From contig JAWKNI010000015.1 in assembly GCA_041391785.1 (NCBI GenBank), positions 8,398 through 72,397 of the forward strand: a stretch of DNA of 64,000 bases, read 5' to 3'. Below, piece after piece: positions 1-64,000 of this stretch; position 1 is the stretch's first letter; every line of letters begins with the position of its first letter. Origin of the DNA: Flavobacteriales bacterium (GTDB lineage: Bacteria > Bacteroidota > Bacteroidia > Flavobacteriales_F > PHOS-HE28). Below the pieces are notes generated by a model that was not told the DNA's origin, did not search any database, and was given only the letters and a program-made list of their open reading frames with translations. A program made the position numbers and the translations under genes.

Positions 1-626
1 ATGTCGTACGGATGCTCCAGCGCTGCGTTCCGATCGGTCAACGGAACGTCGTACATGCTCACCTTCAGTGTGGGTGGCGTCTGTTGCGGGCCGCCGCAAC
101 CGGCCTGGACGACGCTGAATTCGAACGACTCACGGATCGCCTTTCCGTCGGCATCGCGCGCGGGGTTCCAGTGCGGCATCTTCTCGACAACACGCACCAG
201 TCGCGCATCCAGTGCAGCATTCCCGGAGGTGCTGGTCAATGCGACAGCGGTCGCGTGGCCATCCTCGTTGAGTGTGGATCCGACCACCGGCGGCTTCAAC
301 CATCCGATACCGGGCCGGACGTGCGGAAGGATGTTGTGCTTCAGGTAGCTCACCAGGCTGTCCCGGCCTCCTGCGAACGCCGCATGTGCGATCCCCGCTT
401 CGGTCCCTGGAACGGCATCGATCACATAGGCCTTGTCCGAGAAAAAGACCATCGGATCCAACCACGGTTCCTGCACAGCGCCGCCACCGATCAGCACCAT
501 TGGGTCGAAGAGCGGGACCACGGCTGCCTGTGAGACACATCCTTCATGACCGGTCCCCGAGGTTCCGAGGATCGCACCAGCGACCAACGCGAGGGTCGCT
601 CCACCAATGAACATTGCTACTTTCAT
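1..626 (-). CDS. TonB C-terminal-like domain protein with N-terminal signal/TM segment (runs off the left edge; absent from the ORF track)
   Basis: Hand translation from ATG at 626: MKVAMFIGGATLALVAGAILG...FAGGRDSLVSYLKHNILPH...GNAALDARLVRVVEKMPHWNPARDADGKAIRESFEF. This resembles the TonB_C pattern (GG..L..YL; LD..A.RVV..MP.W.PA...GK). Confidence 0.65.
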   Translation of the reverse strand, partial: MKVAMFIGGATLALVAGAILGTSGTGHEGCVSQAAVVPLFDPMVLIGGGAVQEPWLDPMVFFSDKAYVIDAVPGTEAGIAHAAFAGGRDSLVSYLKHNILPHVRPGIGWLKPPVVGSTLNEDGHATAVALTSTSGNAALDARLVRVVEKMPHWNPARDADGKAIRESFEFSVVQAGCGGPQQTPPTLKVSMYDVPLTDRNAALEHPYD

Positions 627-677
627 GACCTTTGGATGATGGGTTTCGCCAAAGGTGAACGGCCCGGTACGTGAAGC

Positions 678-716
678 TGTTAAACAGTGTGTAAAATAGT
701 GTAAACCGAGTGTAAT
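678..716. promoter_or_regulatory. Four phased direct repeats (TGTTAAA, GTGTAAA, GTGTAAA, GTGTAAT), probable operator of the adjacent wHTH regulator
   Basis: Repeats start at 678, 689, 699 and 710 (10-11 bp period) in the AT-rich divergent intergenic region. Confidence 0.55.
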
Positions 717-755
717 TCATTCAAAAGCAAGTGGTTGAGCTGGTAGCTTCGCAGC

Positions 756-1664
756 ATGTCCTCGTGGTACGCTCCGCTACTGATGGTGCTTTTGCTCGCC
801 GCTGCTCCGTGTTCCGCGGGTACCATTGATCCACCTTCGAAGGAGGAGCAACAGGTGGAAGTGGCCATGCGCCTGATCGGTCATGAGGTCCTGCTGGCCG
901 CTGGCGACTCATCTTCCATCGTGCGCCCTGTTGAACGCGTGGGTGATCGGTACAGGGTCCGCTTCACGAACGACTTCGGGTTCGAGCCCAGCGTGATGAC
1001 CGCGACGGTGGACAGCGTCGTGCGCACCACGAAGGTCGCAACGCGCTACCTCGTTGAATTCGTTTCCTGCGACACGAACGTGGTGGTGCACAGCTGGCAG
1101 GCCGCGCTCGTTCCGGAGAATGCGATGATGCCGTGCATGGGGCGCAGCCAACCCGTGGCCTGCTACGAACTGTGGTTCACGATCCTGGAGCGGGACATGG
1201 CGGCCTTCCAGGGTGTGGCGCGCGAAGATCGAGCAGGCATCACCGTGACCCCTCTGGCCACCGTCCGCTGGTGGTGGTTGCTGATCCCCGCATTGCTCCT
1301 CATCGGTGCTGCGGTCGTGCTCGCAAGAAAACGAAGAAGGCCATCCGAAGCCAGCAACGACCCCAACGTGGTCCGCATCGGCGGGTTCCTGTTCAACACC
1401 CGGAACATGGAATTGTCCTTCAAGAACGAGCGGGTGCGCCTCACCAGCAAGGAGGCCGATCTGCTCCAGCTGCTCTCCGCCTCTCCGAACGACACGGTGG
1501 AACGCGAAACCATCCTGGCGACCGTATGGGGCGATGAAGGGGACTATGTGGGCCGCACCCTGGATGTCTTCGTATCCAAGCTGCGCAAGAAGTTGGAGGC
1601 CGATGCCAACGTGCGCATCGTGAACATCCGCGGCGTGGGCTACCGGCTCGTGCTGGGGGAGTGA
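756..1664 (+). CDS. Membrane-anchored one-component regulator: signal peptide, extracytoplasmic domain, TM helix, C-terminal OmpR/PhoB-type winged helix
   Basis: C-terminal RLTSKEADLLQLL...RETILATVWG...RTLDVFVSKLRKKL...IVNIRGVGYRL (Trans_reg_C). TM segment WWWLLIPALLLIGAAVVLA followed by RKRRR. No receiver domain. Confidence 0.85.
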   Translation: MSSWYAPLLMVLLLAAAPCSAGTIDPPSKEEQQVEVAMRLIGHEVLLAAGDSSSIVRPVERVGDRYRVRFTNDFGFEPSVMTATVDSVVRTTKVATRYLVEFVSCDTNVVVHSWQAALVPENAMMPCMGRSQPVACYELWFTILERDMAAFQGVAREDRAGITVTPLATVRWWWLLIPALLLIGAAVVLARKRRRPSEASNDPNVVRIGGFLFNTRNMELSFKNERVRLTSKEADLLQLLSASPNDTVERETILATVWGDEGDYVGRTLDVFVSKLRKKLEADANVRIVNIRGVGYRLVLGE

Positions 1665-1862
1665 AAGCACGCGGCTCCTGATCACGACCTCCTGGGGATC
1701 GCGTTGCACGGCTTTTCCAGGCACCACGGCCACGAAAGGTCGAGCAGGGATAGGGGTCTGTCCGTTGAGCTGTCGCGATCGGGCCGCGATCGAACACTAA
1801 CGAACGTTCTATTGCAGCGCGACGGTGGATGGACGCTCTTTGTATGCATAACACCACCCGCC

Positions 1863-3035
1863 ATGGACCACACGCTGCTGTCGCGCATTCGATCCATTGT
1901 TCTTCTTGTTCCCGCTGCCTTCGCTTTTGTACCGCTGCATGGACAAACGTTGACCTCCGAGTTCGTGAACGCAGGCTACTCCCTCTCGGACCTTGGGAGC
2001 ATCACCGACCTGCCAACACCTTACGGAGGGCTCACCATTCGTGCCGATGAACCGAACACCCTGTACATCGGGGGGAGCGCCAACGCCGCCAGCGGTGCCA
2101 TTTATGCGGTCCCGTTGATACGCGACGGTGCCACGGACCAGATCACCGGATTCGCCGGACCGGCGGTACTCCACTCCACCGGGCCGAACAACGACGGCGG
2201 CCTCACGTTCACGCCCAGCGGCACGCTGCTCTTCACGCAATACACACCGTTCTCACTGAATTCCATGGGGCAGATCCTGCCGGACGACACCTACGTGACC
2301 ACCGAGTTCACATCGCTGGGGGTCTCCCCATCGATCGGCAGCCACGCCTTCGTGCCCGATGGCTACCCGGGAGCAGGCGGGCTGATCGTGGCCTCGTACA
2401 ACGCGTCGATCGCCTACCGGATCCCCTTCTCAGTGGATGGTGCCGGCCTGCACACCTTCAGTGCACCCACCGCTTCCATCAATGTGAACGGCACCGCGAC
2501 CGGACCGGAGGGCATCGCCTACGTTCCACTCGGTTCGATCGCCTTTCCCGTGCCGTCCATGGTCGTGTCGGCATACGGCATGAACAAAGTGGTCGTGTTC
2601 GAGGTGGGACCCGATGGCCTTCCCAACACCGCCACGGTCCGTGACATGGTGGTGGACCTTGTTGGTGCGGAAGGCGCCTGGATCGATCCGCTCACCGGCG
2701 ACTTCCTCTTCTCCACCTTCGGCGGCAGCAACCGCGTGATCCGGGTGACCGGTTTCGAACTGCCCACCGCAGTGAAGCCCATGGGTCCGGAGGAGGTCGA
2801 CCTGTTCCAGGTATTCCCGAATCCGTCCAGCGGCAAGGTTCAGATCTCCGTTGCGCGGTCGGGCGGTGTGCTCCAACTCGAGGTCATCGATCCACAAGGC
2901 GCCACGATCCAGCGCGAAATGTTCGCCGGCAGCAGCATTCACCACCTCGACCTGAGCGACCGAGCATCTGGCCTGTACCACGTGCGTGTGCACTGCGATG
3001 GCGTGCAGCAGGTGCAGCGGGTGATGCTGGAATGA
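1863..3035 (+). CDS. Secreted protein with T9SS type A C-terminal sorting domain (beta-rich, function unknown)
   Basis: Signal peptide ending VPLHG-Q. C-terminal FQVFPNPSSGKVQI...DLSDRASGLYHVRV. Start set at ATG 1863. Confidence 0.8.
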   Translation: MDHTLLSRIRSIVLLVPAAFAFVPLHGQTLTSEFVNAGYSLSDLGSITDLPTPYGGLTIRADEPNTLYIGGSANAASGAIYAVPLIRDGATDQITGFAGPAVLHSTGPNNDGGLTFTPSGTLLFTQYTPFSLNSMGQILPDDTYVTTEFTSLGVSPSIGSHAFVPDGYPGAGGLIVASYNASIAYRIPFSVDGAGLHTFSAPTASINVNGTATGPEGIAYVPLGSIAFPVPSMVVSAYGMNKVVVFEVGPDGLPNTATVRDMVVDLVGAEGAWIDPLTGDFLFSTFGGSNRVIRVTGFELPTAVKPMGPEEVDLFQVFPNPSSGKVQISVARSGGVLQLEVIDPQGATIQREMFAGSSIHHLDLSDRASGLYHVRVHCDGVQQVQRVMLE

Positions 3036-3126
3036 CCGCGTGTTGCGTGACCGCTGACCCGGGCTGGTCCGCTCATGAACAGAACAGGGCAGGAGATCGG
3101 AAAACACCCTGCGGTGGTTCAGGCGG

Positions 3127-3680
3127 CGCGCCCGGCCTCCGGAGTGACGATCGCAGCGTTGGGTCGCAGGGTCGCCTTCTCAAGAGCAGCGCACAGAGGG
3201 CGGAGATTGGGAGGACACCCGTGACGCACGTCACTCCGGGCAAGCGAGGCTTTGCGAGCACGACCCGGAGTCTCACAAATGACAACGCCTGAATGCGCAT
3301 TTGTGAGACTCCGGATGACCGGGACCTACGCGCTGCGCGCGCCCGGCCTCCGGAGTGACGATCGCGGCTGCGGGCCGCAAGGTCGCCCGCTCGTTCCCGG
3401 CTCGAAGGCCGGGACAGCGGACAGAGGGCGGCGGTTGGGGCTCGACTCCGTGCCTCACGAGGCACGTCACTCCGGGCAAGCGAGGCTTTGCGAGCGCGAC
3501 CCGGAGTCTCACAAATGACAACGCCTGAATGCGCATTTGTGAGACTCCGGATAGCCGGGACCTACGCGCTCCGCGCGCCCGGCCTCCGGAGTGACGATCA
3601 CGGCTCGCGGCCGCACGGTCGTCGTCGATCCCGGCTCGAAGGCCGGGAGCTGTGGGACAGAGGGTGGAGGTTGGTTGACA
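3127..3680. repeat. Tandem array of CGTC-tagged REP-doublet-like nested palindromes (2 full 132-bp units plus 1 partial)
   Basis: Units at 3229-3360 and 3465-3596 are nearly identical and bounded by CGTCACTCCGG/CCGGAGTGACG. Each has a perfect 17-bp internal stem (3265-3314 in unit 1). A partial right end lies at 3127-3149. CCCGGCTCGAAGGCCGGGA follows both full units. Confidence 0.9.
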
Positions 3681-3715
3681 CCCGGCGGCGGTCCAAACCC
3701 CGAAATGATCCAGCG

Positions 3716-4201
3716 CTACCGCCACAAACTATCCAGCACCCACGCGCTTTTCCCATCATCAAAGGAGAAAGGAGATGCCGGTCATCACGCCCATCCGGCC
3801 AATGACGCATGCCTTGGCCGAAGTTGACCACGAAGAACTCCGCCTTTCCTGGGGTGAGCGTGCCGAAGATGTTGAGGTAGCGGAAGTGCTCGCCTCCGGT
3901 TTGAGCACCCGCCTCCGACAGGCGGATACGATGCTAAACGGATGCATGCTCCATGTTGGCCGGCAGCTCGATGTGCGGGAACTCATCATGCCTGCCGATG
4001 TACACTGTGTCCGGGAGCCATCCGTCGCGTGCGCGCAATGCGTTGGATGTACGCGACCACCGCGGCGCCGTATACCGCAGCCGTATCAACAGACCGTTCC
4101 GCTGAGGAACTCGGTGCAGGTACTTGTTGCGAAGCGTCATCGTGCCGTGGGCCGCACGCCGCCAACAGCAGAACGAGCAACCAAGGCCGGACGGTTCTCA
4201 T
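3716..4201 (-). CDS. Putative lipoprotein, broken by several indels
   Basis: Lipobox WLLVLLLAAC. Frames join to ...DGWLPDTVYIGRHDEFPHIELPAN...GGEHFRYLNIFGTLTPGKAEFFVVNFGQGMRHWPDGRDD...FDDGKSAWVLDSLWR*. Confidence 0.55.
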
Positions 4202-4213
4202 GACAGGACAAAC

Positions 4214-5046
4214 TCACAGATTGCAGGGCTGCAGGGTCGCCGAAACGGCAGACCGCTGCGGTGGTTTGCGGGGAAGCCCTGCGGTGGACTTACGATCCGC
4301 ACGTGCCGCATCATCGCCCCAACACCAACCGATAGCCGAGGTCGAGCGCGTCCGTTCCGAGCAACATGCCGTATCGCTCTTTCCACGCCGCCGCTGCGCA
4401 AATCGGCAGCCAAGCGTTCCAAGGTGGCGGACAGATCGCCGACCTTCCAGAAGGACGAGATCGCCGAGCGCACCTGCGATCGAGATAGGCTTCGGGTCGC
4501 CGCCAGTAGGCACACAGGAAGCCATCGGTGCAGTCGTGGCGGAACGGGGACCGGCGCTAATGTGACCGGTCCAAGCCATTGCTGGTACAGGTTCATGGGC
4601 GGCATCTGGGCCTCGTCCAAGGCGATCAACTCCGGGATATAGTCGTATTAACCAGAAACCGCGGAACGCCGATCAGGTGAGCACCACCGGGCCACGCGTC
4701 ACGCGGCGCAACTCGCGCAGACCCTTGCCCTTGTCCGACCAATGGTGTACGGTGAGCACGGCCATGGACGCATCGAACGTGCCATCCGCGAAGGGCAGCT
4801 CCTCAGCGCTGGCTCGATCACCGGCGCAGTACCCGCGCGGCGTTGCTCGGATCATCTCCAGGGAAGGCTCCACCGCCGTAACGTCCCTGTCCGCTGGCTC
4901 ATACGAGCCCGCACCGGCACCTACATTGAGCACCGCGCGCGAAGTGGTCCCAGCGCGGCATGCATCATGGCCGCGATCCGCGGGTCCGGCTTGCGCAGTT
5001 CGGCGTAGCTGATGCCGATGGTGTCGTGATCAAGCTCATCGCGCAT
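4214..5046 (-). CDS. Class I SAM-dependent methyltransferase, frameshifted (3' end uncertain, ~4214-4310)
   Basis: Joined frames give DTIGISYAELRKPDPRIAA...VLNVGAGAGSYEP...VEPSLEMI...ASAEELPFADGTFDASMAVLTVHHW...YIPELIALDEAQMP...VRSAISSFW...DLGYRLV. Confidence 0.8.
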
Positions 5047-5327
5047 CGAAGCTGACTTTCCAAGGTGTCCAGGTGTCGCGGATGGAATCGCCGGAGGCTT
5101 GGGAGACACCCTTCGGTGGTCTAAGTGCAGCGGACCGACCCGCGGGGTTGGGAGGACAATTCTGCCGTGGTCGAAAACATAGCCAACCACGGCGGGCCAG
5201 TCACAGGCTGTCGAACACCGTTCAGGCAGGACCCCAACAAGGGGAGCTTGGAAAGTCACAGGTGGCCCGCCGCCCGCTTTCCCAAGCCCGCCCGCGCGGA
5301 ACACTTGCGACAATGAGGGGGCAGTCA

Positions 5328-7154
5328 TCAACGCCTAGGACTAGATAACCTAGGCTTGTACGGCTCTAACCTAAGACGCTGACCACGCACGTACAACTCT
5401 CGTTCACCGTGTAACAGAGATGCTGCAGAGTGGATATTCACAAACGTGACAAAGGCAAACCGTGTCACGAAATGTGGCTGAGCCTTGGGTAAATCAATTT
5501 TCGCGACCTCGCCAAATTCCTCAATCTGAGCTCGCAACTCCTCTTGGGTTATGTCATGGGGCAACCCAAAACCACAACTTTAGATGGGTCAAGTTCCGCG
5601 GCCTCCAACGCCTGCGTTCCTTGATTGGGAACTTGAATTCGAAATCGTGGAATTTGACCCTTTGGTTTTCCAGATTTTTTAGCCAATTGGGTCGCCTGAG
5701 GATTGGTATATTTCAAGAAGAATGCCACTGTTCCTCAGGCTAGTAACCTCACGATCATAGGTATCTCGGTCTTCCGTGTTGATTGTGCTGATAAATATCC
5801 TGAGGGCAAGCGCACGATCATGCATTCCTGCAATAATGATTCTTTGCTGTACCTTTGGTAAGCGTGTGTGAACTAAAGACATCCAGCCAAGCCAGTTGTT
5901 GAGGAGAAAATACCGACCGTTGATAGAGGGTCACTGTAAACGAAGTCGAATCTGTTTCCAAATCCGGCTTTTGCAAGTCGCTTTCTTGCATCAACTGAAA
6001 TATCCTTTTCATCCCCTCCCCTTAACTCGCGCATGTACCTCGCTTCCCGCAATGTTCTCGCCACTAGGGCATTTCTCGATTCATGCGCACCTTCCAAACG
6101 TTTAAGGAGATCAATGGTTAGCGTAGTCAGCAACGCACCAGGGCTCTTAATCTCCATCCTATCATCAAAGATAAAACAGTCAATGCCAACGTGAGTACTG
6201 TAATCCCTGTGTGCAATAGCATTTACCAAAGTCTCGCGGCATGCCCACTCTGGGAAAAGGTACCTATGCTCAAACCTAGTATCCACTCCGAGATCTGTGC
6301 GGTAGGCCAGCGATGGCCTCAGGGCCTCCCCATGACCGCGTGAGCAATTCAACGACGTTCCTTGAATCAGTTCATCTGAAACAACGTTATAATCAAGGCC
6401 AGCCTTTTAGGTGTTTCCACGAACACGCAGGATTCTTACTTGGCTCCGAGGATGCCATCGATGTATTGCTTTGCCAAATACCAAAACCGCAGCACGACGC
6501 AAGCGCAGTCCCCCGGCGCCATACTCTGCTAGTCCAATTTGCTGGAGGTACTTCTCGGGGGTAATGCCAAAGGTGATATCGACGCTCAGCTCCTCACCAG
6601 AGTCAGGTCAAGATCAGAAACTGAAGCGTCATCGATGAATTCTGAGTCATAGGCGCGACCTGCTCTCCTGCCGCTCAAACACAATTGAACCAACGCTTTC
6701 GGGCACCGTTTGCAAATCGGAACGACGAACGCACCTCCCATCCGGCAACTGGAAAATCTGAGTCGTCCCCTTGCCCACGGAAAAATAGAGCACCGTGTAC
6801 CCATCGACTACTAATCGATTGACATGCAGCAAGGTAGTTGAGACTCCGCATACACGTGAGTACTCACGGCTTTCAACATTACTTCAATATCATCATCGCC
6901 ATGTGGGATGCCGGTAACCGTCCCATCATCTTCCACCCCGATCACTAAAGCCACCGCCATCTGCATTAGGCGAACGCAACGAGAGCCTCACCAATATCCC
7001 GACAAATGGCTGTGACTCTTCGTGGGGTTTTACCTTCAGGCCTGCCTCCTCTAGTGCGCTCTTAAATTCCTGAAAATGGCTCTCTCGCCAAGCGCAATTG
7101 TATCCTGACTCTTTCAGTGAGCACAAGAACATCATCGACATCGTTGGACTTCAT
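5328..7154 (-). CDS. Schlafen/AlbA_2 domain + HATPase_c_4 (RecG-C-like) + wHTH-like region + C-terminal RRM; about ten or more indels
   Basis: Reconstructed from ATG 7154: ESHFQEFKSA...DIGEALVAFANADGG..VIGVEDDGTVTG (AlbA_2); FPEWACRETLVNAIAHRDYS...IFDDRMEIKSPG...SRNALVARTLR...YMRELGEGMKRIF (HATPase_c_4); KVVVLGLPHDITQEELRAQIEEFGEVAKIDL...RFAFVTF (RRM RNP2/RNP1). Confidence 0.75.
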
Positions 7155-7339
7155 GTCAGCCTCTGATTTCTAATTGACGCCAAAGTAGTCAAAGCCGCTT
7201 TGCTCCGAGTACAAGAACGTCTCGGGTCAGTTCATCCAGGTCACCACGCAGAGATATTCAGCCTATGGAACAGCCAGCGAAAATAAACTGGCTACGACGT
7301 CACCGGTCGCTTTACCGCTGAATCGGTGCCCAAGAAATC

Positions 7340-7472
7340 CTACCCGTGAGGTACATGCCCGCTTCCCCGTAGACCTTGCCGCTGCCACGGCCGCGAGCCG
7401 GGCCTCGCAGTGACAGAAATCTGGATCCTTCAGGTCCTTGATAGTAGACCGCTCGCCGGTGCTCTTCATTTC
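7340..7472 (-). repeat. Diverged non-coding copy of the carB 3' end with a 34-bp hairpin insertion
   Basis: Minus strand reads EMKSTGE-(A)VY-IKDLKDPDF [TGTCACTGCGAGGCCCGGCTCGCGGCCGTGGCAG, 7382-7415] xKVYGEAGMYLT..TAG, compared with carB EMKSTGEAIYFIKDLKDPFFRQV-GE-SMYLSR*. Confidence 0.85.
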
Positions 7473-7481
7473 GTGTTTGCG

Positions 7482-8087
7482 TCAACACTGCAGAACTAAG
7501 GACCCTCTGTTCGCTTCATACGTATTGCTGTTGCTTGGATAATCCAGTATCGAACTACCCTCCAGAACTCTCTGCAAGAAGCCCACTAACGTGACAACAG
7601 AAACTGCTCGGAACGCATGAAGATTTGTAGGAGTGGCGGAACGAGGGGATTCTGAGCGCCTTGACAACACCAATGGCCATATTCAGCATACCCTCCTGTT
7701 CATTCCTCCCGTTCTCAGTGGCAACATCACCAAACGATACTTCAGTGGAGCTCGAACGAGGTTCTTCGTCTTAGCGTCGTATTCGAATGAGAACGACCTT
7801 GACACAAGGTCGGGACAATTTACGCGACATCCAGGCCTGTCTTCTTTCTCAAAACAGCCTCAAAATCAATCAAGGCACTTCGCTGATTCGGTGAACTCGA
7901 CCTTGAGCAACAGTCTGAAGCGCCAGGTAGCTTCCGGTCAATATGCAACCGTCAGTAGATAGTCTCCGATAGTGCTGAGCCATTGCTCAACTGGCTTACC
8001 GCAATAAGCACAGAAGTTGAGTTCAGGGTTTGTCCGATCGAGCTTATGGCAATGCCAGCAAGGCGATGACGAAGCAGGTGTGGACAT
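7482..8087 (-). CDS. Small AT-richer cargo ORF with N-terminal Zn-ribbon (CxxC-x12-CxxC), frameshifted; extent uncertain
   Basis: ATG 8087 gives MSTPASSSPCWHCHKLDRTNPELNFCAYCGKPVEQW..., open to 7938. Further open stretches in other frames continue to ~7482. Confidence 0.4.
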
Positions 8088-8091
8088 GCCC

Positions 8092-8188
8092 TTACCTGCT
8101 CAAGTAAATTCCGGGCTCTCCCCACACACCTGCCTCTGCCACGCCTGCTTCAAGAGCAAGCAGGCTCGCAGTGACAGAACGGATCCTG
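8092..8188 (-). repeat. Second diverged copy of the carB 3' end with a 41-bp hairpin insertion
   Basis: Minus strand CAGGATCCGTTC (DPF) [TGTCACTGCGAGCCTGCTTGCTCTTGAAGCAGGCGTGGCAG, 8136-8176] AGGCAGGTGTGTGGGGAGAGC..GGAATTTACTTGAGCAGGTAA reads RQVCGES-GIYLSR*. Confidence 0.75.
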
Positions 8189-8194
8189 GCTTCA

Positions 8195-10998
<2,804 letters not shown>

Positions 10999-11019
10999 GT
11001 CCGGTGGTTGACCGGGACG

Positions 11020-11027
11020 CAAAGCTA
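11020..11027 (-). promoter_or_regulatory. Bacteroidota -7 box (TAGCTTTG) for carB
   Basis: Matches TAnnTTTG about 20 nt upstream of the ATG. Confidence 0.65.
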
Positions 11028-11111
11028 ACCGGGAGCCCATGCCGATGCGGGGATCGTGGATAAGGAGGCGTGATCGTGGATAATGCGGGTCCAACTCAGA
11101 AGCATGGGGAA

Positions 11112-11190
11112 CACAGAGGCGCCGGACCCTCCATCTTCGGACTTTGTTCATTCTTTGCATTCCTTGTGAACTCCGTGCCTCTGTGGTGAA
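11112..11190. repeat. Short inverted repeat of the CACAGAGGC / GCCTCTGTG type
   Basis: CACAGAGGC (11112-11120) pairs exactly with GCCTCTGTG (11177-11185), within CTCCGTGCCTCTGTGGTGAA. Confidence 0.45.
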
Positions 11191-11197
11191 TTCCCCC

Positions 11198-12013
11198 ATG
11201 GTCCGATACTTCACCCACGGCGTTACGCTTGCCTACCGCACGTACGGCGATGGCCCCGCGCCGATGCTCGCCTTCCATGGGTTCGGGCGCACCGGTGCCG
11301 ACTTCGCCGTGCTGGAACAGGCGCTGGGCGGGCGTTGCACCCTGTATGCCTTCGACCTGCACTTCCACGGGCAAAGCCCCGGCTATCCCGATCGGGCCTT
11401 CAAGCCGTTCACGCCGGATGAACTAGCGGGCTTCTTCACGGCCTTCATGGATGCGTTGGGGGCGGCCCAGGTGCTCGTGCTGGGCTACAGCCTTGGCGGC
11501 AGGATGGTGTTGAGCCTGTTGGAGCAGGTGCCTGATCGCATTGAACGAGCCTTCCTGGTGGCCCCGGACGGGTTGCGCACGCGTCCATGGTACCGGGCAT
11601 TGGCGGCTTCAGCTGCGGGCCGCCGGTTGTACAAGCGTTTCGTGGAGCATCCCAACACGGTGCACACTTCCCTGAACGCCTTGCGATCCCTGCGCCTGAT
11701 GAATGAGCGGATGCACCGCTTCCTGGTGGGGCAGACGGATAGCAGGGCGAAGCGCCTGTTGTTGCACGACGTCTGGCTGAGCTATCGGCTCATCGAACCG
11801 GACCTGGCACGGGTGGGGGCGAATGCCCGGACCCACGAAGTGCCCATCCACCTCATCTTCGGGGCGCATGACCGGGTGATCCGCAGTGCGTTGGGGAAAG
11901 GGTTACGGTCGCATGCCCCGGAATGGGTCACCCAGGAGGACCTTCCGTTCGGCCATGCCCTGCTGGTGCCGGAGCTGGGGGTGAAGCTTGCGGAATACCT
12001 GAAGCCGCAATGA
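11198..12013 (+). CDS. Alpha/beta fold hydrolase
   Basis: LAFHGFG oxyanion motif, GYSLGG nucleophile elbow, C-terminal GHAL. Confidence 0.9.
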   Translation: MVRYFTHGVTLAYRTYGDGPAPMLAFHGFGRTGADFAVLEQALGGRCTLYAFDLHFHGQSPGYPDRAFKPFTPDELAGFFTAFMDALGAAQVLVLGYSLGGRMVLSLLEQVPDRIERAFLVAPDGLRTRPWYRALAASAAGRRLYKRFVEHPNTVHTSLNALRSLRLMNERMHRFLVGQTDSRAKRLLLHDVWLSYRLIEPDLARVGANARTHEVPIHLIFGAHDRVIRSALGKGLRSHAPEWVTQEDLPFGHALLVPELGVKLAEYLKPQ

Positions 12014-12041
12014 AAAAGGGCCGCCCAACAGGACAGCCCTT
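12013..12041 (-). terminator. Intrinsic terminator after rpmH, between convergent genes
   Basis: Minus strand AAGGGCTGTCC-TGTT-GGGCGGCCCTTTTT. Confidence 0.65.
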
Positions 12042-12061
12042 GACAGTTCGCAGGTACAGGA

Positions 12062-12217
12062 CTATTTGTGCGAAGGCTCGTCGCTTGTGGTGAGCTTGCG
12101 GCGGCCGCGTGCACGACGGGCGGAGAGGATGCTCCGGCCAGCGGCGGTGCTCATCCGCTTGCGGAAACCGTGCTTGTTGGTGCGCTTGCGCTTGCTGGGC
12201 TGGTAGGTGCGTTTCAT
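12062..12217 (-). CDS. rpmH: 50S ribosomal protein L34 (absent from the ORF track, 51 aa)
   Basis: [51 protein letters not shown]. Confidence 0.97.
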
Positions 12218-12267
12218 GGCCGTTCGTCCGTCTTAGGACCGGTGCCCATTTCCGGGCATCGGGGCGG

Positions 12268-12275
12268 CAAATGTA
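12268..12275 (-). promoter_or_regulatory. -7 box (TACATTTG) for rpmH
   Basis: TAnnTTTG consensus ~50 nt upstream of the ATG. Confidence 0.65.
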
Positions 12276-12309
12276 GGGCTTTTCCGGATCCCGCCAAATC
12301 GCGGATGGC

Positions 12310-13047
12310 CTATCGGGGGGCGAATCGCAACCGTTCGAGCCCGTAGGCCTGCACGCTGCCGTCCTCATGCTCCACGATCAACCGCCCGGATGCATCCACA
12401 TCCATGGGGCGCACCACGGCCGGGGCCCCGTCCAGCGCGACATCCGCCCAGCGGCCGCGTGCCCACAGGCGCTCGGCATAGGCGCCGGCAACATCAGTGT
12501 TGTTACGGCCCCACTGGTGCTCGAACCGCAGGCAGAGCTCCTCCAATAGCGTATTCCGGTCCAACGTTCGTCCTAGTTCCATGCACAGGCTGGTCGCAAC
12601 AAGCCCTTCCTCGAACCCGGAGCTGTTCACGTTCAGGCCGATGCCGATGATCGCCGAACGGACCATGTCGCCCAGCACCTCGGTACGGATGAGGATGCCG
12701 GCCACCTTGCGGCGCCCCACCAGGATGTCGTTCGGCCATTTGATGCGCACGTCGGGCAGGTATGTGGCCACGACATCGTACACGGCCAACGCAGCGCACC
12801 GCACCAGCATGAACTGGTCCTCGGCACGGAGTGTTTCGGGACGCAGGACGATGCTGAACGTGAGGTCCAGCCCCGGTGCGGAGTGCCATGTGCGGCCCCG
12901 CTGGCCACGTCCTGCCGTCTGTTCATGGGCAAGCACCACGGCACCATGATCCAAATGACCTGCGGTGATCATCTCGGCGGCGATGGTGTTGGTGCTTTCC
13001 ACCCGTGCCAGTTCGATGAGCTGCCTGCCGAATACCTTGGTGCGCAA
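12310..13047 (-). CDS. birA: Biotin-[acetyl-CoA-carboxylase] ligase (no HTH)
   Basis: VESTN, AHEQTAGRGQRGRTW, IKWPNDILVGRRKVAGIL, IGIGLNVN. TTG start inferred. Confidence 0.92.
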   Translation of the reverse strand: MRTKVFGRQLIELARVESTNTIAAEMITAGHLDHGAVVLAHEQTAGRGQRGRTWHSAPGLDLTFSIVLRPETLRAEDQFMLVRCAALAVYDVVATYLPDVRIKWPNDILVGRRKVAGILIRTEVLGDMVRSAIIGIGLNVNSSGFEEGLVATSLCMELGRTLDRNTLLEELCLRFEHQWGRNNTDVAGAYAERLWARGRWADVALDGAPAVVRPMDVDASGRLIVEHEDGSVQAYGLERLRFAPR

Positions 13048-13093
13048 CGGAGGAGGGTTGAGGTCGGGAGCGTAGGCAGCGTAGGTAACTTCG

Positions 13094-13101
13094 TACCTTT
13101 G
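13094..13101 (+). promoter_or_regulatory. -7 box (TACCTTTG) for the rsfS-ftsH operon
   Basis: TAnnTTTG consensus 21 nt upstream of the rsfS ATG. Confidence 0.7.
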
Positions 13102-13122
13102 AGCGAACGCAAGATAGACCGG

Positions 13123-13497
13123 ATGAAGAAGAAACTGGGCGCCGAGAGCGCCCGCCTGGTGGATGCCGTTGTGGAGGGCATCCAGGAAGTGAAGGGCAAG
13201 GACATCGTCCATCTGGACCTTCGCGGAGTGCCGAATACGGTCACGGACCATCTGATCATCTGCCATGGCGACTCCGATACCCAGGTGGCGTCGATCACGG
13301 CGTCGGTCGAGCGGTTCACCCTGGAGAAAGTGGGGGAGAAGCCCTGGGCAACGGAAGGACAACGGAATGGTGAGTGGGTGTTGTTGGATTACGTGAACGT
13401 GGTGGTGCACATCTTCCACCGGGACAAGCGCAGCTATTATGCGCTGGAGGACCTGTGGGGGGATGGTGACAGCAAGCGGTATGAGAACGTGGCGTGA
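13123..13497 (+). CDS. rsfS: Ribosome silencing factor
   Basis: IQEVKGKDIVHLDLR, IICHGDSDTQV, WVLLDYVNVVVHIF, YALEDLWGD. Confidence 0.95.
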   Translation: MKKKLGAESARLVDAVVEGIQEVKGKDIVHLDLRGVPNTVTDHLIICHGDSDTQVASITASVERFTLEKVGEKPWATEGQRNGEWVLLDYVNVVVHIFHRDKRSYYALEDLWGDGDSKRYENVA

Positions 13498-13517
13498 ACG
13501 GTTGAACTGAGGATATC

Positions 13518-15530
13518 GTGGAGAACAACGACAAGAAGGACCGGAATGAGAAGGACCGCCCGAAGCGGTCGTTCAACTTCTACTGGATCTACGGGATCAT
13601 CATCCTGGTGATCCTCTCGATCAATCTCTTCCAATACAGCGGAGGGATGACGCGCATCGACACCACCGAGTACCGCAAGATGCTCGAGGCCGGTGACGTG
13701 GAAAAGATCCTGGTGGTGAACGACCAGATGGTGAAGGTCTTCATCAAGAAGGACAGCCTGGGCAAGGAGCCGCACAAGACGAAGATCAAGAGCTCGCCCA
13801 TTTCCGGCGAGAACATTTATGGGCCGCACTACGTCTTCAATGTGGGTTCATCGAACCTGCAGAAGGACCGTTTGGTGAAGGAGGCCGAACAGCACAATGT
13901 CGAGTACGATTACGAGATCCAGGACAACTGGGGGCGTGAGATCCTGAACTGGGTGCTCTTCTTCGGTGTGATGATCGCCATCTGGATCTTCGTGATGCGA
14001 CGGATCGGCGGCGGCGGTGGTCCGGGTGGCCAGATCTTCAACATCGGCAAGAGCCGGGCACAGGTCTTCGAAGGGGGAAAGAGCACCAATGTCAATTTCA
14101 ACGACGTGGCAGGGCTGGACGAGGCCAAAGAGGAACTGCAGGAGATCGTGGACTTCCTGAAGAACCCGAAGAAATACACCGATCTCGGGGCGAAGATCCC
14201 GAAGGGCGCGCTGTTGGTGGGGCCTCCGGGCACGGGCAAGACCCTGCTTGCGAAGGCAGTGGCGGGGGAGGCCAACGTACCGTTCTTCTCGCTCAGTGGT
14301 TCCGACTTTGTGGAGATGTTCGTGGGCGTGGGGGCAAGCCGTGTGCGCGACCTGTTCAAGCAGGCCAAGGAGAAGGCACCCAGCATCATCTTCATCGACG
14401 AGATCGATGCCATCGGGCGCGCTCGCGGCCGCAGCGTGAGCATGGGCGCCAACGACGAGCGCGAGAATACGCTGAACCAGCTGCTGACGGAGATGGACGG
14501 CTTCGGCACCAACTCCGGGGTGATCCTCATCGGGGCCACCAACCGTGCCGATGTGCTGGACCGTGCGTTGATGCGCGCAGGCCGTTTCGACCGGCAGATC
14601 TTCGTGGACATGCCCGATCTGAACGAGCGGGAGGAGATCCTGAAGGTGCACCTCAAACCGTTGAAGCTGGACATCACGGTGGACGTGTCGTTCCTGGCCC
14701 GCCAGACACCCGGTTTCAGCGGTGCGGACCTTGCCAACATCTGCAACGAAGCGGCCCTGATCGCCGCACGGAAGAAGAAGAAGTCCGTGGACAAACAGGA
14801 CTTCCTGGATGCCGTGGACCGCGTGATCGGCGGGTTGGAGAAGAAGAACAAGATCATCACGCTGGGTGAGAAGCAGGCCATCGCGTACCATGAGGCAGGG
14901 CACGCCACCGTGAGCTGGTTGGTGGAGCACGCCAGCCCCCTGGTGAAGGTGACGATCGTACCGCGCGGACGTTCGCTCGGTGCGGCATGGTACCTGCCCG
15001 ATGAGCGCCACCTGACCACCACCGAGCAGATGCTGGACGAGATCTGCGCCGCCCTGGGCGGAAGGGCCGCGGAGGATGTGATGTACGGCAAGGTGAGCAC
15101 CGGCGCGCTGAGCGACCTGGAGAAAGTGACCAAGCAGGCCTATGCCATGGTCACCATGTACGGGTTGAACGAGAAGCTCGGCAACATCAGCTACTACGAC
15201 AGTTCAGGCCAGAACGAATACTCGTTCGGCAAACCATACAGCGAAAGCACGGCCCGCACCATCGACGAGGAGGTGAGCAAGATCGTGGAAGGTCAATACC
15301 AGCGGGCCAAGCGCCTGCTGATCGAGAACAAGGACAAGCTGACCGCACTCGCCACCCAGCTGTTGGAGAAGGAGGTGATCTTCAAGGAGGACCTGCTGAA
15401 GATCTTCGGTGAGCGGCCGTTCGAGAAGCCTACTCCTGTTCCACCTTCCAACGGCCACCGGAAGTCCGGGCCATCCGATGTGCCTGATACCGTGCCCGGT
15501 GGCGAGGGGCGGGATCCTGCCGCGTCGTGA
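13518..15530 (+). CDS. ftsH: ATP-dependent zinc metalloprotease FtsH
   Basis: Two TM segments, GPPGTGKT Walker A, IIFIDEID Walker B, AYHEAGH zinc motif. Confidence 0.98.
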
Positions 15531-15545
15531 TCGATCTTGCAGCCC

Positions 15546-15752
15546 ATGAGGAACTGGTCGCTTGTGCTCAGTACCGGTTCGCCGCATGAGGCGGAGCTCA
15601 TCAAAGGCCTGCTGGAGAACCACGGCATCAGCGCAGTGGTGATGGATGAAGGGTCCTCGGCCTACCCGCACCTCGGCGAGAAGCGGATCTATGTGGACCA
15701 GGATGAACTGGTGCGTGCAAAGCATCTGGTGAGCAAACACAGGGACCAGTGA
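15546..15752 (+). CDS. DUF2007-like small protein
   Basis: EAELIKGLLENHGISAVV...IYV..DELVRAK pattern; operonic position. Confidence 0.7.
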   Translation: MRNWSLVLSTGSPHEAELIKGLLENHGISAVVMDEGSSAYPHLGEKRIYVDQDELVRAKHLVSKHRDQ

Positions 15753-16552
15753 ACGAGCTCGGCACACGTGCGTTGACCGGTTCGGCCTATGTGGCCTTGA
15801 CCCTGGGTGCGGCATTCGCAGGACCGTTCACCACCTTCCTGCTCTTCTTTCCGGTATGTCTCCTGGCCGCGGACGAGATGCATCGCCTCATGCGGCCGGA
15901 CAATGAAGGCACGCCGCGTACATGGAGCATCCTGCTGGCGGCCACCATGTATCCCGCCACCGCCATGGGCGTGTTCCAGGAGGACTGGGATCTCCTTTAC
16001 TCCGCGATGTTGTTCGCACTGCTGCTGTTGGTCACCGTGGTGCTGATGATGATCAAAGGGGACCGGCCACCTGCGGAAGGGCTGGGCGGAGCCTTCATCA
16101 TCATGTTGCTCGTGAGCGTTCCTTTCGGGCTGCTGCCGTATTTCTTCGACCACGGGAAGTGGGTCTTCGTTGGTTTCATGCTGTTGTTGTGGACGAACGA
16201 TACCGGTGCATACCTCGTTGGCCGGGCGATCGGTCGCGTCAAACTCATGCCGTCCGTAAGCCCGAACAAGACCCTTGAGGGTTTCCTGGGGGGCGTGGTC
16301 CTCACCCTTGGCGTCGCATTCGTACTGGCACGGTACCGACCGGAACTGGGCATGTATCACTGGCTGGCCTGCGGTGCGATCGTGGCGGTCACCTCCACCC
16401 TCGGCGATCTCATGGAATCGGCGTTCAAGAGGGCCCGCGGGGTGAAGGACTCGGGCCGTATCCTTCCCGGCCACGGCGGCATCCTGGACCGGTTCGATGG
16501 GTTCCTGCTGGCGGTGCCTGCGGTGCTGCTGTTCCTGTGGTACATCGATTGA
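15749..16552 (+). CDS. cdsA: Phosphatidate cytidylyltransferase
   Basis: WTNDTGAYLVG, SVSPNKTLEG, GDLMESAFKR..GVKDSGRILPGHGGILDRFDG. Confidence 0.95.
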   Translation: MNELGTRALTGSAYVALTLGAAFAGPFTTFLLFFPVCLLAADEMHRLMRPDNEGTPRTWSILLAATMYPATAMGVFQEDWDLLYSAMLFALLLLVTVVLMMIKGDRPPAEGLGGAFIIMLLVSVPFGLLPYFFDHGKWVFVGFMLLLWTNDTGAYLVGRAIGRVKLMPSVSPNKTLEGFLGGVVLTLGVAFVLARYRPELGMYHWLACGAIVAVTSTLGDLMESAFKRARGVKDSGRILPGHGGILDRFDGFLLAVPAVLLFLWYID

Positions 16553-16599
16553 GTTCGGGCGTGCTTCTATCTTAGCCCGCTTCAGGCCTCGTTGCACGC

Positions 16600-17259
16600 A
16601 TGCGCATTCATCGCGAAGGAGTACCCACCATCTTGATCACCACGGCGGTGGTCTGCTTCGCGCTCTTCTTCTTGTGGCGCTGGCCGGTGCTGCCGCAGCC
16701 GCTCATCATCCTGTTATCCGCGGCCTTCGTGGCCGTGCTAGCTGTGGTACTCTGGTTCTTCCGGGTCCCCGCTCGCAAGGTCGTTCAGGACAAGGACGCG
16801 GTCCTTTCGCCCTGCGATGGCAAGGTGGTGGTGATCGAGGAGGTCTTCGAGCCGGAGTATTTCAAGGATCGGCGTGTGCAGGTGTCGATCTTCATGAGCC
16901 CGCTGAATGTGCACATCAACTTCGATCCCATCAGCGGTACCACCACCTACACGAAGTATCACCCTGGAAAGTACCTCGTCGCCTGGCACCCGAAGAGCAG
17001 CACGGACAATGAGCGGAGTACGGTGGTCACGCGGCATGCGGAGCATGGTGAGGTGCTCTTCCGACAGATCGCAGGTGCCATGGCCCGCCGCATTTGCACG
17101 TACAGCAAGGTCGGCGCACAGGCGGAACAGGGTTCAGAGTTCGGCTTCATCAAGTTCGGCTCCCGCGTGGACCTGTTCCTTCCCATCGGTTCCGTGATCG
17201 AGGTGCAGCTCGGACAAAAGGTGAGCGGGTCCACTTCGGTGATCGCACGATTCCGATGA
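16600..17259 (+). CDS. psd: Phosphatidylserine decarboxylase proenzyme (short type)
   Basis: LSPCDGKV, SIFMSPLNVH, GFIKFGSRVD self-cleavage motif. Confidence 0.93.
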   Translation: MRIHREGVPTILITTAVVCFALFFLWRWPVLPQPLIILLSAAFVAVLAVVLWFFRVPARKVVQDKDAVLSPCDGKVVVIEEVFEPEYFKDRRVQVSIFMSPLNVHINFDPISGTTTYTKYHPGKYLVAWHPKSSTDNERSTVVTRHAEHGEVLFRQIAGAMARRICTYSKVGAQAEQGSEFGFIKFGSRVDLFLPIGSVIEVQLGQKVSGSTSVIARFR

Positions 17260-17397
17260 TCCTTCCGAGGCCATCGCTACCTCTTGTCCAGGGTGGCGAT
17301 GTGGCCTTGTCCTGGAGGTGATCACCACCGCGGGTACCGGCTGATGCGGTCCGCCTGCATCGAACGGTGCCACACGGCCCTGCGGCGAGAGCAGCCC

Positions 17398-18093
17398 TTA
17401 CAGGAGAATGGCACGGAGGTCATCCAAGTGACCCACGCGGAACGTTGCCTCCGGATCGGGAGCGGTAGCGGCCGTGTAGTGCGCATGGTCCCATCCGGCC
17501 AGTCGGGCACCGGCCATGTCCGTTCCGTGGTTGTCGCCGATCATCAGGCATTCCTCCGGGGCCGCATCCGTGTGGCGCAGTGCGAAGGCGAAGATCCTTG
17601 GGTCGGGCTTCTTCGCACCGGCCTTTTCGCTGGTGATCACCGTGCGGAAGAACGATCCGATCCCGCTGGTGCTCAATTTCACGTGCTGCACCTCTTCGAA
17701 TCCGTTCGTGATGATGTGGAGTGCATAGTGCGGGCGCAGGTCCGTGAGCAGTTGCAACGTGCCGGGCATCAGCGCCGCCTTCATCGGGCTGTGGTGCAGG
17801 TAGTCCCGGCCCAGCGCGTCCGCCAGCCCACCATCGCGCACCCCGAAGTGCATGAGGGTATTTCGGAACCGCAACACGCGCAACACCTCCTTGTCGAGGT
17901 GGCCACGTTCGTAGCGCTGCCACAGTCCGTGGTTCACCTCTTCATACACCTCGATGAACGAAGCGGCATCGGTCACTCCCTGTGCCGCGAGTCCATGATG
18001 GACGAATAATTCGGCCAGTGTGGCGCGCGAGTTCGTGGTGAAGTCCCACAAGGTGTGGTCCAGGTCGAAGAAGAGGTGTCGATAGCGCCTCAC
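17398..18093 (-). CDS. yjjG: YjjG-family HAD pyrimidine nucleotidase
   Basis: FFDLDHTLWD, IITNG, KKPDPRIF, MIGDN HAD motifs. Confidence 0.85.
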   Translation of the reverse strand: MRRYRHLFFDLDHTLWDFTTNSRATLAELFVHHGLAAQGVTDAASFIEVYEEVNHGLWQRYERGHLDKEVLRVLRFRNTLMHFGVRDGGLADALGRDYLHHSPMKAALMPGTLQLLTDLRPHYALHIITNGFEEVQHVKLSTSGIGSFFRTVITSEKAGAKKPDPRIFAFALRHTDAAPEECLMIGDNHGTDMAGARLAGWDHAHYTAATAPDPEATFRVGHLDDLRAILL

Positions 18094-18545
18094 CGTGTGA
18101 AACTCCAGGCAAAGCTCAGGACCACGGACCAGATGAGCACGGAGGAAAGGAGCGCGGGCAGCGTGCGGCGGTCATGCCTGAAGTACTTGGCTGCGATCAC
18201 CGATCCGATGGGGATGGAAAGGATGGCCGGTCCGATCACCGCAAGCCCCTGCAGGCCGTAACCGCGCTTCACACGCACGATGAGGCGGTTGGTGCGCGTG
18301 AAGATGCGCTTCGCAGGAAGCCCCTGTGCCTTGCGCTCGGCCATCCGCCGCAGATGCCGCAGCCGGAACCACTCCAGCACACGGGCGCTGGTGAAATAGA
18401 AGATCAAGGTGCCAGCGCAACCGCCGGCGCTCGTGAGGAGCACGGTCTCCAGGAAGGAATTGCCCAACCGGTAGGAGACAAGTCCACTGAACAGGAATTT
18501 GACCATGCTGGTAAGCACCACCGGAATGATGTCCAGCAGTTCCAT
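18090..18545 (-). CDS. Hypothetical membrane protein
   Basis: Hydrophobic helices; translationally coupled between upp and yjjG. Confidence 0.7.
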   Translation of the reverse strand: MELLDIIPVVLTSMVKFLFSGLVSYRLGNSFLETVLLTSAGGCAGTLIFYFTSARVLEWFRLRHLRRMAERKAQGLPAKRIFTRTNRLIVRVKRGYGLQGLAVIGPAILSIPIGSVIAAKYFRHDRRTLPALLSSVLIWSVVLSFAWSFTR

Positions 18546-18547
18546 GG

Positions 18548-19198
18548 TCAGAGTTTGCTGCCGTACGCGAGGTCGCCCGCATCCCCGAGCCCGGGCACGA
18601 TGTACGCCTGTGCGGTCATTTCCTCATCCACTGCTCCGATCCAGAAGTGTGTGCCGGAAGGCAGGTGGAGTTTGGCGTATTCAAGCCCCTCAGCGCTGGC
18701 GATGGCGGCGACCACGTGCAACGAACGTGGTTTGCCCAGGCGCAACAGGGCCTTGTGCACCAATACCATGCTCCGGCCGGTGGCGAGCATGGGGTCACAA
18801 AGCACGACCACGCGGTCCTGCAATGAAGGGCTGGAGAGGTATTCCACCTCGATGTCGAAGGCATCCTCGCCTTTGCGATGCTTGCGGTAAGCGCTCACGA
18901 ATGCGCTGTCCGCACGGTCGAAATAGTTCAGCATCCCCTGGTGCATCGGCAGCCCGGCGCGCAGGATGGTGGCCAGTACGGGCTGTTCCCGGAGCAGATG
19001 GGTGCGCGCGACACCAAGCGGTGTCACCACATCTACCTCATCGTATTCAAGCGTGCGGCTCAGCTCCATGGCGATCGCTTCACCGACGCGTTCCAGGTTC
19101 CGTCGGAAGCGCATCGGGTCCATCTGCACATCGACATCACGGAGTTCCGCGATGAAGTGGTTCGCCACGCTGCGCTCCTTGATCAATTCCTTCACCAT
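18548..19198 (-). CDS. upp: Uracil phosphoribosyltransferase
   Basis: ILRAGLPM, VLCDPMLATGRS, AYIVPGLGDAGDLAYG. Confidence 0.96.
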   Translation of the reverse strand: MVKELIKERSVANHFIAELRDVDVQMDPMRFRRNLERVGEAIAMELSRTLEYDEVDVVTPLGVARTHLLREQPVLATILRAGLPMHQGMLNYFDRADSAFVSAYRKHRKGEDAFDIEVEYLSSPSLQDRVVVLCDPMLATGRSMVLVHKALLRLGKPRSLHVVAAIASAEGLEYAKLHLPSGTHFWIGAVDEEMTAQAYIVPGLGDAGDLAYGSKL

Positions 19199-19205
19199 GG
19201 GGCCA

Positions 19206-20117
19206 TCATTGCTTGAAGAGGTTGAGGGGGAAGGGAAGTTCGTTCCGCCGCAGGCGTAAATATACCGAGGTGCGCGCACCGAATCCGTCGTTGAAGCGGG
19301 CAACGGAAGGCGTGTTCGACCCGGCGAAGTCAAGGATGGTGCATTCGCCAGTGATCGATCGGATGTGCCGATCGATGAGGTGGAACATGGCCTTTGCTTC
19401 CCGGCCACGGGCATCCGAGGCGGATTTGAAGAGAATGGAGCGTCCCAGCCAGGTCATGAAACACACGGCGGCGCACAACACGCCATCCATTCGGATCCCG
19501 GTCATCCGGCCCTGGCCTCGCGCGCACGCTTCGCGGATAAGTGCTTCCATGGTGCGCATGTCCCGTGGGGCGTTGCTCCCGAAACGGTCACCTGTGGTCC
19601 GATCGAAAAGTGCAACGAACTCCGGCACCTCGATCTCCGTGGTGAAAAGCGCCGCCAATGCTTCACTCTTCCGCAGGTTCCGACGGTGGTTCTCCGAATA
19701 GGCTGCGCGCAGCGCCTGATGTTCGCGATCGAGGGGCAGCCACTGGTCCTTGTTCTCCACCGTTGTGGAATGCGTCAGTGCGACCCGGTCATAGGGATCG
19801 TTCAGGCAGATGTCCCAGTACTTGAAGCGGGAAGGGATGGCTTCCAGGGTTCGATGCAGCAGCGCGGTCGTGGGTCGGGGCGCGAAGACGCCGAGTTGCT
19901 GCAGACCGTACGGTTGAAAGAGATAGGACCATCCGAAGCGACGGCGCCAGGTCAAGGGCATGATCGCACCGGTCTCCCTGTCGATCAAAGCCTCCCAACC
20001 GGGAGAGGCCGCATCAAGCACCCAGCTCTGCGCATACCAGGAGCGGTTCGCGCAGCGCAGGTGCAGTGCATCCCATTCCGCCTTGTCCAGGTCGCTATGG
20101 CGGTAATGTTCGATCAT
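19206..20117 (-). CDS. GNAT/FemAB-like acyltransferase
   Basis: LFQPYGLQQLGVF, NHRRNLRK, ILDFAGSNTPSVARFNDGFGA. Confidence 0.7.
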   Translation of the reverse strand: MIEHYRHSDLDKAEWDALHLRCANRSWYAQSWVLDAASPGWEALIDRETGAIMPLTWRRRFGWSYLFQPYGLQQLGVFAPRPTTALLHRTLEAIPSRFKYWDICLNDPYDRVALTHSTTVENKDQWLPLDREHQALRAAYSENHRRNLRKSEALAALFTTEIEVPEFVALFDRTTGDRFGSNAPRDMRTMEALIREACARGQGRMTGIRMDGVLCAAVCFMTWLGRSILFKSASDARGREAKAMFHLIDRHIRSITGECTILDFAGSNTPSVARFNDGFGARTSVYLRLRRNELPFPLNLFKQ

Positions 20118-21421
20118 GCCGCAGCTGTCCGTATGATGCGTTCGACGGCGCCGGCCCAGCCGCGGAATTCTCCGCTGTCACTAAGGAAACTCTCGTGCCA
20201 GAGCCCGGTGAAGGTGCCCTGCACGGTTCGGATACGTTGGATCAGCGCGGTCGTATGTTCCACGGCCTCTCCAGGAGTCCAGTGCAGTTTGTTGCGCAAC
20301 GTGTTGTCCATCACCGCGAAAGGGTGGACCATAAGCGGCGTCACCGTCTCCTGCGGAATGTCGAACCAGGGGTACGGGGTGCATGTGCCCGCACGGAAAC
20401 CGATACGGTCGTGCAGACCCATGGTATGATCCTCGGTGATGCCGGCCGCGATGAGGGCGCGGTAGGTATCTGGCAGGCGCAGGCGCAGGAAGTGCTGTCG
20501 CGAGAGCCTTCCTGTGGAGGGCACCACGGAACGAAGTGTGGTGTACTGCTTTCCGATGAGGTCCGTGTTCACGCTACTGTCATAAGAGGGGTGTATGCCC
20601 ACCTCCGCCCACCGGCCGAGGTCATTCAGCCTGGAGCGATAACGCGGATGGGTGATCGGGATGGCGTGGTCCATCGGACCGCGGGCGGAGGTGAGCACGA
20701 AGAAGACCACACGATCCGCGTAGGGTGCGATCAAGCGCTCCAGCTCGGCATACACATCGAAGGGGTCTTTGCGTTGGCCGGCAAGAACAGCGATCCGGTC
20801 CCTGATCCCGGACCAATCCGCGCGGAACAGATCGCGGCTTGCGGCCCCCACGCTGCGCCACACTTCCCGTCCCAGGTATTTGAATCCGTTGTCCAGATCG
20901 ATGGTGGCGACCTGCCTGTAAGTGCGCTGCGCGATCTCGATCCGTGGGTCGAAGCGTTGCAATGCCTTACCAAGGTGCATGGCCCATTCGTCCACCACGG
21001 GTCGGTCCAGGTACCCATGTTTCGCTCCGTGCAAGGTTGCGGTCACGGGTCTGCCGTGCATGTCCAGGTCCACACCTGTCAACTCCTCGTGGCGCGTCAA
21101 GAGGTAGAACGCTCCGGCGAACGGATCGAATGGGAGGTCCCCGTCCGTGGTAGGAAAGAGTACGGGCATCCCATCCACGGCACCAACAGCCGGGTCGATG
21201 GTCTCAAGTCCGGTCCGCTCCAGCAACCCCGCCGGTGCGATATGGAATGCGCCCGGTACGGGGGCTCGTCCATAGAACAGCAACGGTGCATCCTGGGATC
21301 CCGCATCCAGCGGGCGATCGATGTACTCAACGTGCAGCCCCAGGATCCCTCGCAGGAGATGGTCCAACGCGTAGCGTGCCCGGGCGGTGGGCTGTTCAAT
21401 ATGTACCAGGATCCGCGTCAT
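20114..21421 (-). CDS. Polysaccharide deacetylase family protein
   Basis: TIDLD, EVGIHPSY, RQHFLRL, TGLWH (NodB-like motifs). Start moved to MTRILVH. Confidence 0.8.
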   Translation of the reverse strand: MTRILVHIEQPTARARYALDHLLRGILGLHVEYIDRPLDAGSQDAPLLFYGRAPVPGAFHIAPAGLLERTGLETIDPAVGAVDGMPVLFPTTDGDLPFDPFAGAFYLLTRHEELTGVDLDMHGRPVTATLHGAKHGYLDRPVVDEWAMHLGKALQRFDPRIEIAQRTYRQVATIDLDNGFKYLGREVWRSVGAASRDLFRADWSGIRDRIAVLAGQRKDPFDVYAELERLIAPYADRVVFFVLTSARGPMDHAIPITHPRYRSRLNDLGRWAEVGIHPSYDSSVNTDLIGKQYTTLRSVVPSTGRLSRQHFLRLRLPDTYRALIAAGITEDHTMGLHDRIGFRAGTCTPYPWFDIPQETVTPLMVHPFAVMDNTLRNKLHWTPGEAVEHTTALIQRIRTVQGTFTGLWHESFLSDSGEFRGWAGAVERIIRTAAA

Positions 21422-21458
21422 TCCGACAAGCAACGCGGGAAAGGTAACCGGCTTGTGG

Positions 21459-22586
21459 TCAGGAGGACAATGCCTGGCAGATCGCTCCCGCCGCATCACC
21501 GTTGCCGAACAGGTCCTTGGCGGGGGGCATGTCATGCGTGAGGAAGTACTCCGCTCCAGCGATCATACGGTCCCGGTCATGGTCCACCAGCCGTGCGTAT
21601 CCGTGGTCCACGAGTTCGGTCCATTCCGTTCCGGCGCGCAGCACCAGACATGGCTTCCCGAAGAAGAAGGCTTCCTTTTGCAGCCCACCACTATCGGTCA
21701 GGACCAAGCGTGCGCTGCGTTGCAGGGCGATCATGTCCAGGTAGCCCACCGGGGGCATCAGCACGATGCCTTTCGTGCTCTCGAATTCCCGACGCAATAC
21801 TTCGTCCACGGATCGCTCGATGCGCTGCCGGGTGCGTGGATGCAACGGTATGGCAAGTGTGAGTCCGGTGGACCGGTGCAACTCAAGCAGTGCGCCCAGG
21901 ATCGCGCTCAAGCGCTCCGGATCATCGGTATTGTGGGCCCTGTGCACCGTTGCCAGCGCGAACCGATCGGGTTGGAGGCCGTTTTCCTTCAGGATTGTGC
22001 TTCGTTCGGCCAATGCGGCGAAATACAGGCTGTTGTCGAACATCACATCCCCGGCCAGGACGACCTTCGGAAGCTCCGCAGCGGGGTCGAACCCTTCCCG
22101 ACGCAGGTTCTGAACGGCCGTATCCGTGGGACAGAAGAGCCATGAACTGCAGTGGTCGCACACGATGCGATTGACCTCCTCCGGCATTGTTCGATCGAAG
22201 GAGCGCAGGCCGGCCTCGACATGCGCAAGGGGTATACCGGCCTTGGAAGCAGCCAGTGCGGTGGCCAGGGTGGTATCCGTATCGCCATACACCAGAACGA
22301 GGTCCGGGCGTTCAGCATCGATCACTTGTTCGATCCCTTCGAGCATGCGTGCCGTGCGCGATGGGCTGTGGGCGGCTATCCTCAGGTTGCGCTCCGGTGC
22401 CGGTATGCCGAGTTCCTCGAAGAAGATCCTGGACATGTTGGCATCGTAGTGTTGCCCTGAATGCAGGATGGTCTCCTTGATGCGATCCGCATAGCGCCCT
22501 TGCACCGCACGGCTGATGGCCGCCGCCTTGATGATCTGGGGACGGGCCCCGACCACGGTGAGCATGCGACGCGGTGTTCCCATCAA
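21459..22586 (-). CDS. wecB: UDP-N-acetylglucosamine 2-epimerase (non-hydrolysing)
   Basis: VVGARPQIIK, HSGQHYD, VYGDTDTT, HVEAGLRS, TDSGGLQKEA. Confidence 0.95.
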   Translation of the reverse strand: MMGTPRRMLTVVGARPQIIKAAAISRAVQGRYADRIKETILHSGQHYDANMSRIFFEELGIPAPERNLRIAAHSPSRTARMLEGIEQVIDAERPDLVLVYGDTDTTLATALAASKAGIPLAHVEAGLRSFDRTMPEEVNRIVCDHCSSWLFCPTDTAVQNLRREGFDPAAELPKVVLAGDVMFDNSLYFAALAERSTILKENGLQPDRFALATVHRAHNTDDPERLSAILGALLELHRSTGLTLAIPLHPRTRQRIERSVDEVLRREFESTKGIVLMPPVGYLDMIALQRSARLVLTDSGGLQKEAFFFGKPCLVLRAGTEWTELVDHGYARLVDHDRDRMIAGAEYFLTHDMPPAKDLFGNGDAAGAICQALSS

Positions 22587-23284
22587 AGCATGCCGTTGTC
22601 CGCGAAGCTGTAGTAGCCGGTGGCGGTGATGATCAGGTGGTCGTGCACACTGATGTCCAACAGGCGCGCTCCATCCACCAATTTGCGGGTCAGTTTGATG
22701 TCCTCCTCACTTGGCCTCAACTGACCACTGGGGTGGTTGTGGCAAAGGATGAGGGATGAAGCCCGTCGGTCCAGGGTCTCCTTGAAGATGATCTTGGGAT
22801 CCGCGACCGTTCCGTGCATGCCGCCCTTGCTTACACGGCAGCGATCGATCACCCGGTTCCCGCGGTCCAGGAAGAGCAGCCAGAACTCCTCGTGCTGAAG
22901 GTCGGCGAGGTGTGGTCTCATCAATTCATTCACCACGGCACTGGTGGTGACCTGTTCGCGGTGTGCGGGTTCGAGCGCTCTTCTCCTGCGGCCCAGTTCC
23001 AATGCCGCCACGATGGAGATCGCCTTGGCTTCGCCCATCCCGTTGAAACGGGTGAGGTCCGCCACGCCTAGGGTCGCCAGCTTGTGCAGGTCGTTGCCCA
23101 CACTGCGCATGATGCGTTTGGCCAGGTCGAGGGCGCTTTCGGTGGGGCTGCCTGCGCGGATCAGGATGGCGATCAGTTCGGCATCCGAAAGCGATCCCGG
23201 TCCGTGGGACATCACTTTTTCGCGCGGGCGGTCGTCCCGGGCCCAGTCACGAATGCTGAGTCTGCCGTTGGTCTCTCCTTCCAT
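22583..23284 (-). CDS. radC: RadC family JAB-domain protein
   Basis: DRPREK, LSDAELIAIL, LCHNHPSG, VHDHLII. Confidence 0.95.
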   Translation of the reverse strand: MEGETNGRLSIRDWARDDRPREKVMSHGPGSLSDAELIAILIRAGSPTESALDLAKRIMRSVGNDLHKLATLGVADLTRFNGMGEAKAISIVAALELGRRRRALEPAHREQVTTSAVVNELMRPHLADLQHEEFWLLFLDRGNRVIDRCRVSKGGMHGTVADPKIIFKETLDRRASSLILCHNHPSGQLRPSEEDIKLTRKLVDGARLLDISVHDHLIITATGYYSFADNGML

Positions 23285-23345
23285 GGGGTGTCAAAAAGAA
23301 CAGGTCCCCGGGAGAGGACCTGTCCAAGATACGTCGCGATGGAGC

Positions 23346-23600
23346 TTACTTCAGTCCGTTCACGTGGCGCTTCACGGAGGACTTGAGGTTGGCCGCCTTG
23401 TTCTTGTGGATCACGTTCCGCTTGGCCAGCTTGTCGAGCATGGAGGTCACCTCGGGAAGGAGCTTTTCAGCTTCCTTCTTATCGGCGGTGGCGCGCAAGG
23501 CCCTTACGGCGTTACGCGTGGTCTTATGCTGATAGCGGTTGCGCTCGTTGCGGGTCTTGGTCTGACGGACGCGCTTGAGGGCTGACTTGTGATTGGCCAT
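23346..23600 (-). CDS. rpsT: 30S ribosomal protein S20
   Basis: [13 protein letters not shown]...[11 protein letters not shown]. Confidence 0.98.
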
Positions 23601-23632
23601 GTCTTCGAAGTTCCTTTTCCCGAAAGGGAGCG

Positions 23633-23640
23633 CAAATATA
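23633..23640 (-). promoter_or_regulatory. -7 box (TATATTTG) for rpsT
   Basis: TAnnTTTG consensus. Confidence 0.7.
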
Positions 23641-23675
23641 GGGTAGTTTCCGATCCATCAATACGCCGGGCCAAC

Positions 23676-23700
23676 AAAAAGGCCCTGACAAGCAGGGCCT
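23676..23700 (-). terminator. Intrinsic terminator after the priming glycosyltransferase
   Basis: Minus strand AGGCCCTG-CTTGT-CAGGGCCT followed by TTTT. Confidence 0.8.
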
Positions 23701-23720
23701 CGATGCGGTGGTTCAGCACC

Positions 23721-24869
23721 TCAATAGGCGTTGGGGTCCTTTCCGAACATGTTGGTCACGGTCTTCACCACGATGCGCAGGTCTGTGAGGAAGGACCAGT
23801 TCTCCAGGTACCATACGTCCAGTTCCACACGGCGCTCCATCAACTCGGGGGTGCGGGTCTCGCCACGGAAACCGTTCACCTGTGCCCAACCGGTGATGCC
23901 CGGGCGAACGAAATGCCGCACCATGTACTTGTCGATGATGTCCCTGTACTGGTCGTTCAGGCGCAACGGATGCGGACGTGGGCCGACCACGCTCATCTGC
24001 CCCCACAGTACGTTGAAGAACTGGGGCATCTCATCCAGGTTGCTCTTCCGCAGGAAACGGCCGACCGCCGTAACCCGAGGATCGTTCTTGGTGGCCTGTT
24101 TGCTGTCGGCCTCCTTGTTCATGCGCATGCTCCTGAACTTCCAGCACACGAAGGCCTTGTTGTCCCGGCCCAGGCGCTGCTGCTTGAAGAAGACAGGGCC
24201 ACGGCTCGATAACTTCACAAGCAGCCCGAGGATCGGGAAGAGCCAGGAGAAGACCAGCACGATGACGCTGAACGAGAAGACGATGTCGAACGCACGTTTG
24301 ATCACCCTGTTGAAAGGGCGGTCCAGTGGTTCGCTGCGCAACTTGCTCACGGGTACCGCCCCATGGAATTCCAGTTCCGATGCACGCACTACGGGAATGA
24401 AGCTCTCAGCGCTCGGGATGACCCGGAACCGGATGGTGTTGCGCTCGCAGAATTCCATCAGTTCAGTGATCTCCTGCCGGCGTGTGCCGGGGAGCGCGCA
24501 ATAGAGGATGTCGATCCGGTTCTGGATGGCATAGGCCTTGGCGGCTTCCACATCACCGACCCGACGGGTGCCCAGGCGGCCTTCCAGTGGGGTGTCGTTG
24601 AAGATCCCGCAGAAGCGGTAGCCACGCACGGTCTGGTCCTCACAGTATTGGAAGATCTCCTCCGCAGCCGGGCTATGGCCCACGATGATCAGGTCCTTGA
24701 CGCTGGTAAGGGGTTCCAGCGTCAACACCTTGTTGAGGCCGCTCTGCACGTTCTGCAAGGACAGGCGTCCGGAGCGCAACAGGGTGCTGAACTCACCGTT
24801 CGCTTCGGCATTCCCGACGAGGCGACGGTTGTTCCCGCGATCCCGAGTGGTGGTATAGGTCTTCTCCAT
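23721..24869 (-). CDS. Undecaprenyl-phosphate sugar-1-phosphate transferase (WcaJ-like) lacking the N-terminal TM bundle
   Basis: KRAFDI, FKFRSM-like WKFRSM, LRKSNLDEMPQFFNVLWGQMSVVGPRP, PGITGWAQV, DVWYLENWS. Confidence 0.92.
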   Translation of the reverse strand: MEKTYTTTRDRGNNRRLVGNAEANGEFSTLLRSGRLSLQNVQSGLNKVLTLEPLTSVKDLIIVGHSPAAEEIFQYCEDQTVRGYRFCGIFNDTPLEGRLGTRRVGDVEAAKAYAIQNRIDILYCALPGTRRQEITELMEFCERNTIRFRVIPSAESFIPVVRASELEFHGAVPVSKLRSEPLDRPFNRVIKRAFDIVFSFSVIVLVFSWLFPILGLLVKLSSRGPVFFKQQRLGRDNKAFVCWKFRSMRMNKEADSKQATKNDPRVTAVGRFLRKSNLDEMPQFFNVLWGQMSVVGPRPHPLRLNDQYRDIIDKYMVRHFVRPGITGWAQVNGFRGETRTPELMERRVELDVWYLENWSFLTDLRIVVKTVTNMFGKDPNAY

Positions 24870-24909
24870 ATTCTCTTGCCAGGACTTCGTTCCCTGATCG
24901 TGAGCACGT

Positions 24910-24970
24910 CAAAAGTATCTCATTCGTCGCCCGGATGTCAAATTCGTCGAAAAAATTAACGTATTCGTCG
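24910..24970 (-). promoter_or_regulatory. -7 box TACTTTTG (24910-24917) plus three ATTCGTCG direct repeats
   Basis: Repeats at 24922, 24942 and 24963 (20-21 bp period) in AT-rich DNA immediately upstream of the promoter box. Confidence 0.65.
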
Positions 24971-24982
24971 AATCAGGCATAC

Positions 24983-25804
24983 CTACCCGACCTCTTCCTT
25001 GGAGACCTTGTGCTCGGGCCCGTGCGGTCCTTTCCGGGTGTTGAACAGTCTTTTGACCCAGGTCCTGGCAAAAAGTAACATGAAGATCGAGTTGGTGACC
25101 AGGTACCGCTTCCACAACCGCCTTGGTTCGAGCCACAGGCGGTAGAGCCATTCCAGGGACAGGTCCCGCATCCACCGGGGTGCACGCGTGTCCACTCCCG
25201 CGTATAGTAGAAAGGCTCCGCCCATCCCGAGCATCACGGCATTCACCTTTCCTTTCATCAACGCCATCCATTTCTCCTGTTTCGGGCATCCCAGGGAGAC
25301 CAATACGATGTGGGCCCCGGAACCGTTGATGCGGGCGGCCTCCTGTTCAAGGTCCATTGCCTCCAATGCCATGAAGGGTGGAGCGTGCATCCCTGCGAAG
25401 CGCAGTTTGGGCAGTTCCTGCGCGGCGCGGTCGGCTATCTTTCGTTGCACCTGGTCGGTGCCACCGTAGAGGTACACGGAAAGGTCCTGTTCCGCCGCTT
25501 TCGCCATGAGTGCCGGCATGATGTCATTCCCGGCCACGCGTTCCTGATCCACCTTGTGGAAGGTGCGCAATGCCTTCAGCACCGGCATCCCATCAGCCGT
25601 TGCGGCATCCGCCTGCTGCACGACCTGTGCGAATGCGGGATCCCTGGCCTCGACGGTCATGTGCGCATTCACGCAGCACACGTATGACGATCGATGAGCT
25701 GCGCCGAGTGCTGCGAAGGCCTCGATGTGCTGGTCGAAGGTCCCCAGTGAAATATCGACGGTGATGACCCTTCGTTTGGGCAGTATGCGATCCCGGCCGG
25801 TCAT
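24983..25804 (-). CDS. WecB/TagA/CpsF family glycosyltransferase
   Basis: CVNAH, TADGMP, YLYGG, VSLGCPKQEKW, RAPRWMRDLSLEWLYRL. Confidence 0.93.
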   Translation of the reverse strand: MTGRDRILPKRRVITVDISLGTFDQHIEAFAALGAAHRSSYVCCVNAHMTVEARDPAFAQVVQQADAATADGMPVLKALRTFHKVDQERVAGNDIMPALMAKAAEQDLSVYLYGGTDQVQRKIADRAAQELPKLRFAGMHAPPFMALEAMDLEQEAARINGSGAHIVLVSLGCPKQEKWMALMKGKVNAVMLGMGGAFLLYAGVDTRAPRWMRDLSLEWLYRLWLEPRRLWKRYLVTNSIFMLLFARTWVKRLFNTRKGPHGPEHKVSKEEVG

Positions 25805-26823
25805 GCCGGGCGCGTATCGGTCCGCACGTCCTTTCGGACGGGAGCGGGGATGGCTTCACTTCCGTGGTCGTACCAGTGCACGATCTCCTTCACACCTTCT
25901 TCGAGGCTGAACGGCGCCTCACCGAAGGCATCGATCGTCCTGTCCATGGGTGTGATGTAATGGCTGGTCATGCTCCTGAACCGGCCGCTGGTGATCGGGA
26001 ACGGGATCCGCAGGAACTTGAGCACGTCACCGCCCAGCGCGATGGTGCGGATGATCCACGTGGGAATGTACCGGACCGGTCTGCCCACCAGTTCTTTGGA
26101 AATGGCCTCGACCCACACCTTCAGGTCGAATGGGCGATCCCCTACGTAATAGACCTTTCCATCCACCAGTTCCTTCGGAGCGTGCAGCATCCGTTCGATC
26201 TGCCACACCACGTTCCCGACATAACCATAGGACCGGATCACTTCTCTTTTTCCCGGGTGGAAGTACAGCCCCTTGCGCATCACCTTGAACATCACATCGC
26301 GGTAACGCAGGGAGTAAGGCCCCCAGATGGTCGTTGGGCGGATGATGGTCCAGGAACAGGTCAAGCCTGCCTCCCGGGTGATCATTTCGGTGCGCCGTTT
26401 GGATTCGCCGTAAACGGTGAATGGCCTGAAGTCCTGATCGTGTTGTGGTCGGTAGCCCGCTTCGCACACGAATTGCGTGCTGGTGATGATGATGCGTTCC
26501 ACTTCCGGGGATCGCTTCACCACGTCGAGGAGGATCCGCGTTCCCTCGTGGTTCTGGCGGTAGGCATCGACATCGGTCTTCTCATCCGTATCCGTGCGAG
26601 CGGCAAGGTGCACCACGTGGGTCGGCCTGAACGCTTCGAAAGCGGCGGCCACCGCTTCACGGTCCATGATGTCCACCTCTTTCCAGAAAGCATCATGGGC
26701 CTTGTTCAGCGGCGGGTTCCAGTCGATGTTCACGATGGGGTCCCCGTGCTTCGAGAGCAGATCCATGAGGTTGGTGCCGATGAATCCTGAACCTCCGGTG
26801 ACCAATACACGCATACCGTTCAA
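25801..26823 (-). CDS. NAD-dependent epimerase/dehydratase
   Basis: VLVTGGSGFIG, VVHLAA, YGESK (YxxxK). Confidence 0.9.
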   Translation of the reverse strand: MNGMRVLVTGGSGFIGTNLMDLLSKHGDPIVNIDWNPPLNKAHDAFWKEVDIMDREAVAAAFEAFRPTHVVHLAARTDTDEKTDVDAYRQNHEGTRILLDVVKRSPEVERIIITSTQFVCEAGYRPQHDQDFRPFTVYGESKRRTEMITREAGLTCSWTIIRPTTIWGPYSLRYRDVMFKVMRKGLYFHPGKREVIRSYGYVGNVVWQIERMLHAPKELVDGKVYYVGDRPFDLKVWVEAISKELVGRPVRYIPTWIIRTIALGGDVLKFLRIPFPITSGRFRSMTSHYITPMDRTIDAFGEAPFSLEEGVKEIVHWYDHGSEAIPAPVRKDVRTDTRPA

Positions 26824-27944
26824 TGCTGTTCATAAAGGCCCGCGAGCGCCTGCTCCATGGACCGGTGAAAGGCTTCCAACGTGAAATTCCGTTCAAAGAT
26901 GCATCTGCCCTCATTTCCCATGCTGGCCCGGAGGTCAGGGTCCAAGGCCAGCCGCACCAGCGCGTCGGCCACCGCATCGGGATCCTTGATGGGTACGAGA
27001 GTGCCGTTCACGCCATCGCTGACCACAGAGGGAATGCCCCGCCAATCGGTGCTGATCACCGGTTTGGCGAACTGCATGGCTTCCACCAGCACCAACCCGA
27101 AGCTCTCCGCCTCGAAATAGGAGGGGAAGCAGAAGATGTCACAGGCAGCGAAGTGCTCGAATTTCTCCCGGTCCATCTTCACCCCGAGAAAATGGACCCG
27201 ATCCGTCAGGCCGTGGCGTTCCACAAAGGCCTTGCACTCCGCCGCATAGGTCTGGTCGCCCCATTTACCCATCACCTCGAGGCGCGCATCCACTCCCTTC
27301 GCAATGACCCTTTCGAATGCTTCGAGCAGGACACCTACCCCCTTGGAAGGGATAAGGACCCCGGTAAAGAGGATGGTGATCGGTCCGCTGGCCCTGGCGG
27401 TCCTTTCCGGCACGGTGCCGCGGTGGTCCTCGATGCCATTGGGAATGATCACGTTGCGGTGTGCACCAAGGGCGATGCCATCCTCCGGATTCTGGGGAGC
27501 GGTGCGGATGGCAAGGGTGGGCCTGCGATAGGCCCAGCGGAACAACGGCCGCAAGGGGGCGGGCAGTTGCGGAGCATAGCTGGAGACCCCGCCGGCATGG
27601 AAGTGGAAGACCACCTTGGCGAACAACCACCGGGTGCAGCAGAGCAGGATGATGTCCCGCAATACGGGGATCTTGTTGGGGCCACTTGGTGGATAGTAGA
27701 GCACGGGTGTGCGATGCCACATGCGGGACCACCAGATGCGCAGCACGGTGGCGAACAGGATCCAGACCTTCTTCACGGCGAACTTGCCCACGCTCTCCAT
27801 GTCATCGGAGAAGGCCATCCGCACGTGGAACAGTTTGATGCGATCGAACCGTCCGGCCAGGAGGTGCTCGATCATTACGGCCTGACCACCGAAAGGAGGT
27901 GGTGTCTGGCCGACGACCAGGATACGAACGGGTGAGCGTTGCAC
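26820..27944 (-). CDS. Glycosyltransferase family 4
   Basis: IFCFPSYFEAESFGLVLVEAMQFAKPVI. Confidence 0.9.
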   Translation of the reverse strand: MQRSPVRILVVGQTPPPFGGQAVMIEHLLAGRFDRIKLFHVRMAFSDDMESVGKFAVKKVWILFATVLRIWWSRMWHRTPVLYYPPSGPNKIPVLRDIILLCCTRWLFAKVVFHFHAGGVSSYAPQLPAPLRPLFRWAYRRPTLAIRTAPQNPEDGIALGAHRNVIIPNGIEDHRGTVPERTARASGPITILFTGVLIPSKGVGVLLEAFERVIAKGVDARLEVMGKWGDQTYAAECKAFVERHGLTDRVHFLGVKMDREKFEHFAACDIFCFPSYFEAESFGLVLVEAMQFAKPVISTDWRGIPSVVSDGVNGTLVPIKDPDAVADALVRLALDPDLRASMGNEGRCIFERNFTLEAFHRSMEQALAGLYEQH

Positions 27945-28123
27945 GGCGCAAAACTATTCGTGTCGGTGGGCCACGGGGTCCGGTCCGGGGCCTTGGACGA
28001 ACAATGCCGCGTGCATCGGTGGTCACCGTCCCGGGTCCACTCGTCGTGTCCTGGTGGTCCTTGGTCGGATCATTGGAACCGGGGGTGCGGAGTTCGGGTT
28101 CAACTGTCCCAAGCACTAGCACC

Positions 28124-30865
28124 ATGAAGACGACCACGACACGCATCCTCCTCCCACTGGTACTCTGGCTGGCAGGGCTGAGCGCGCACGCCACGACGTA
28201 CTATGTGTCCGGCAGTGGCAACGACTCCAACAACGGGACGAGCCAGGCCACGGCATGGCGTACCATCGCCCGTGTGCAACAACAGATGAGCAGCCTGCAG
28301 GCGGGTGATCAGGTGTTGTTCCAGCGGGGCGGCACCTATCCGGGGGAGCTTTCCATCTATTGCAACGGTACGGCCGCCGCTCCGGTCGTATTCGGTGCGT
28401 ATGGCACGGGTGAGCGACCGATCATTTCCGGCGGGGTGCCCGTGACCGGTTGGGTGCAGCATCAGGGGCATATCTGGCGGGCACCGGTGACCACTGCGGT
28501 CAAGTACCTGGTGGTGAACAACGAGCCGATGACCCTTGCGCGTTACCCGAATACCGGTTGGTTGCGCAATGTGAACGGGAGTACGACCCAGATCAACACC
28601 GGCGGTGTGCTGGGCCAGGGCAATGGCTACTGGAATGGCGCCACGGTGGTCGCCCGTACCACGAACTGGTGCTATGAGACAGCGACCGTATCGGGCTTCA
28701 ACGGTGGGGTCCTGACCTTCAATGCGATCACGAGCAACCTTTCGAACAACGATTGGGGATTCTTCCTGTGCAACAAGCTGAGCGAATTGGACATGGCCGG
28801 CGAATGGTTCTATGATGCCGCGGCCGGTCAGGTGTATCTGTGGGCACCGGGCAATGCGGACCCGAACGGACTTGCCGTGCTCGGTTCCGTGTACAGCAAG
28901 GGTATGGCCCCGGGATGGCAGAAGCAGTACCTGACGATCCAGGACCTGTGTTTCCAAGGGCAGAAGGATGCCTGCATCAGTACCGAAGGCAGCTTCCATG
29001 TGACCGTTTCGAACTGCACCTTCCGCCACGCCTACAAGGCGATCAGCAGTTCCGGTGGGAACAACACCTACACGGGCAATACCATCAGCGACATCTTCGC
29101 CACCGCGATCAACATCTACGATGACAACACGACCATTTCCAGCAACACGCTGACGGACTGCGCTGTGCGTCCGGGGATGGGTGAGAGCGTCTGGGGGCAC
29201 ATGGGCATCAACTCCACCGGGTTGAACAACGTGATCCGTGGGAACCGGCTGGACAACATCGGCTACATCGGGATCGTGGCCGGGAAGAACGCCTTGATCG
29301 AGCGGAACGTCGTGCACAATGCGACCTCGATCCTGAACGATGGTGGGGGCATCGCCTTCGACAACGCGGACGGCATGATCATCCAGGACAACATCGTGAC
29401 CGATCTGGAGGGAAGCCTCGAAAGCACGGCCACCAACTTCGTGAGCTACTACAAGATCTGCATGGGGATCTACTTCGGGAACACCTCGATCAAGAACACC
29501 ATCGTGCGTCGGAATACAGTGGCCCGTTGCAAGGGCGCGGGCATCCACGTGGATCACACCCAGGTGTCGGTGAACAACCAGATCAAGGACAATGTGCTCT
29601 TCGACAACGAGATCCAGTTGAGCCTCTCCGACATGAGCAACAACACCGGTCCAGGAGCCACACCGCCATTCTACGTACCGAACTTCAACGATGTCTATTC
29701 GGGCAATGTGATGTACAGCATCCGGCCGGAGCAGCTCTGCATGCGCCACTTCAATGTGCACGGCCCTGGCCTCGTGGATTTCGGCACCTTCACGAACAAC
29801 CGGTACTTCAGTCCGTACGAAGAGCTGAGCATCTACATACACAACACCAACAGCGCCGAGAAGACGTGGTACACACTTGAGCACTGGCAACAGGCGCGTG
29901 GTGAGGATGCCGGCAGTACGCGCAGCACGCAGCGACTGAGCAAGTATGCGGTGGACCAGGTGCTGAACACGAACATGATCCCGAATGGATCGTTCGATCA
30001 GAACGTGGGCGGATGGGGCGGCTGGCCAACGGAAGGACAGGTGACCCGTGATGCCACGTACCTGGACAATGGCGCGCTGAAAGTGAACTTCACCAACAAC
30101 GCCACATACAACACATTTTTCCTCTACCCGGACCAGATGCCCACGATCCAGAACAACGCCTGGTACCGGTTGCGGTTCAGCGTCCAGTCCAACATGCGTG
30201 GTACGGTACAGGCGGATATCAAGGGGCAGTCGCAGTTGACCGGTCCGTACAGCATGTTCAACCGCCCCGTACCATTCGATAGTGAACGCCGTGACATGAC
30301 CGTCATTTTCCAAAGTGACCGTTCCGAGCCGGTGCGCTGCCAGTTCATCAATGACTATGATGAGGGCCGCTACTGGCTGGACAATGTGGTGATGGAACAG
30401 GTGCAGGTGAGCCCGATCGACCCTTATGCGCGCCATACCCTGCTGGTGAACGATGAGGCCACGGCACAGACCTTCACCCTGACCGGTTGCTGGAGGGATG
30501 TGAACGGCAACCTTCACACCGGTGAGGTCGAACTGGGGGCCTACAGTTCCCTCGCACTGCAAAAGGAAGCCGATGATGTGTGTTCGCTGATCACGAGTGA
30601 CGATGAATTGCTGACGGCCCAGGCGACCATTGATGTGTATCCGAACCCGGTGATCGCCGGTGAGAAGCTCTACTTTTCCACACCGATCGCCTTGACCACC
30701 GAGGCACGGTTGATCGATGCCATGGGGCGCACCATACAGACGGACCGGTTGGTGCCTGGCGCCAGGGCCATGACGGTTGGCGCGCGCGTGAAGCCCGGCG
30801 CCTATTCGTTGGTGCTCAGCAATGCTGCGGGACATCGCCACCTGCGTGTGGTGGTGCAGCACTGA
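28124..30865 (+). CDS. T9SS-secreted right-handed parallel beta-helix protein with CBM-like domain
   Basis: Signal peptide; YYVSGSGNDSNNGTS..TAWRTI; repeated NxIxxNxxxD/GI coils; IPNGSFDQ..GW (CBM4/9-like); VYPNP...PGAYSL CTD. Confidence 0.85.
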   Translation: MKTTTTRILLPLVLWLAGLSAHATTYYVSGSGNDSNNGTSQATAWRTIARVQQQMSSLQAGDQVLFQRGGTYPGELSIYCNGTAAAPVVFGAYGTGERPIISGGVPVTGWVQHQGHIWRAPVTTAVKYLVVNNEPMTLARYPNTGWLRNVNGSTTQINTGGVLGQGNGYWNGATVVARTTNWCYETATVSGFNGGVLTFNAITSNLSNNDWGFFLCNKLSELDMAGEWFYDAAAGQVYLWAPGNADPNGLAVLGSVYSKGMAPGWQKQYLTIQDLCFQGQKDACISTEGSFHVTVSNCTFRHAYKAISSSGGNNTYTGNTISDIFATAINIYDDNTTISSNTLTDCAVRPGMGESVWGHMGINSTGLNNVIRGNRLDNIGYIGIVAGKNALIERNVVHNATSILNDGGGIAFDNADGMIIQDNIVTDLEGSLESTATNFVSYYKICMGIYFGNTSIKNTIVRRNTVARCKGAGIHVDHTQVSVNNQIKDNVLFDNEIQLSLSDMSNNTGPGATPPFYVPNFNDVYSGNVMYSIRPEQLCMRHFNVHGPGLVDFGTFTNNRYFSPYEELSIYIHNTNSAEKTWYTLEHWQQARGEDAGSTRSTQRLSKYAVDQVLNTNMIPNGSFDQNVGGWGGWPTEGQVTRDATYLDNGALKVNFTNNATYNTFFLYPDQMPTIQNNAWYRLRFSVQSNMRGTVQADIKGQSQLTGPYSMFNRPVPFDSERRDMTVIFQSDRSEPVRCQFINDYDEGRYWLDNVVMEQVQVSPIDPYARHTLLVNDEATAQTFTLTGCWRDVNGNLHTGEVELGAYSSLALQKEADDVCSLITSDDELLTAQATIDVYPNPVIAGEKLYFSTPIALTTEARLIDAMGRTIQTDRLVPGARAMTVGARVKPGAYSLVLSNAAGHRHLRVVVQH

Positions 30866-30882
30866 TCATGCAGGCATTCAAG

Positions 30883-30918
30883 GGAAGGCCCTGTTCGGTT
30901 GGACCGGACAGGGCCTTC
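30883..30918. terminator. Strong hairpin after the beta-helix gene (no clear U-tract)
   Basis: GGAAGGCCCTGTTCGGT-TGG-ACCGGACAGGGCCTTCC. Confidence 0.5.
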
Positions 30919-30956
30919 CTCGTAATTTCGTGGCCCGAAACGCACGACCCGGTCGC

Positions 30957-32108
30957 ATGCACATCGCTTTCATCACGTTCACTGGGCTGCATCCTTCCGG
31001 GAGTTGGCCCGCCACCGCGGCGAGCATGGCGAACGCACTGGAGCGCCAGGAGCACAAAGTGACGCGATTGCAGGTCTCTGGCATCAGCAAGCCGATCTAC
31101 TGGCAGGCCAGAAAGGCATTGCATATGCTGGCCGGTCAGCAATTCCAAGCGGAACGGCAGGAATCCGTGGCACGTGAGCTCGCGGATTCCGTGAATGAAC
31201 GGTTGCGCAAGTTGAAGGTCGACCTCGTTCTGTGTTCCTCGTCCCTCCCCGTGCCGTACCTGACCACCACTGCGCCCGTGGCCTTCTGGACCGACGCCAC
31301 CTTTGCAGGGATGCTCGGCTTCTACCCGGAGTTCTCGCGGTTGGACCGCGGAACGGTGAATAGCGGCATGGCCTTGGAAGCCAAGGCGTTGCAGCGAGCG
31401 GACCATGCGTTCTACGCCTCCGAGTGGGCGGCGCGGTCTGCGGTCCGGGACCACAATGCAGACCCTCGGCGGGTCCATGTCGTTCCGTTCGGGCCCAACC
31501 TGGCCGTGGAACCGGATCGGGTCCGGGTGCTCGATGCGATCCGGAAACGAAGCCGGAAGGTCTGTAGGTTGTTGTTCATCGGTTACGATTGGGAGCGCAA
31601 GCAAGGGCCTTTGGTGGTGCGTACCCAGCAGGAACTGGAACAGAACGGCATCGCCACGGAATTGACCATCGTGGGTGGAACGCCGGAACTGGACGTGGAC
31701 CACCGGCGGATCCACGTCCTGGGCCGGTTGGACAAATCCGATCCCGCACAGTCGGCAGCGTTGGAGAAGGCCTTCCGCGAGGCGCATTTCCTGGTGGTCC
31801 CTTCGCAGGCGGAATGCTACGGAATGGTCTATGCGGAGGCCTCGGCGCACGGCATACCCTCCATCGCTTGTGAAACGGGTGGTGTGGGCACGGTGGTGCG
31901 GCAGGAACGCAACGGCAGGTTGTTCCCATCCGGGGTGTCCGCCGCGACATTGGCCGGGTACATCGGTACGGTCTGGGGGGACCCGGACCGTTACGCGGAG
32001 CTCGCCATTGCGGCCCGCGACGAGTTCGACGATCGATTGAACTGGGCGTCCGCAGTGGAAGAGTTGGTGGCCGTGGTGGAAGCCCGCTCAAGCGTGCATC
32101 ACGCCTGA
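30957..32108 (+). CDS. Glycosyltransferase family 4
   Basis: FLVVPSQAECYGMVYAEASAHGIPSI. Confidence 0.9.
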   Translation: MHIAFITFTGLHPSGSWPATAASMANALERQEHKVTRLQVSGISKPIYWQARKALHMLAGQQFQAERQESVARELADSVNERLRKLKVDLVLCSSSLPVPYLTTTAPVAFWTDATFAGMLGFYPEFSRLDRGTVNSGMALEAKALQRADHAFYASEWAARSAVRDHNADPRRVHVVPFGPNLAVEPDRVRVLDAIRKRSRKVCRLLFIGYDWERKQGPLVVRTQQELEQNGIATELTIVGGTPELDVDHRRIHVLGRLDKSDPAQSAALEKAFREAHFLVVPSQAECYGMVYAEASAHGIPSIACETGGVGTVVRQERNGRLFPSGVSAATLAGYIGTVWGDPDRYAELAIAARDEFDDRLNWASAVEELVAVVEARSSVHHA

Positions 32109-32113
32109 CCCTG

Positions 32114-32617
32114 CTAGCGCCGCGGCAGGATGCGGGCGGGATTGCCCACGGCGATGTGGCCATCGGGAACATCCCGGATCACCACTGCGCCGGCGCCGAT
32201 CGCAACATCATTGCCGATCACCAATGGACCGATGATCACGGCGTTGGCACCGATGTCCACGCGATCACCGAAGCGTGGGGAGGCGCTGTACGTGCCATCC
32301 TTCAGCCGTTTGTTGCCGATCGTGGTGCTGTTGCGCACAGTACATCCACTCCCGAACACGGTGCGGTCGTTCACGATGAGTGCCTGGCCATGGTCGATCC
32401 TGAAGCCCGGGCCGATCCTCGTCTTCCACGGCAGCTCGATGCACAAGGTCCATTCCACGAAGAAGCGATAGAACAGGAAGTAGGGAAGGAAGAGGATGAA
32501 CGTGATCGGACTCTGCCGCAGCAGATGCGCGATCCGGAAGAGCACCATCACGAAGATGCCTTTCGGATTCCCCTTGTTGGCGCGACGGTCCTGGAATATG
32601 GCGAAAACGCTGGCCAT
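32114..32617 (-). CDS. Serine acetyltransferase-like (WcaB-type) polysaccharide O-acetyltransferase
   Basis: Hexapeptide repeats IGPGFRIDHG, FGDRVDIGANAVIIG, VGNPAR. Confidence 0.85.
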   Translation of the reverse strand: MASVFAIFQDRRANKGNPKGIFVMVLFRIAHLLRQSPITFILFLPYFLFYRFFVEWTLCIELPWKTRIGPGFRIDHGQALIVNDRTVFGSGCTVRNSTTIGNKRLKDGTYSASPRFGDRVDIGANAVIIGPLVIGNDVAIGAGAVVIRDVPDGHIAVGNPARILPRR

Positions 32618-32618
32618 G

Positions 32619-33461
32619 TCACTTCGTCTTCCTGATCAACGGTGAAACGTGCTGGTTGAACCGAAGTTTCATGTGCTGCAACGGGTACATGATCGCACGG
32701 ACCATGGTGCCGATGAAGGTCTGGAAAGGTCCCATGCCCAGGTCGCGGCTCACCCGTCGCCCTTCGCGCAGTACTTTGTTCAATGGCACGCTCATGCTGG
32801 CGCCTCCGACACTGAAATGGGCCAGGGGCTCCGGTACGTATGTGAACTGTGAGGGTTCATCACGGTAGGCCTCATAGGTCCATTTATGGTCCGCGCTCAC
32901 CTTCAGGGAGGCATCGAAGGGACGACCGTCGTAGTAGGACCGGCGCACGAAGAAACTGGGATGGTTGAGCACCATCTCCCAATACTTCAGCAGGAAGCCG
33001 GAGACCTTCGCGCGCTTCAATGTGCTGTGCCCGTTGGGGTAATGCAACCAGATGTCACCGTGCACGATGTTGGTGCCGGGGGAGCTGGCTGCTGCGTCCA
33101 TTGCTCGCTCAACGGTCCTTGGTCCGTACCAGTCATCCGCATTGATCAATCCGACCCATGATCCGGTGCACAGGGAGACGCCTTTGTTCATCGCGTCATA
33201 GATGCCATTGTCCTTTTCGCTCCGCCAATAGGCGATCCTGTCTCCGTACCGTTCAAGGATGTCGACGGTACCGTCCGTGGACCCGCCGTCGACCACGATG
33301 TACTCGATGTTGGGCCAGGTCTGTGCCAGCACACTTTCAATGGTGCGTTCAACGGAGGCGGCTCCGTTGAACACCACGGTCACGATGCTCACCAACGGTC
33401 TTTCCGCAGTTCCGGTAGGGCCCTTGCCTTGGGTCCGAAGTCCGCCTTCCAGCATGCTCAT
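32619..33461 (-). CDS. Glycosyltransferase family 2
   Basis: SIVTVVFNG, VDGGSTDGT, GIYDAMNKG, INADD. Confidence 0.92.
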   Translation of the reverse strand: MSMLEGGLRTQGKGPTGTAERPLVSIVTVVFNGAASVERTIESVLAQTWPNIEYIVVDGGSTDGTVDILERYGDRIAYWRSEKDNGIYDAMNKGVSLCTGSWVGLINADDWYGPRTVERAMDAAASSPGTNIVHGDIWLHYPNGHSTLKRAKVSGFLLKYWEMVLNHPSFFVRRSYYDGRPFDASLKVSADHKWTYEAYRDEPSQFTYVPEPLAHFSVGGASMSVPLNKVLREGRRVSRDLGMGPFQTFIGTMVRAIMYPLQHMKLRFNQHVSPLIRKTK

Positions 33462-34762
33462 GTCAGGGCCGGTGTTCCGGGTTCACCGGTAGGTGTACGG
33501 GTAATGAAGCGATCATCGATGGCGATGTAGGAGAGCAGGGAGAACAGCAGGGGCACCCCGATGTCCAGGCCGTACACGAAGATGTCGACCTGCCAGATGA
33601 AGAGGAAATAGACCACCGCGGCGAACAAGGGGGCTTCCAGGCCATTGGTGACGTATTTCCTACGGAAATAAGAATAGACATACCACATGCAGATGCACAT
33701 GAGGAGCCATCCGACGACGCCCTGGGCCATGAGTATCTGCAGGGCACTGCTGTGCATGTGGATGAAGATGGGCTTCTTCACGTCCCAGATCACGCCCACC
33801 TTGTCCATGAGCCCGAGCCAGTACTGGCCGTTGTATCCGGCGCCGAAGAAGAACTCGCGCCGATCGGTGGTGATCCATTCCCATGCGGCGTACCAGATGT
33901 ATGAACGGCCGTTGAAAGTGGTGACATCGGACTTGCTCACGCGGGAGAGGATCGCGGAGAACATCGGGAGCGTGAGGATCTGGTAGATGAGCAAGGCGAA
34001 GCTCAGCAACAGCGGCACCGTGAAGAGCGAGATCGGGTACAGGAATCGGGCGGTGCGCAGGATCCGGCTGAAGAACAGCACGGTCAGGATCAGGAACACG
34101 AGGAAGGACAACCGGCTGTTGACGCTGATCATCACCGCCATGTTCACCATGTAGAACAAGGATAGCCCGAGGAAAGTGCCAGGTCTGCGGGTGAAGTCCT
34201 TGATGTGGAAGAGCAACATCAGGTTGATCAGGGAAAGCAGGTGGGCGGCATCGTACAGGCCACGCATGAACGGCAGGTTCACGCGGCCCGGGAACGCATG
34301 CACGAGATTGCTCAGGCCACCTGCGAAGCCCAGGAAGTTGATGAGGATCAGGAATACGATGCTTTTCAGGAACATCGTGGCGAAATTGAAACCGTCGTTG
34401 TCGCGGTTCACGATCTGCGTGATCACCGCTCCCTGGAACGGCAACAGGATCATGAGGCTCTGCATGGTGGTATTGAACGGGTCGTAACCCGGGAAACCCC
34501 TGAAATAGGCGATCCACATGCCAGAGACCATCGAAAGCAGGCAGAGCAGGGAAACCCAGTATACGCGGTTCACCATGCGCACGGCATGACCGCGGTACAT
34601 GAGGTCGAGCAGGTGCACGAGGATGATCGCGACATACGGCAGGATGGAGATGATCATCCCGGCCGAGAACGAGAACCGCGCACCGATGTAGAAGCCGATC
34701 CCATAGACCGGCATGCCGGCCAGGAAGAGGGTGTTGATCAGACTTCGCTTGGAGATCTCCAT
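33458..34762 (-). CDS. O-antigen/capsule polymerase (Wzy-like)
   Basis: About 11 TM helices; TFNGRSYIW...HMHSS periplasmic loop; cluster position. Confidence 0.75.
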   Translation of the reverse strand: MEISKRSLINTLFLAGMPVYGIGFYIGARFSFSAGMIISILPYVAIILVHLLDLMYRGHAVRMVNRVYWVSLLCLLSMVSGMWIAYFRGFPGYDPFNTTMQSLMILLPFQGAVITQIVNRDNDGFNFATMFLKSIVFLILINFLGFAGGLSNLVHAFPGRVNLPFMRGLYDAAHLLSLINLMLLFHIKDFTRRPGTFLGLSLFYMVNMAVMISVNSRLSFLVFLILTVLFFSRILRTARFLYPISLFTVPLLLSFALLIYQILTLPMFSAILSRVSKSDVTTFNGRSYIWYAAWEWITTDRREFFFGAGYNGQYWLGLMDKVGVIWDVKKPIFIHMHSSALQILMAQGVVGWLLMCICMWYVYSYFRRKYVTNGLEAPLFAAVVYFLFIWQVDIFVYGLDIGVPLLFSLLSYIAIDDRFITRTPTGEPGTPALT

Positions 34763-34823
34763 GGCGGCAGGGATTTCCAGGGTGCGCCCAAGATAGGCCG
34801 CTCGTATTGTGCGGGTGCCGTGG

Positions 34824-36092
34824 TCATCGTTCGTTCGCGAAGCCGTTCAACCGGTTGTTGCGGTGGTAGTTCCCGAACTCGCGGAACATGGCCGTGACGT
34901 GCCGTGCCACGGTACGCGGTGGTGCGAATTCATCCACGAAGCGGTACATGAAGACCTGCATCCGGTCGTGCCATCGCACGGAAATATCCTGCACGATGTT
35001 ACCGAAGCGGTCGTTCGGCAGGATCTCCACGCACCCGGCCGCATGTGCGGTGGGCAGGAGCATGTTGCTTCCATGCACCCCCACGACCACCTGGCTCCGG
35101 GCATAGGCCTTCACCCAATCCAGTTCCACGGTGTCGTTCATCCGGGTGGTCCGAAGGTCGTTGGCGAGCGCACCGTAGCCACCTGACCGGGCAAGGCCCA
35201 CCACCGTGAAGGTGGCCGAAGGCAATTGTTCCCGGATGGCCCGCATGGTGCGCCTAATCGCTCTGTCCTGTGCGGCGACGAACCACCTGCCGATGCTTTT
35301 CTGCAGGCCGAACTTCAGGAGCACGCGGTACAGGAACTTGCCGATGGGAGTGCCGAACCACAACCGATCCTCACGGGCAACGAAGGTGATATGCGGTGGT
35401 CGTGTATCGAACTCCTCCAACGGGAACGGCGCGATCCCGGTGAACCGCTCGATGCCGATGCTGGCGAACTCCGGGTGCGCGTAGCCACGGCCGAAGAGCA
35501 CCTCGTCATAAGCGGCCATGCGTTCGTGCACGAAGGCATCGATCGCAGGGTACCAGCCGTGCATGCGCCCGAGCCGAAGGTCCACGGACCAGACCTCCGC
35601 CGTGCCCTCCGGCACCAGCCACTCGAACATCTTCGGGATGATCACCACCAGGCCATGATCGGGATAGCGCTCCAGGTAATGTGCGGCGTTGTACAGTTTC
35701 AGCAGTACGTGCCCATAGAGGAAGTCCAGCGTATTGAGCACGATCACGCGCTTGTGCTCACGGAAGACCTTTCGTTCCACCCGCACGGCCTCATTGTCCG
35801 GAGCCTTGTACGCGCGCAACAACGGAGCGTGGATCCAATCGAGTTCCGGCTTCGCGTCATACAGCCGCTTTCCGCGCTTGTCGATCGACATGGGATGATC
35901 CACTGCGAACCCGATGGGAAGGTCCTCCAGGTACTCAGCACCGCAAGAAGGGCAGTGGAGGTCGAGCATGGCATGGATGCCGGGAAGTACGAAGCCGGTC
36001 ATCCGGGCCTCCTTTGAACCACAGGCCGGGCAGGGGCCGATCGGCGGTGGACCCGGTATGAACGGCACGATATGGCGATCCCCTGGGTTCAT
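34824..36092 (-). CDS. Hypothetical protein: N-terminal CxxC...CxxC, C-terminal GT61-like motif
   Basis: CPACG...HCPSCG and VVVGVHGSNML. ATG 36092 overlaps the wzx stop (ATGA). Confidence 0.7.
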   Translation of the reverse strand: MNPGDRHIVPFIPGPPPIGPCPACGSKEARMTGFVLPGIHAMLDLHCPSCGAEYLEDLPIGFAVDHPMSIDKRGKRLYDAKPELDWIHAPLLRAYKAPDNEAVRVERKVFREHKRVIVLNTLDFLYGHVLLKLYNAAHYLERYPDHGLVVIIPKMFEWLVPEGTAEVWSVDLRLGRMHGWYPAIDAFVHERMAAYDEVLFGRGYAHPEFASIGIERFTGIAPFPLEEFDTRPPHITFVAREDRLWFGTPIGKFLYRVLLKFGLQKSIGRWFVAAQDRAIRRTMRAIREQLPSATFTVVGLARSGGYGALANDLRTTRMNDTVELDWVKAYARSQVVVGVHGSNMLLPTAHAAGCVEILPNDRFGNIVQDISVRWHDRMQVFMYRFVDEFAPPRTVARHVTAMFREFGNYHRNNRLNGFANER

Positions 36093-37408
36093 GACACGCG
36101 GTTCAAACGCCAGAAGGTGAGGATCCCCATGCACATCCATTTCAAGTTCGGCCGGGTGTTCCTGAAGAACAGGTCCAGGACGAACAGGCTCACGAAGAAT
36201 GAAATGATGGTGGCCCAGATCGCACCGACCGAAAGCAGGTCCGGGATCAGCAGGTAATTGATCAGGATGTTCAGACCGGCGCCGACCAAGGCGGTCAGCA
36301 GCGAGTACTTGAACAGGCTTTCGTTCGTGATGAAGCTGGCTTTGCCGACGCCCATGTTGGTGAAGAAAAGCCGGATGGCGAATAGAGAGAGCAGGTGTCC
36401 GCTGGGTCTGAATTCCTCTCCGAACAGGAAGACCATGAGCGGCTCCGCAACGAAATACAGCGGCACCGAGGTGCACAGGAACATGAGGAACATGAGCCTG
36501 TACTGGTTCAACAATCGGTCTGCATACAGTTCATGGCTTTGCATGCGTGCCCTGGTGATCGCTGGTGCCAGTGATTTTTGGACGATCACCGGGAGGAAGC
36601 CGAGGGATTCGATCATCTTCAATGCGTTCGAGTATTGACCGACCTCCTCGTTGGCGGCACCTTCGCCGATGCGACCGCGCAGCACGTCGAAGATCATCAC
36701 CTGATCCACCTTGGCCTGCACGTACAGCGCAAGGCCATAGATCACCAGCGGCCAGCTCTGGCGCAGGAGGTGGCCGGCCATATCACGGGTGTAGCGCCAG
36801 GCCCTGAGACTGGCGCCGCCTTTGGCGTACATCAGCGCGTAGCCGATGGACAGGGTGGCGGTCTCGAGCACATAGACCCATGCGAACCAGACCAGGTCCG
36901 CCTTCAACAGCACGAGGATGATCTTCGCAGCGGCACTGACGAGCACTTGCACCATCTGGACCATCACCGTCTGCTTGGACCGTACGTTGGCCATGAAGTA
37001 CCAGTCGATAACCCCGAACGGACGCAAGAGTTCCGCCGCGGCGATGACGATCACCAGTGTTGCGGTAAGGCCCGATAGGTCGCGCACGAACGTGCCGATG
37101 AGCACCAGGACCACGAGCAGGCTGGCACCGCACAGTTTGATCACGGCAGCGGTACCGAGCAGTTCGTTCTTGCGGCCCGGATCCTTCACCAGGTCGCGTA
37201 CCACGATCTCATCGAGACCCATGGTGGTGAGGGCCAGGAAGATGCCGACGAAGCCGGTGGCATAGTTGAGCTGCCCGAAGAGTTCAGGACCGAGGTACCG
37301 CGTGACGTAGATGCCGGTGATCAGGACGACCACCAGTCGCACCACCCGCTCCACGAGGAGCCACGAGGTGTTGGCGAAGTACTTGCGGAACCCGGCGTTA
37401 CCCAGCAT
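36089..37408 (-). CDS. wzx: Polysaccharide flippase (Wzx)
   Basis: NTSWLLVERVVRL, YLGPELFG; multi-pass MOP-fold pattern. Confidence 0.9.
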   Translation of the reverse strand: MLGNAGFRKYFANTSWLLVERVVRLVVVLITGIYVTRYLGPELFGQLNYATGFVGIFLALTTMGLDEIVVRDLVKDPGRKNELLGTAAVIKLCGASLLVVLVLIGTFVRDLSGLTATLVIVIAAAELLRPFGVIDWYFMANVRSKQTVMVQMVQVLVSAAAKIILVLLKADLVWFAWVYVLETATLSIGYALMYAKGGASLRAWRYTRDMAGHLLRQSWPLVIYGLALYVQAKVDQVMIFDVLRGRIGEGAANEEVGQYSNALKMIESLGFLPVIVQKSLAPAITRARMQSHELYADRLLNQYRLMFLMFLCTSVPLYFVAEPLMVFLFGEEFRPSGHLLSLFAIRLFFTNMGVGKASFITNESLFKYSLLTALVGAGLNILINYLLIPDLLSVGAIWATIISFFVSLFVLDLFFRNTRPNLKWMCMGILTFWRLNRVS

Positions 37409-37425
37409 GCCCTGTGCGCTGCCCC

Positions 37426-39756
37426 TTACTTGGTGTAGTAACCATAGCCACTGCCATGGCCCTGTTTCACGTCGTTCAGGAGCAGGTCGATGCGACCGAT
37501 CTTCTTCTCGCGCACCATCTCGTTGATCAGACGCAACGCTCCGCGCCGGGTGTGGCCCTCGCGCACCACGTAGAGCGTGATGTCGGTGTGGCGCATCAGG
37601 ATCACGTACTCGCTCACCAAGCCCATGGGGGAGGCATCCACGACAATGTGGTCATAGCGTTTGCGCAGTTCTGAGAAAAGCAGTGCCATTTGCGGCAGCT
37701 CCACCAATTCCAGGGGGTTGGGAGGAACGGGACCGGCGGTGATGACATCCAGGCCGGGCACGTCGCTCTTGCGGGTCATCTGTTCCAGGGTGCATTCCCC
37801 GATCAGGAAGGTGGAAAGTCCTTGTCCTTCCTCCATGCCCAGGCTCTCTGCCAAACGCGGCCGGCGCATGTCCGCATCCACGATCACGGTGCGTTTGCCG
37901 GTGGAGGCCATCACCGTGGCGAGGTTCACGGCACAGAAGGTCTTGCCCTCACCACTGGTGGATGAGGTGAAGCCGATCACCTGCCGCTCGGCACCGGTGT
38001 TGAGGTATTGGAGATTGATGCGTGCTGTCCTGAAGGATTCCGCCAGCAGTGATTTCGGTTCATCCGGCAGCACGCGTTTTCGCTTGCTGGAAGGAATGGT
38101 GGCAAGGACCGGGATCGGTGACAGCCGCTTGAGCTGGTCGATGTCCGCGATGCTGTCATTGAAGAAATCACGGATCAGGATGAACCCGAGCGGTATGAGC
38201 AGGCCGATGAGCAGTGCTCCACCGAGCACCACCTTCTTGGCGGGTTTGATGGGTTTGCCTGCAGCGTTGCGTGCTTCATCGATCACATACTTGTCCACCT
38301 GGTCGCTGGCCACTGCGATGCTCGCCTCGTACTTCTTCTCCATCAGGTAGTTGTACAGGTCGCCGCTCAGCTCGAAATCGCGCTGCGAACTGCTGATGTC
38401 CACTTCGGTCTTGCCCAGTCGGTTCAATTGGTAACTGAGCCCTCCGAGCCGTCGGGTCAGGTCCTCAACGGCGATGTTGGCCTGCTCCACCAATCCTTCC
38501 GCAGTGGAGATCAGTGAGCTCTGCAGGTTCCGCATGCGCCGTTCCATGGTCACGATCTTCGGGTTGCTCTTCACCGTGTTCATGTTCTCCGCAGCGAGGT
38601 CCGCGGCCAGCTTGGTCAGCTCAAGCACGGTGCTGTTGAGAACGGCATCATCGATCCCGGAGGACTGCGGTGCGGGCACATTCCGGAAGTCATCATTGCT
38701 GCGGAGCTTGGTGAGGATCTGCTGGCAGTACAGCTTTTTCCGCTGCCACAAGGAACGTTCGTCCTCCAGCCGGGAGCGGTCGGTGAGGATCACATCGGCG
38801 GACTGACCCACGTTGAAGACATCACTTCCCGAGCGTATGCTCTGGATGTTCGCCTGCACTTGTTTCAAGGAATCGGAGACCACACCGATCTGCTGTTCTA
38901 TGAAGCCGATGGTCTTCAGGCCTTTCTGTTGACGGCGGTACAACTCGCTCTCGATGAAGGTCTCCACCAACTTGTTCTGGAACTGTTTTTCCTTGGCGAC
39001 GACCTCGCCCACTGTGGAGACCTCAACGATATTGCTTTCGTCGCTCAGGGGTCCTGCGGTGGTCTTGGAGCGGTACTCGGCCACCAGCCCGTCCAGGCTG
39101 TTGATCACGAAGTAGCGGTCGACCCCATCGCCATAGGCTCGATCCTCGGGGAATTCGATCGAGAAGCTGAGCCCTTCGGCCACGAATGGTTCACCGATCT
39201 TCTGGACCTGGTCGACCTTGTATTCCGGGATGAAGCCTTCGAGCTCGATCTGCTTCTGCACGTTGTACAGGGTGGCGTGCTTCGATTCGGCCTGCACGCG
39301 ATAGGTGCCACTGGCGCGGTCCACCTTGATGTGGATGGGGATGCCGTACACCTGCACGGCCACCGTATCGAGCTTCACGAAGAACGGTGGGTATTCGAAC
39401 TTTTCCTGGGTCAGGAAGTTCTTGCGTTCGAAATAGGACATGCCGAACTCCAGGCGCCGGAGCGTCTTGGTCATATTGGTGACCGAGGTGAGCTGCGCGA
39501 TCAGGTCCTCGATGTCGGCACCGTTGCTCAGGAACGAGCTCCCTTTGAGGAAGTCCTCCTTCGCGCCCATGCTGTTCTTGGTCTTCTCGCTCATCATCAC
39601 CACGGTCTTCACGTGATAGAGCTTGGGCGTGGTCTTGATGTATGCGATCCCTGCTGCGATCGATATGCTTGCGCAGATCAGGAACAACCACCATTTGGCG
39701 AGCAGCTTCCTGAAGATCGCGCGGAGGTCGATCGTATCGTTGGCTTGTTGGCTCAT
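37426..39756 (-). CDS. wzc: Polysaccharide co-polymerase/tyrosine autokinase
   Basis: AESFRTAR, TSSTSGEGKTF Walker A, DADMRRP, C-terminal GYGYYTK. Confidence 0.93.
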   Translation of the reverse strand: MSQQANDTIDLRAIFRKLLAKWWLFLICASISIAAGIAYIKTTPKLYHVKTVVMMSEKTKNSMGAKEDFLKGSSFLSNGADIEDLIAQLTSVTNMTKTLRRLEFGMSYFERKNFLTQEKFEYPPFFVKLDTVAVQVYGIPIHIKVDRASGTYRVQAESKHATLYNVQKQIELEGFIPEYKVDQVQKIGEPFVAEGLSFSIEFPEDRAYGDGVDRYFVINSLDGLVAEYRSKTTAGPLSDESNIVEVSTVGEVVAKEKQFQNKLVETFIESELYRRQQKGLKTIGFIEQQIGVVSDSLKQVQANIQSIRSGSDVFNVGQSADVILTDRSRLEDERSLWQRKKLYCQQILTKLRSNDDFRNVPAPQSSGIDDAVLNSTVLELTKLAADLAAENMNTVKSNPKIVTMERRMRNLQSSLISTAEGLVEQANIAVEDLTRRLGGLSYQLNRLGKTEVDISSSQRDFELSGDLYNYLMEKKYEASIAVASDQVDKYVIDEARNAAGKPIKPAKKVVLGGALLIGLLIPLGFILIRDFFNDSIADIDQLKRLSPIPVLATIPSSKRKRVLPDEPKSLLAESFRTARINLQYLNTGAERQVIGFTSSTSGEGKTFCAVNLATVMASTGKRTVIVDADMRRPRLAESLGMEEGQGLSTFLIGECTLEQMTRKSDVPGLDVITAGPVPPNPLELVELPQMALLFSELRKRYDHIVVDASPMGLVSEYVILMRHTDITLYVVREGHTRRGALRLINEMVREKKIGRIDLLLNDVKQGHGSGYGYYTK

Positions 39757-40536
39757 CTACTTGTTGTTCTGGATCACCGTGAACACGACCGCAGCCGTGC
39801 TGATCGCCGAGAGCAGGATCACGAAGAGGTCCAGGTTCATGCGGCCCGCACGTGCCTTCAGGGTCGGAACGTAGACCACATCATTCGGCAGCAGATAATA
39901 GTACTCGCTGCTCAACACCTCGGTGTTGGAGAGATCCACGTAAAGTGCCTGAACGCCCCGGTCGCTCTGTCGCATCAGGGTCACATGGGTCTTGTCCGCA
40001 TATTCGTTCGGACCACCGGCCAGCGCGAGCGCTTCCAGAAGGGTGATCTGGTTGTTGTAAACGAAGTAGGCTCCCGGGCGCCCCACGTCCCCCAGCACGC
40101 TTACTCTGAAGCTCACCATCTTCATGATGATGGTCGCATTCGTGAAGTACTCGTTGATCTTTCGTTGCAGCAGGTCCTGCGCTTCGCCCACGGTAAGGCC
40201 CTGCACCTTCACCTTGCCCACGGTGGGCAGCTGCACCTGGCCGTTCTTGTCCACGCTGAATCCGTTCACATACAGCGCCGCGTCACTCATCCCCATCGCA
40301 TTGGCCTGGCTTTCCACGTTGAAGAAGCGGCTGGTGGCTTCATCAAGGCCCAGTACACGGATGGTCAGGACATCGTTCACCTGTATGCGGTACTCGAACT
40401 TGCGGTTCTCGAACAACTTGCTCGAACCGGTGCTCAGTGAAGTATCGTTCAGGTAATTGATGTTCCGCCGCCCGATGCAGGCGCTCAACAGCAGTGTCAT
40501 CAGTAGTCCGGCGGTCCATGCCTTTCGAATTCCCAT
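39757..40536 (-). CDS. wza: Polysaccharide export lipoprotein (Wza-like)
   Basis: Lipobox LLSAC; YRIQVNDVL, GQVQLPTVG, VLGDVGRPG, LLPNDVVYV. Confidence 0.92.
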   Translation of the reverse strand: MGIRKAWTAGLLMTLLLSACIGRRNINYLNDTSLSTGSSKLFENRKFEYRIQVNDVLTIRVLGLDEATSRFFNVESQANAMGMSDAALYVNGFSVDKNGQVQLPTVGKVKVQGLTVGEAQDLLQRKINEYFTNATIIMKMVSFRVSVLGDVGRPGAYFVYNNQITLLEALALAGGPNEYADKTHVTLMRQSDRGVQALYVDLSNTEVLSSEYYYLLPNDVVYVPTLKARAGRMNLDLFVILLSAISTAAVVFTVIQNNK

Positions 40537-40618
40537 GCGCTTCCTGTTTGGGTCACCGGAAGAAGGACCGCCCGGGTGTACATACGTTCCCCCGACCGGG
40601 TGCTCCCAGCGATGCGGC

Positions 40619-40626
40619 CAAAGATA
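40619..40626 (-). promoter_or_regulatory. -7 box (TATCTTTG) for the wza-wzc-wzx operon
   Basis: TAnnTTTG consensus ~80 nt upstream of wza. Confidence 0.6.
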
Positions 40627-40692
40627 CGCGGGTCCACCGGCTGCGGTTACGATCGCCGCCAGACCGACCCAAGCACGGCGCGAGGGCGATGC

Positions 40693-42486
40693 CTACTTTC
40701 TTTCCTTCTTGGGGAAACGTGGCTTCGGTTCATAGAAGCCATCCTGTTTGCGGTACCCGCCCCGGTCGCCATGGGCCTTGTAGCCCCCACCTTTGTGGCC
40801 GCCTCCTTTGTATCCGCCACCGCCCTTGTGACCGCCAGGGCGATGCCCGCCGGTGCCTTTATTGCCACCGGCCGCTTCATCCACACGCACGCTGCGTCCT
40901 TTGTAGCTCGCGTTCGCAAAGGCGTTCCTGACCTGTTCGAAATGGTCCGGCTCGATGTCGATGAAGGAGTACACATCCTTGATCAGCATGCGCCCGATGA
41001 GTTCACCGCTCAAGCCGCTCATGCCACAGATGTAGCCGAGCATGCGGCCTTTGTCGAAACCATCGGCCGTGCCGAGGTTGATGAACAATTGACGGCCGGT
41101 GCTGAATCGTTCCAGGGAGGAAGGGCGTTCGGCACGGGCGCTATGGTCCTTGCGGCTCATGTCCACATTCAGGTCGAAGGCGGTGCGGTGCTGTTCGATG
41201 ATCCGGTTGAAGGCCATGCTCATGAACCGATCGATGAGTTCCTCCTTGCTGAAGGCCCGCAACTCGGCGCGCGCTTCCGGCAGCAGCTCTGAGAGGCCTT
41301 CCTCATCCACCTCAACGCTTTTCAAGCGCTTCATGTATCCCATCACCTGTTGCTTCACGATCTCGGCACCGCCCGGGACCCGTACGTAGGTGAAATGGGT
41401 CTTGAGCACGCGTTCCAACTGGCGGATCTTGTTCAGGTCGCGCACCCCGATGATGCTCAGGGAGATCCCGGTGCTGCCGGCACGCCCGGTACGCCCGCTG
41501 CGGTGGGTGTAGTTCTCTGCTTCGCCGGGCAGGTCGAAATGGAACACGTGCGTCACGTCACGCACATCGATCCCACGGGCGGCCACATCCGTGGCGATGA
41601 GCAGCCGGATGGTGCGGGCGCGGTAACGCCCCATCACGTGATCCCGCTGGGCCTGGCTCAGGTCACCATGGATGGCGTCCGCGCTGTATCCGTCGCGCAC
41701 CAGCGCGGTGGCGAGGTCCTGGGTCTCATGTTTGGTGCGGCAGAACACGATCCCGAAGATCTCGGGGTCCGCATCGACGAATCGTTTCAATGCAGCGAAC
41801 CGGTCCTTCGAATGCACCACCGTGTACTGGTGCTGGATGGCATCCGCCGCGGCGTTTGAGCGGCCGATGCTCAGTTCATCGAACTCCCGCATGTACCGTT
41901 TCGCGATCCGGCGTACCTCACCGCTCATGGTGGCACTGAAGAGCCAGGTGCGCTTGTCGGCAGGTGTGGACCGGAGGATCTCCGTTAGGTCCTCTTGAAA
42001 GCCCATGTTGAGCATTTCATCGGCCTCATCCAATACCACGACATCGACACCGGCAAGATCCACCGCCTCGCGACCCAGCAGGTCGAGCAGGCGGCCGGGT
42101 GTGGCCACCACGATCTGAGCGCCTCGTTGGATGTCCCGGATCTGGTCTCGGATACTGGCCCCACCGTAAACGGCAACGATGCGCGTACCCTTCATGTTCG
42201 TGGCGAAGCGTTCCAGGTCCTTGGCGATCTGCACGCAAAGCTCGCGCGTGGGGGCCAGGACCAGCGCCTGTATGCTGCGTTCCTTGGGGTCAAGGAATTC
42301 CAGCATGGGCAGCCCGAATGCGGCTGTCTTCCCGGTGCCGGTCTGTGCGAGGGCCACCACGTCCTTTTCCGTTCGGAGCAGCAATGGGATCGCCTGTTCC
42401 TGCACGGGTGTGGGATCGGTGAAGCCGATGTCTGCGAGAGAACGGAGGAGTTCGGCTCGTAATCCGAGCGCTTCGAAGGAGGACAT
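40693..42486 (-). CDS. DEAD-box RNA helicase with DbpA-type RNA-binding domain and Gly/Lys-rich tail
   Basis: Q motif, AQTGTGKT, LDEAD, FSAT, ATDVAARGID, YTHRSGRTGR. Confidence 0.96.
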   Translation of the reverse strand: MSSFEALGLRAELLRSLADIGFTDPTPVQEQAIPLLLRTEKDVVALAQTGTGKTAAFGLPMLEFLDPKERSIQALVLAPTRELCVQIAKDLERFATNMKGTRIVAVYGGASIRDQIRDIQRGAQIVVATPGRLLDLLGREAVDLAGVDVVVLDEADEMLNMGFQEDLTEILRSTPADKRTWLFSATMSGEVRRIAKRYMREFDELSIGRSNAAADAIQHQYTVVHSKDRFAALKRFVDADPEIFGIVFCRTKHETQDLATALVRDGYSADAIHGDLSQAQRDHVMGRYRARTIRLLIATDVAARGIDVRDVTHVFHFDLPGEAENYTHRSGRTGRAGSTGISLSIIGVRDLNKIRQLERVLKTHFTYVRVPGGAEIVKQQVMGYMKRLKSVEVDEEGLSELLPEARAELRAFSKEELIDRFMSMAFNRIIEQHRTAFDLNVDMSRKDHSARAERPSSLERFSTGRQLFINLGTADGFDKGRMLGYICGMSGLSGELIGRMLIKDVYSFIDIEPDHFEQVRNAFANASYKGRSVRVDEAAGGNKGTGGHRPGGHKGGGGYKGGGHKGGGYKAHGDRGGYRKQDGFYEPKPRFPKKERK

Positions 42487-42559
42487 GTGGTCTGGGAACA
42501 GGGAAAGAGAAAGCGCTGGGCGCGGAATGGCCGCGAAGGTACGGGATCCGTACGGCCGA

Positions 42560-43463
42560 TCACCTGAGGCGGGTAGCGAGCCAGCGTGAATATTCCTTCG
42601 CCGAAGTGGCGGCCAGGTGATTGCCATCGGTGAACAGATACGGGCCGGGCGCTTCGGTGTCGTCCACATACAACACGTGGTGTGCATCGGCCAGGCGCTG
42701 CATTTCGTTGGAGAATCCAGGCCGGTATTCGTTCTCAAGGTCGCGCATCCACCCGGAAACCGGTATGCGCACCAGTACAACGGTACCATGCGGTTTCAGG
42801 AATTCGATGGTGCGCTCGAGGTACAATAGTCTATCCTGGCGGTACGTGAACTCCACTGCCAGTGCTTCGTATTCCTTCCTTTTCTGGCGGGTCCGCTGGG
42901 CGATGCTTGCACTATCCATCGGTATTCGCACCTCCAGCCAACCGTTCTCATGAAGCAGGAGGGTGGTGTCCACCTCCACCAGCGGACCACCGATCAGCCC
43001 GCCCCAGCCGGCACCATATGCACGGACCAGGTATTCTAGGTTGGGGGTCGCATTGAAGGTCCGCATCCGGCCAAGGAACCGATCCGCTTCCGGAAAGCCC
43101 GTTTCGTCCTTGCGTTCCGAAAGTGCCCACGGGTCCGCCGACACGACGAATTGGCCATGGCGAGTGGCTGGATGGAGCTTCTGGTGATGGCCTCCAGGTA
43201 TGTAGGGCCATAGGGGAATTGCCCGCGTGAAACCGAAATTGAACATGTTCCGATCGGGACCACCAAGGAGGCATCGTTCTTCCCTTCCCGAAGGCCGCCG
43301 GATCGAGCCCTGCGCCCCGCGAGGTGCCGATAAGCAGTGAATGGTGTGTGTCCCCTGTGAATCTCAAATAGTAGGCATCACTCCTGCCTCCTGCACACCA
43401 CGCGGCGACCAGGTGGCAAGCAGAACGATGCACAACACTGGTCTTGAGTAGGAATCCGCGCAT
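42560..43463 (-). CDS. Hypothetical MBOAT partner (SGNH/DltD-like), frameshifted near the 5' end
   Basis: YYLRFT...LIGTSR (GxS-like) and FTDGNHL (DxxH-like). Directly downstream of the MBOAT gene. Confidence 0.6.
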
Positions 43464-43466
43464 CCT

Positions 43467-44890
43467 CTAGAACTGGAAATAGATGAAATCCTCACCGGCG
43501 AATTTACCCATGAAGAAGATGAGGAGGAATACGGCTGCATATACGTGGAACGGCGGGCCCATGTCGGCAGTCGGTCCACGGAAAGGGCCGTGTTGCTGCT
43601 GACGTTGCAGCCACTCCATACGACCAACAGTCAATGGCCGCGATCAGTCGGAAATTGAAGAATTCAGGCCACTTGATAGCGAAGTCGATACCATTCCTCT
43701 GATCATGTCCATGGCCTGGCCAACGGTTCGGCACGAAAGAAGGTCCAGGCCAGAGCGTGATCCTGAATGTACCGCCATCGCGAAGAACTCGCGGGCAGTG
43801 CACGCCCCTCTGCCACGGTCCCGAGGTTCCTCCGATTCCGCCCGGAGAGCAGCAACGGAATGAACAACAGTGCATTGATCAGGCCCCAGATCACAAAAGT
43901 CCAATTCGCACCATGCCATAGCCCGCTGAGGAGAAAGACGATCAGGATGTTACGCACCCGTAGCAATGACCCTCCCTTACTGCCACCCAACGGGATGTAC
44001 ACATAGTCACGGAACCAGGTGTTCAGCGAAATGTGCCAGCGCCTCCAGAATTCCGCGATATCACGGGAGAAATAGGGGAAAGCGAAGTTCCGCATGAGCT
44101 CGAAACCGAAAAGTCTTGCAACACCGATCGCGATATCCGAATAGCCGCTGAAATCGCAGTAGATCTGGAATGCGAAAAGGAAAATGCCCAGAAGAAGAGT
44201 GCTCCCGGACCAAGAAGCGCCCGGATCGAAGATCCGATCGACGATCGGTGCACAGGCGTCCGCGATCACGGCCTTCTTGAACAACCCCCAAAGGATCTGC
44301 CTCAGTCCGTCGGTCGCTTTGGCCGGATCGAAGAGCCGGCGTGTGGCGAATTGGGGAAGGAGGTTGGTGGCACGCTCGATGGGTCCCGCCACCAGCTGCG
44401 GGAAGAACGCCACGTAGGCGAAGAAACCGATCGGGTCGGTCGCAGGTTCGAGCTGTTTCCGGTACACATCGATGGTGTAACTCAGCGTTTGGAAGGTGTA
44501 GAAGCTGATCCCCACAGGAAGGACAACATCCAGGGTGACGGTGTCCAGGTGAACACCGACGGATGCGAAGGCAGTGGCCAGGGATCCCGCGAAAAAGTTG
44601 AAGTACTTGAAGGTGCACAGCATTCCCAGGTTTCCGACAAGGCTCAGTGCCAACAGGGACCGGCGGGTGGTCCCTTGTTGCGAGCGGCCCATGGCCCGGC
44701 CCAGGCTGAAGTCGAGCAGGGAACTCAGGATCAGGAGCGAGAGAAAGCGATGGTCCCACCAACCATAGAAGAAATAGCTGGCCGCCAGGATCACCAGGTT
44801 CTGGGTCCAAAGGGGGCGGCGCGCCAGTGACCAGTACAACGCCCACACAACGGGGAGGAAGACCGCGAAGGCGAACGAATTGAAGTACAT
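43467..44890 (-). CDS. MBOAT family O-acyltransferase (AlgI-like), frameshifted near the 3' end
   Basis: LPVGISFYTFQ, FFPQLVAGPIER, QIYCDFSGYSDIAIG, EFWRRWHISL, LSGLWHGANW. Confidence 0.93.
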
Positions 44891-44988
44891 GCTGGTTGCC
44901 TGGTCACCCGCACACTTCGCTTCCAGCGATGTATGCGGCTCGAAAGTAACGGAGTTGGAAGGACCCGAAGGCCATCGGTCGTGGGGTC

Positions 44989-44996
44989 TATCTTTG
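44989..44996 (+). promoter_or_regulatory. -7 box (TATCTTTG) for the small ORF-yfhO operon
   Basis: TAnnTTTG consensus 14 nt upstream of ATG 45011. Confidence 0.65.
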
Positions 44997-45010
44997 GCCG
45001 CTTACGTTCG

Positions 45011-45265
45011 ATGATGGAAGCAAGCTTCAACGGCACCATTCGCACGATCCTAGTTCTTGTGGCCGCCTGGTTCGTGATCCGCCTGGTGATGCGTTCCCGG
45101 CAGGGCGAAAGCCGCGGGGAACGGCGCACGGACGAGCACAGCGATCCGCAGGCCGACCGACGCGCGAAAGGCGATGTGCGCGTAGAGCGGATCGATGGCA
45201 AGGGCGATGTTCCGGAGCGCCCCATCGGGCCGGTCGAGGACGCGGAATTCGAAGAGCTTCGTTGA
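45011..45265 (+). CDS. Small single-TM protein (DUF4834-like)
   Basis: TM ILVLVAAWFVIRLV; acidic end VEDAEFEELR. Confidence 0.65.
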   Translation: MMEASFNGTIRTILVLVAAWFVIRLVMRSRQGESRGERRTDEHSDPQADRRAKGDVRVERIDGKGDVPERPIGPVEDAEFEELR

Positions 45266-45295
45266 CGATCATCGAACGACCCAACACCACCCCGA

Positions 45296-48151
45296 ATGCG
45301 ATCGTTCCCCTGGAAAAGCACAGTGCCTGTACTGGCGGCACTGGCCATGTTCTATGCGTTGAGCCTGGCATATTTCAGTCCGGTACTGGAGGGCAAACGG
45401 CTGGATCAGCACGACATCCGTCAATGGCAGGGGATGGCCCAGGAGGTCGAGGAACACCGTGAAGAGACAGGTGAGGAAGCACTGTGGACCGGCAGCATGT
45501 TCAGTGGAATGCCTGCCTACCAGATCTCCGTCATCTGGTCGGCGGATCTTCTGAGCCTGGCCGATTCCGTATTCCATGGCTTTCTGCCCCGGCCGGCGAA
45601 TTTCCTGTTCCTCTACCTCACGGGCATGTTCGTGCTGTTGCGCATCCTGCGGGTGGACCCGTGGCTTTCGGTCGTCGGCGCGGTCGCGTTCGCCTTTTCG
45701 TCCTACTTCTTCGTGATCCTACCAGCAGGCCACACGAGCAAGGCGAATGCCATCGGTTACATGCCCATGGTGTTGGGCGGTGTGTACCTGCTTTACCGGG
45801 GAAGGATGCTCCTGGGCGCTGCGCTGCTTGCCTTGTTCCTGGGTTTGGAGATCATGGTGAACCACGTGCAGGTGACATACTATCTCGCGATACTGCTGGT
45901 GCTCTTCGTGTTGGCGGAAGGGGTACGGGCATTCCGGGAGGGGGCATTGGCCGGGTTCCTGAAGCGCTCCGGCCTGGGCGCGGTGGCCGTGTGCCTGGCG
46001 TTGTTGTGCAACATGGGGATGCTCTGGAGCACGCTGGAATATGGCAAGTACAGCACGCGTGGTAAGAGCGAACTGACCATTCGCGCGGACGGCACATCCG
46101 CGGCAGGGATCGCCACCGGCGGACTTGACCGCGAGTATGTGACACGATACAGCTATGGCAAACAGGAATCCTTCACCTTGCTTGTACCCGATGCGAAGGG
46201 TGGCGCCACTGGAGCCATCGGAACGGATCCCGGCGATCTCGCGCGAGCGGATCAACGCTTCAGGAGCAACATATCCCAGATGAACCGGTATTGGGGGGAT
46301 CAATACAGTACTTCCGGTCCGCAGTACGCCGGAGCCATCGTGGTGCTGCTGATGTTCCTGATGCTGATGCAGGCGGAGGGGCGCGGCAGATGGTGGTTGC
46401 TTGCCTCCGGTGTGCTCATCATGGCGTTGATCGCCATTTCCAACAAGGCGCCTTTCTCCGAGGAGGGCATCGCTTACGTGGCCGGCATGAAGGCCTCGCT
46501 GTTGTCCGGCATCCTGCTGATCGCGTACCTCCTGGTCGGTCTCCTGATGATGCGTGATGCGCTCGTTTACGCGCTGTTCTCCGCGCTGCTGGTCACCCTT
46601 CTGCTCTCCTGGGGCAGGAACCTGATGCCGTTGACCGATTTCTTCCTTGAGTACGTGCCGGGCTACAACAAATTCCGCGCGGTCACGATCATTCTGGTGA
46701 TCGTGGAGCTTGCCGCACCCGTGCTGGGCATCCTGTACCTGGACCGGTTGATCCGCTCGGGGGGGTGGAGCAAGGTGATGGAGCGCCGTTCACTGATCGG
46801 GATCGGTGTCGTGGCCGGCCTGTTGCTCGTCATGGCACTGGTGCCGGACACCTTGTTCAACTTCATCAGTGATCAGGAGCGTGCCTCATTCACGGAACAG
46901 GCGGAGAGCTCCGCGGAGATGGAAGGCATGGTAGTTCAGTTCGTCGATGCGTTGAAGAGCGTGCGCATCGGCATGTTCACGGCGGATGTATGGAGAAGCT
47001 TCGCCTTCGTGGTGGCCGCTGCTGTACTGGTATTCCTGTTCGGTCGGAAGAAGGTCGGGAAAGTGGTATTGGTGGCCGGTATCGGAACGCTTGTGCTCCT
47101 GGATCAATGGGTGGTGGACAAGCGATACATGCACAACGAAAAGGAACGTGGTCGCCTTGTGCAGTGGGTGGATGAGGCAGCCTATGAGACACCGTACCAG
47201 CCGAACGAATCCGACAAGGCGATACTCGCTGCGGAGTGGTCGCCGGCCGCAGAGGTGGACCATGCACAAGTGATGGCCCGGTTGAAGGAACGCAAGGCTG
47301 GCGAGCGTGGTAGGAACAAGGTGCTCAGGGCCGAGGAAGAGCTTGCGGCCAAGTTCATCAGCCTGCGCAAGCATGCCCACTACCGTGTGCTCGACCTGGG
47401 CAATCCCTTCAATGATACGCGGGCGAGCTATTTCCACAGAAGCCTGGGCGGCTACCACGGCGCCAAGCTCAAGCGTTACCAGGACCTTATCGAGTTCCAT
47501 ATCTCACCTGCTGTGCAGCGCGTGGGTGCCATGTTGCGGAGCGGGACATCCATTCAGGCCATGGACAGTCTTCTTGCCGATGAAGGGGTCTTGAACATGT
47601 TGAACACGCGATACCTGGTCTATTCCCCGGACCGGGCGCCGATCCGCAACACCAATACGTACGGCGATGCCTGGTTCGTCGATGAAGTGCGTTGGGCGAA
47701 GGACGCCGATGAAGAGATCACATTGCTGGGGGCGATCGATCCCGCCGGCACTGCGGTGGTGGATGAGCGTTACCGCACCGCGTTGGATGGCTCCGTGCGC
47801 AAGGACCCCTCGGCCAGTGCGGAACTGTCGAAGTACCGGACGAATGAGCTCACGTACACCGTGCGGTCCGCGCAAGGTGGGGTGGTGGTGTTCAGTGAGA
47901 TCTGGTACGGACCGGATTGGAAGGCGACCGTCGACGGTGTCCCTGCCGAGCATGTGCGGGCGGACTACGCTTTACGGGCCATGGCGGTCCCGGCCGGCGA
48001 GCATACCATCGTATTCAAGATCGAGAGCCGGCCTTACAATGCCTCGCGTCCCTTCGCACTGGCATCCAGCGGTATCGTGCTGCTGCTCGTGATCGGTGCA
48101 TTGGGCATGGAGCTGCGCCGGGCGTTGAGCGCGGAGGTCGATGCTGCATGA
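45296..48151 (+). CDS. YfhO-family (GT-C-like) multi-pass membrane protein
   Basis: LWTGSMFSGMPAY, YWGDQ..TSGP.YAG, GGYHGAKL.RY, VFSEIWY..W...VDG, ADYALRAM.VPAGEHTIVF. Confidence 0.88.
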   Translation: MRSFPWKSTVPVLAALAMFYALSLAYFSPVLEGKRLDQHDIRQWQGMAQEVEEHREETGEEALWTGSMFSGMPAYQISVIWSADLLSLADSVFHGFLPRPANFLFLYLTGMFVLLRILRVDPWLSVVGAVAFAFSSYFFVILPAGHTSKANAIGYMPMVLGGVYLLYRGRMLLGAALLALFLGLEIMVNHVQVTYYLAILLVLFVLAEGVRAFREGALAGFLKRSGLGAVAVCLALLCNMGMLWSTLEYGKYSTRGKSELTIRADGTSAAGIATGGLDREYVTRYSYGKQESFTLLVPDAKGGATGAIGTDPGDLARADQRFRSNISQMNRYWGDQYSTSGPQYAGAIVVLLMFLMLMQAEGRGRWWLLASGVLIMALIAISNKAPFSEEGIAYVAGMKASLLSGILLIAYLLVGLLMMRDALVYALFSALLVTLLLSWGRNLMPLTDFFLEYVPGYNKFRAVTIILVIVELAAPVLGILYLDRLIRSGGWSKVMERRSLIGIGVVAGLLLVMALVPDTLFNFISDQERASFTEQAESSAEMEGMVVQFVDALKSVRIGMFTADVWRSFAFVVAAAVLVFLFGRKKVGKVVLVAGIGTLVLLDQWVVDKRYMHNEKERGRLVQWVDEAAYETPYQPNESDKAILAAEWSPAAEVDHAQVMARLKERKAGERGRNKVLRAEEELAAKFISLRKHAHYRVLDLGNPFNDTRASYFHRSLGGYHGAKLKRYQDLIEFHISPAVQRVGAMLRSGTSIQAMDSLLADEGVLNMLNTRYLVYSPDRAPIRNTNTYGDAWFVDEVRWAKDADEEITLLGAIDPAGTAVVDERYRTALDGSVRKDPSASAELSKYRTNELTYTVRSAQGGVVVFSEIWYGPDWKATVDGVPAEHVRADYALRAMAVPAGEHTIVFKIESRPYNASRPFALASSGIVLLLVIGALGMELRRALSAEVDAA

Positions 48152-49428
48152 AGCGTGTGCTGATCATCACCTATTACTGGCCGCCGAACGGAGGGGCGGG
48201 TGTGTACCGGTGGCTCAAGTTCAGCAGGTACCTGCCGCAGTACGGCTGGCAGCCGGTCATTTACACACCGTCCAACCCGGAGCTGGTCGCTGAGGATGCG
48301 GGATTGCTGAAGGAGGTCTCCCCGGAACTCGACGTGATCCGCCGGCCCATCCGTGAGCCGTTCGCGCTGTACAAGCGATTCACCGGCCGCCGTCAGGAGG
48401 AACGCGTGCAGACGGCTTTTCTGAATGAAGCAGGCAAGCGTGGTTGGAAAGAGGACCTGTCGCTCTGGATCCGCAGCAACCTCTTCATCCCGGATGCACG
48501 GATCTGGTGGGTGAGGCCGTCCATCGCATTTCTGGAGACCTACCTGCGCGATCATCCGGTGGATGCCATCGTTACCACCGGACCACCGCACAGCATGCAC
48601 CTCATCGGCATGGGTCTCAAACGTGTGATCGGCGTGCCTTGGGTGGCGGACTTCCGCGATCCCTGGACGGAGATCGACTATTACGGCCAGTTGACACTGA
48701 CCGCTCGTGCGGATGCGAAGCACCACCGGTTGGAACGGCAGGTACTGCGGACCGCGGACAAGGTCGTTACCGTGAGTTGGACCTGGGCCGATCGCCTGGC
48801 CGCGATCGGTGAGCGTCCGGTGGAGGTGATCACCAATGGCTTCGATCCTGCGGATGTGCCGACCCCTCCGGTCGCGGTGGATGAGACTTACAGCCTGGTG
48901 CATGTGGGTTCCATGAGCGCCACGCGGGATTGTCCGGGACTTTGGCGTCAACTCGCCGAGATCCGCGATGCGGAACCGTCCTTCGCCCAGCGGTTCAAGC
49001 TGCGCTTCGTGGGGCCGGTGGATGCCAGCATCATTGAAAGTGCGACCAACGCGGGTCTTGGTGCGCACATCGAACGTGTGGGGCGGGTCGATCACGCCCG
49101 GGCAATGCGCGAAATGCAACGGGCAAGAGTATTGTTGCTACCCATCAACGACACGCCCAACAGCGAGGGCATCCTTCCGGGTAAGCTCTTCGAGTACCTT
49201 TCCATCGGCCGTCCGATCCTCGCTGTGGGGCCTGCCAGGGGAGATGTGGGCCGTGTGCTGGGGGAAGGGCACCTGCGCATCGATCGCGAGCCGGACGACC
49301 GTGCAGGGGGGCGCATCCGGGCCCTGTTCGACACACCGGCATCCTCTGAAAGCTCCGCGCCGCTCGCGTACAGCAGGGTCTCGCTTGCAGCATCGGTCGG
49401 GGAGTTGTTGGACCGGACCATTGCATGA
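48148..49428 (+). CDS. Glycosyltransferase family 4
   Basis: VLIITYYWPP, TTGPPHSMH, WVADFRDPW, PGKLFEYL...RPILA. Confidence 0.9.
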   Translation: MKRVLIITYYWPPNGGAGVYRWLKFSRYLPQYGWQPVIYTPSNPELVAEDAGLLKEVSPELDVIRRPIREPFALYKRFTGRRQEERVQTAFLNEAGKRGWKEDLSLWIRSNLFIPDARIWWVRPSIAFLETYLRDHPVDAIVTTGPPHSMHLIGMGLKRVIGVPWVADFRDPWTEIDYYGQLTLTARADAKHHRLERQVLRTADKVVTVSWTWADRLAAIGERPVEVITNGFDPADVPTPPVAVDETYSLVHVGSMSATRDCPGLWRQLAEIRDAEPSFAQRFKLRFVGPVDASIIESATNAGLGAHIERVGRVDHARAMREMQRARVLLLPINDTPNSEGILPGKLFEYLSIGRPILAVGPARGDVGRVLGEGHLRIDREPDDRAGGRIRALFDTPASSESSAPLAYSRVSLAASVGELLDRTIA

Positions 49429-49479
49429 CATTACCATGCGATCCAACCAAGGCAATGGGTCCTTAAGTTTCACCCACTG

Positions 49480-50982
49480 ATGGGGATCATCGCGCGACAA
49501 GCGTTCTGGAACACTGTGCTCACCACTGCTGGTATGGCTTTGGGATTCCTGAACATGGCGTTGCTGTTTCCCAAGTACCTCACATCGGATGAGTTCGGGT
49601 TCACCCGGTTGGTGGTATCCATCTCGGTGATCGGAGCCCAGGTCGCCCAAGTGGGCGCAGAGAGTACGGTGATCCGATACTTCCCTTATTTCAAGGACCG
49701 CACGAATGCGCATCGCGGGCTGTTCGGTCTTGTCCTGATGATCACCACAACGACGGCCGTCGTAGCGATGGCGATTGTCGCGAGCATGCAGGAAGCGTTC
49801 GCGGCATGGTTCGGTGATGCTTCCGGCCTCTATCAGCAAGCCGGTATGATCGTGCTGCCGCTTCTTCTTGCCGAGGTATGGTTCATCACATTGCGCGGCA
49901 TCGGGCGTGCCGTGCATCGCAGCGTTGCGCCAACGTTCGCGCGTGAGTTCCTGTTGCGTGTGCTTCAAACCCTGTTGATCGTGCTGCATGCCACGCAAGG
50001 CATCGCATTCGAGTGGTTCCTGATCCTGTATGCAGGCACTTTCCTTGTAACGACCCTGGTGGTGGCGTGGGATCTATGGCGAGCGGGTGAATTGGTCCTG
50101 GGGTTGGGCAGGATCAGGATCCCCAGGCGGATGCGGCGCAGCATGTCCCGGTATGCCATGTTCACCTTCGGAAGTGGGCTGGCCGTGGTGGTGGTGGGGA
50201 ATGTGGATCAAGTGATGATCGGTGCGATGCTCGCGGATGGCCTTTCCTATGTGGCGTATTATGCCGTTGCCCTGTTCATGGCCAGTGTGGTGATGATCCC
50301 GGCCAGGGCCTTGGTACTGCCGACCTTGCCGATCATGGCTGAAGCGTGGCGCATGCGCGACATGACCAGGCTTGCCATGTTGTACGGTCGCACAGCACGT
50401 GTGCAGCTTGTGCTGGCCCTGTACATCATGGTCGGGATCTGGGCGTGCATCGACCAGGTCTTCGAATTCCTGGCACCGGAATACGCGCCTGGCAAAGAGG
50501 TCCTTCTTGTGTTGGGTGCGGCCAATGTCATCAACCTTTCCACGGGCCTGAGTGGAGGCCTCGTGAGTACTTCCCGTGCCTATTGGTTCGATGCGGTCAG
50601 CGGCCTGGCCTATCTCGTCCTCAATATCGTCCTGGACTATGTGTTCATCCTACGCTGGGGCATGATGGGTGCGGCGTGGTCCTCACTGGTCGCGCTGCTC
50701 ATCGTCCTGGCCTGGCGGTTGCTGTTCCTGCGTCGCCGGTTCGGTCTATGGCCTTACGACAAGAGAACAGCCATGATACTCTTGGTAGGAGCGATCACTG
50801 CAGGGTGCGTTGGCGTGCTCCCAACGTTCGGTCCGGTCTGGGTCGACCTATTGCTACGAGGATGTGTGGTGACCGTTGTCTTCTGGTCCTTAGTCGGTGT
50901 GTTCAACTTGGATCAGGACATCATCGGAGCTATTCCCTACTGGAAAAGAACACAGGATGGTGCAAGCGGCACCGTGAAATAA
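49480..50982 (+). CDS. Oligosaccharide flippase family protein
   Basis: MGIIARQ...; about 14 TM helices, MOP-fold pattern. Confidence 0.85.
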   Translation: MGIIARQAFWNTVLTTAGMALGFLNMALLFPKYLTSDEFGFTRLVVSISVIGAQVAQVGAESTVIRYFPYFKDRTNAHRGLFGLVLMITTTTAVVAMAIVASMQEAFAAWFGDASGLYQQAGMIVLPLLLAEVWFITLRGIGRAVHRSVAPTFAREFLLRVLQTLLIVLHATQGIAFEWFLILYAGTFLVTTLVVAWDLWRAGELVLGLGRIRIPRRMRRSMSRYAMFTFGSGLAVVVVGNVDQVMIGAMLADGLSYVAYYAVALFMASVVMIPARALVLPTLPIMAEAWRMRDMTRLAMLYGRTARVQLVLALYIMVGIWACIDQVFEFLAPEYAPGKEVLLVLGAANVINLSTGLSGGLVSTSRAYWFDAVSGLAYLVLNIVLDYVFILRWGMMGAAWSSLVALLIVLAWRLLFLRRRFGLWPYDKRTAMILLVGAITAGCVGVLPTFGPVWVDLLLRGCVVTVVFWSLVGVFNLDQDIIGAIPYWKRTQDGASGTVK

Positions 50983-50991
50983 TGGTCGAGC

Positions 50992-52230
50992 TCATTCAGG
51001 GCGCGCCCTGTCCACAATGATCAATGGGAGACATGGTTCATGAACACCAGAAGCCCTCTGGATCAAATACGTTCCAGGTCGCACCTGTCCAAATGGGATG
51101 ACTCCCCCGGATGGTACTCGCCAGCTACCGACGATCGATCCGTCCAGGGTCAGCATGTTGACGATGGTAGGTCGACCACTCTCATCACTGATCCTTACCA
51201 CTTCACAGGCGCCTGCTGGATTGGGGTATATGGAGAACGATGAGTTGCCCTTCCGATCCTGAATTCCAACATCATCCGGCTTGACCAATTCCCAAAGGTC
51301 CGCTCTGCTCGAATTGTCGGTGAGCAACCAACCAAGGCCACCGAACGAACGTTGACCAATGGTGAAACTGGTCCCGGCCAGGCTGCTCTCGCCTGGGTAT
51401 TGCAGTGAGATCGTCCATTGGTCGGTGATACGATTGTACACCCACACATCGAAGAAGTTCTCCGATTCATCCCGGCCGCATCCGACGACGGCAATACTGC
51501 CGAATGTAAAGGCCATCTGTGAGGAACGTGGCCCACCCGGAAATGGTGCGAGTGATGACCATGTTTGAGTGATAGGGTCGAACTCCCATAGGTCGTTCGA
51601 GTAGAACTGGTCGGACTCCTTTCCACCAACGACATAGCCCTTTCCATTCATGATGAATGACGATGTGCCATGTCTGGCGAGGTCCGGAATGGTCGCGCTC
51701 TGGGACCATGAATCGGTCAAGGGTTCATAGCTCCAGGAATCGGTCAGAAAAGGCCCCGCACTCGAACCGACATTACCCGTTCCTACGTAACCCTTGCCAT
51801 TGAGCGCGAAGTGAAAAGTTCCGTAACGTGCCTGACCGGGGAAAGCGGCCTTCTCAGTCCAAGAATCCGTGACCGGATCATACTCCCAAAGGTCACTCAA
51901 CTTGGTGGATGTCCCTGTTAGACCGCAGGCCACATAGCCCTTGCCATTGATCGAAAAGGCCGCAGCTAAACGACGACCGACCGGGATATCGGCCTTCGTT
52001 GTCCACGTATCAAGGTCAGGGTCGTAGCACCACATTTCCGTGCGATCGACATTTCCGAGGCGACCGGCGACCACATACGCCAACCCATCGATGACAAAGG
52101 TCGATGCGCCCCATCGCCCCACCGGCATGGATGTCTTCTCTTCCCAAAGGAATTGCTGAGCTTGAACATTGGTTGCAAGTGGCAGGGCACCGAGCACTGT
52201 CGCGATGGTCCACAATGATCTGGCGTTCAT
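50992..52230 (-). CDS. Kelch-repeat beta-propeller protein with T9SS-like CTD
   Basis: Six repeats F.I.GKGYV..G...LWEYDP.TDSW; FSIYPNPAG...PGTYLI. Confidence 0.85.
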   Translation of the reverse strand: MNARSLWTIATVLGALPLATNVQAQQFLWEEKTSMPVGRWGASTFVIDGLAYVVAGRLGNVDRTEMWCYDPDLDTWTTKADIPVGRRLAAAFSINGKGYVACGLTGTSTKLSDLWEYDPVTDSWTEKAAFPGQARYGTFHFALNGKGYVGTGNVGSSAGPFLTDSWSYEPLTDSWSQSATIPDLARHGTSSFIMNGKGYVVGGKESDQFYSNDLWEFDPITQTWSSLAPFPGGPRSSQMAFTFGSIAVVGCGRDESENFFDVWVYNRITDQWTISLQYPGESSLAGTSFTIGQRSFGGLGWLLTDNSSRADLWELVKPDDVGIQDRKGNSSFSIYPNPAGACEVVRISDESGRPTIVNMLTLDGSIVGSWRVPSGGVIPFGQVRPGTYLIQRASGVHEPCLPLIIVDRARPE

Positions 52231-52289
52231 TCGGTCTTGTTCTCCGTTCTCTGAACAAAGTACGGAAAGTCGGCAACCACAGGTCGGTG

Positions 52290-52955
52290 CTACACCGGGC
52301 TTTCCCGGATCGCGAAACTCAGGAAGCGATCGGTCTCATGCGTCAGCAGGATCATCTCCCAGTCGTGTTGAACGCAGAATTCATGCACGGCCTCGACCAC
52401 TCCGTACCGAACGCCACCGTCGTAATTGGCAGTGCTGTAATCATGCCCTGCAATGATGCCTCCCGTTCTCACTTTCGTCCTGGCGATCCTCAGCTCCGCC
52501 GCGGTCACATCGTATCCGTGGTCGGTATCGATGTAGATCCAATCGAAATAACCCTCAGCATAGCGGGGAAGTACGTCCGTTGACAACCCAAGGTCAAGAG
52601 ACACTTGACCAGAGGCGATCTGAGAAGCGAACCGGTCACGTACCATTGCCTCCAGACCACCGTGGTACCTGGCACTGGCCCACATGTCGATCAGGTGGAG
52701 CTTCGCAGGCTGTGTGATGTCGAGGATCATCTGCGAGAACCCCCCTCTATCGACACCTGCTTCGGCCACGATCCCGCCTTTGGGCAAGGCCTCGAGAAAA
52801 GCCCTGCGATCAAGCACCACTTTCAGGTTGCGGATATGCTTTTCCTGAAGCTCGACCTTGGGGATGCGTGCGGATCTTCTGCGACGCACGGAACCGTGGA
52901 TCCGGTCCAACAACCTGAACAATGGTCTGCCGATGTATTTGCCGATGATGGCCAT
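52290..52955 (-). CDS. Class I SAM-dependent methyltransferase (Methyltransf_24-like)
   Basis: AEAGVDRG, LIDMW, DWIYIDTDH, GIIAGHDY. Confidence 0.85.
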   Translation of the reverse strand: MAIIGKYIGRPLFRLLDRIHGSVRRRRSARIPKVELQEKHIRNLKVVLDRRAFLEALPKGGIVAEAGVDRGGFSQMILDITQPAKLHLIDMWASARYHGGLEAMVRDRFASQIASGQVSLDLGLSTDVLPRYAEGYFDWIYIDTDHGYDVTAAELRIARTKVRTGGIIAGHDYSTANYDGGVRYGVVEAVHEFCVQHDWEMILLTHETDRFLSFAIRESPV

Positions 52956-53041
52956 GTGTACCGCCCACGCGGAGGGCAAATGTCGGACTTGTCCATCGCC
53001 CTGCCATGCGTGATGATGCCGACCGAGTACCTTTCCACCGC

Positions 53042-53758
53042 ATGGACGCCCGAATACCGAGCACAGAACGGATACAGGAGTACTACGATGGCCACGCCAA
53101 GCAGGTGCAGGCACGCACCGGTGTCAACCGGCGGCACCGCAGCATCATTCGCCGCTTGGAGAGGACAGGACTGTTGCCCTACCACAGTGTATTGGAGATC
53201 GGTTGTGGGATCGGACAGTTGAGCGGCCTGCTTTCTCCCCGTGTGCCGCGCGGTTCTGTCCGCTCGGTGGACATCAGTCCGAAAGCCGTGGCCATTGCAA
53301 GGGAAAGGTGCCGCGACCGGAGGAATATCACCTTCGAGGTCGGTGATATGAGCGATTTCCGAAGTAAGCAGCGATTCGATCGTGTCGTACTGCCCGATGT
53401 GCTGGAGCACATACCGGAGGAAGGTCATGATCGGCTCTTCGGAACGATCGCGGATCATCTTTCACCGGGTGGTGCGGTTTGCATCCATATTCCTGATCCC
53501 GAGGCCATTCACTGGGCACGCAGGGAACGTCCGGACCTGTTGCAGATCGTCGATCAACCATTGGACATCCGCCTCATGGCGAACCGGTTCGCACAGCACG
53601 GTCTTCAGTTGCAGCAATTCGAGCGTTACGGGCTTTGGACGCGTGAACCGGATTACAATTGGATCGTGTTCGGGCGGGCTGTGGAACACCCTGTACTGAC
53701 CCCGTATCCGCGTTGGTGGCAGCTGTGGAAGGAGCTGCGCTCTCGGTTCGGCTCCTAA
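53042..53758 (+). CDS. Class I SAM-dependent methyltransferase
   Basis: VLEIGCGIG, VDISP, DVLEHIP. Start 53042 or 53006. Confidence 0.88.
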   Translation: MDARIPSTERIQEYYDGHAKQVQARTGVNRRHRSIIRRLERTGLLPYHSVLEIGCGIGQLSGLLSPRVPRGSVRSVDISPKAVAIARERCRDRRNITFEVGDMSDFRSKQRFDRVVLPDVLEHIPEEGHDRLFGTIADHLSPGGAVCIHIPDPEAIHWARRERPDLLQIVDQPLDIRLMANRFAQHGLQLQQFERYGLWTREPDYNWIVFGRAVEHPVLTPYPRWWQLWKELRSRFGS

Positions 53759-54852
53759 CAGGTGGAGAAGGCGTCGAGGATCTGCAACAACGACCGCTCG
53801 CGCTCCTGTTCACCAAAACGGCTCGCGATCCGTTCCCGAGCTGCATGGCTGCGCGTTTCCCGCTCGGAGGGTGGCAGTGCAAGCGCCTGGGCCAATACCA
53901 GGCCAAGCTCCTTCGCGTCGCGGCGCTGGCAGAGGAAGCCGACATCGCCACAGATCGAAGGCATCGCGGCCATGGACGATGTGATCGGAATGCAATTGCA
54001 GAGCATTGCTTCACACAGGGCATTCGGAAAACCTTCCATCACGGACACCTGCATGTAATAGCGGGCCTTTGAGAACAACGCACGCAATCCTTCAGGGTCC
54101 ATACGACCCTCCACATTGACATTTGCCGGAAGGTCGGTGTATGAGTGCGGCCGGCTGCTACCCACCACTGTGAATCGCGCATGTGGCAGGTCACGTGCGC
54201 ATTGCAGGATGAGATCGATACCCTTCCGGTAGTGCACGGCATTGCCGGAGGCGGCACCACCCGCCACGCACACGAACAGGTCCTCCTCGCGATCAATACC
54301 AAGGACTGGTTTCCAGTGATCCACATCGAATCCGTACGGGACCACTGTCCAGGGAGTGTAGAGGTCGGGCACGAACGCATGTATGCCCTGGTGAACTGGG
54401 GAGGCAGGGTCGTAGGTCTGATGAGCATCGATCAGAGTGGCATCCACGGGCAACAGGCGGGTGGCTCGTTTTGCACTGAGCCCGGTCGCCTTCCCGTAGA
54501 GCGATTTTCTGAAGTTGCCGTAGTTGAAACCCGGAAAACATGCGCCATCACTACCGGCCAAAATGACGAAGCACCGACGTGCCAGCAACGCTGGAAGCAA
54601 GCTGTGGTATCCACTGAAATGACAGACCGCGTCGTATTTCCAGGCGGCGTGCCGGATCAGGAAGATGAACTGTCCGATCAAACGGAACGGCAATAGCAGA
54701 TCACTGCCTTTCAGCAATTCATGCGTCACCACATGGTAGTGCCGCGAAAGAAGTTCGATGTCACGTTGGATGAAGACGGCGGACCTGGGATACAGGTACA
54801 GGAGTTTCTTCCTGCGCCCGTCCGTGGATCCACTTCCCTTCCTCCCCTTCAC
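53755..54852 (-). CDS. Glycosyltransferase family 4
   Basis: QVSVMEGFPNALCEAMLCNCIPI. GTG start overlapping the upstream stop is inferred. Confidence 0.85.
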   Translation of the reverse strand: MKGRKGSGSTDGRRKKLLYLYPRSAVFIQRDIELLSRHYHVVTHELLKGSDLLLPFRLIGQFIFLIRHAAWKYDAVCHFSGYHSLLPALLARRCFVILAGSDGACFPGFNYGNFRKSLYGKATGLSAKRATRLLPVDATLIDAHQTYDPASPVHQGIHAFVPDLYTPWTVVPYGFDVDHWKPVLGIDREEDLFVCVAGGAASGNAVHYRKGIDLILQCARDLPHARFTVVGSSRPHSYTDLPANVNVEGRMDPEGLRALFSKARYYMQVSVMEGFPNALCEAMLCNCIPITSSMAAMPSICGDVGFLCQRRDAKELGLVLAQALALPPSERETRSHAARERIASRFGEQERERSLLQILDAFSTC

Positions 54853-55256
54853 CGCACCCAGGTCTGCGTTCTGAAAAAGAAGGCCACGTACCCGCGCACT
54901 TTCAGCGCGCCGTCCTCCGACCAAAGTTTGCAATCGTAGATCTTGCCGGTCTCCGGGTCCAGGATGGTGCCGTCGGTCCACTCATCGCCATCGGGCCTCA
55001 TGCCGCGAATGATCTGGAGGCCCACGATCGGGCGGTCCTTGCGATCATCGGGGCATTTGGTGCAGACCTTGTCGGCTTTGCTCTTGTCGTACACATCAAC
55101 GATGCGGCCCGTGGCGACGCCCTGCGAGATGTCTATCTCCACCACCGAGCGCTTCCTGCCCGTGTTGTCATCGATCGTGGTCCATCGACCGCTGATGTCC
55201 TGCGCGGGCAGGGCGGTGCACAAAAGTGTCGAGAGAAGAAGAACAGCGTGTGTCAT
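54849..55256 (-). CDS. DUF2147 domain protein
   Basis: GRWTTIDD, GTILDPETGKIY.C, LKVRGY...RTQTW.R. Confidence 0.9.
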   Translation of the reverse strand: MTHAVLLLSTLLCTALPAQDISGRWTTIDDNTGRKRSVVEIDISQGVATGRIVDVYDKSKADKVCTKCPDDRKDRPIVGLQIIRGMRPDGDEWTDGTILDPETGKIYDCKLWSEDGALKVRGYVAFFFRTQTWVR

Positions 55257-55259
55257 CGA

Positions 55260-58200
55260 TCAAAAGCTTCGGCCGATGGCGAGCACATACCGGAAGGCCA
55301 GGTTGTCCGTTTCGGTCGCCGGGAGGGAGGAGAGGAGTAGCGGCATGTCGAAGCGGATGGTGAGCGGTTCGATGTCCACCAACGGACCGAATCGTTTTAT
55401 CGTGAGTGCGGCACCGACACCTGCATCCGCTCTGGGCGCTGCGAAACGGATACGCTCGCGTCCTTCCGGAAAGCTACGATAGGCCATGCTGCCGATGTCA
55501 CCGAACAGGTACACGTCCATGTGCAACCAGCGCGCGGTGAGTCGAGGGCGCAAGGGGATGAATCCGTCCAGGTCCAGTTCCCCGCTGGCCGCCGCACCGG
55601 TATTGCCGATGTAGGTAAGGATCACATCCCCTTCATCGTTCACTTCCGGTGCGAGGTAGCCCGCATAGCCACGAAGGCCGAGCCCACCGCCGAAATGGAT
55701 GTGTTGCACGCTCGCACCAAGACCGGTCCATTCGTATGGCACGAACCCGACGCTTCGCATGTACTTGTTCTCCATCATTTCCTCCGGTGAGCCACCGGCC
55801 AGGTACAGGGCACTTTCACGAGGAGTATCGCCGGTACCGTATTGGCCCATGATCCGTGTACGGAACTGCATGGGTCCCAGGTCGGTGAGGTTCACCGCGG
55901 TCAAGCGGAGCTGTGCATAATTCGAAGCCGATCCCACAGCGCTGTTCCGCAGGTCGACCGCAAGCTTCCCCTGGCCCATCGGATGGCGGTAGGTGTGTTC
56001 GGCCCGCACGTTGAATGTGCCGTTCGTTCGGCCGGGCTCCCATTGATCGGGGTAGAGCAGGTAGGTGAGGTCGGTGCTGTCCTTTCGGATCATGTATCGC
56101 AGGTCGGCGGTAAGGGTGGTCCGCTCGTTGGGCAGCTGCCATGTCCAACCACCGCCGTAACGTTCAAGCCCGTCCAGCACACGGGCCAGCAGGAACACGG
56201 AAGAACCTTTTGCGATCTTCTCGGTCCCGTTCTCGTAGCGAAAATTGAAGGAGAAGGGATCATAGCCCGTGTCCTTGTTGCCTGGGATGCTGTCCATGCG
56301 TGCACGGTTGGTGGGGGGCAGGTACTGTCCCATGCCCGTGTTGAGCCAGCCGCTGAAATGGACCCGGTGCTTGTACTTGAGGTAACTGCTGTTCACATGC
56401 ACCCCTGCCTTCACTCCATCGTATCCGTTCCACCACAGGTCCGGCCGCACGAAGGCCTCGTAGGTGCGCCGATCGGGCCTGTTGCGGATGTGGTGATCGA
56501 AGGACACGGTGATGGGCATGCGCAGGCGATCGTTCAGCTTGTACGCATCCCCGAGGCGGTCGGTGGTGTCTATGCGTACATCCGCGATGCCTGAAGGGAT
56601 GCTGAGATGCGCCACATAGTCCCGTGCCAGTGCATCGTACCCGATCCATCGTGGCAGGATGGTGGCATTGGTCCGTTTCTCGAACCACGTGTTCGGGATG
56701 TGAAGATCATGCGTCGTTCCATCACGGGCGATCACGTGCAGGTCGATGGGCATCTGCAGATCACCGACACGGCGCAGGTGCACCTCCTGGCCCGTATCGC
56801 GGTTCTTGTGCTTCACACGCCTTACCGCATAATCGATGCGTTTGTCCGTCTCGATCCATTGGTCGAAGAACCAGTTGAGGTCCACCTTCGTGTGGTCGAT
56901 GAAGCTCTGTCGCATGTCCTCAGGATAGGGATGGCACATGCGCCATTGATCGAAATAGTGCTGCATGGCGGACAGGAACAATGAGTCGCCCAGCACGTAC
57001 TGCAGGTTGTACAGCATCACCGCGGTCTTCACGTACACATGGCCGAAGCCCCTGCCGAGTCCTTTCACATGCTCGAATTCATCGCTGTGCGTGTTGATCG
57101 GGGGCAGTTGATCGCGGACCGCATCGCGCTGGTAGCCGTAATACACCTCTTCTTCGCGAGCGAGTGAAGGCAGGGTATACCGTTGCGCATATCGTCCTTT
57201 CGGTGGTTCGGTCACCATGGTATCGCCATCGATGTGTTCCAATCCCCAGGCGGTCAGGAATTGCGTGAATCCTTCATCGAGCATGGCCCGGTAGGTCTCG
57301 TTGTTGCCGACCATTCCGAAGAACCAGTTGTGCCCTACCTCATGCGCGAACAGACCGCGGTAATAGGGGTCACGCCCACCATCCAGGGTCAGCATGGGAT
57401 ATTCCATGCCGTCGCGCGCGTCGGCAACCACCATTTTCGGGTAGGCGTACATGCCGAAGTCCGTGCTGAAGCAGGCAATGATGCGCGCGGTATATGCGGC
57501 GGCGTTCTGCCAACCGGCGGCGTGCGGTTCCTGCACCACGGCAACGCACCTGATGCCGTTCCATTCGGCCTCCCCGATCCGATAGGTCGGGTCCGCCGTG
57601 AATGCGAAGTCGTGCACGTTCTCCGCGTGGAACCTCCAGATCCGGCGCTTGGTGGGGTCGGGTTCCAGGATCACGGAAGGTTTCTCATTCCATGGCTTGT
57701 CCTTGAAGTTGGTGATGTCCAATCGTGCGCGCAGGTCCGGCGGCAGCACGGTCTCCGGATCCTGCAGGGTACCTGTGGCCTCCACGATGTATTGGTGCGG
57801 CATGTCAAGCTCCACATCATAGGTGCCGAAATCACCGTAGAACTCGTTCCCAAGGTGTTGCTGGGTGTCCCATCCGAACTTCCGGTCATACACGGCGATG
57901 CGCGGATACCAGTGCACGCCGTCGTAATGTTTCGATCCCCAGGCATTGAAGAGTTTCATGCGGCGGGGCAGCCCCATGGCCCAATGGGTGGTGAAGGGAA
58001 TTCGGAAGGTGGTGCGCTCGCCGGGTGCGAGCGGGTCCTTGAGCCATACCTTCAGGACCGTATCGTCCTGCTCGGTACGCAAGGTGTCATCGTTCCCCAG
58101 CACGTGGGCCACGCGGGTTCCGGCATACGGCATGTCGCGATAACGCCTCATGTCCATGCCACTGTCGGACATTTTTCGCTCCAGGTACGAGCCGTTCACA

Positions 58201-58487
58201 TAAGCTTCCTGGTAAAGATGGAAGAACACGTGGCGCAAGGTGTCCGGTGAATTGTTGTGGTAGTAGAGGGTCGCCTCGCCGGCCACAAGGTCCTCGGCAT
58301 CATCCAGTCGGGCTTTGAGGAGGTAATGCACATCCTGCTGCCAGTAACCCGGGTAGGGCGCACGATTCTTCCAGTAGTGTGGGTTGTCCGCGTTCCGATA
58401 CGTGTTCGGAGGTCGGGTGGGATCGAAGGGTTGCGCAAGCAACGTACCCACCGCCATGAGGAACAAAAGCAAGGTCAGCGGTCGCAT
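55260..58487 (-). CDS. M1 family metallo-aminopeptidase with long C-terminal beta-rich extension
   Basis: GMEYP, AHEVGHNW (HEXXH), DEGF; C-terminus ends YVLAIGRSF. Confidence 0.88.
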   Translation of the reverse strand: MRPLTLLLFLMAVGTLLAQPFDPTRPPNTYRNADNPHYWKNRAPYPGYWQQDVHYLLKARLDDAEDLVAGEATLYYHNNSPDTLRHVFFHLYQEAYVNGSYLERKMSDSGMDMRRYRDMPYAGTRVAHVLGNDDTLRTEQDDTVLKVWLKDPLAPGERTTFRIPFTTHWAMGLPRRMKLFNAWGSKHYDGVHWYPRIAVYDRKFGWDTQQHLGNEFYGDFGTYDVELDMPHQYIVEATGTLQDPETVLPPDLRARLDITNFKDKPWNEKPSVILEPDPTKRRIWRFHAENVHDFAFTADPTYRIGEAEWNGIRCVAVVQEPHAAGWQNAAAYTARIIACFSTDFGMYAYPKMVVADARDGMEYPMLTLDGGRDPYYRGLFAHEVGHNWFFGMVGNNETYRAMLDEGFTQFLTAWGLEHIDGDTMVTEPPKGRYAQRYTLPSLAREEEVYYGYQRDAVRDQLPPINTHSDEFEHVKGLGRGFGHVYVKTAVMLYNLQYVLGDSLFLSAMQHYFDQWRMCHPYPEDMRQSFIDHTKVDLNWFFDQWIETDKRIDYAVRRVKHKNRDTGQEVHLRRVGDLQMPIDLHVIARDGTTHDLHIPNTWFEKRTNATILPRWIGYDALARDYVAHLSIPSGIADVRIDTTDRLGDAYKLNDRLRMPITVSFDHHIRNRPDRRTYEAFVRPDLWWNGYDGVKAGVHVNSSYLKYKHRVHFSGWLNTGMGQYLPPTNRARMDSIPGNKDTGYDPFSFNFRYENGTEKIAKGSSVFLLARVLDGLERYGGGWTWQLPNERTTLTADLRYMIRKDSTDLTYLLYPDQWEPGRTNGTFNVRAEHTYRHPMGQGKLAVDLRNSAVGSASNYAQLRLTAVNLTDLGPMQFRTRIMGQYGTGDTPRESALYLAGGSPEEMMENKYMRSVGFVPYEWTGLGASVQHIHFGGGLGLRGYAGYLAPEVNDEGDVILTYIGNTGAAASGELDLDGFIPLRPRLTARWLHMDVYLFGDIGSMAYRSFPEGRERIRFAAPRADAGVGAALTIKRFGPLVDIEPLTIRFDMPLLLSSLPATETDNLAFRYVLAIGRSF

Positions 58488-58530
58488 GGCACCAAGTTAT
58501 CCGTTCCGGGCCTTGGTGGGCGCACCGCGG

Positions 58531-59475
58531 TCAACGTACCTGCAGATGTCCACTACGCATTGCGCGCGCCCTGGCGATCGCGGTGTTCAGTTCGTACCCG
58601 ATGAGCAGCGCGATCATGTTGAGGTAGATCCAAAGCTGCACGGCGAGAATGGCGCCGATGGAGCCGTACAGCGCGTTATAATCCGTGATGTTCGTGAACA
58701 CGAAAGCAAGCCCTTGGGACACGAGCAGTACCAGGATCATGGCCAGCAAGGCCCCTGGTGTGAACAGCTTGAATCGTCGGGAGGTCGGGTCACCGGCCGC
58801 GTAGAGCAAGGAGACGAACATCAGAACGAGGAGCGTGGAAACAAGCCACTTGGCCGTGTACACCGCGAAGACCTGGAGGTTGTTCGCGAAGAAGTCGATC
58901 TCCGCCAATTGTTGAATGCCGATCCCACTGAGTGTAAGTACCGGGATTGCGATGATCCCCAGCACGGGAAGGGCCAGAAGCAGGCCCATGCTCAGGAGGC
59001 GCTGCTTGATGGGGCTGTGCCACTTGATGAGGTTGGTGCTCTTGCTGAAGCCCTGCAACACGGCGTCGATGCTGTTGCTCGCGAGGTAGATCCCGACAAG
59101 GAAGCTCACGGAGAGCAGTGTACCGTGCTTCTTCACGAGCAGGTCGTGCAGCGTGTGTTCGATGAATGAGTACACCTCAGCAGGGAGCAGTTCACGAAAG
59201 GTCAGCAGCAACTTGATCTGGAAGTCGTCGATCGGGATGTACGGGATGAGGGTGAGCAGCAGGATCACCGCGGGGAAAAAGGCGATGAACACCTTGAAGG
59301 CGATCGCAGAGGCCCGCATGACGAGTTGCCCTTGCGCCAGGGCTTGGAAGAAGAAGCGTGCGATGTGATACACACTGAACCCCTCGAACCCCGGGAGCAC
59401 GATGCGGTTGGCCCAGCCCAACACCCGCCGGAATGCCCGGGAGTAGAGCACTTTCCGTTTGATACGCTCCAGCAT
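58531..59475 (-). CDS. YihY/virulence factor BrkB family membrane protein
   Basis: ASAIAF, YNALYGSIGA...LWIY...LLIG.ELN. Confidence 0.9.
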   Translation of the reverse strand: MLERIKRKVLYSRAFRRVLGWANRIVLPGFEGFSVYHIARFFFQALAQGQLVMRASAIAFKVFIAFFPAVILLLTLIPYIPIDDFQIKLLLTFRELLPAEVYSFIEHTLHDLLVKKHGTLLSVSFLVGIYLASNSIDAVLQGFSKSTNLIKWHSPIKQRLLSMGLLLALPVLGIIAIPVLTLSGIGIQQLAEIDFFANNLQVFAVYTAKWLVSTLLVLMFVSLLYAAGDPTSRRFKLFTPGALLAMILVLLVSQGLAFVFTNITDYNALYGSIGAILAVQLWIYLNMIALLIGYELNTAIARARAMRSGHLQVR

Positions 59476-60318
59476 CTACAGTGCTTTCAAGCTCAGGTCC
59501 AGGGAAGGTACGCTATGTGTGAGCGCCCCGACGGAGATGTAGTCCACCCCGGTCTCCGCAAAAGCCCTTGCAGTGGCCAGGGTGATGCCGCCGGAGGCTT
59601 CCGTACGCACCTTGCCATCGATCAGTGCAACGGCCCTCCGCAGATCCTCTGGTGTGAAATTATCGAGCATGATCCGGTGCACCCCCCCTGTCTCCAAAAC
59701 CTGCAGGACCTCCTCCAGGTCACGGGTCTCCACCTCGATGGGAAGCTCCAGTGCATTCGCCGCCAGGTAACCGCGCGCAGCGTGGATGGCCTTGGTGATG
59801 CCACCGGCGAGGTCGTTGTGGTTGTCCTTGATCATCACCATGTCGTACAGGCCATGGCGGTGGTTCCGGCCTCCCCCGATACGGACGGCCCACTTTTCCA
59901 CGGCGCGCAGGGTGGGTGTGGTCTTTCGTGTATCCAGCACCTGGCACCCGGTACCGGCCACGGCCTCCACGAAGCGGTGGGTCAGTGTGGCGATACCGCT
60001 CATGCGTTGCATGAAATTGAGGAGCACCCGTTCCACGGTGAGGATGCTTCGCGAAGGCCCCATTACGGTGAACGCGACATCACCGACCTCCACCTTTGCC
60101 CCATCCTGAAGGAAAACGCGTTGCACAAGCCCAGGGTCGAACTCTTCCATAACGGCCTTGGCCATCTCCACCCCGGCCAGGATGCCGTTCTCCTTCACCA
60201 TGAGCCGTGCCGCACCGTGGGCATCGGCAGGGATGGTGGACAAGGAGCTATGGTCACCGGTGCCGATGTCCTCCTGCAGCGCCCGCTGGATAAGTTCTCT
60301 GGTCCCCTCGGGCAGCAC
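59476..60318 (-). CDS. nadC: Nicotinate-nucleotide diphosphorylase (carboxylating)
   Basis: ERVLLNFMQRMSGIAT, DTRKTTP, HRHGLYD..MIKDNH, IEVE, IMLDN, EASGGI, ISVGALTHS. Confidence 0.97.
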   Translation of the reverse strand: MLPEGTRELIQRALQEDIGTGDHSSLSTIPADAHGAARLMVKENGILAGVEMAKAVMEEFDPGLVQRVFLQDGAKVEVGDVAFTVMGPSRSILTVERVLLNFMQRMSGIATLTHRFVEAVAGTGCQVLDTRKTTPTLRAVEKWAVRIGGGRNHRHGLYDMVMIKDNHNDLAGGITKAIHAARGYLAANALELPIEVETRDLEEVLQVLETGGVHRIMLDNFTPEDLRRAVALIDGKVRTEASGGITLATARAFAETGVDYISVGALTHSVPSLDLSLKAL

Positions 60319-60320
60319 GA

Positions 60321-60731
60321 TCAGAAGTCGTTCTTGCTGTTCTCGATGCGCAATTGCTTCACTTCGAAGGTCTCTCCGGACTTCTTCAGGAAGAAGGTGA
60401 CCCGGAAATAGCCCGACCGTGTGCGTAGGATCCCGATGAAGTATTTGTCACCGAACTTGCTCACCCCACTGTGCTCGATCACCAGGTCCACAGGGACATG
60501 TTCATTGAAGAATTTGCGGAGGATCTGTTCCGCCTGTGCCTTGCTGTAAACATCGGCGGCATCCAGGACCGTGAGGTCGATATTCGGAATGAACAGGACC
60601 GCCAGGTCCTTGGAGTTGCCGGCCTTCATGGCCGCCACGACCTGATCCTTGACGGTATCCTGTGCTTGCAGGCCAAGCAGGGGGAACAGGAAAGCGAACA
60701 GGAGTGCCATGCGATTCATCGAACGGTTCAT
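60321..60731 (-). CDS. DUF4783 domain protein
   Basis: Signal peptide; YSKAQAEQILRKFF, FRVTFFLK; conserved position next to nadC. Confidence 0.8.
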   Translation of the reverse strand: MNRSMNRMALLFAFLFPLLGLQAQDTVKDQVVAAMKAGNSKDLAVLFIPNIDLTVLDAADVYSKAQAEQILRKFFNEHVPVDLVIEHSGVSKFGDKYFIGILRTRSGYFRVTFFLKKSGETFEVKQLRIENSKNDF

Positions 60732-60805
60732 TTGTTCCGAAATTTGGCAAATACCGGGCCATTCAACGGAGGCGGGCCGAAGCAGTTACCAACAGGTACA
60801 AGGAT

Positions 60806-61267
60806 ATGAAACTGAGGCTCATTCTGATCGGCCGCACGGAACGGGGCCATGTGGCCGAAGGCGTGGCACACTATGCTGACCGGATCGGCCGGGTCAGAAT
60901 GCTTGAACAGGTCGTTCTGCCGGAAGCCGGTAAGGGTGATCCTGCGTTCCAGCAACGCATTGAGAGTGAGCGCATCCTGGCGGCGTTGCGGCCGGGTGAG
61001 CGTGTGGTCGTGTTGGATGAGCGAGGCATCACGCTCAGCAGCACGGGTTTCGCCGACCGGCTTGGTGCCTGGCGTGATCAAGGTGTGCGGGAGGTGGCCT
61101 TCGTGATCGGTGGAGCTTATGGAATGACGGATGCGGTGCGGGAGCGGGCGGACCTGTTGCTCTCACTGTCCGCAATGACCTTTCCGCATCAACTGGTGCG
61201 CGTGCTCTTCCTGGAGCAATTGTACCGTGCGTTCAGCATTCTTGCGGGTAGCCCTTACCATCATTGA
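60806..61267 (+). CDS. rlmH: 23S rRNA pseudouridine-1915 N3-methyltransferase
   Basis: LDERG, FVIGGAYG, LSLSAMTFPHQLVR..FLEQLYRA, YHH. Confidence 0.96.
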   Translation: MKLRLILIGRTERGHVAEGVAHYADRIGRVRMLEQVVLPEAGKGDPAFQQRIESERILAALRPGERVVVLDERGITLSSTGFADRLGAWRDQGVREVAFVIGGAYGMTDAVRERADLLLSLSAMTFPHQLVRVLFLEQLYRAFSILAGSPYHH

Positions 61268-61272
61268 GCGCA

Positions 61273-62196
61273 TTACACGCGCCTGCAAAGGACCTTGATC
61301 GTATCGCCGCGACCCAAGGCGCTGAGGATACCATTCGTCATCGATTTCGCCACTTTGAGATACCACGAGCGTTCAATGGCTGCACGCATGCGCTGGTCCG
61401 AATTGTTCGGAACGGTATTCTCCTCCATGGCCATATCCGCACCTCTGCTGCGCAGGAGTCGGCTGGGGCTGATCCCGGTGGTGCGTGTTCGAATGATCCG
61501 GAAGCCTGTTGTCCCGAGGGCCTTTCCAAGTGTGCGCGGGACGAAGTAATTCAAGTGCTCCGGATAGTTCACCACACTCCAGCGCGAGCCTGCCATGGCC
61601 CGGCTGATGGAATTGAAGTTGGGCGTGGTGAGGTAAAGAAGTCCATCCGGCCGAAGGAAACGGTGGAAGTTGCGCAATTCCCCGAGTGGATCGGTGAGGT
61701 GCTCAAGGACCTCGAAGCTGGTGATCACATCGAACGACCCTTCCTGGAAACTGGCGGCATCCAACGCACCTTGATGCATCCTGAAGCCCCTTTGGCGGCA
61801 GGCCTTCACCATTCTGACGTCATATTCCGATCCGTGCGCGGTCCAGCCTTTTTCAGTTGCGACATCCAGGAAATGGCCGGCACCTGAACCAGCGTCCAAC
61901 AGGTTGCCGGTGATCCGTGCGGATGCAAGGGTCTCCAACAGCTCCAGGTACCGCACCCTGGTCAGCGGATTCAACTCGGCGTGGATCGGGTAATCGCCGT
62001 ACATGGCAGCCAGTTCCGCAGGCGTAGGGTCGATACCGGCATAGACCATTCCACATGCGGGGCATCGATCCAGATGGTGGTCCGCAAAGGCTTTCAGTGG
62101 CGCTCCTTCGGCACTATGGCAAAGCGGGCATGAACGGGGGCGGGAACGCATCGGCCGCCGAAGATAATCGGGCCCGGGAGGTCGGATCACGGGCAT
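61273..62196 (-). CDS. Class I SAM-dependent methyltransferase with N-terminal Zn motif
   Basis: CPLC...RCPACG; LLDAGSGAG; FEVLEHL.DP; HLNYF. Start may be ~62151. Confidence 0.85.
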   Translation of the reverse strand: MPVIRPPGPDYLRRPMRSRPRSCPLCHSAEGAPLKAFADHHLDRCPACGMVYAGIDPTPAELAAMYGDYPIHAELNPLTRVRYLELLETLASARITGNLLDAGSGAGHFLDVATEKGWTAHGSEYDVRMVKACRQRGFRMHQGALDAASFQEGSFDVITSFEVLEHLTDPLGELRNFHRFLRPDGLLYLTTPNFNSISRAMAGSRWSVVNYPEHLNYFVPRTLGKALGTTGFRIIRTRTTGISPSRLLRSRGADMAMEENTVPNNSDQRMRAAIERSWYLKVAKSMTNGILSALGRGDTIKVLCRRV

Positions 62197-62214
62197 GGGT
62201 CCGGCCGGATATCT

Positions 62215-63651
62215 TTGGCCGGAGCAATGCCTTCAGGATCAGGTTCCCGCCCCATCGACATCGCCTTCTGGGAGTTCCTGGTCGTCCTTGTGTACATGGT
62301 GCTGGTGGGGGTCGTCTTTTCACGGAAGAAGGCGATCAACATCAAGCAGCACCCGGAGTACAAGTACTACCTGTGGGGCATCTATTCGAAGATCATCGGT
62401 GGTGTGCTGTTCTCGTTGACCTATGTCTACTATTACGACAACGGGGATACGATCAGCTACTTCCGTTCAGCGGTGCCGCTGGCGAACCTTGCGTTGAAGG
62501 ATCCGGTGATGTTCTTCCAGGCATTGTTCGCGGACAATACACCCGAGAACAGGTACCTCTTCTTCGACCAGGAAACGGGTTACCCGATCCCCTATGTGTA
62601 CTATGATTCCCGCACGTATTGGCTGGTACGGCTCATAAGCCCTTTGGTGTTGTTCTCGTTCAAAAGCTACCTGCTTGCCACGGCTTTCGTCAGCACGATC
62701 GCCTTCGGCGGGGTCTGGAGCCTGTACCGCACATTCGTGCGTTACTACCCCACCTTGCGCTGGCAGCTGGCGCTTGCGATACTGTTCTTTCCGTCCACCC
62801 TGTTCTGGGGGTCCGGCATCATGAAGGATACGTTCACGTTCACGGCCCTGTGCCTGTACATATCCAGCCTGGATGCCTTCTTTTTCCTGAAGCGCGATCG
62901 GCTGCGAGCGGGATCCATCGGCCTGGTGGCCTCGGCGCTGATGATCGCGATGAAGCCTTACATCTTCATGATGATCTTTCCTGCCGGCCTGCTGTGGGCC
63001 ATGCACCGGCGTGTTTCGCGCATTCGGAACTCACTGGTCCGTGTCCTGTTCCTTCCCATGGCCATGGCAGCGCTGGGATTCCTGGTGATCGTGACCTTGG
63101 AAAGCCTTGGCGACCGGTTGAACAAGTTCTCTCTGGACAAGGCCTTGGAAACGATCGTGGTCTCCCAGAACGACCTGAAGCGCGGCGAGCAATACGGCGA
63201 TAACTATTTCGACCTGGGTGAATTGGAGCCGACCTGGTCGAGCGTGTTCTCCAAGTTGCACGTGGCCACGTTCGCGGGCTTGTTCAGGCCCACCATCCTG
63301 GAGGCGAAGAACGTGGTGGTAATGCTTGCGGCGCTTGAGAACGCGTGGTTGCTCGTCTTCAGCATCACGATACTCATCAGGTCTCGGTTGGTGCATTTGA
63401 TCACGCTGATCCGATCCAATCCGTTGCTGCAGATGTGCTTTTTGTTCTCACTGGGTTATGCCTTCATGATCGGTGTCACCACGCCGAACTTCGGAGCGAT
63501 GATCCGCTTCAAGATCGCCTTGCTGCCGTTGTACGTTTCGGCGTTGTTCATCACCGACCTGATCCTGAAACGGTGGCGCGCCGCAAGCAACAGGGGGCTG
63601 GGCTTCCAATTCAAGACGTTCGTGGACGGCGATCCGGAGCGCGCCACCTGA
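62215..63651 (+). CDS. Multi-pass membrane protein, possible second polymerase/ligase or GT-C
   Basis: More than 10 TM helices, DTISY loop, FWGSGIMKD, NFGAMIRFK. Confidence 0.7.
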   Translation: MAGAMPSGSGSRPIDIAFWEFLVVLVYMVLVGVVFSRKKAINIKQHPEYKYYLWGIYSKIIGGVLFSLTYVYYYDNGDTISYFRSAVPLANLALKDPVMFFQALFADNTPENRYLFFDQETGYPIPYVYYDSRTYWLVRLISPLVLFSFKSYLLATAFVSTIAFGGVWSLYRTFVRYYPTLRWQLALAILFFPSTLFWGSGIMKDTFTFTALCLYISSLDAFFFLKRDRLRAGSIGLVASALMIAMKPYIFMMIFPAGLLWAMHRRVSRIRNSLVRVLFLPMAMAALGFLVIVTLESLGDRLNKFSLDKALETIVVSQNDLKRGEQYGDNYFDLGELEPTWSSVFSKLHVATFAGLFRPTILEAKNVVVMLAALENAWLLVFSITILIRSRLVHLITLIRSNPLLQMCFLFSLGYAFMIGVTTPNFGAMIRFKIALLPLYVSALFITDLILKRWRAASNRGLGFQFKTFVDGDPERAT

Positions 63652-63655
63652 ACGA

Positions 63656-64000
63656 TCAGTTCACCGGTCCCGGGGATCGACCGAGGATCTCATCATAGAC
63701 CGCCTTGGCGATCGCCACTGATTTGTAACGTGCGGCCAGTTCCACCATTTCAGCGCGGTGGTCGGGTCTTTCCGTGATCCGTTTGATCGTTTCCAGCGCG
63801 GCATCGAGATCATGCATGTCGGGGCTGTACACACTTCCGCCGATGCCATGGCGCATCAAACGATGATCGTCCGCGACCCCGTCCGTCATGAGGATCGGCA
63901 GCCCATTGGCCCAGTATTCACCATTCTTGATCGGGCACTGATAGCGTTTGATGTAGGACGGTTTGATGGTGCTGAATGCGAAGTCCGCGCTCGAGAGGTA
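63656..64000 (-). CDS. Glycosyltransferase C-terminal part (gene starts beyond the right edge)
   Basis: YLSSADFAFSTIKPSY...CPIKNGEYWANGLPIL (GT-B). Confidence 0.8.
   Translation of the reverse strand, partial: YLSSADFAFSTIKPSYIKRYQCPIKNGEYWANGLPILMTDGVADDHRLMRHGIGGSVYSPDMHDLDAALETIKRITERPDHRAEMVELAARYKSVAIAKAVYDEILGRSPGPVN

What the first reader, a model, noticed from the sequence alone, without database searches (positions are those of the whole stretch)
5328..7154. Schlafen/AlbA_2-HATPase-wHTH protein apparently fused to a C-terminal RRM
Seen after manual frame-joining: AlbA_2 motifs, HATPase_c_4 motifs, then a continuous linker (PKGQIPRFRIQVP...LDPSK) into an RRM with RNP2 (VVVLGLP) and RNP1 (RFAFVTF). 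Known: AlbA_2/Schlafen domains include tRNA/RNA nucleases and are common in prokaryotic conflict systems, and RRMs bind single-stranded RNA. Inference: a single-gene RNA-sensing or RNA-targeting defence candidate, an architecture I do not know to be characterised. The fusion depends on correcting about ten or more indels.
Basis: partly seen in the sequence, partly recalled or inferred. Interest (0 to 1): 0.7.

Follow-up and report, generated by a model that had tools for sequence, protein, structure and literature searches.

The report
Schlafen nuclease-ATPase fused to an RRM
The broken-looking stretch is one real, horizontally acquired gene for a Schlafen-type RNA nuclease with an ATPase, a DNA/RNA-binding winged helix and a tethered RNA-recognition motif: an undescribed variant of a recently characterised bacterial anti-phage nuclease family, not a new kind of system.

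Summary
Window 7154..5328 (minus strand) is one gene, split into about 10 frame pieces by 18 small indels. The same indel density runs through the essential neighbour carB and the intergenic DNA, so this is assembly noise, not decay. Short-read contigs of the same locus give an intact 608-aa protein (P0001): SLFN_AlbA_2 nuclease, GHKL ATPase (PF13749), winged HTH, a disordered linker and a canonical RRM.

The fusion is real and common. 86 of the 120 best homologues are about 600 aa, and in 20 of 20 loci with an RRM match it lies inside the gene, never as a separate ORF. These homologues span more than 10 phyla. The nuclease and ATPase residues are invariant in 120/120, and the RNP1/RNP2 aromatics are kept in about 80-95%.

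The nuclease-ATPase core is the 'Schlatpase'/pSlfn2 module, shown in 2025-26 preprints to be an ATP-gated, sensor-licensed anti-phage tRNase. Neither survey mentions an RRM fusion.

The gene is accessory here: GC is about 51% against 60%, and it is absent from 40 relatives. Defence-island enrichment was not found. There is no conserved partner gene, and few neighbours match defence models.

Most likely it is an ATP-dependent oligomeric RNase whose tethered RRM senses or recruits single-stranded nucleic acid. A defence role is plausible but unproven. It is a new variant of a known kind, of moderate interest.

The parts
5328..7154 (-). Whole gene: Schlafen nuclease, GHKL ATPase, wHTH, linker, RRM. 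608 aa when read from the intact allele P0001; 18 assembly indels in the window copy.
6711..7085 (-). SLFN_AlbA_2 nuclease domain (residues 24-148). Holds E24-x4-E29-x-K31, the AFAN box (F60, N62) and the acidic pair E73/D74.
   Evidence: Pfam 4.3e-14, 53.5 bits against a cut-off of 25.3. The residues are invariant in 120/120, except D74 at 117/120. Foldseek hits to human SLFN11 and SLFN12.
5919..6257 (-). GHKL-type ATPase (residues about 300-412; Pfam HATPase_c_4 covers 324-409). Holds the N-box E307/N311 and the lid G378-E-G380.
   Evidence: Pfam 5.7e-22, 78 bits against a cut-off of 26. Invariant residues. They correspond to E314/N318 of RzAgo.
5631..5864 (-). Winged helix-turn-helix (residues about 431-508) with a conserved basic wing (K498, R503, F504).
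   Evidence: AF2 model helices 433-474 and strands 478-480 and 504-506. Whole-chain Foldseek match to 3lmm/DIP2311. Conservation.
5586..5630 (-). Disordered, length-variable linker (residues about 509-523).
   Evidence: pLDDT below 50 at 512-521. 16% mean pairwise identity and variable length.
5361..5585 (-). Canonical RRM (residues 524-598). RNP2 is VVVFGL (526-531); RNP1 is TRFAFVTF (564-571).
   Evidence: Pfam RRM_1 5.4e-9, 36.2 bits against a cut-off of 20.7. [quoted passage not shown] Foldseek target-normalised TM about 0.8 to solved RRMs. PDB sequence hits to TDP-43 and hnRNP A1 RRMs.
7500..8087 (-). Context, not part of the protein: an upstream co-oriented gene with a zinc ribbon and a Hypoth_Ymh domain carrying an R-x4-H motif (HEPN-like). 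It is absent from the contig variant L003.
   Evidence: Pfam PF09509 2.8e-13. PADLOC PD-Lambda-3_B 2.4e-10 and Aga_HEPN 7.5e-10..
4306..5037 (-). Context: a downstream co-oriented class I SAM methyltransferase gene (243 aa in L003). It is not a conserved partner in other genomes.

Best explanation
The stretch encodes one intact accessory protein of 608 aa. It looks broken only because the assembly carries about one indel per 100 bp.

Shown:
- It joins a Schlafen/AlbA_2 metal-dependent endonuclease domain to a GHKL ATPase (the 'Schlatpase' supradomain, class pSlfn2), then a winged HTH, then a flexible 15-45-residue tether to a canonical RRM.
- All known catalytic residues of the nuclease and the ATPase are invariant across the subfamily.
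- The RRM keeps its RNA-stacking aromatics in most members but evolves much faster than the core (28% against 62-68% pairwise identity).
- The gene is foreign to its host, an uncultured Flavobacteriales bacterium.

Inferred from the two characterised relatives, RzAgo and RorSlfn5:
- ATP binding to the GHKL domain drives dimer or tetramer formation. This assembles two Schlafen domains into an active, bilobed RNase that cuts tRNA (or other RNA) and arrests growth.
- The C-terminal module licenses or directs this activity.
- Here the licensing or targeting input would be single-stranded nucleic acid, RNA or ssDNA from an invader, captured by the tethered RRM, possibly together with the wHTH wing.

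The biological role is most likely conflict or abortive-infection defence, but this is the weakest link.

My confidence differs by layer: about 0.95 for gene identity and architecture, about 0.7 for RNase activity, and about 0.45 for the RRM as sensor and for a defence role. The figure given is for the statement as a whole.
For: - One gene, noise only.
- Domains above Pfam cut-offs.
- PADLOC matches the Schlafen+GHKL part of the SLFN-pAgo model (1.8e-25, model positions 48-438).
- Invariant E24, E29, K31, F60, N62, E73, E307, N311, G378 and G380 in 120/120 homologues; RNP1 and RNP2 aromatics kept in 67-83 of 86.
- AF2 model with pLDDT 84.6, a well-formed RRM and a disordered tether.
- Fold hits to 3lmm, SLFN11, SLFN12 and many RRMs.
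- Mechanism of relatives: ATP-driven tetramerisation, the Schlafen dimer as a tRNase, and sensor licensing; an Ig-like sensor with tRNA cleavage and abortive infection, and SLFN11 activated by ssDNA.
- Conserved core with a variable C-terminal domain.
- RRM always in-frame, never split.
- HGT and accessory status: GC dip, and 0 of 40 relatives carry it.
- A HEPN-like Ymh gene lies next door, and nuclease genes sit at the same carB-downstream site in congeners.
Against: - No experiment exists on any RRM-bearing member.
- Defence-island association was not seen. About 5 of 138 neighbours within 5.5 kb of 18 RRM-type loci hit PADLOC models at 1e-10. RRM-less sisters look similarly sparse. Annotated contexts are mostly housekeeping.
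- The core is unusually conserved for an arms-race gene (50-60% identity across phyla).
- The RRM was lost at least 7 times in the tree, so it is dispensable for the core activity.
- In the window's own protein RNP2 lacks the usual aromatic and Asn (VVVFGL).
- In Taboada et al. only two of the seven pSlfn genes tested protected E. coli: a DUF262 fusion and an Ig-like fusion.
Confidence: 0.5

Rival explanations
1. Same enzyme, but the RRM is a substrate clamp rather than a sensor. It raises affinity for tRNA, rRNA or mRNA, taking the role of the basic N-lobe of mammalian Schlafens. Activation would come from something else: ATP level, the wHTH, or a protein cue.
For: Canonical RNP surfaces are kept. 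Basic or RGG-like tails follow the RRM in several members. Bacterial Schlafen domains lack the N-lobe and need an added basic surface. The wHTH-then-RRM order recalls the La module, which grips RNA 3' ends.
Against: A substrate clamp for conserved tRNA would be expected to be conserved, yet the RRM is the fastest-evolving domain (28% identity). RRM-less sister proteins keep all catalytic residues, so the substrate can be bound without it.
Confidence: 0.22
2. A non-immune cellular function: a stress- or ATP-responsive RNase, or a post-transcriptional regulator acting on the host's own RNAs, spread by HGT as a stand-alone gene.
For: Neighbours are mostly housekeeping genes and few match defence models. 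The core is highly conserved across phyla. 30% of bacterial Schlafen genes lie outside defence contexts. Known bacterial RRM proteins are global RNA regulators.
Against: The distribution is very patchy: 0 of 40 relatives, and 187 relatives found by a two-peptide-pattern scan of one genome for each of 185,579 species, with atypical GC. Some copies sit in mobile or conflict contexts: after smpB next to a primase and helicase in Paenibacillus, among restriction and toxin-antitoxin genes in a Chloroflexota genome, and next to a HEPN-like gene here. Every characterised relative is an immune effector.
Confidence: 0.22
3. Mainly a transcription factor, as in the old COG2865 label 'predicted transcriptional regulator', in which the Schlafen and GHKL parts are regulatory and not catalytic.
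For: A C-terminal wHTH with a conserved basic wing. Database names such as 'helix-turn-helix domain-containing protein'.
Against: Every nuclease and ATPase catalytic residue is invariant in 120/120. The homologous module is an active tRNase and ATPase in RzAgo. An RRM is not a feature of DNA-binding regulators.
Confidence: 0.04
4. A decayed pseudogene, or a chance frame-joining artefact in which the RRM is a separate or spurious ORF.
For: About 10 frame pieces in the window.
Against: An intact allele lies on three independent short-read contigs collinear with the window. The same indel rate is seen in the essential carB. 86 homologues of about 600 aa exist, with the RRM in-frame wherever it was detected (20 of 20 loci).
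Confidence: 0.02

Closest known systems
Stand-alone 'Schlatpase'-HTH proteins / class pSlfn2 (Slfn-HisKinase-HTH) (Kuzmenko et al. 2026, bioRxiv 10.64898/2026.05.29.728809; Taboada et al. 2025, bioRxiv 10.1101/2025.07.24.666596). Structural representative: DIP2311, PDB 3lmm.
   Same: The same N-terminal about 505 residues: SLFN_AlbA_2 with E-x4-E-x-K and the (S)AFAN box, the PF13749 GHKL ATPase with an E...N N-box, and a C-terminal wHTH. RRM-less members are 54-59% identical to this protein and are nested inside its tree.
   Different: This protein adds a tethered canonical RRM after the wHTH. Neither survey lists that composition: 'RRM' occurs 0 times in either main text, and 0 times in the held supplements of Taboada, the only supplements searched. 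No pSlfn2 member has a demonstrated phenotype in the parts I read.
SLFN-pAgo (RzAgo of Runella zeae)
   Same: A homologous Schlafen+GHKL module (PADLOC pAgo model hit at 1.8e-25 over model positions 48-438). Shared catalytic residues. It provides the mechanistic template: ATP-driven tetramer, Schlafen dimer as the nuclease, tRNA cleavage, and licensing by a nucleic-acid-sensing C-terminal part.
   Different: There is no PAZ/MID/PIWI core here. The putative nucleic-acid reader is a wHTH plus an RRM of about 170 residues, not a guide-loaded Argonaute, so sequence-specific guide-based recognition is not possible.
RorSlfn5 (Schlafen fused to an Ig-like sensor), Raoultella ornithinolytica
   Same: A single-gene system with an N-terminal Schlafen tRNase and a variable C-terminal sensor; abortive infection by tRNA anticodon-arm cleavage.
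   Different: Its sensor binds a phage protein (the T5 tail assembly chaperone). Here the appended domain is a nucleic-acid binder.
Human SLFN11 / SLFN13 and SAMD9/9L
   Same: The Schlafen nuclease fold and catalytic triad (Foldseek hits 7zep and 7zel). tRNA-targeting antiviral logic. SLFN11 is reported to be activated by ssDNA binding to an appended domain.
   Different: The mammalian proteins carry both nuclease lobes in one chain and a C-terminal helicase. They have no GHKL ATPase, no wHTH and no RRM.
La module (La motif wHTH + RRM1) of eukaryotic La protein
   Same: A winged helix followed directly by an RRM. Foldseek aligns 177-193 columns to La N-terminal domains bound to UUU-3'OH RNA.
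   Different: No Pfam La-motif match. Rmsd is about 16 Å, so the relative orientation differs. Here the two domains are joined by a disordered linker. This is an architectural analogy only.

Membership tests
Schlatpase / pSlfn2 (Schlafen nuclease + GHKL ATPase + HTH) | SLFN_AlbA_2 (PF04326) above the gathering score | tested here: met
   53.5 bits against a cut-off of 25.3, residues 24-148 of P0001
Schlatpase / pSlfn2 (Schlafen nuclease + GHKL ATPase + HTH) | PF13749 (HATPase_c_4) GHKL domain above the gathering score | tested here: met
   78 bits against a cut-off of 26, residues 324-409
Schlatpase / pSlfn2 (Schlafen nuclease + GHKL ATPase + HTH) | Nuclease motif E-x4-(D/E)-x-K, a third acidic residue, and the SAFAN box | tested here: met
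   E24, E29, K31, F60, N62 and E73 in 120/120; D74 in 117/120. The 3D position of E73/D74 at the metal site was not checked.
Schlatpase / pSlfn2 (Schlafen nuclease + GHKL ATPase + HTH) | GHKL Mg-ATP residues (E314/N318 in RzAgo) and a glycine-rich lid | tested here: met
   E307, N311, G378 and G380 invariant in 120/120 (reference residues)
Schlatpase / pSlfn2 (Schlafen nuclease + GHKL ATPase + HTH) | C-terminal helix-turn-helix | tested here: met
   Predicted wHTH at 431-508. Full-length fold match to 3lmm at 2.9e-23.
Schlatpase / pSlfn2 (Schlafen nuclease + GHKL ATPase + HTH) | ATP-driven oligomerisation and tRNA cleavage | not testable with these tools
   Needs biochemistry. Shown only for RzAgo and RorSlfn5.
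Anti-phage defence system (functional class) | Enrichment next to known defence genes | tested here: inconclusive
   About 5 of 138 neighbours (18 RRM-type loci, within 5.5 kb) hit PADLOC models at 1e-10, and the RRM-less sisters were similarly sparse. There is no conserved partner. This was a crude HMM-only test with home-made ORF calls. A few loci do sit in mobile or conflict contexts.
Anti-phage defence system (functional class) | Protection against phage in a challenge assay | not testable with these tools
   No RRM-bearing member has been tested in the literature I could search.
RRM (PF00076) RNA-binding domains | Pfam RRM_1 above the gathering score | tested here: met
   36.2 bits against a cut-off of 20.7, residues 526-594. 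33.6 bits on the raw window ORF 5328-5564.
RRM (PF00076) RNA-binding domains | RNP1 and RNP2 with stacking aromatics | tested here: met
   In the family, RNP1 positions 3, 5 and 8 are F/Y in 80, 81 and 83 of 86, and RNP2 position 2 is F/Y in 67 of 86. In the window protein RNP1 is intact (RFAFVTF) but RNP2 is degenerate (VVVFGL).
RRM (PF00076) RNA-binding domains | [quoted passage not shown] | tested here: met
   AF2 elements E525-531, H537-547, E550-554, E565-571, H574-582, E595-598. Foldseek target-normalised TM 0.75-0.82 and rmsd 2.3-3 Å to solved RRMs.
RRM (PF00076) RNA-binding domains | Binding of single-stranded RNA or DNA | not testable with these tools
   Needs EMSA or CLIP.
La module (LaM + RRM1) | La motif (PF05383) signature | tested here: not met
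   No La-motif hit in the Pfam scan at E up to 0.1. Only the domain order and a loose Foldseek alignment are shared.
SLFN-pAgo | PAZ-MID-PIWI core after the Schlatpase | tested here: not met
   The protein ends at residue 608 with wHTH and RRM. The PADLOC hit covers only model positions 48-438 of 1121.

The most novel reading that the evidence does not exclude
The tethered RRM, perhaps acting with the wHTH as a La-like clamp, is a true immune sensor. It would detect phage single-stranded RNA or ssDNA replication intermediates and so switch on an ATP-assembled Schlafen tRNase. That would be the first canonical, eukaryote-type RRM used as an infection sensor in a prokaryotic defence protein. It would also be a bacterial counterpart of ssDNA-activated human SLFN11.
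Probability: 0.22. Interest if true: 0.7.

Novelty: new variant of a known kind. Interest (0 to 1): 0.45.

Why it matters
Bacterial Schlafen nucleases have only just been shown to be anti-phage tRNases whose specificity lies in the appended sensor domain, and most of those sensors have unknown triggers.

This RRM-bearing subfamily is sizeable: 86 of the top 120 clusters at 90% identity are about 600 aa (an RRM was confirmed directly in a subset), they span more than 10 phyla, and all catalytic residues are intact. It would offer a Schlafen whose input is probably a nucleic acid bound by the best-understood RNA-binding fold. That makes the trigger experimentally tractable with RNP1 point mutants, oligonucleotide activation and CLIP. 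It also gives a direct comparison with ssDNA-activated human SLFN11.

Canonical RRMs fused to enzymes are little studied in bacteria.

If the subfamily turns out not to be immune, it becomes a test case for the roughly 30% of bacterial Schlafen genes that lie outside defence islands.

For genome annotation, the practical lesson is that this locus is an intact gene hidden by long-read indel noise.

Tried and rejected
1. The search for related loci with P0001 alone found nothing in genome contigs. The alignment-based scan worked.
2. The search for homologous proteins restricted to residues 470-608 returned only 4 proteins, because the word index cannot follow the divergent RRM.
3. The search of protein representatives with a wHTH+RRM profile (A3) was swamped by eukaryotic multi-RRM proteins, so it could not be used to count the subfamily.
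5. Neighbour clustering over 80 loci found no conserved partner.
6. The PADLOC scans of neighbours gave few hits.
7. The plasmid and phage collections hold only distant (25-31% identity) RRM-less Schlatpases.
8. My 'fraction in long stop-free frames' index of assembly noise was uninformative at this GC content.
9. Readings considered and rejected: a pseudogene, a programmed frameshift, and a separate RRM ORF; La-module membership; and a functional link to the downstream methyltransferase or to carB, since these are not conserved neighbours beyond 3 of 80 loci.
Full report
**1. What is in the sequence.**
- On the minus strand, an ATG at 7154 and a TGA at 5328-5330 bound 1827 nt. In the window these read as about 10 overlapping ORF pieces in all three frames.
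- Pfam on the raw pieces already finds RRM_1 (3.7e-8; 5328-5564), HATPase_c_4 (4.4e-12; 5873-6352) and a weak SLFN_AlbA_2 match (6811-6966).
- A hand-joined 615-aa reading retrieved P0001, an intact 608-aa protein, 93% identical to my imperfect join, with PF04326, PF13749 and PF00076.
- P0001 is encoded on three short-read Logan contigs (L003-L005, runs SRR28338157-9). These contigs are collinear with the window, apart from the first ~134 nt of L003 (section 6).
- The base-by-base alignment shows 18 one- or two-base indels inside the gene. The same density, about 1 per 100 bp, continues through the downstream methyltransferase gene and the intergenic DNA.
- The last 418 codons of the essential carB next door are split over at least 9 frame segments.
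- The closest named carB relatives are uncultured Flavobacteriales MAGs, several from long-read activated-sludge assemblies. This fits residual long-read indel noise.
- Conclusion: one real, intact gene.

**2. Anatomy.**
- Pfam on P0001 gives SLFN_AlbA_2 at 24-148 (53.5 bits, cut-off 25.3), HATPase_c_4 at 324-409 (78 bits, cut-off 26) and RRM_1 at 526-594 (36.2 bits, cut-off 20.7).
- The AlphaFold2 model, built on a 36-sequence alignment, has mean pLDDT 84.6. [quoted passage not shown]
- Foldseek against the PDB returns, in order: DIP2311/3lmm, an uncharacterised protein of the same core architecture (2.9e-23); La N-terminal domains (a wHTH followed by an RRM); many single RRMs (target-normalised TM about 0.8); and human SLFN11 and SLFN12.
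- The best PDB sequence hits are RRMs of TDP-43 and hnRNP A1, which bind single-stranded RNA or DNA.

**3. The fusion is a family trait.**
- Of the 120 best homologue clusters, 86 are about 590-700 aa, and most carry a precomputed RRM_1 hit. 34 are about 505-540 aa and lack the RRM.
- Named hosts include Longimicrobium, Tumebacillus flagellatus, Paenibacillus, Microcoleus, Anaerolineae/Chloroflexota, Verrucomicrobiota, Nitrospirota, Acidobacteriota, Clostridia and Fidelibacterota.
- An HMM of the RRM was scanned over the last 400 nt of the gene and the 2.5 kb downstream in 79 loci. It found the RRM only inside the gene, in frame, in 20 loci. No RRM-less locus had a separate or remnant RRM ORF.
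- On a maximum-likelihood tree of the core (residues 1-505), RRM-bearing proteins lie on both sides of the midpoint root. RRM-less forms are nested at least 7 times, including one 20-member clade. The RRM is therefore ancestral to this tight subfamily and has been lost repeatedly. Some of the short forms may be truncated gene calls.

**4. Conservation.**
- In all 120 homologues E24, E29 and K31 (E-x4-E-x-K), F60 and N62 (AFAN box), E73, E307 and N311 (GHKL N-box) and G378 and G380 are invariant. D74 is kept in 117/120.
- RNP1 positions 3, 5 and 8 are F/Y in 80, 81 and 83 of 86. RNP2 position 2 is F/Y in 67 of 86. The window protein belongs to the minority with V there.
- Mean pairwise identity among 36 RRM-bearing members is: Schlafen 62%, middle 67%, GHKL 68%, wHTH 54%, linker 16%, RRM 28%. 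The picture is a strongly constrained enzymatic core with a fast-evolving tethered C-terminal domain.
- Several members add basic or RGG-like tails, and one (P0043) has two RRMs.

**5. What is known.**
- Kuzmenko et al. (2026 preprint) named the Schlafen+PF13749 pair the 'Schlatpase' supradomain. They count 60,692 prokaryotic proteins, more than 90% with a C-terminal HTH, followed by TPR and Ig-like fusions.
- In SLFN-pAgo (RzAgo) they showed that ATP binding to the GHKL domain drives tetramerisation, that two Schlafen domains together rebuild the bilobed mammalian nuclease, and that target recognition by the Argonaute part licenses tRNA cleavage and abortive infection.
- Taboada et al. (2025 preprint) classified 5,930 bacterial Schlafens into 55 architectures. 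Slfn-HisKinase-HTH is pSlfn2, with 1,137 members. They found 69.6% of pSlfn genes within 10 kb of a defence gene, and showed that an Ig-like sensor fusion is a phage-triggered tRNase.
- PADLOC places our protein on the Schlafen+GHKL part of its SLFN-pAgo model (1.8e-25).
- 'RRM' or 'RNA recognition' does not occur in either main text or in the held supplements of Taboada. Broader literature searches did not find the fusion either.
- Public databases hold it only as 'ATP-binding protein', 'RecG' or 'RRM domain-containing protein'.

**6. Context.**
- The gene is accessory. GC falls to 0.51 at 6-8 kb against about 0.60 elsewhere. None of 24 same-genus and 16 same-class genomes has a homologue at 1e-20.
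- The DNA downstream of carB is not syntenic among congeners. There it holds other accessory genes: a YhcG/DUF1016 nuclease in one and a GmrSD_N fragment in another.
- In the window, a zinc-ribbon gene with a Hypoth_Ymh domain and an R-x4-H motif lies between carB and our gene. It matches PADLOC PD-Lambda-3_B and Aga_HEPN models at about 1e-10. It is flanked by diverged copies of the carB terminator element, and contig L003 lacks it.
- Across 80 homologous loci there is no conserved neighbour.
- Four annotated contexts are mixed: housekeeping in Tumebacillus and Anaerolineae; after smpB, beside a helicase and a primase, in Paenibacillus; and inside a carA-REase-TA-carB string in a Chloroflexota genome.
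- Only about 5 of 138 neighbours of RRM-type loci hit PADLOC models at 1e-10. The RRM-less sisters looked similarly sparse, with one retron.
- The plasmid and phage collections hold only distant RRM-less relatives.
- Defence-island enrichment is therefore not shown for this subfamily. The test was crude: HMM hits on my own ORF calls.

**7. Mechanism.**
- Shown: the architecture, the intact catalytic sites, the canonical but variable tethered RRM, and the patchy, HGT-like distribution.
- Inferred by homology: ATP-dependent oligomerisation assembles an active Schlafen RNase that cuts tRNA or other RNA.
- Inferred from the anatomy: the RRM captures single-stranded nucleic acid and either licenses the nuclease (a sensor) or delivers it to substrate (a clamp). 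Its high variability and repeated loss favour an accessory sensor or specificity role over an essential substrate-binding role.
- The wHTH, which is conserved and has a basic wing, belongs to the core machine shared with the RRM-less forms.
- Weakest link: that the outcome is anti-phage abortive infection rather than a cellular stress or regulatory function.

**8. Verdict.**
- This is a new, undescribed variant (Schlatpase-wHTH-RRM) of a known and recently characterised kind. It is not categorically new.
- Interest is moderate. It gives a tractable nucleic-acid-reading Schlafen, but there is no evidence yet that the RRM senses infection, and no defence-island signal.

Noticed in passing
window 7500-8087 (minus strand): A co-oriented gene between carB and the Schlafen gene: an N-terminal zinc ribbon (CWHC...CAYC) and a Hypoth_Ymh/TIGR02391 domain with an R-x4-H motif (ALRNPLVH). 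Pfam PF09509 at 2.8e-13; PADLOC PD-Lambda-3_B and Aga_HEPN at about 1e-10. It is probably a HEPN-like RNase. The contig variant L003 lacks it.
   Followed up: partly
window 8118-8187 and 7370-7434; L003 1-191: The hairpin-bearing element just after the carB stop is duplicated (about 79% identity) upstream of the Schlafen gene. A remnant of the carB C-terminus (MKSTGE..IKDLKDP) precedes the second copy. In L003 a carB 3' end only about 73-80% identical to the window's is joined directly to the second copy. This could be a population variant, a recombination product or a k-mer assembly jump.
   Followed up: partly
G009, G012 and G016 (loci L095-L097) against window 1-8190: The 12 kb downstream of carB share no synteny among same-genus genomes, so this is a variable accessory hotspot. 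G012 carries a second carB-3' remnant about 6 kb downstream of the real end, next to a YhcG/DUF1016 nuclease gene. G016 has a GmrSD_N fragment.
   Followed up: partly
window 5256-5323; L097 8230-8289 and 11729-11792: A roughly 60-nt element immediately after the Schlafen stop codon recurs twice (81-85% identity) in the carB-downstream region of congener G012. It may be a cassette-boundary repeat.
   Followed up: no
window 3126-3680: About 2.5 tandem copies of a roughly 236-nt unit (94% identity between the two 163-nt cores), with an internal 22-nt inverted repeat. Related copies occur in congener G009 (L095 6657-7137 and 9129-9286).
   Followed up: no
whole window, e.g. carB 8195-9450: The assembly carries about one small indel per 100 bp, and carB's last 418 codons fall in at least 9 frame segments. 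Every ORF-based annotation of this genome will be fragmented.
   Followed up: yes
L089 (Chloroflexota BJ8), L060 (Flavobacterium MAG17) and the window: In three unrelated genomes the Schlafen-family gene sits directly downstream of carB in the same orientation. In L089 carA and carB are also separated by a restriction-endonuclease-like gene and a DUF2283/DUF4258 pair. The recurrent carB adjacency is unexplained.
   Followed up: no
L087 (Paenibacillus sp. FSL R10-2771), 8800-15631: The homologue lies 1.2 kb after smpB, in a gap large enough for ssrA (a classic island integration site). A DEAD/ResIII helicase and an AEP-type primase gene follow it.
   Followed up: no
P0043 (698 aa), P0112 (709 aa): P0043 carries a second tandem RRM after the first. 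P0112 is similarly long, but its extra sequence was not inspected.
   Followed up: no
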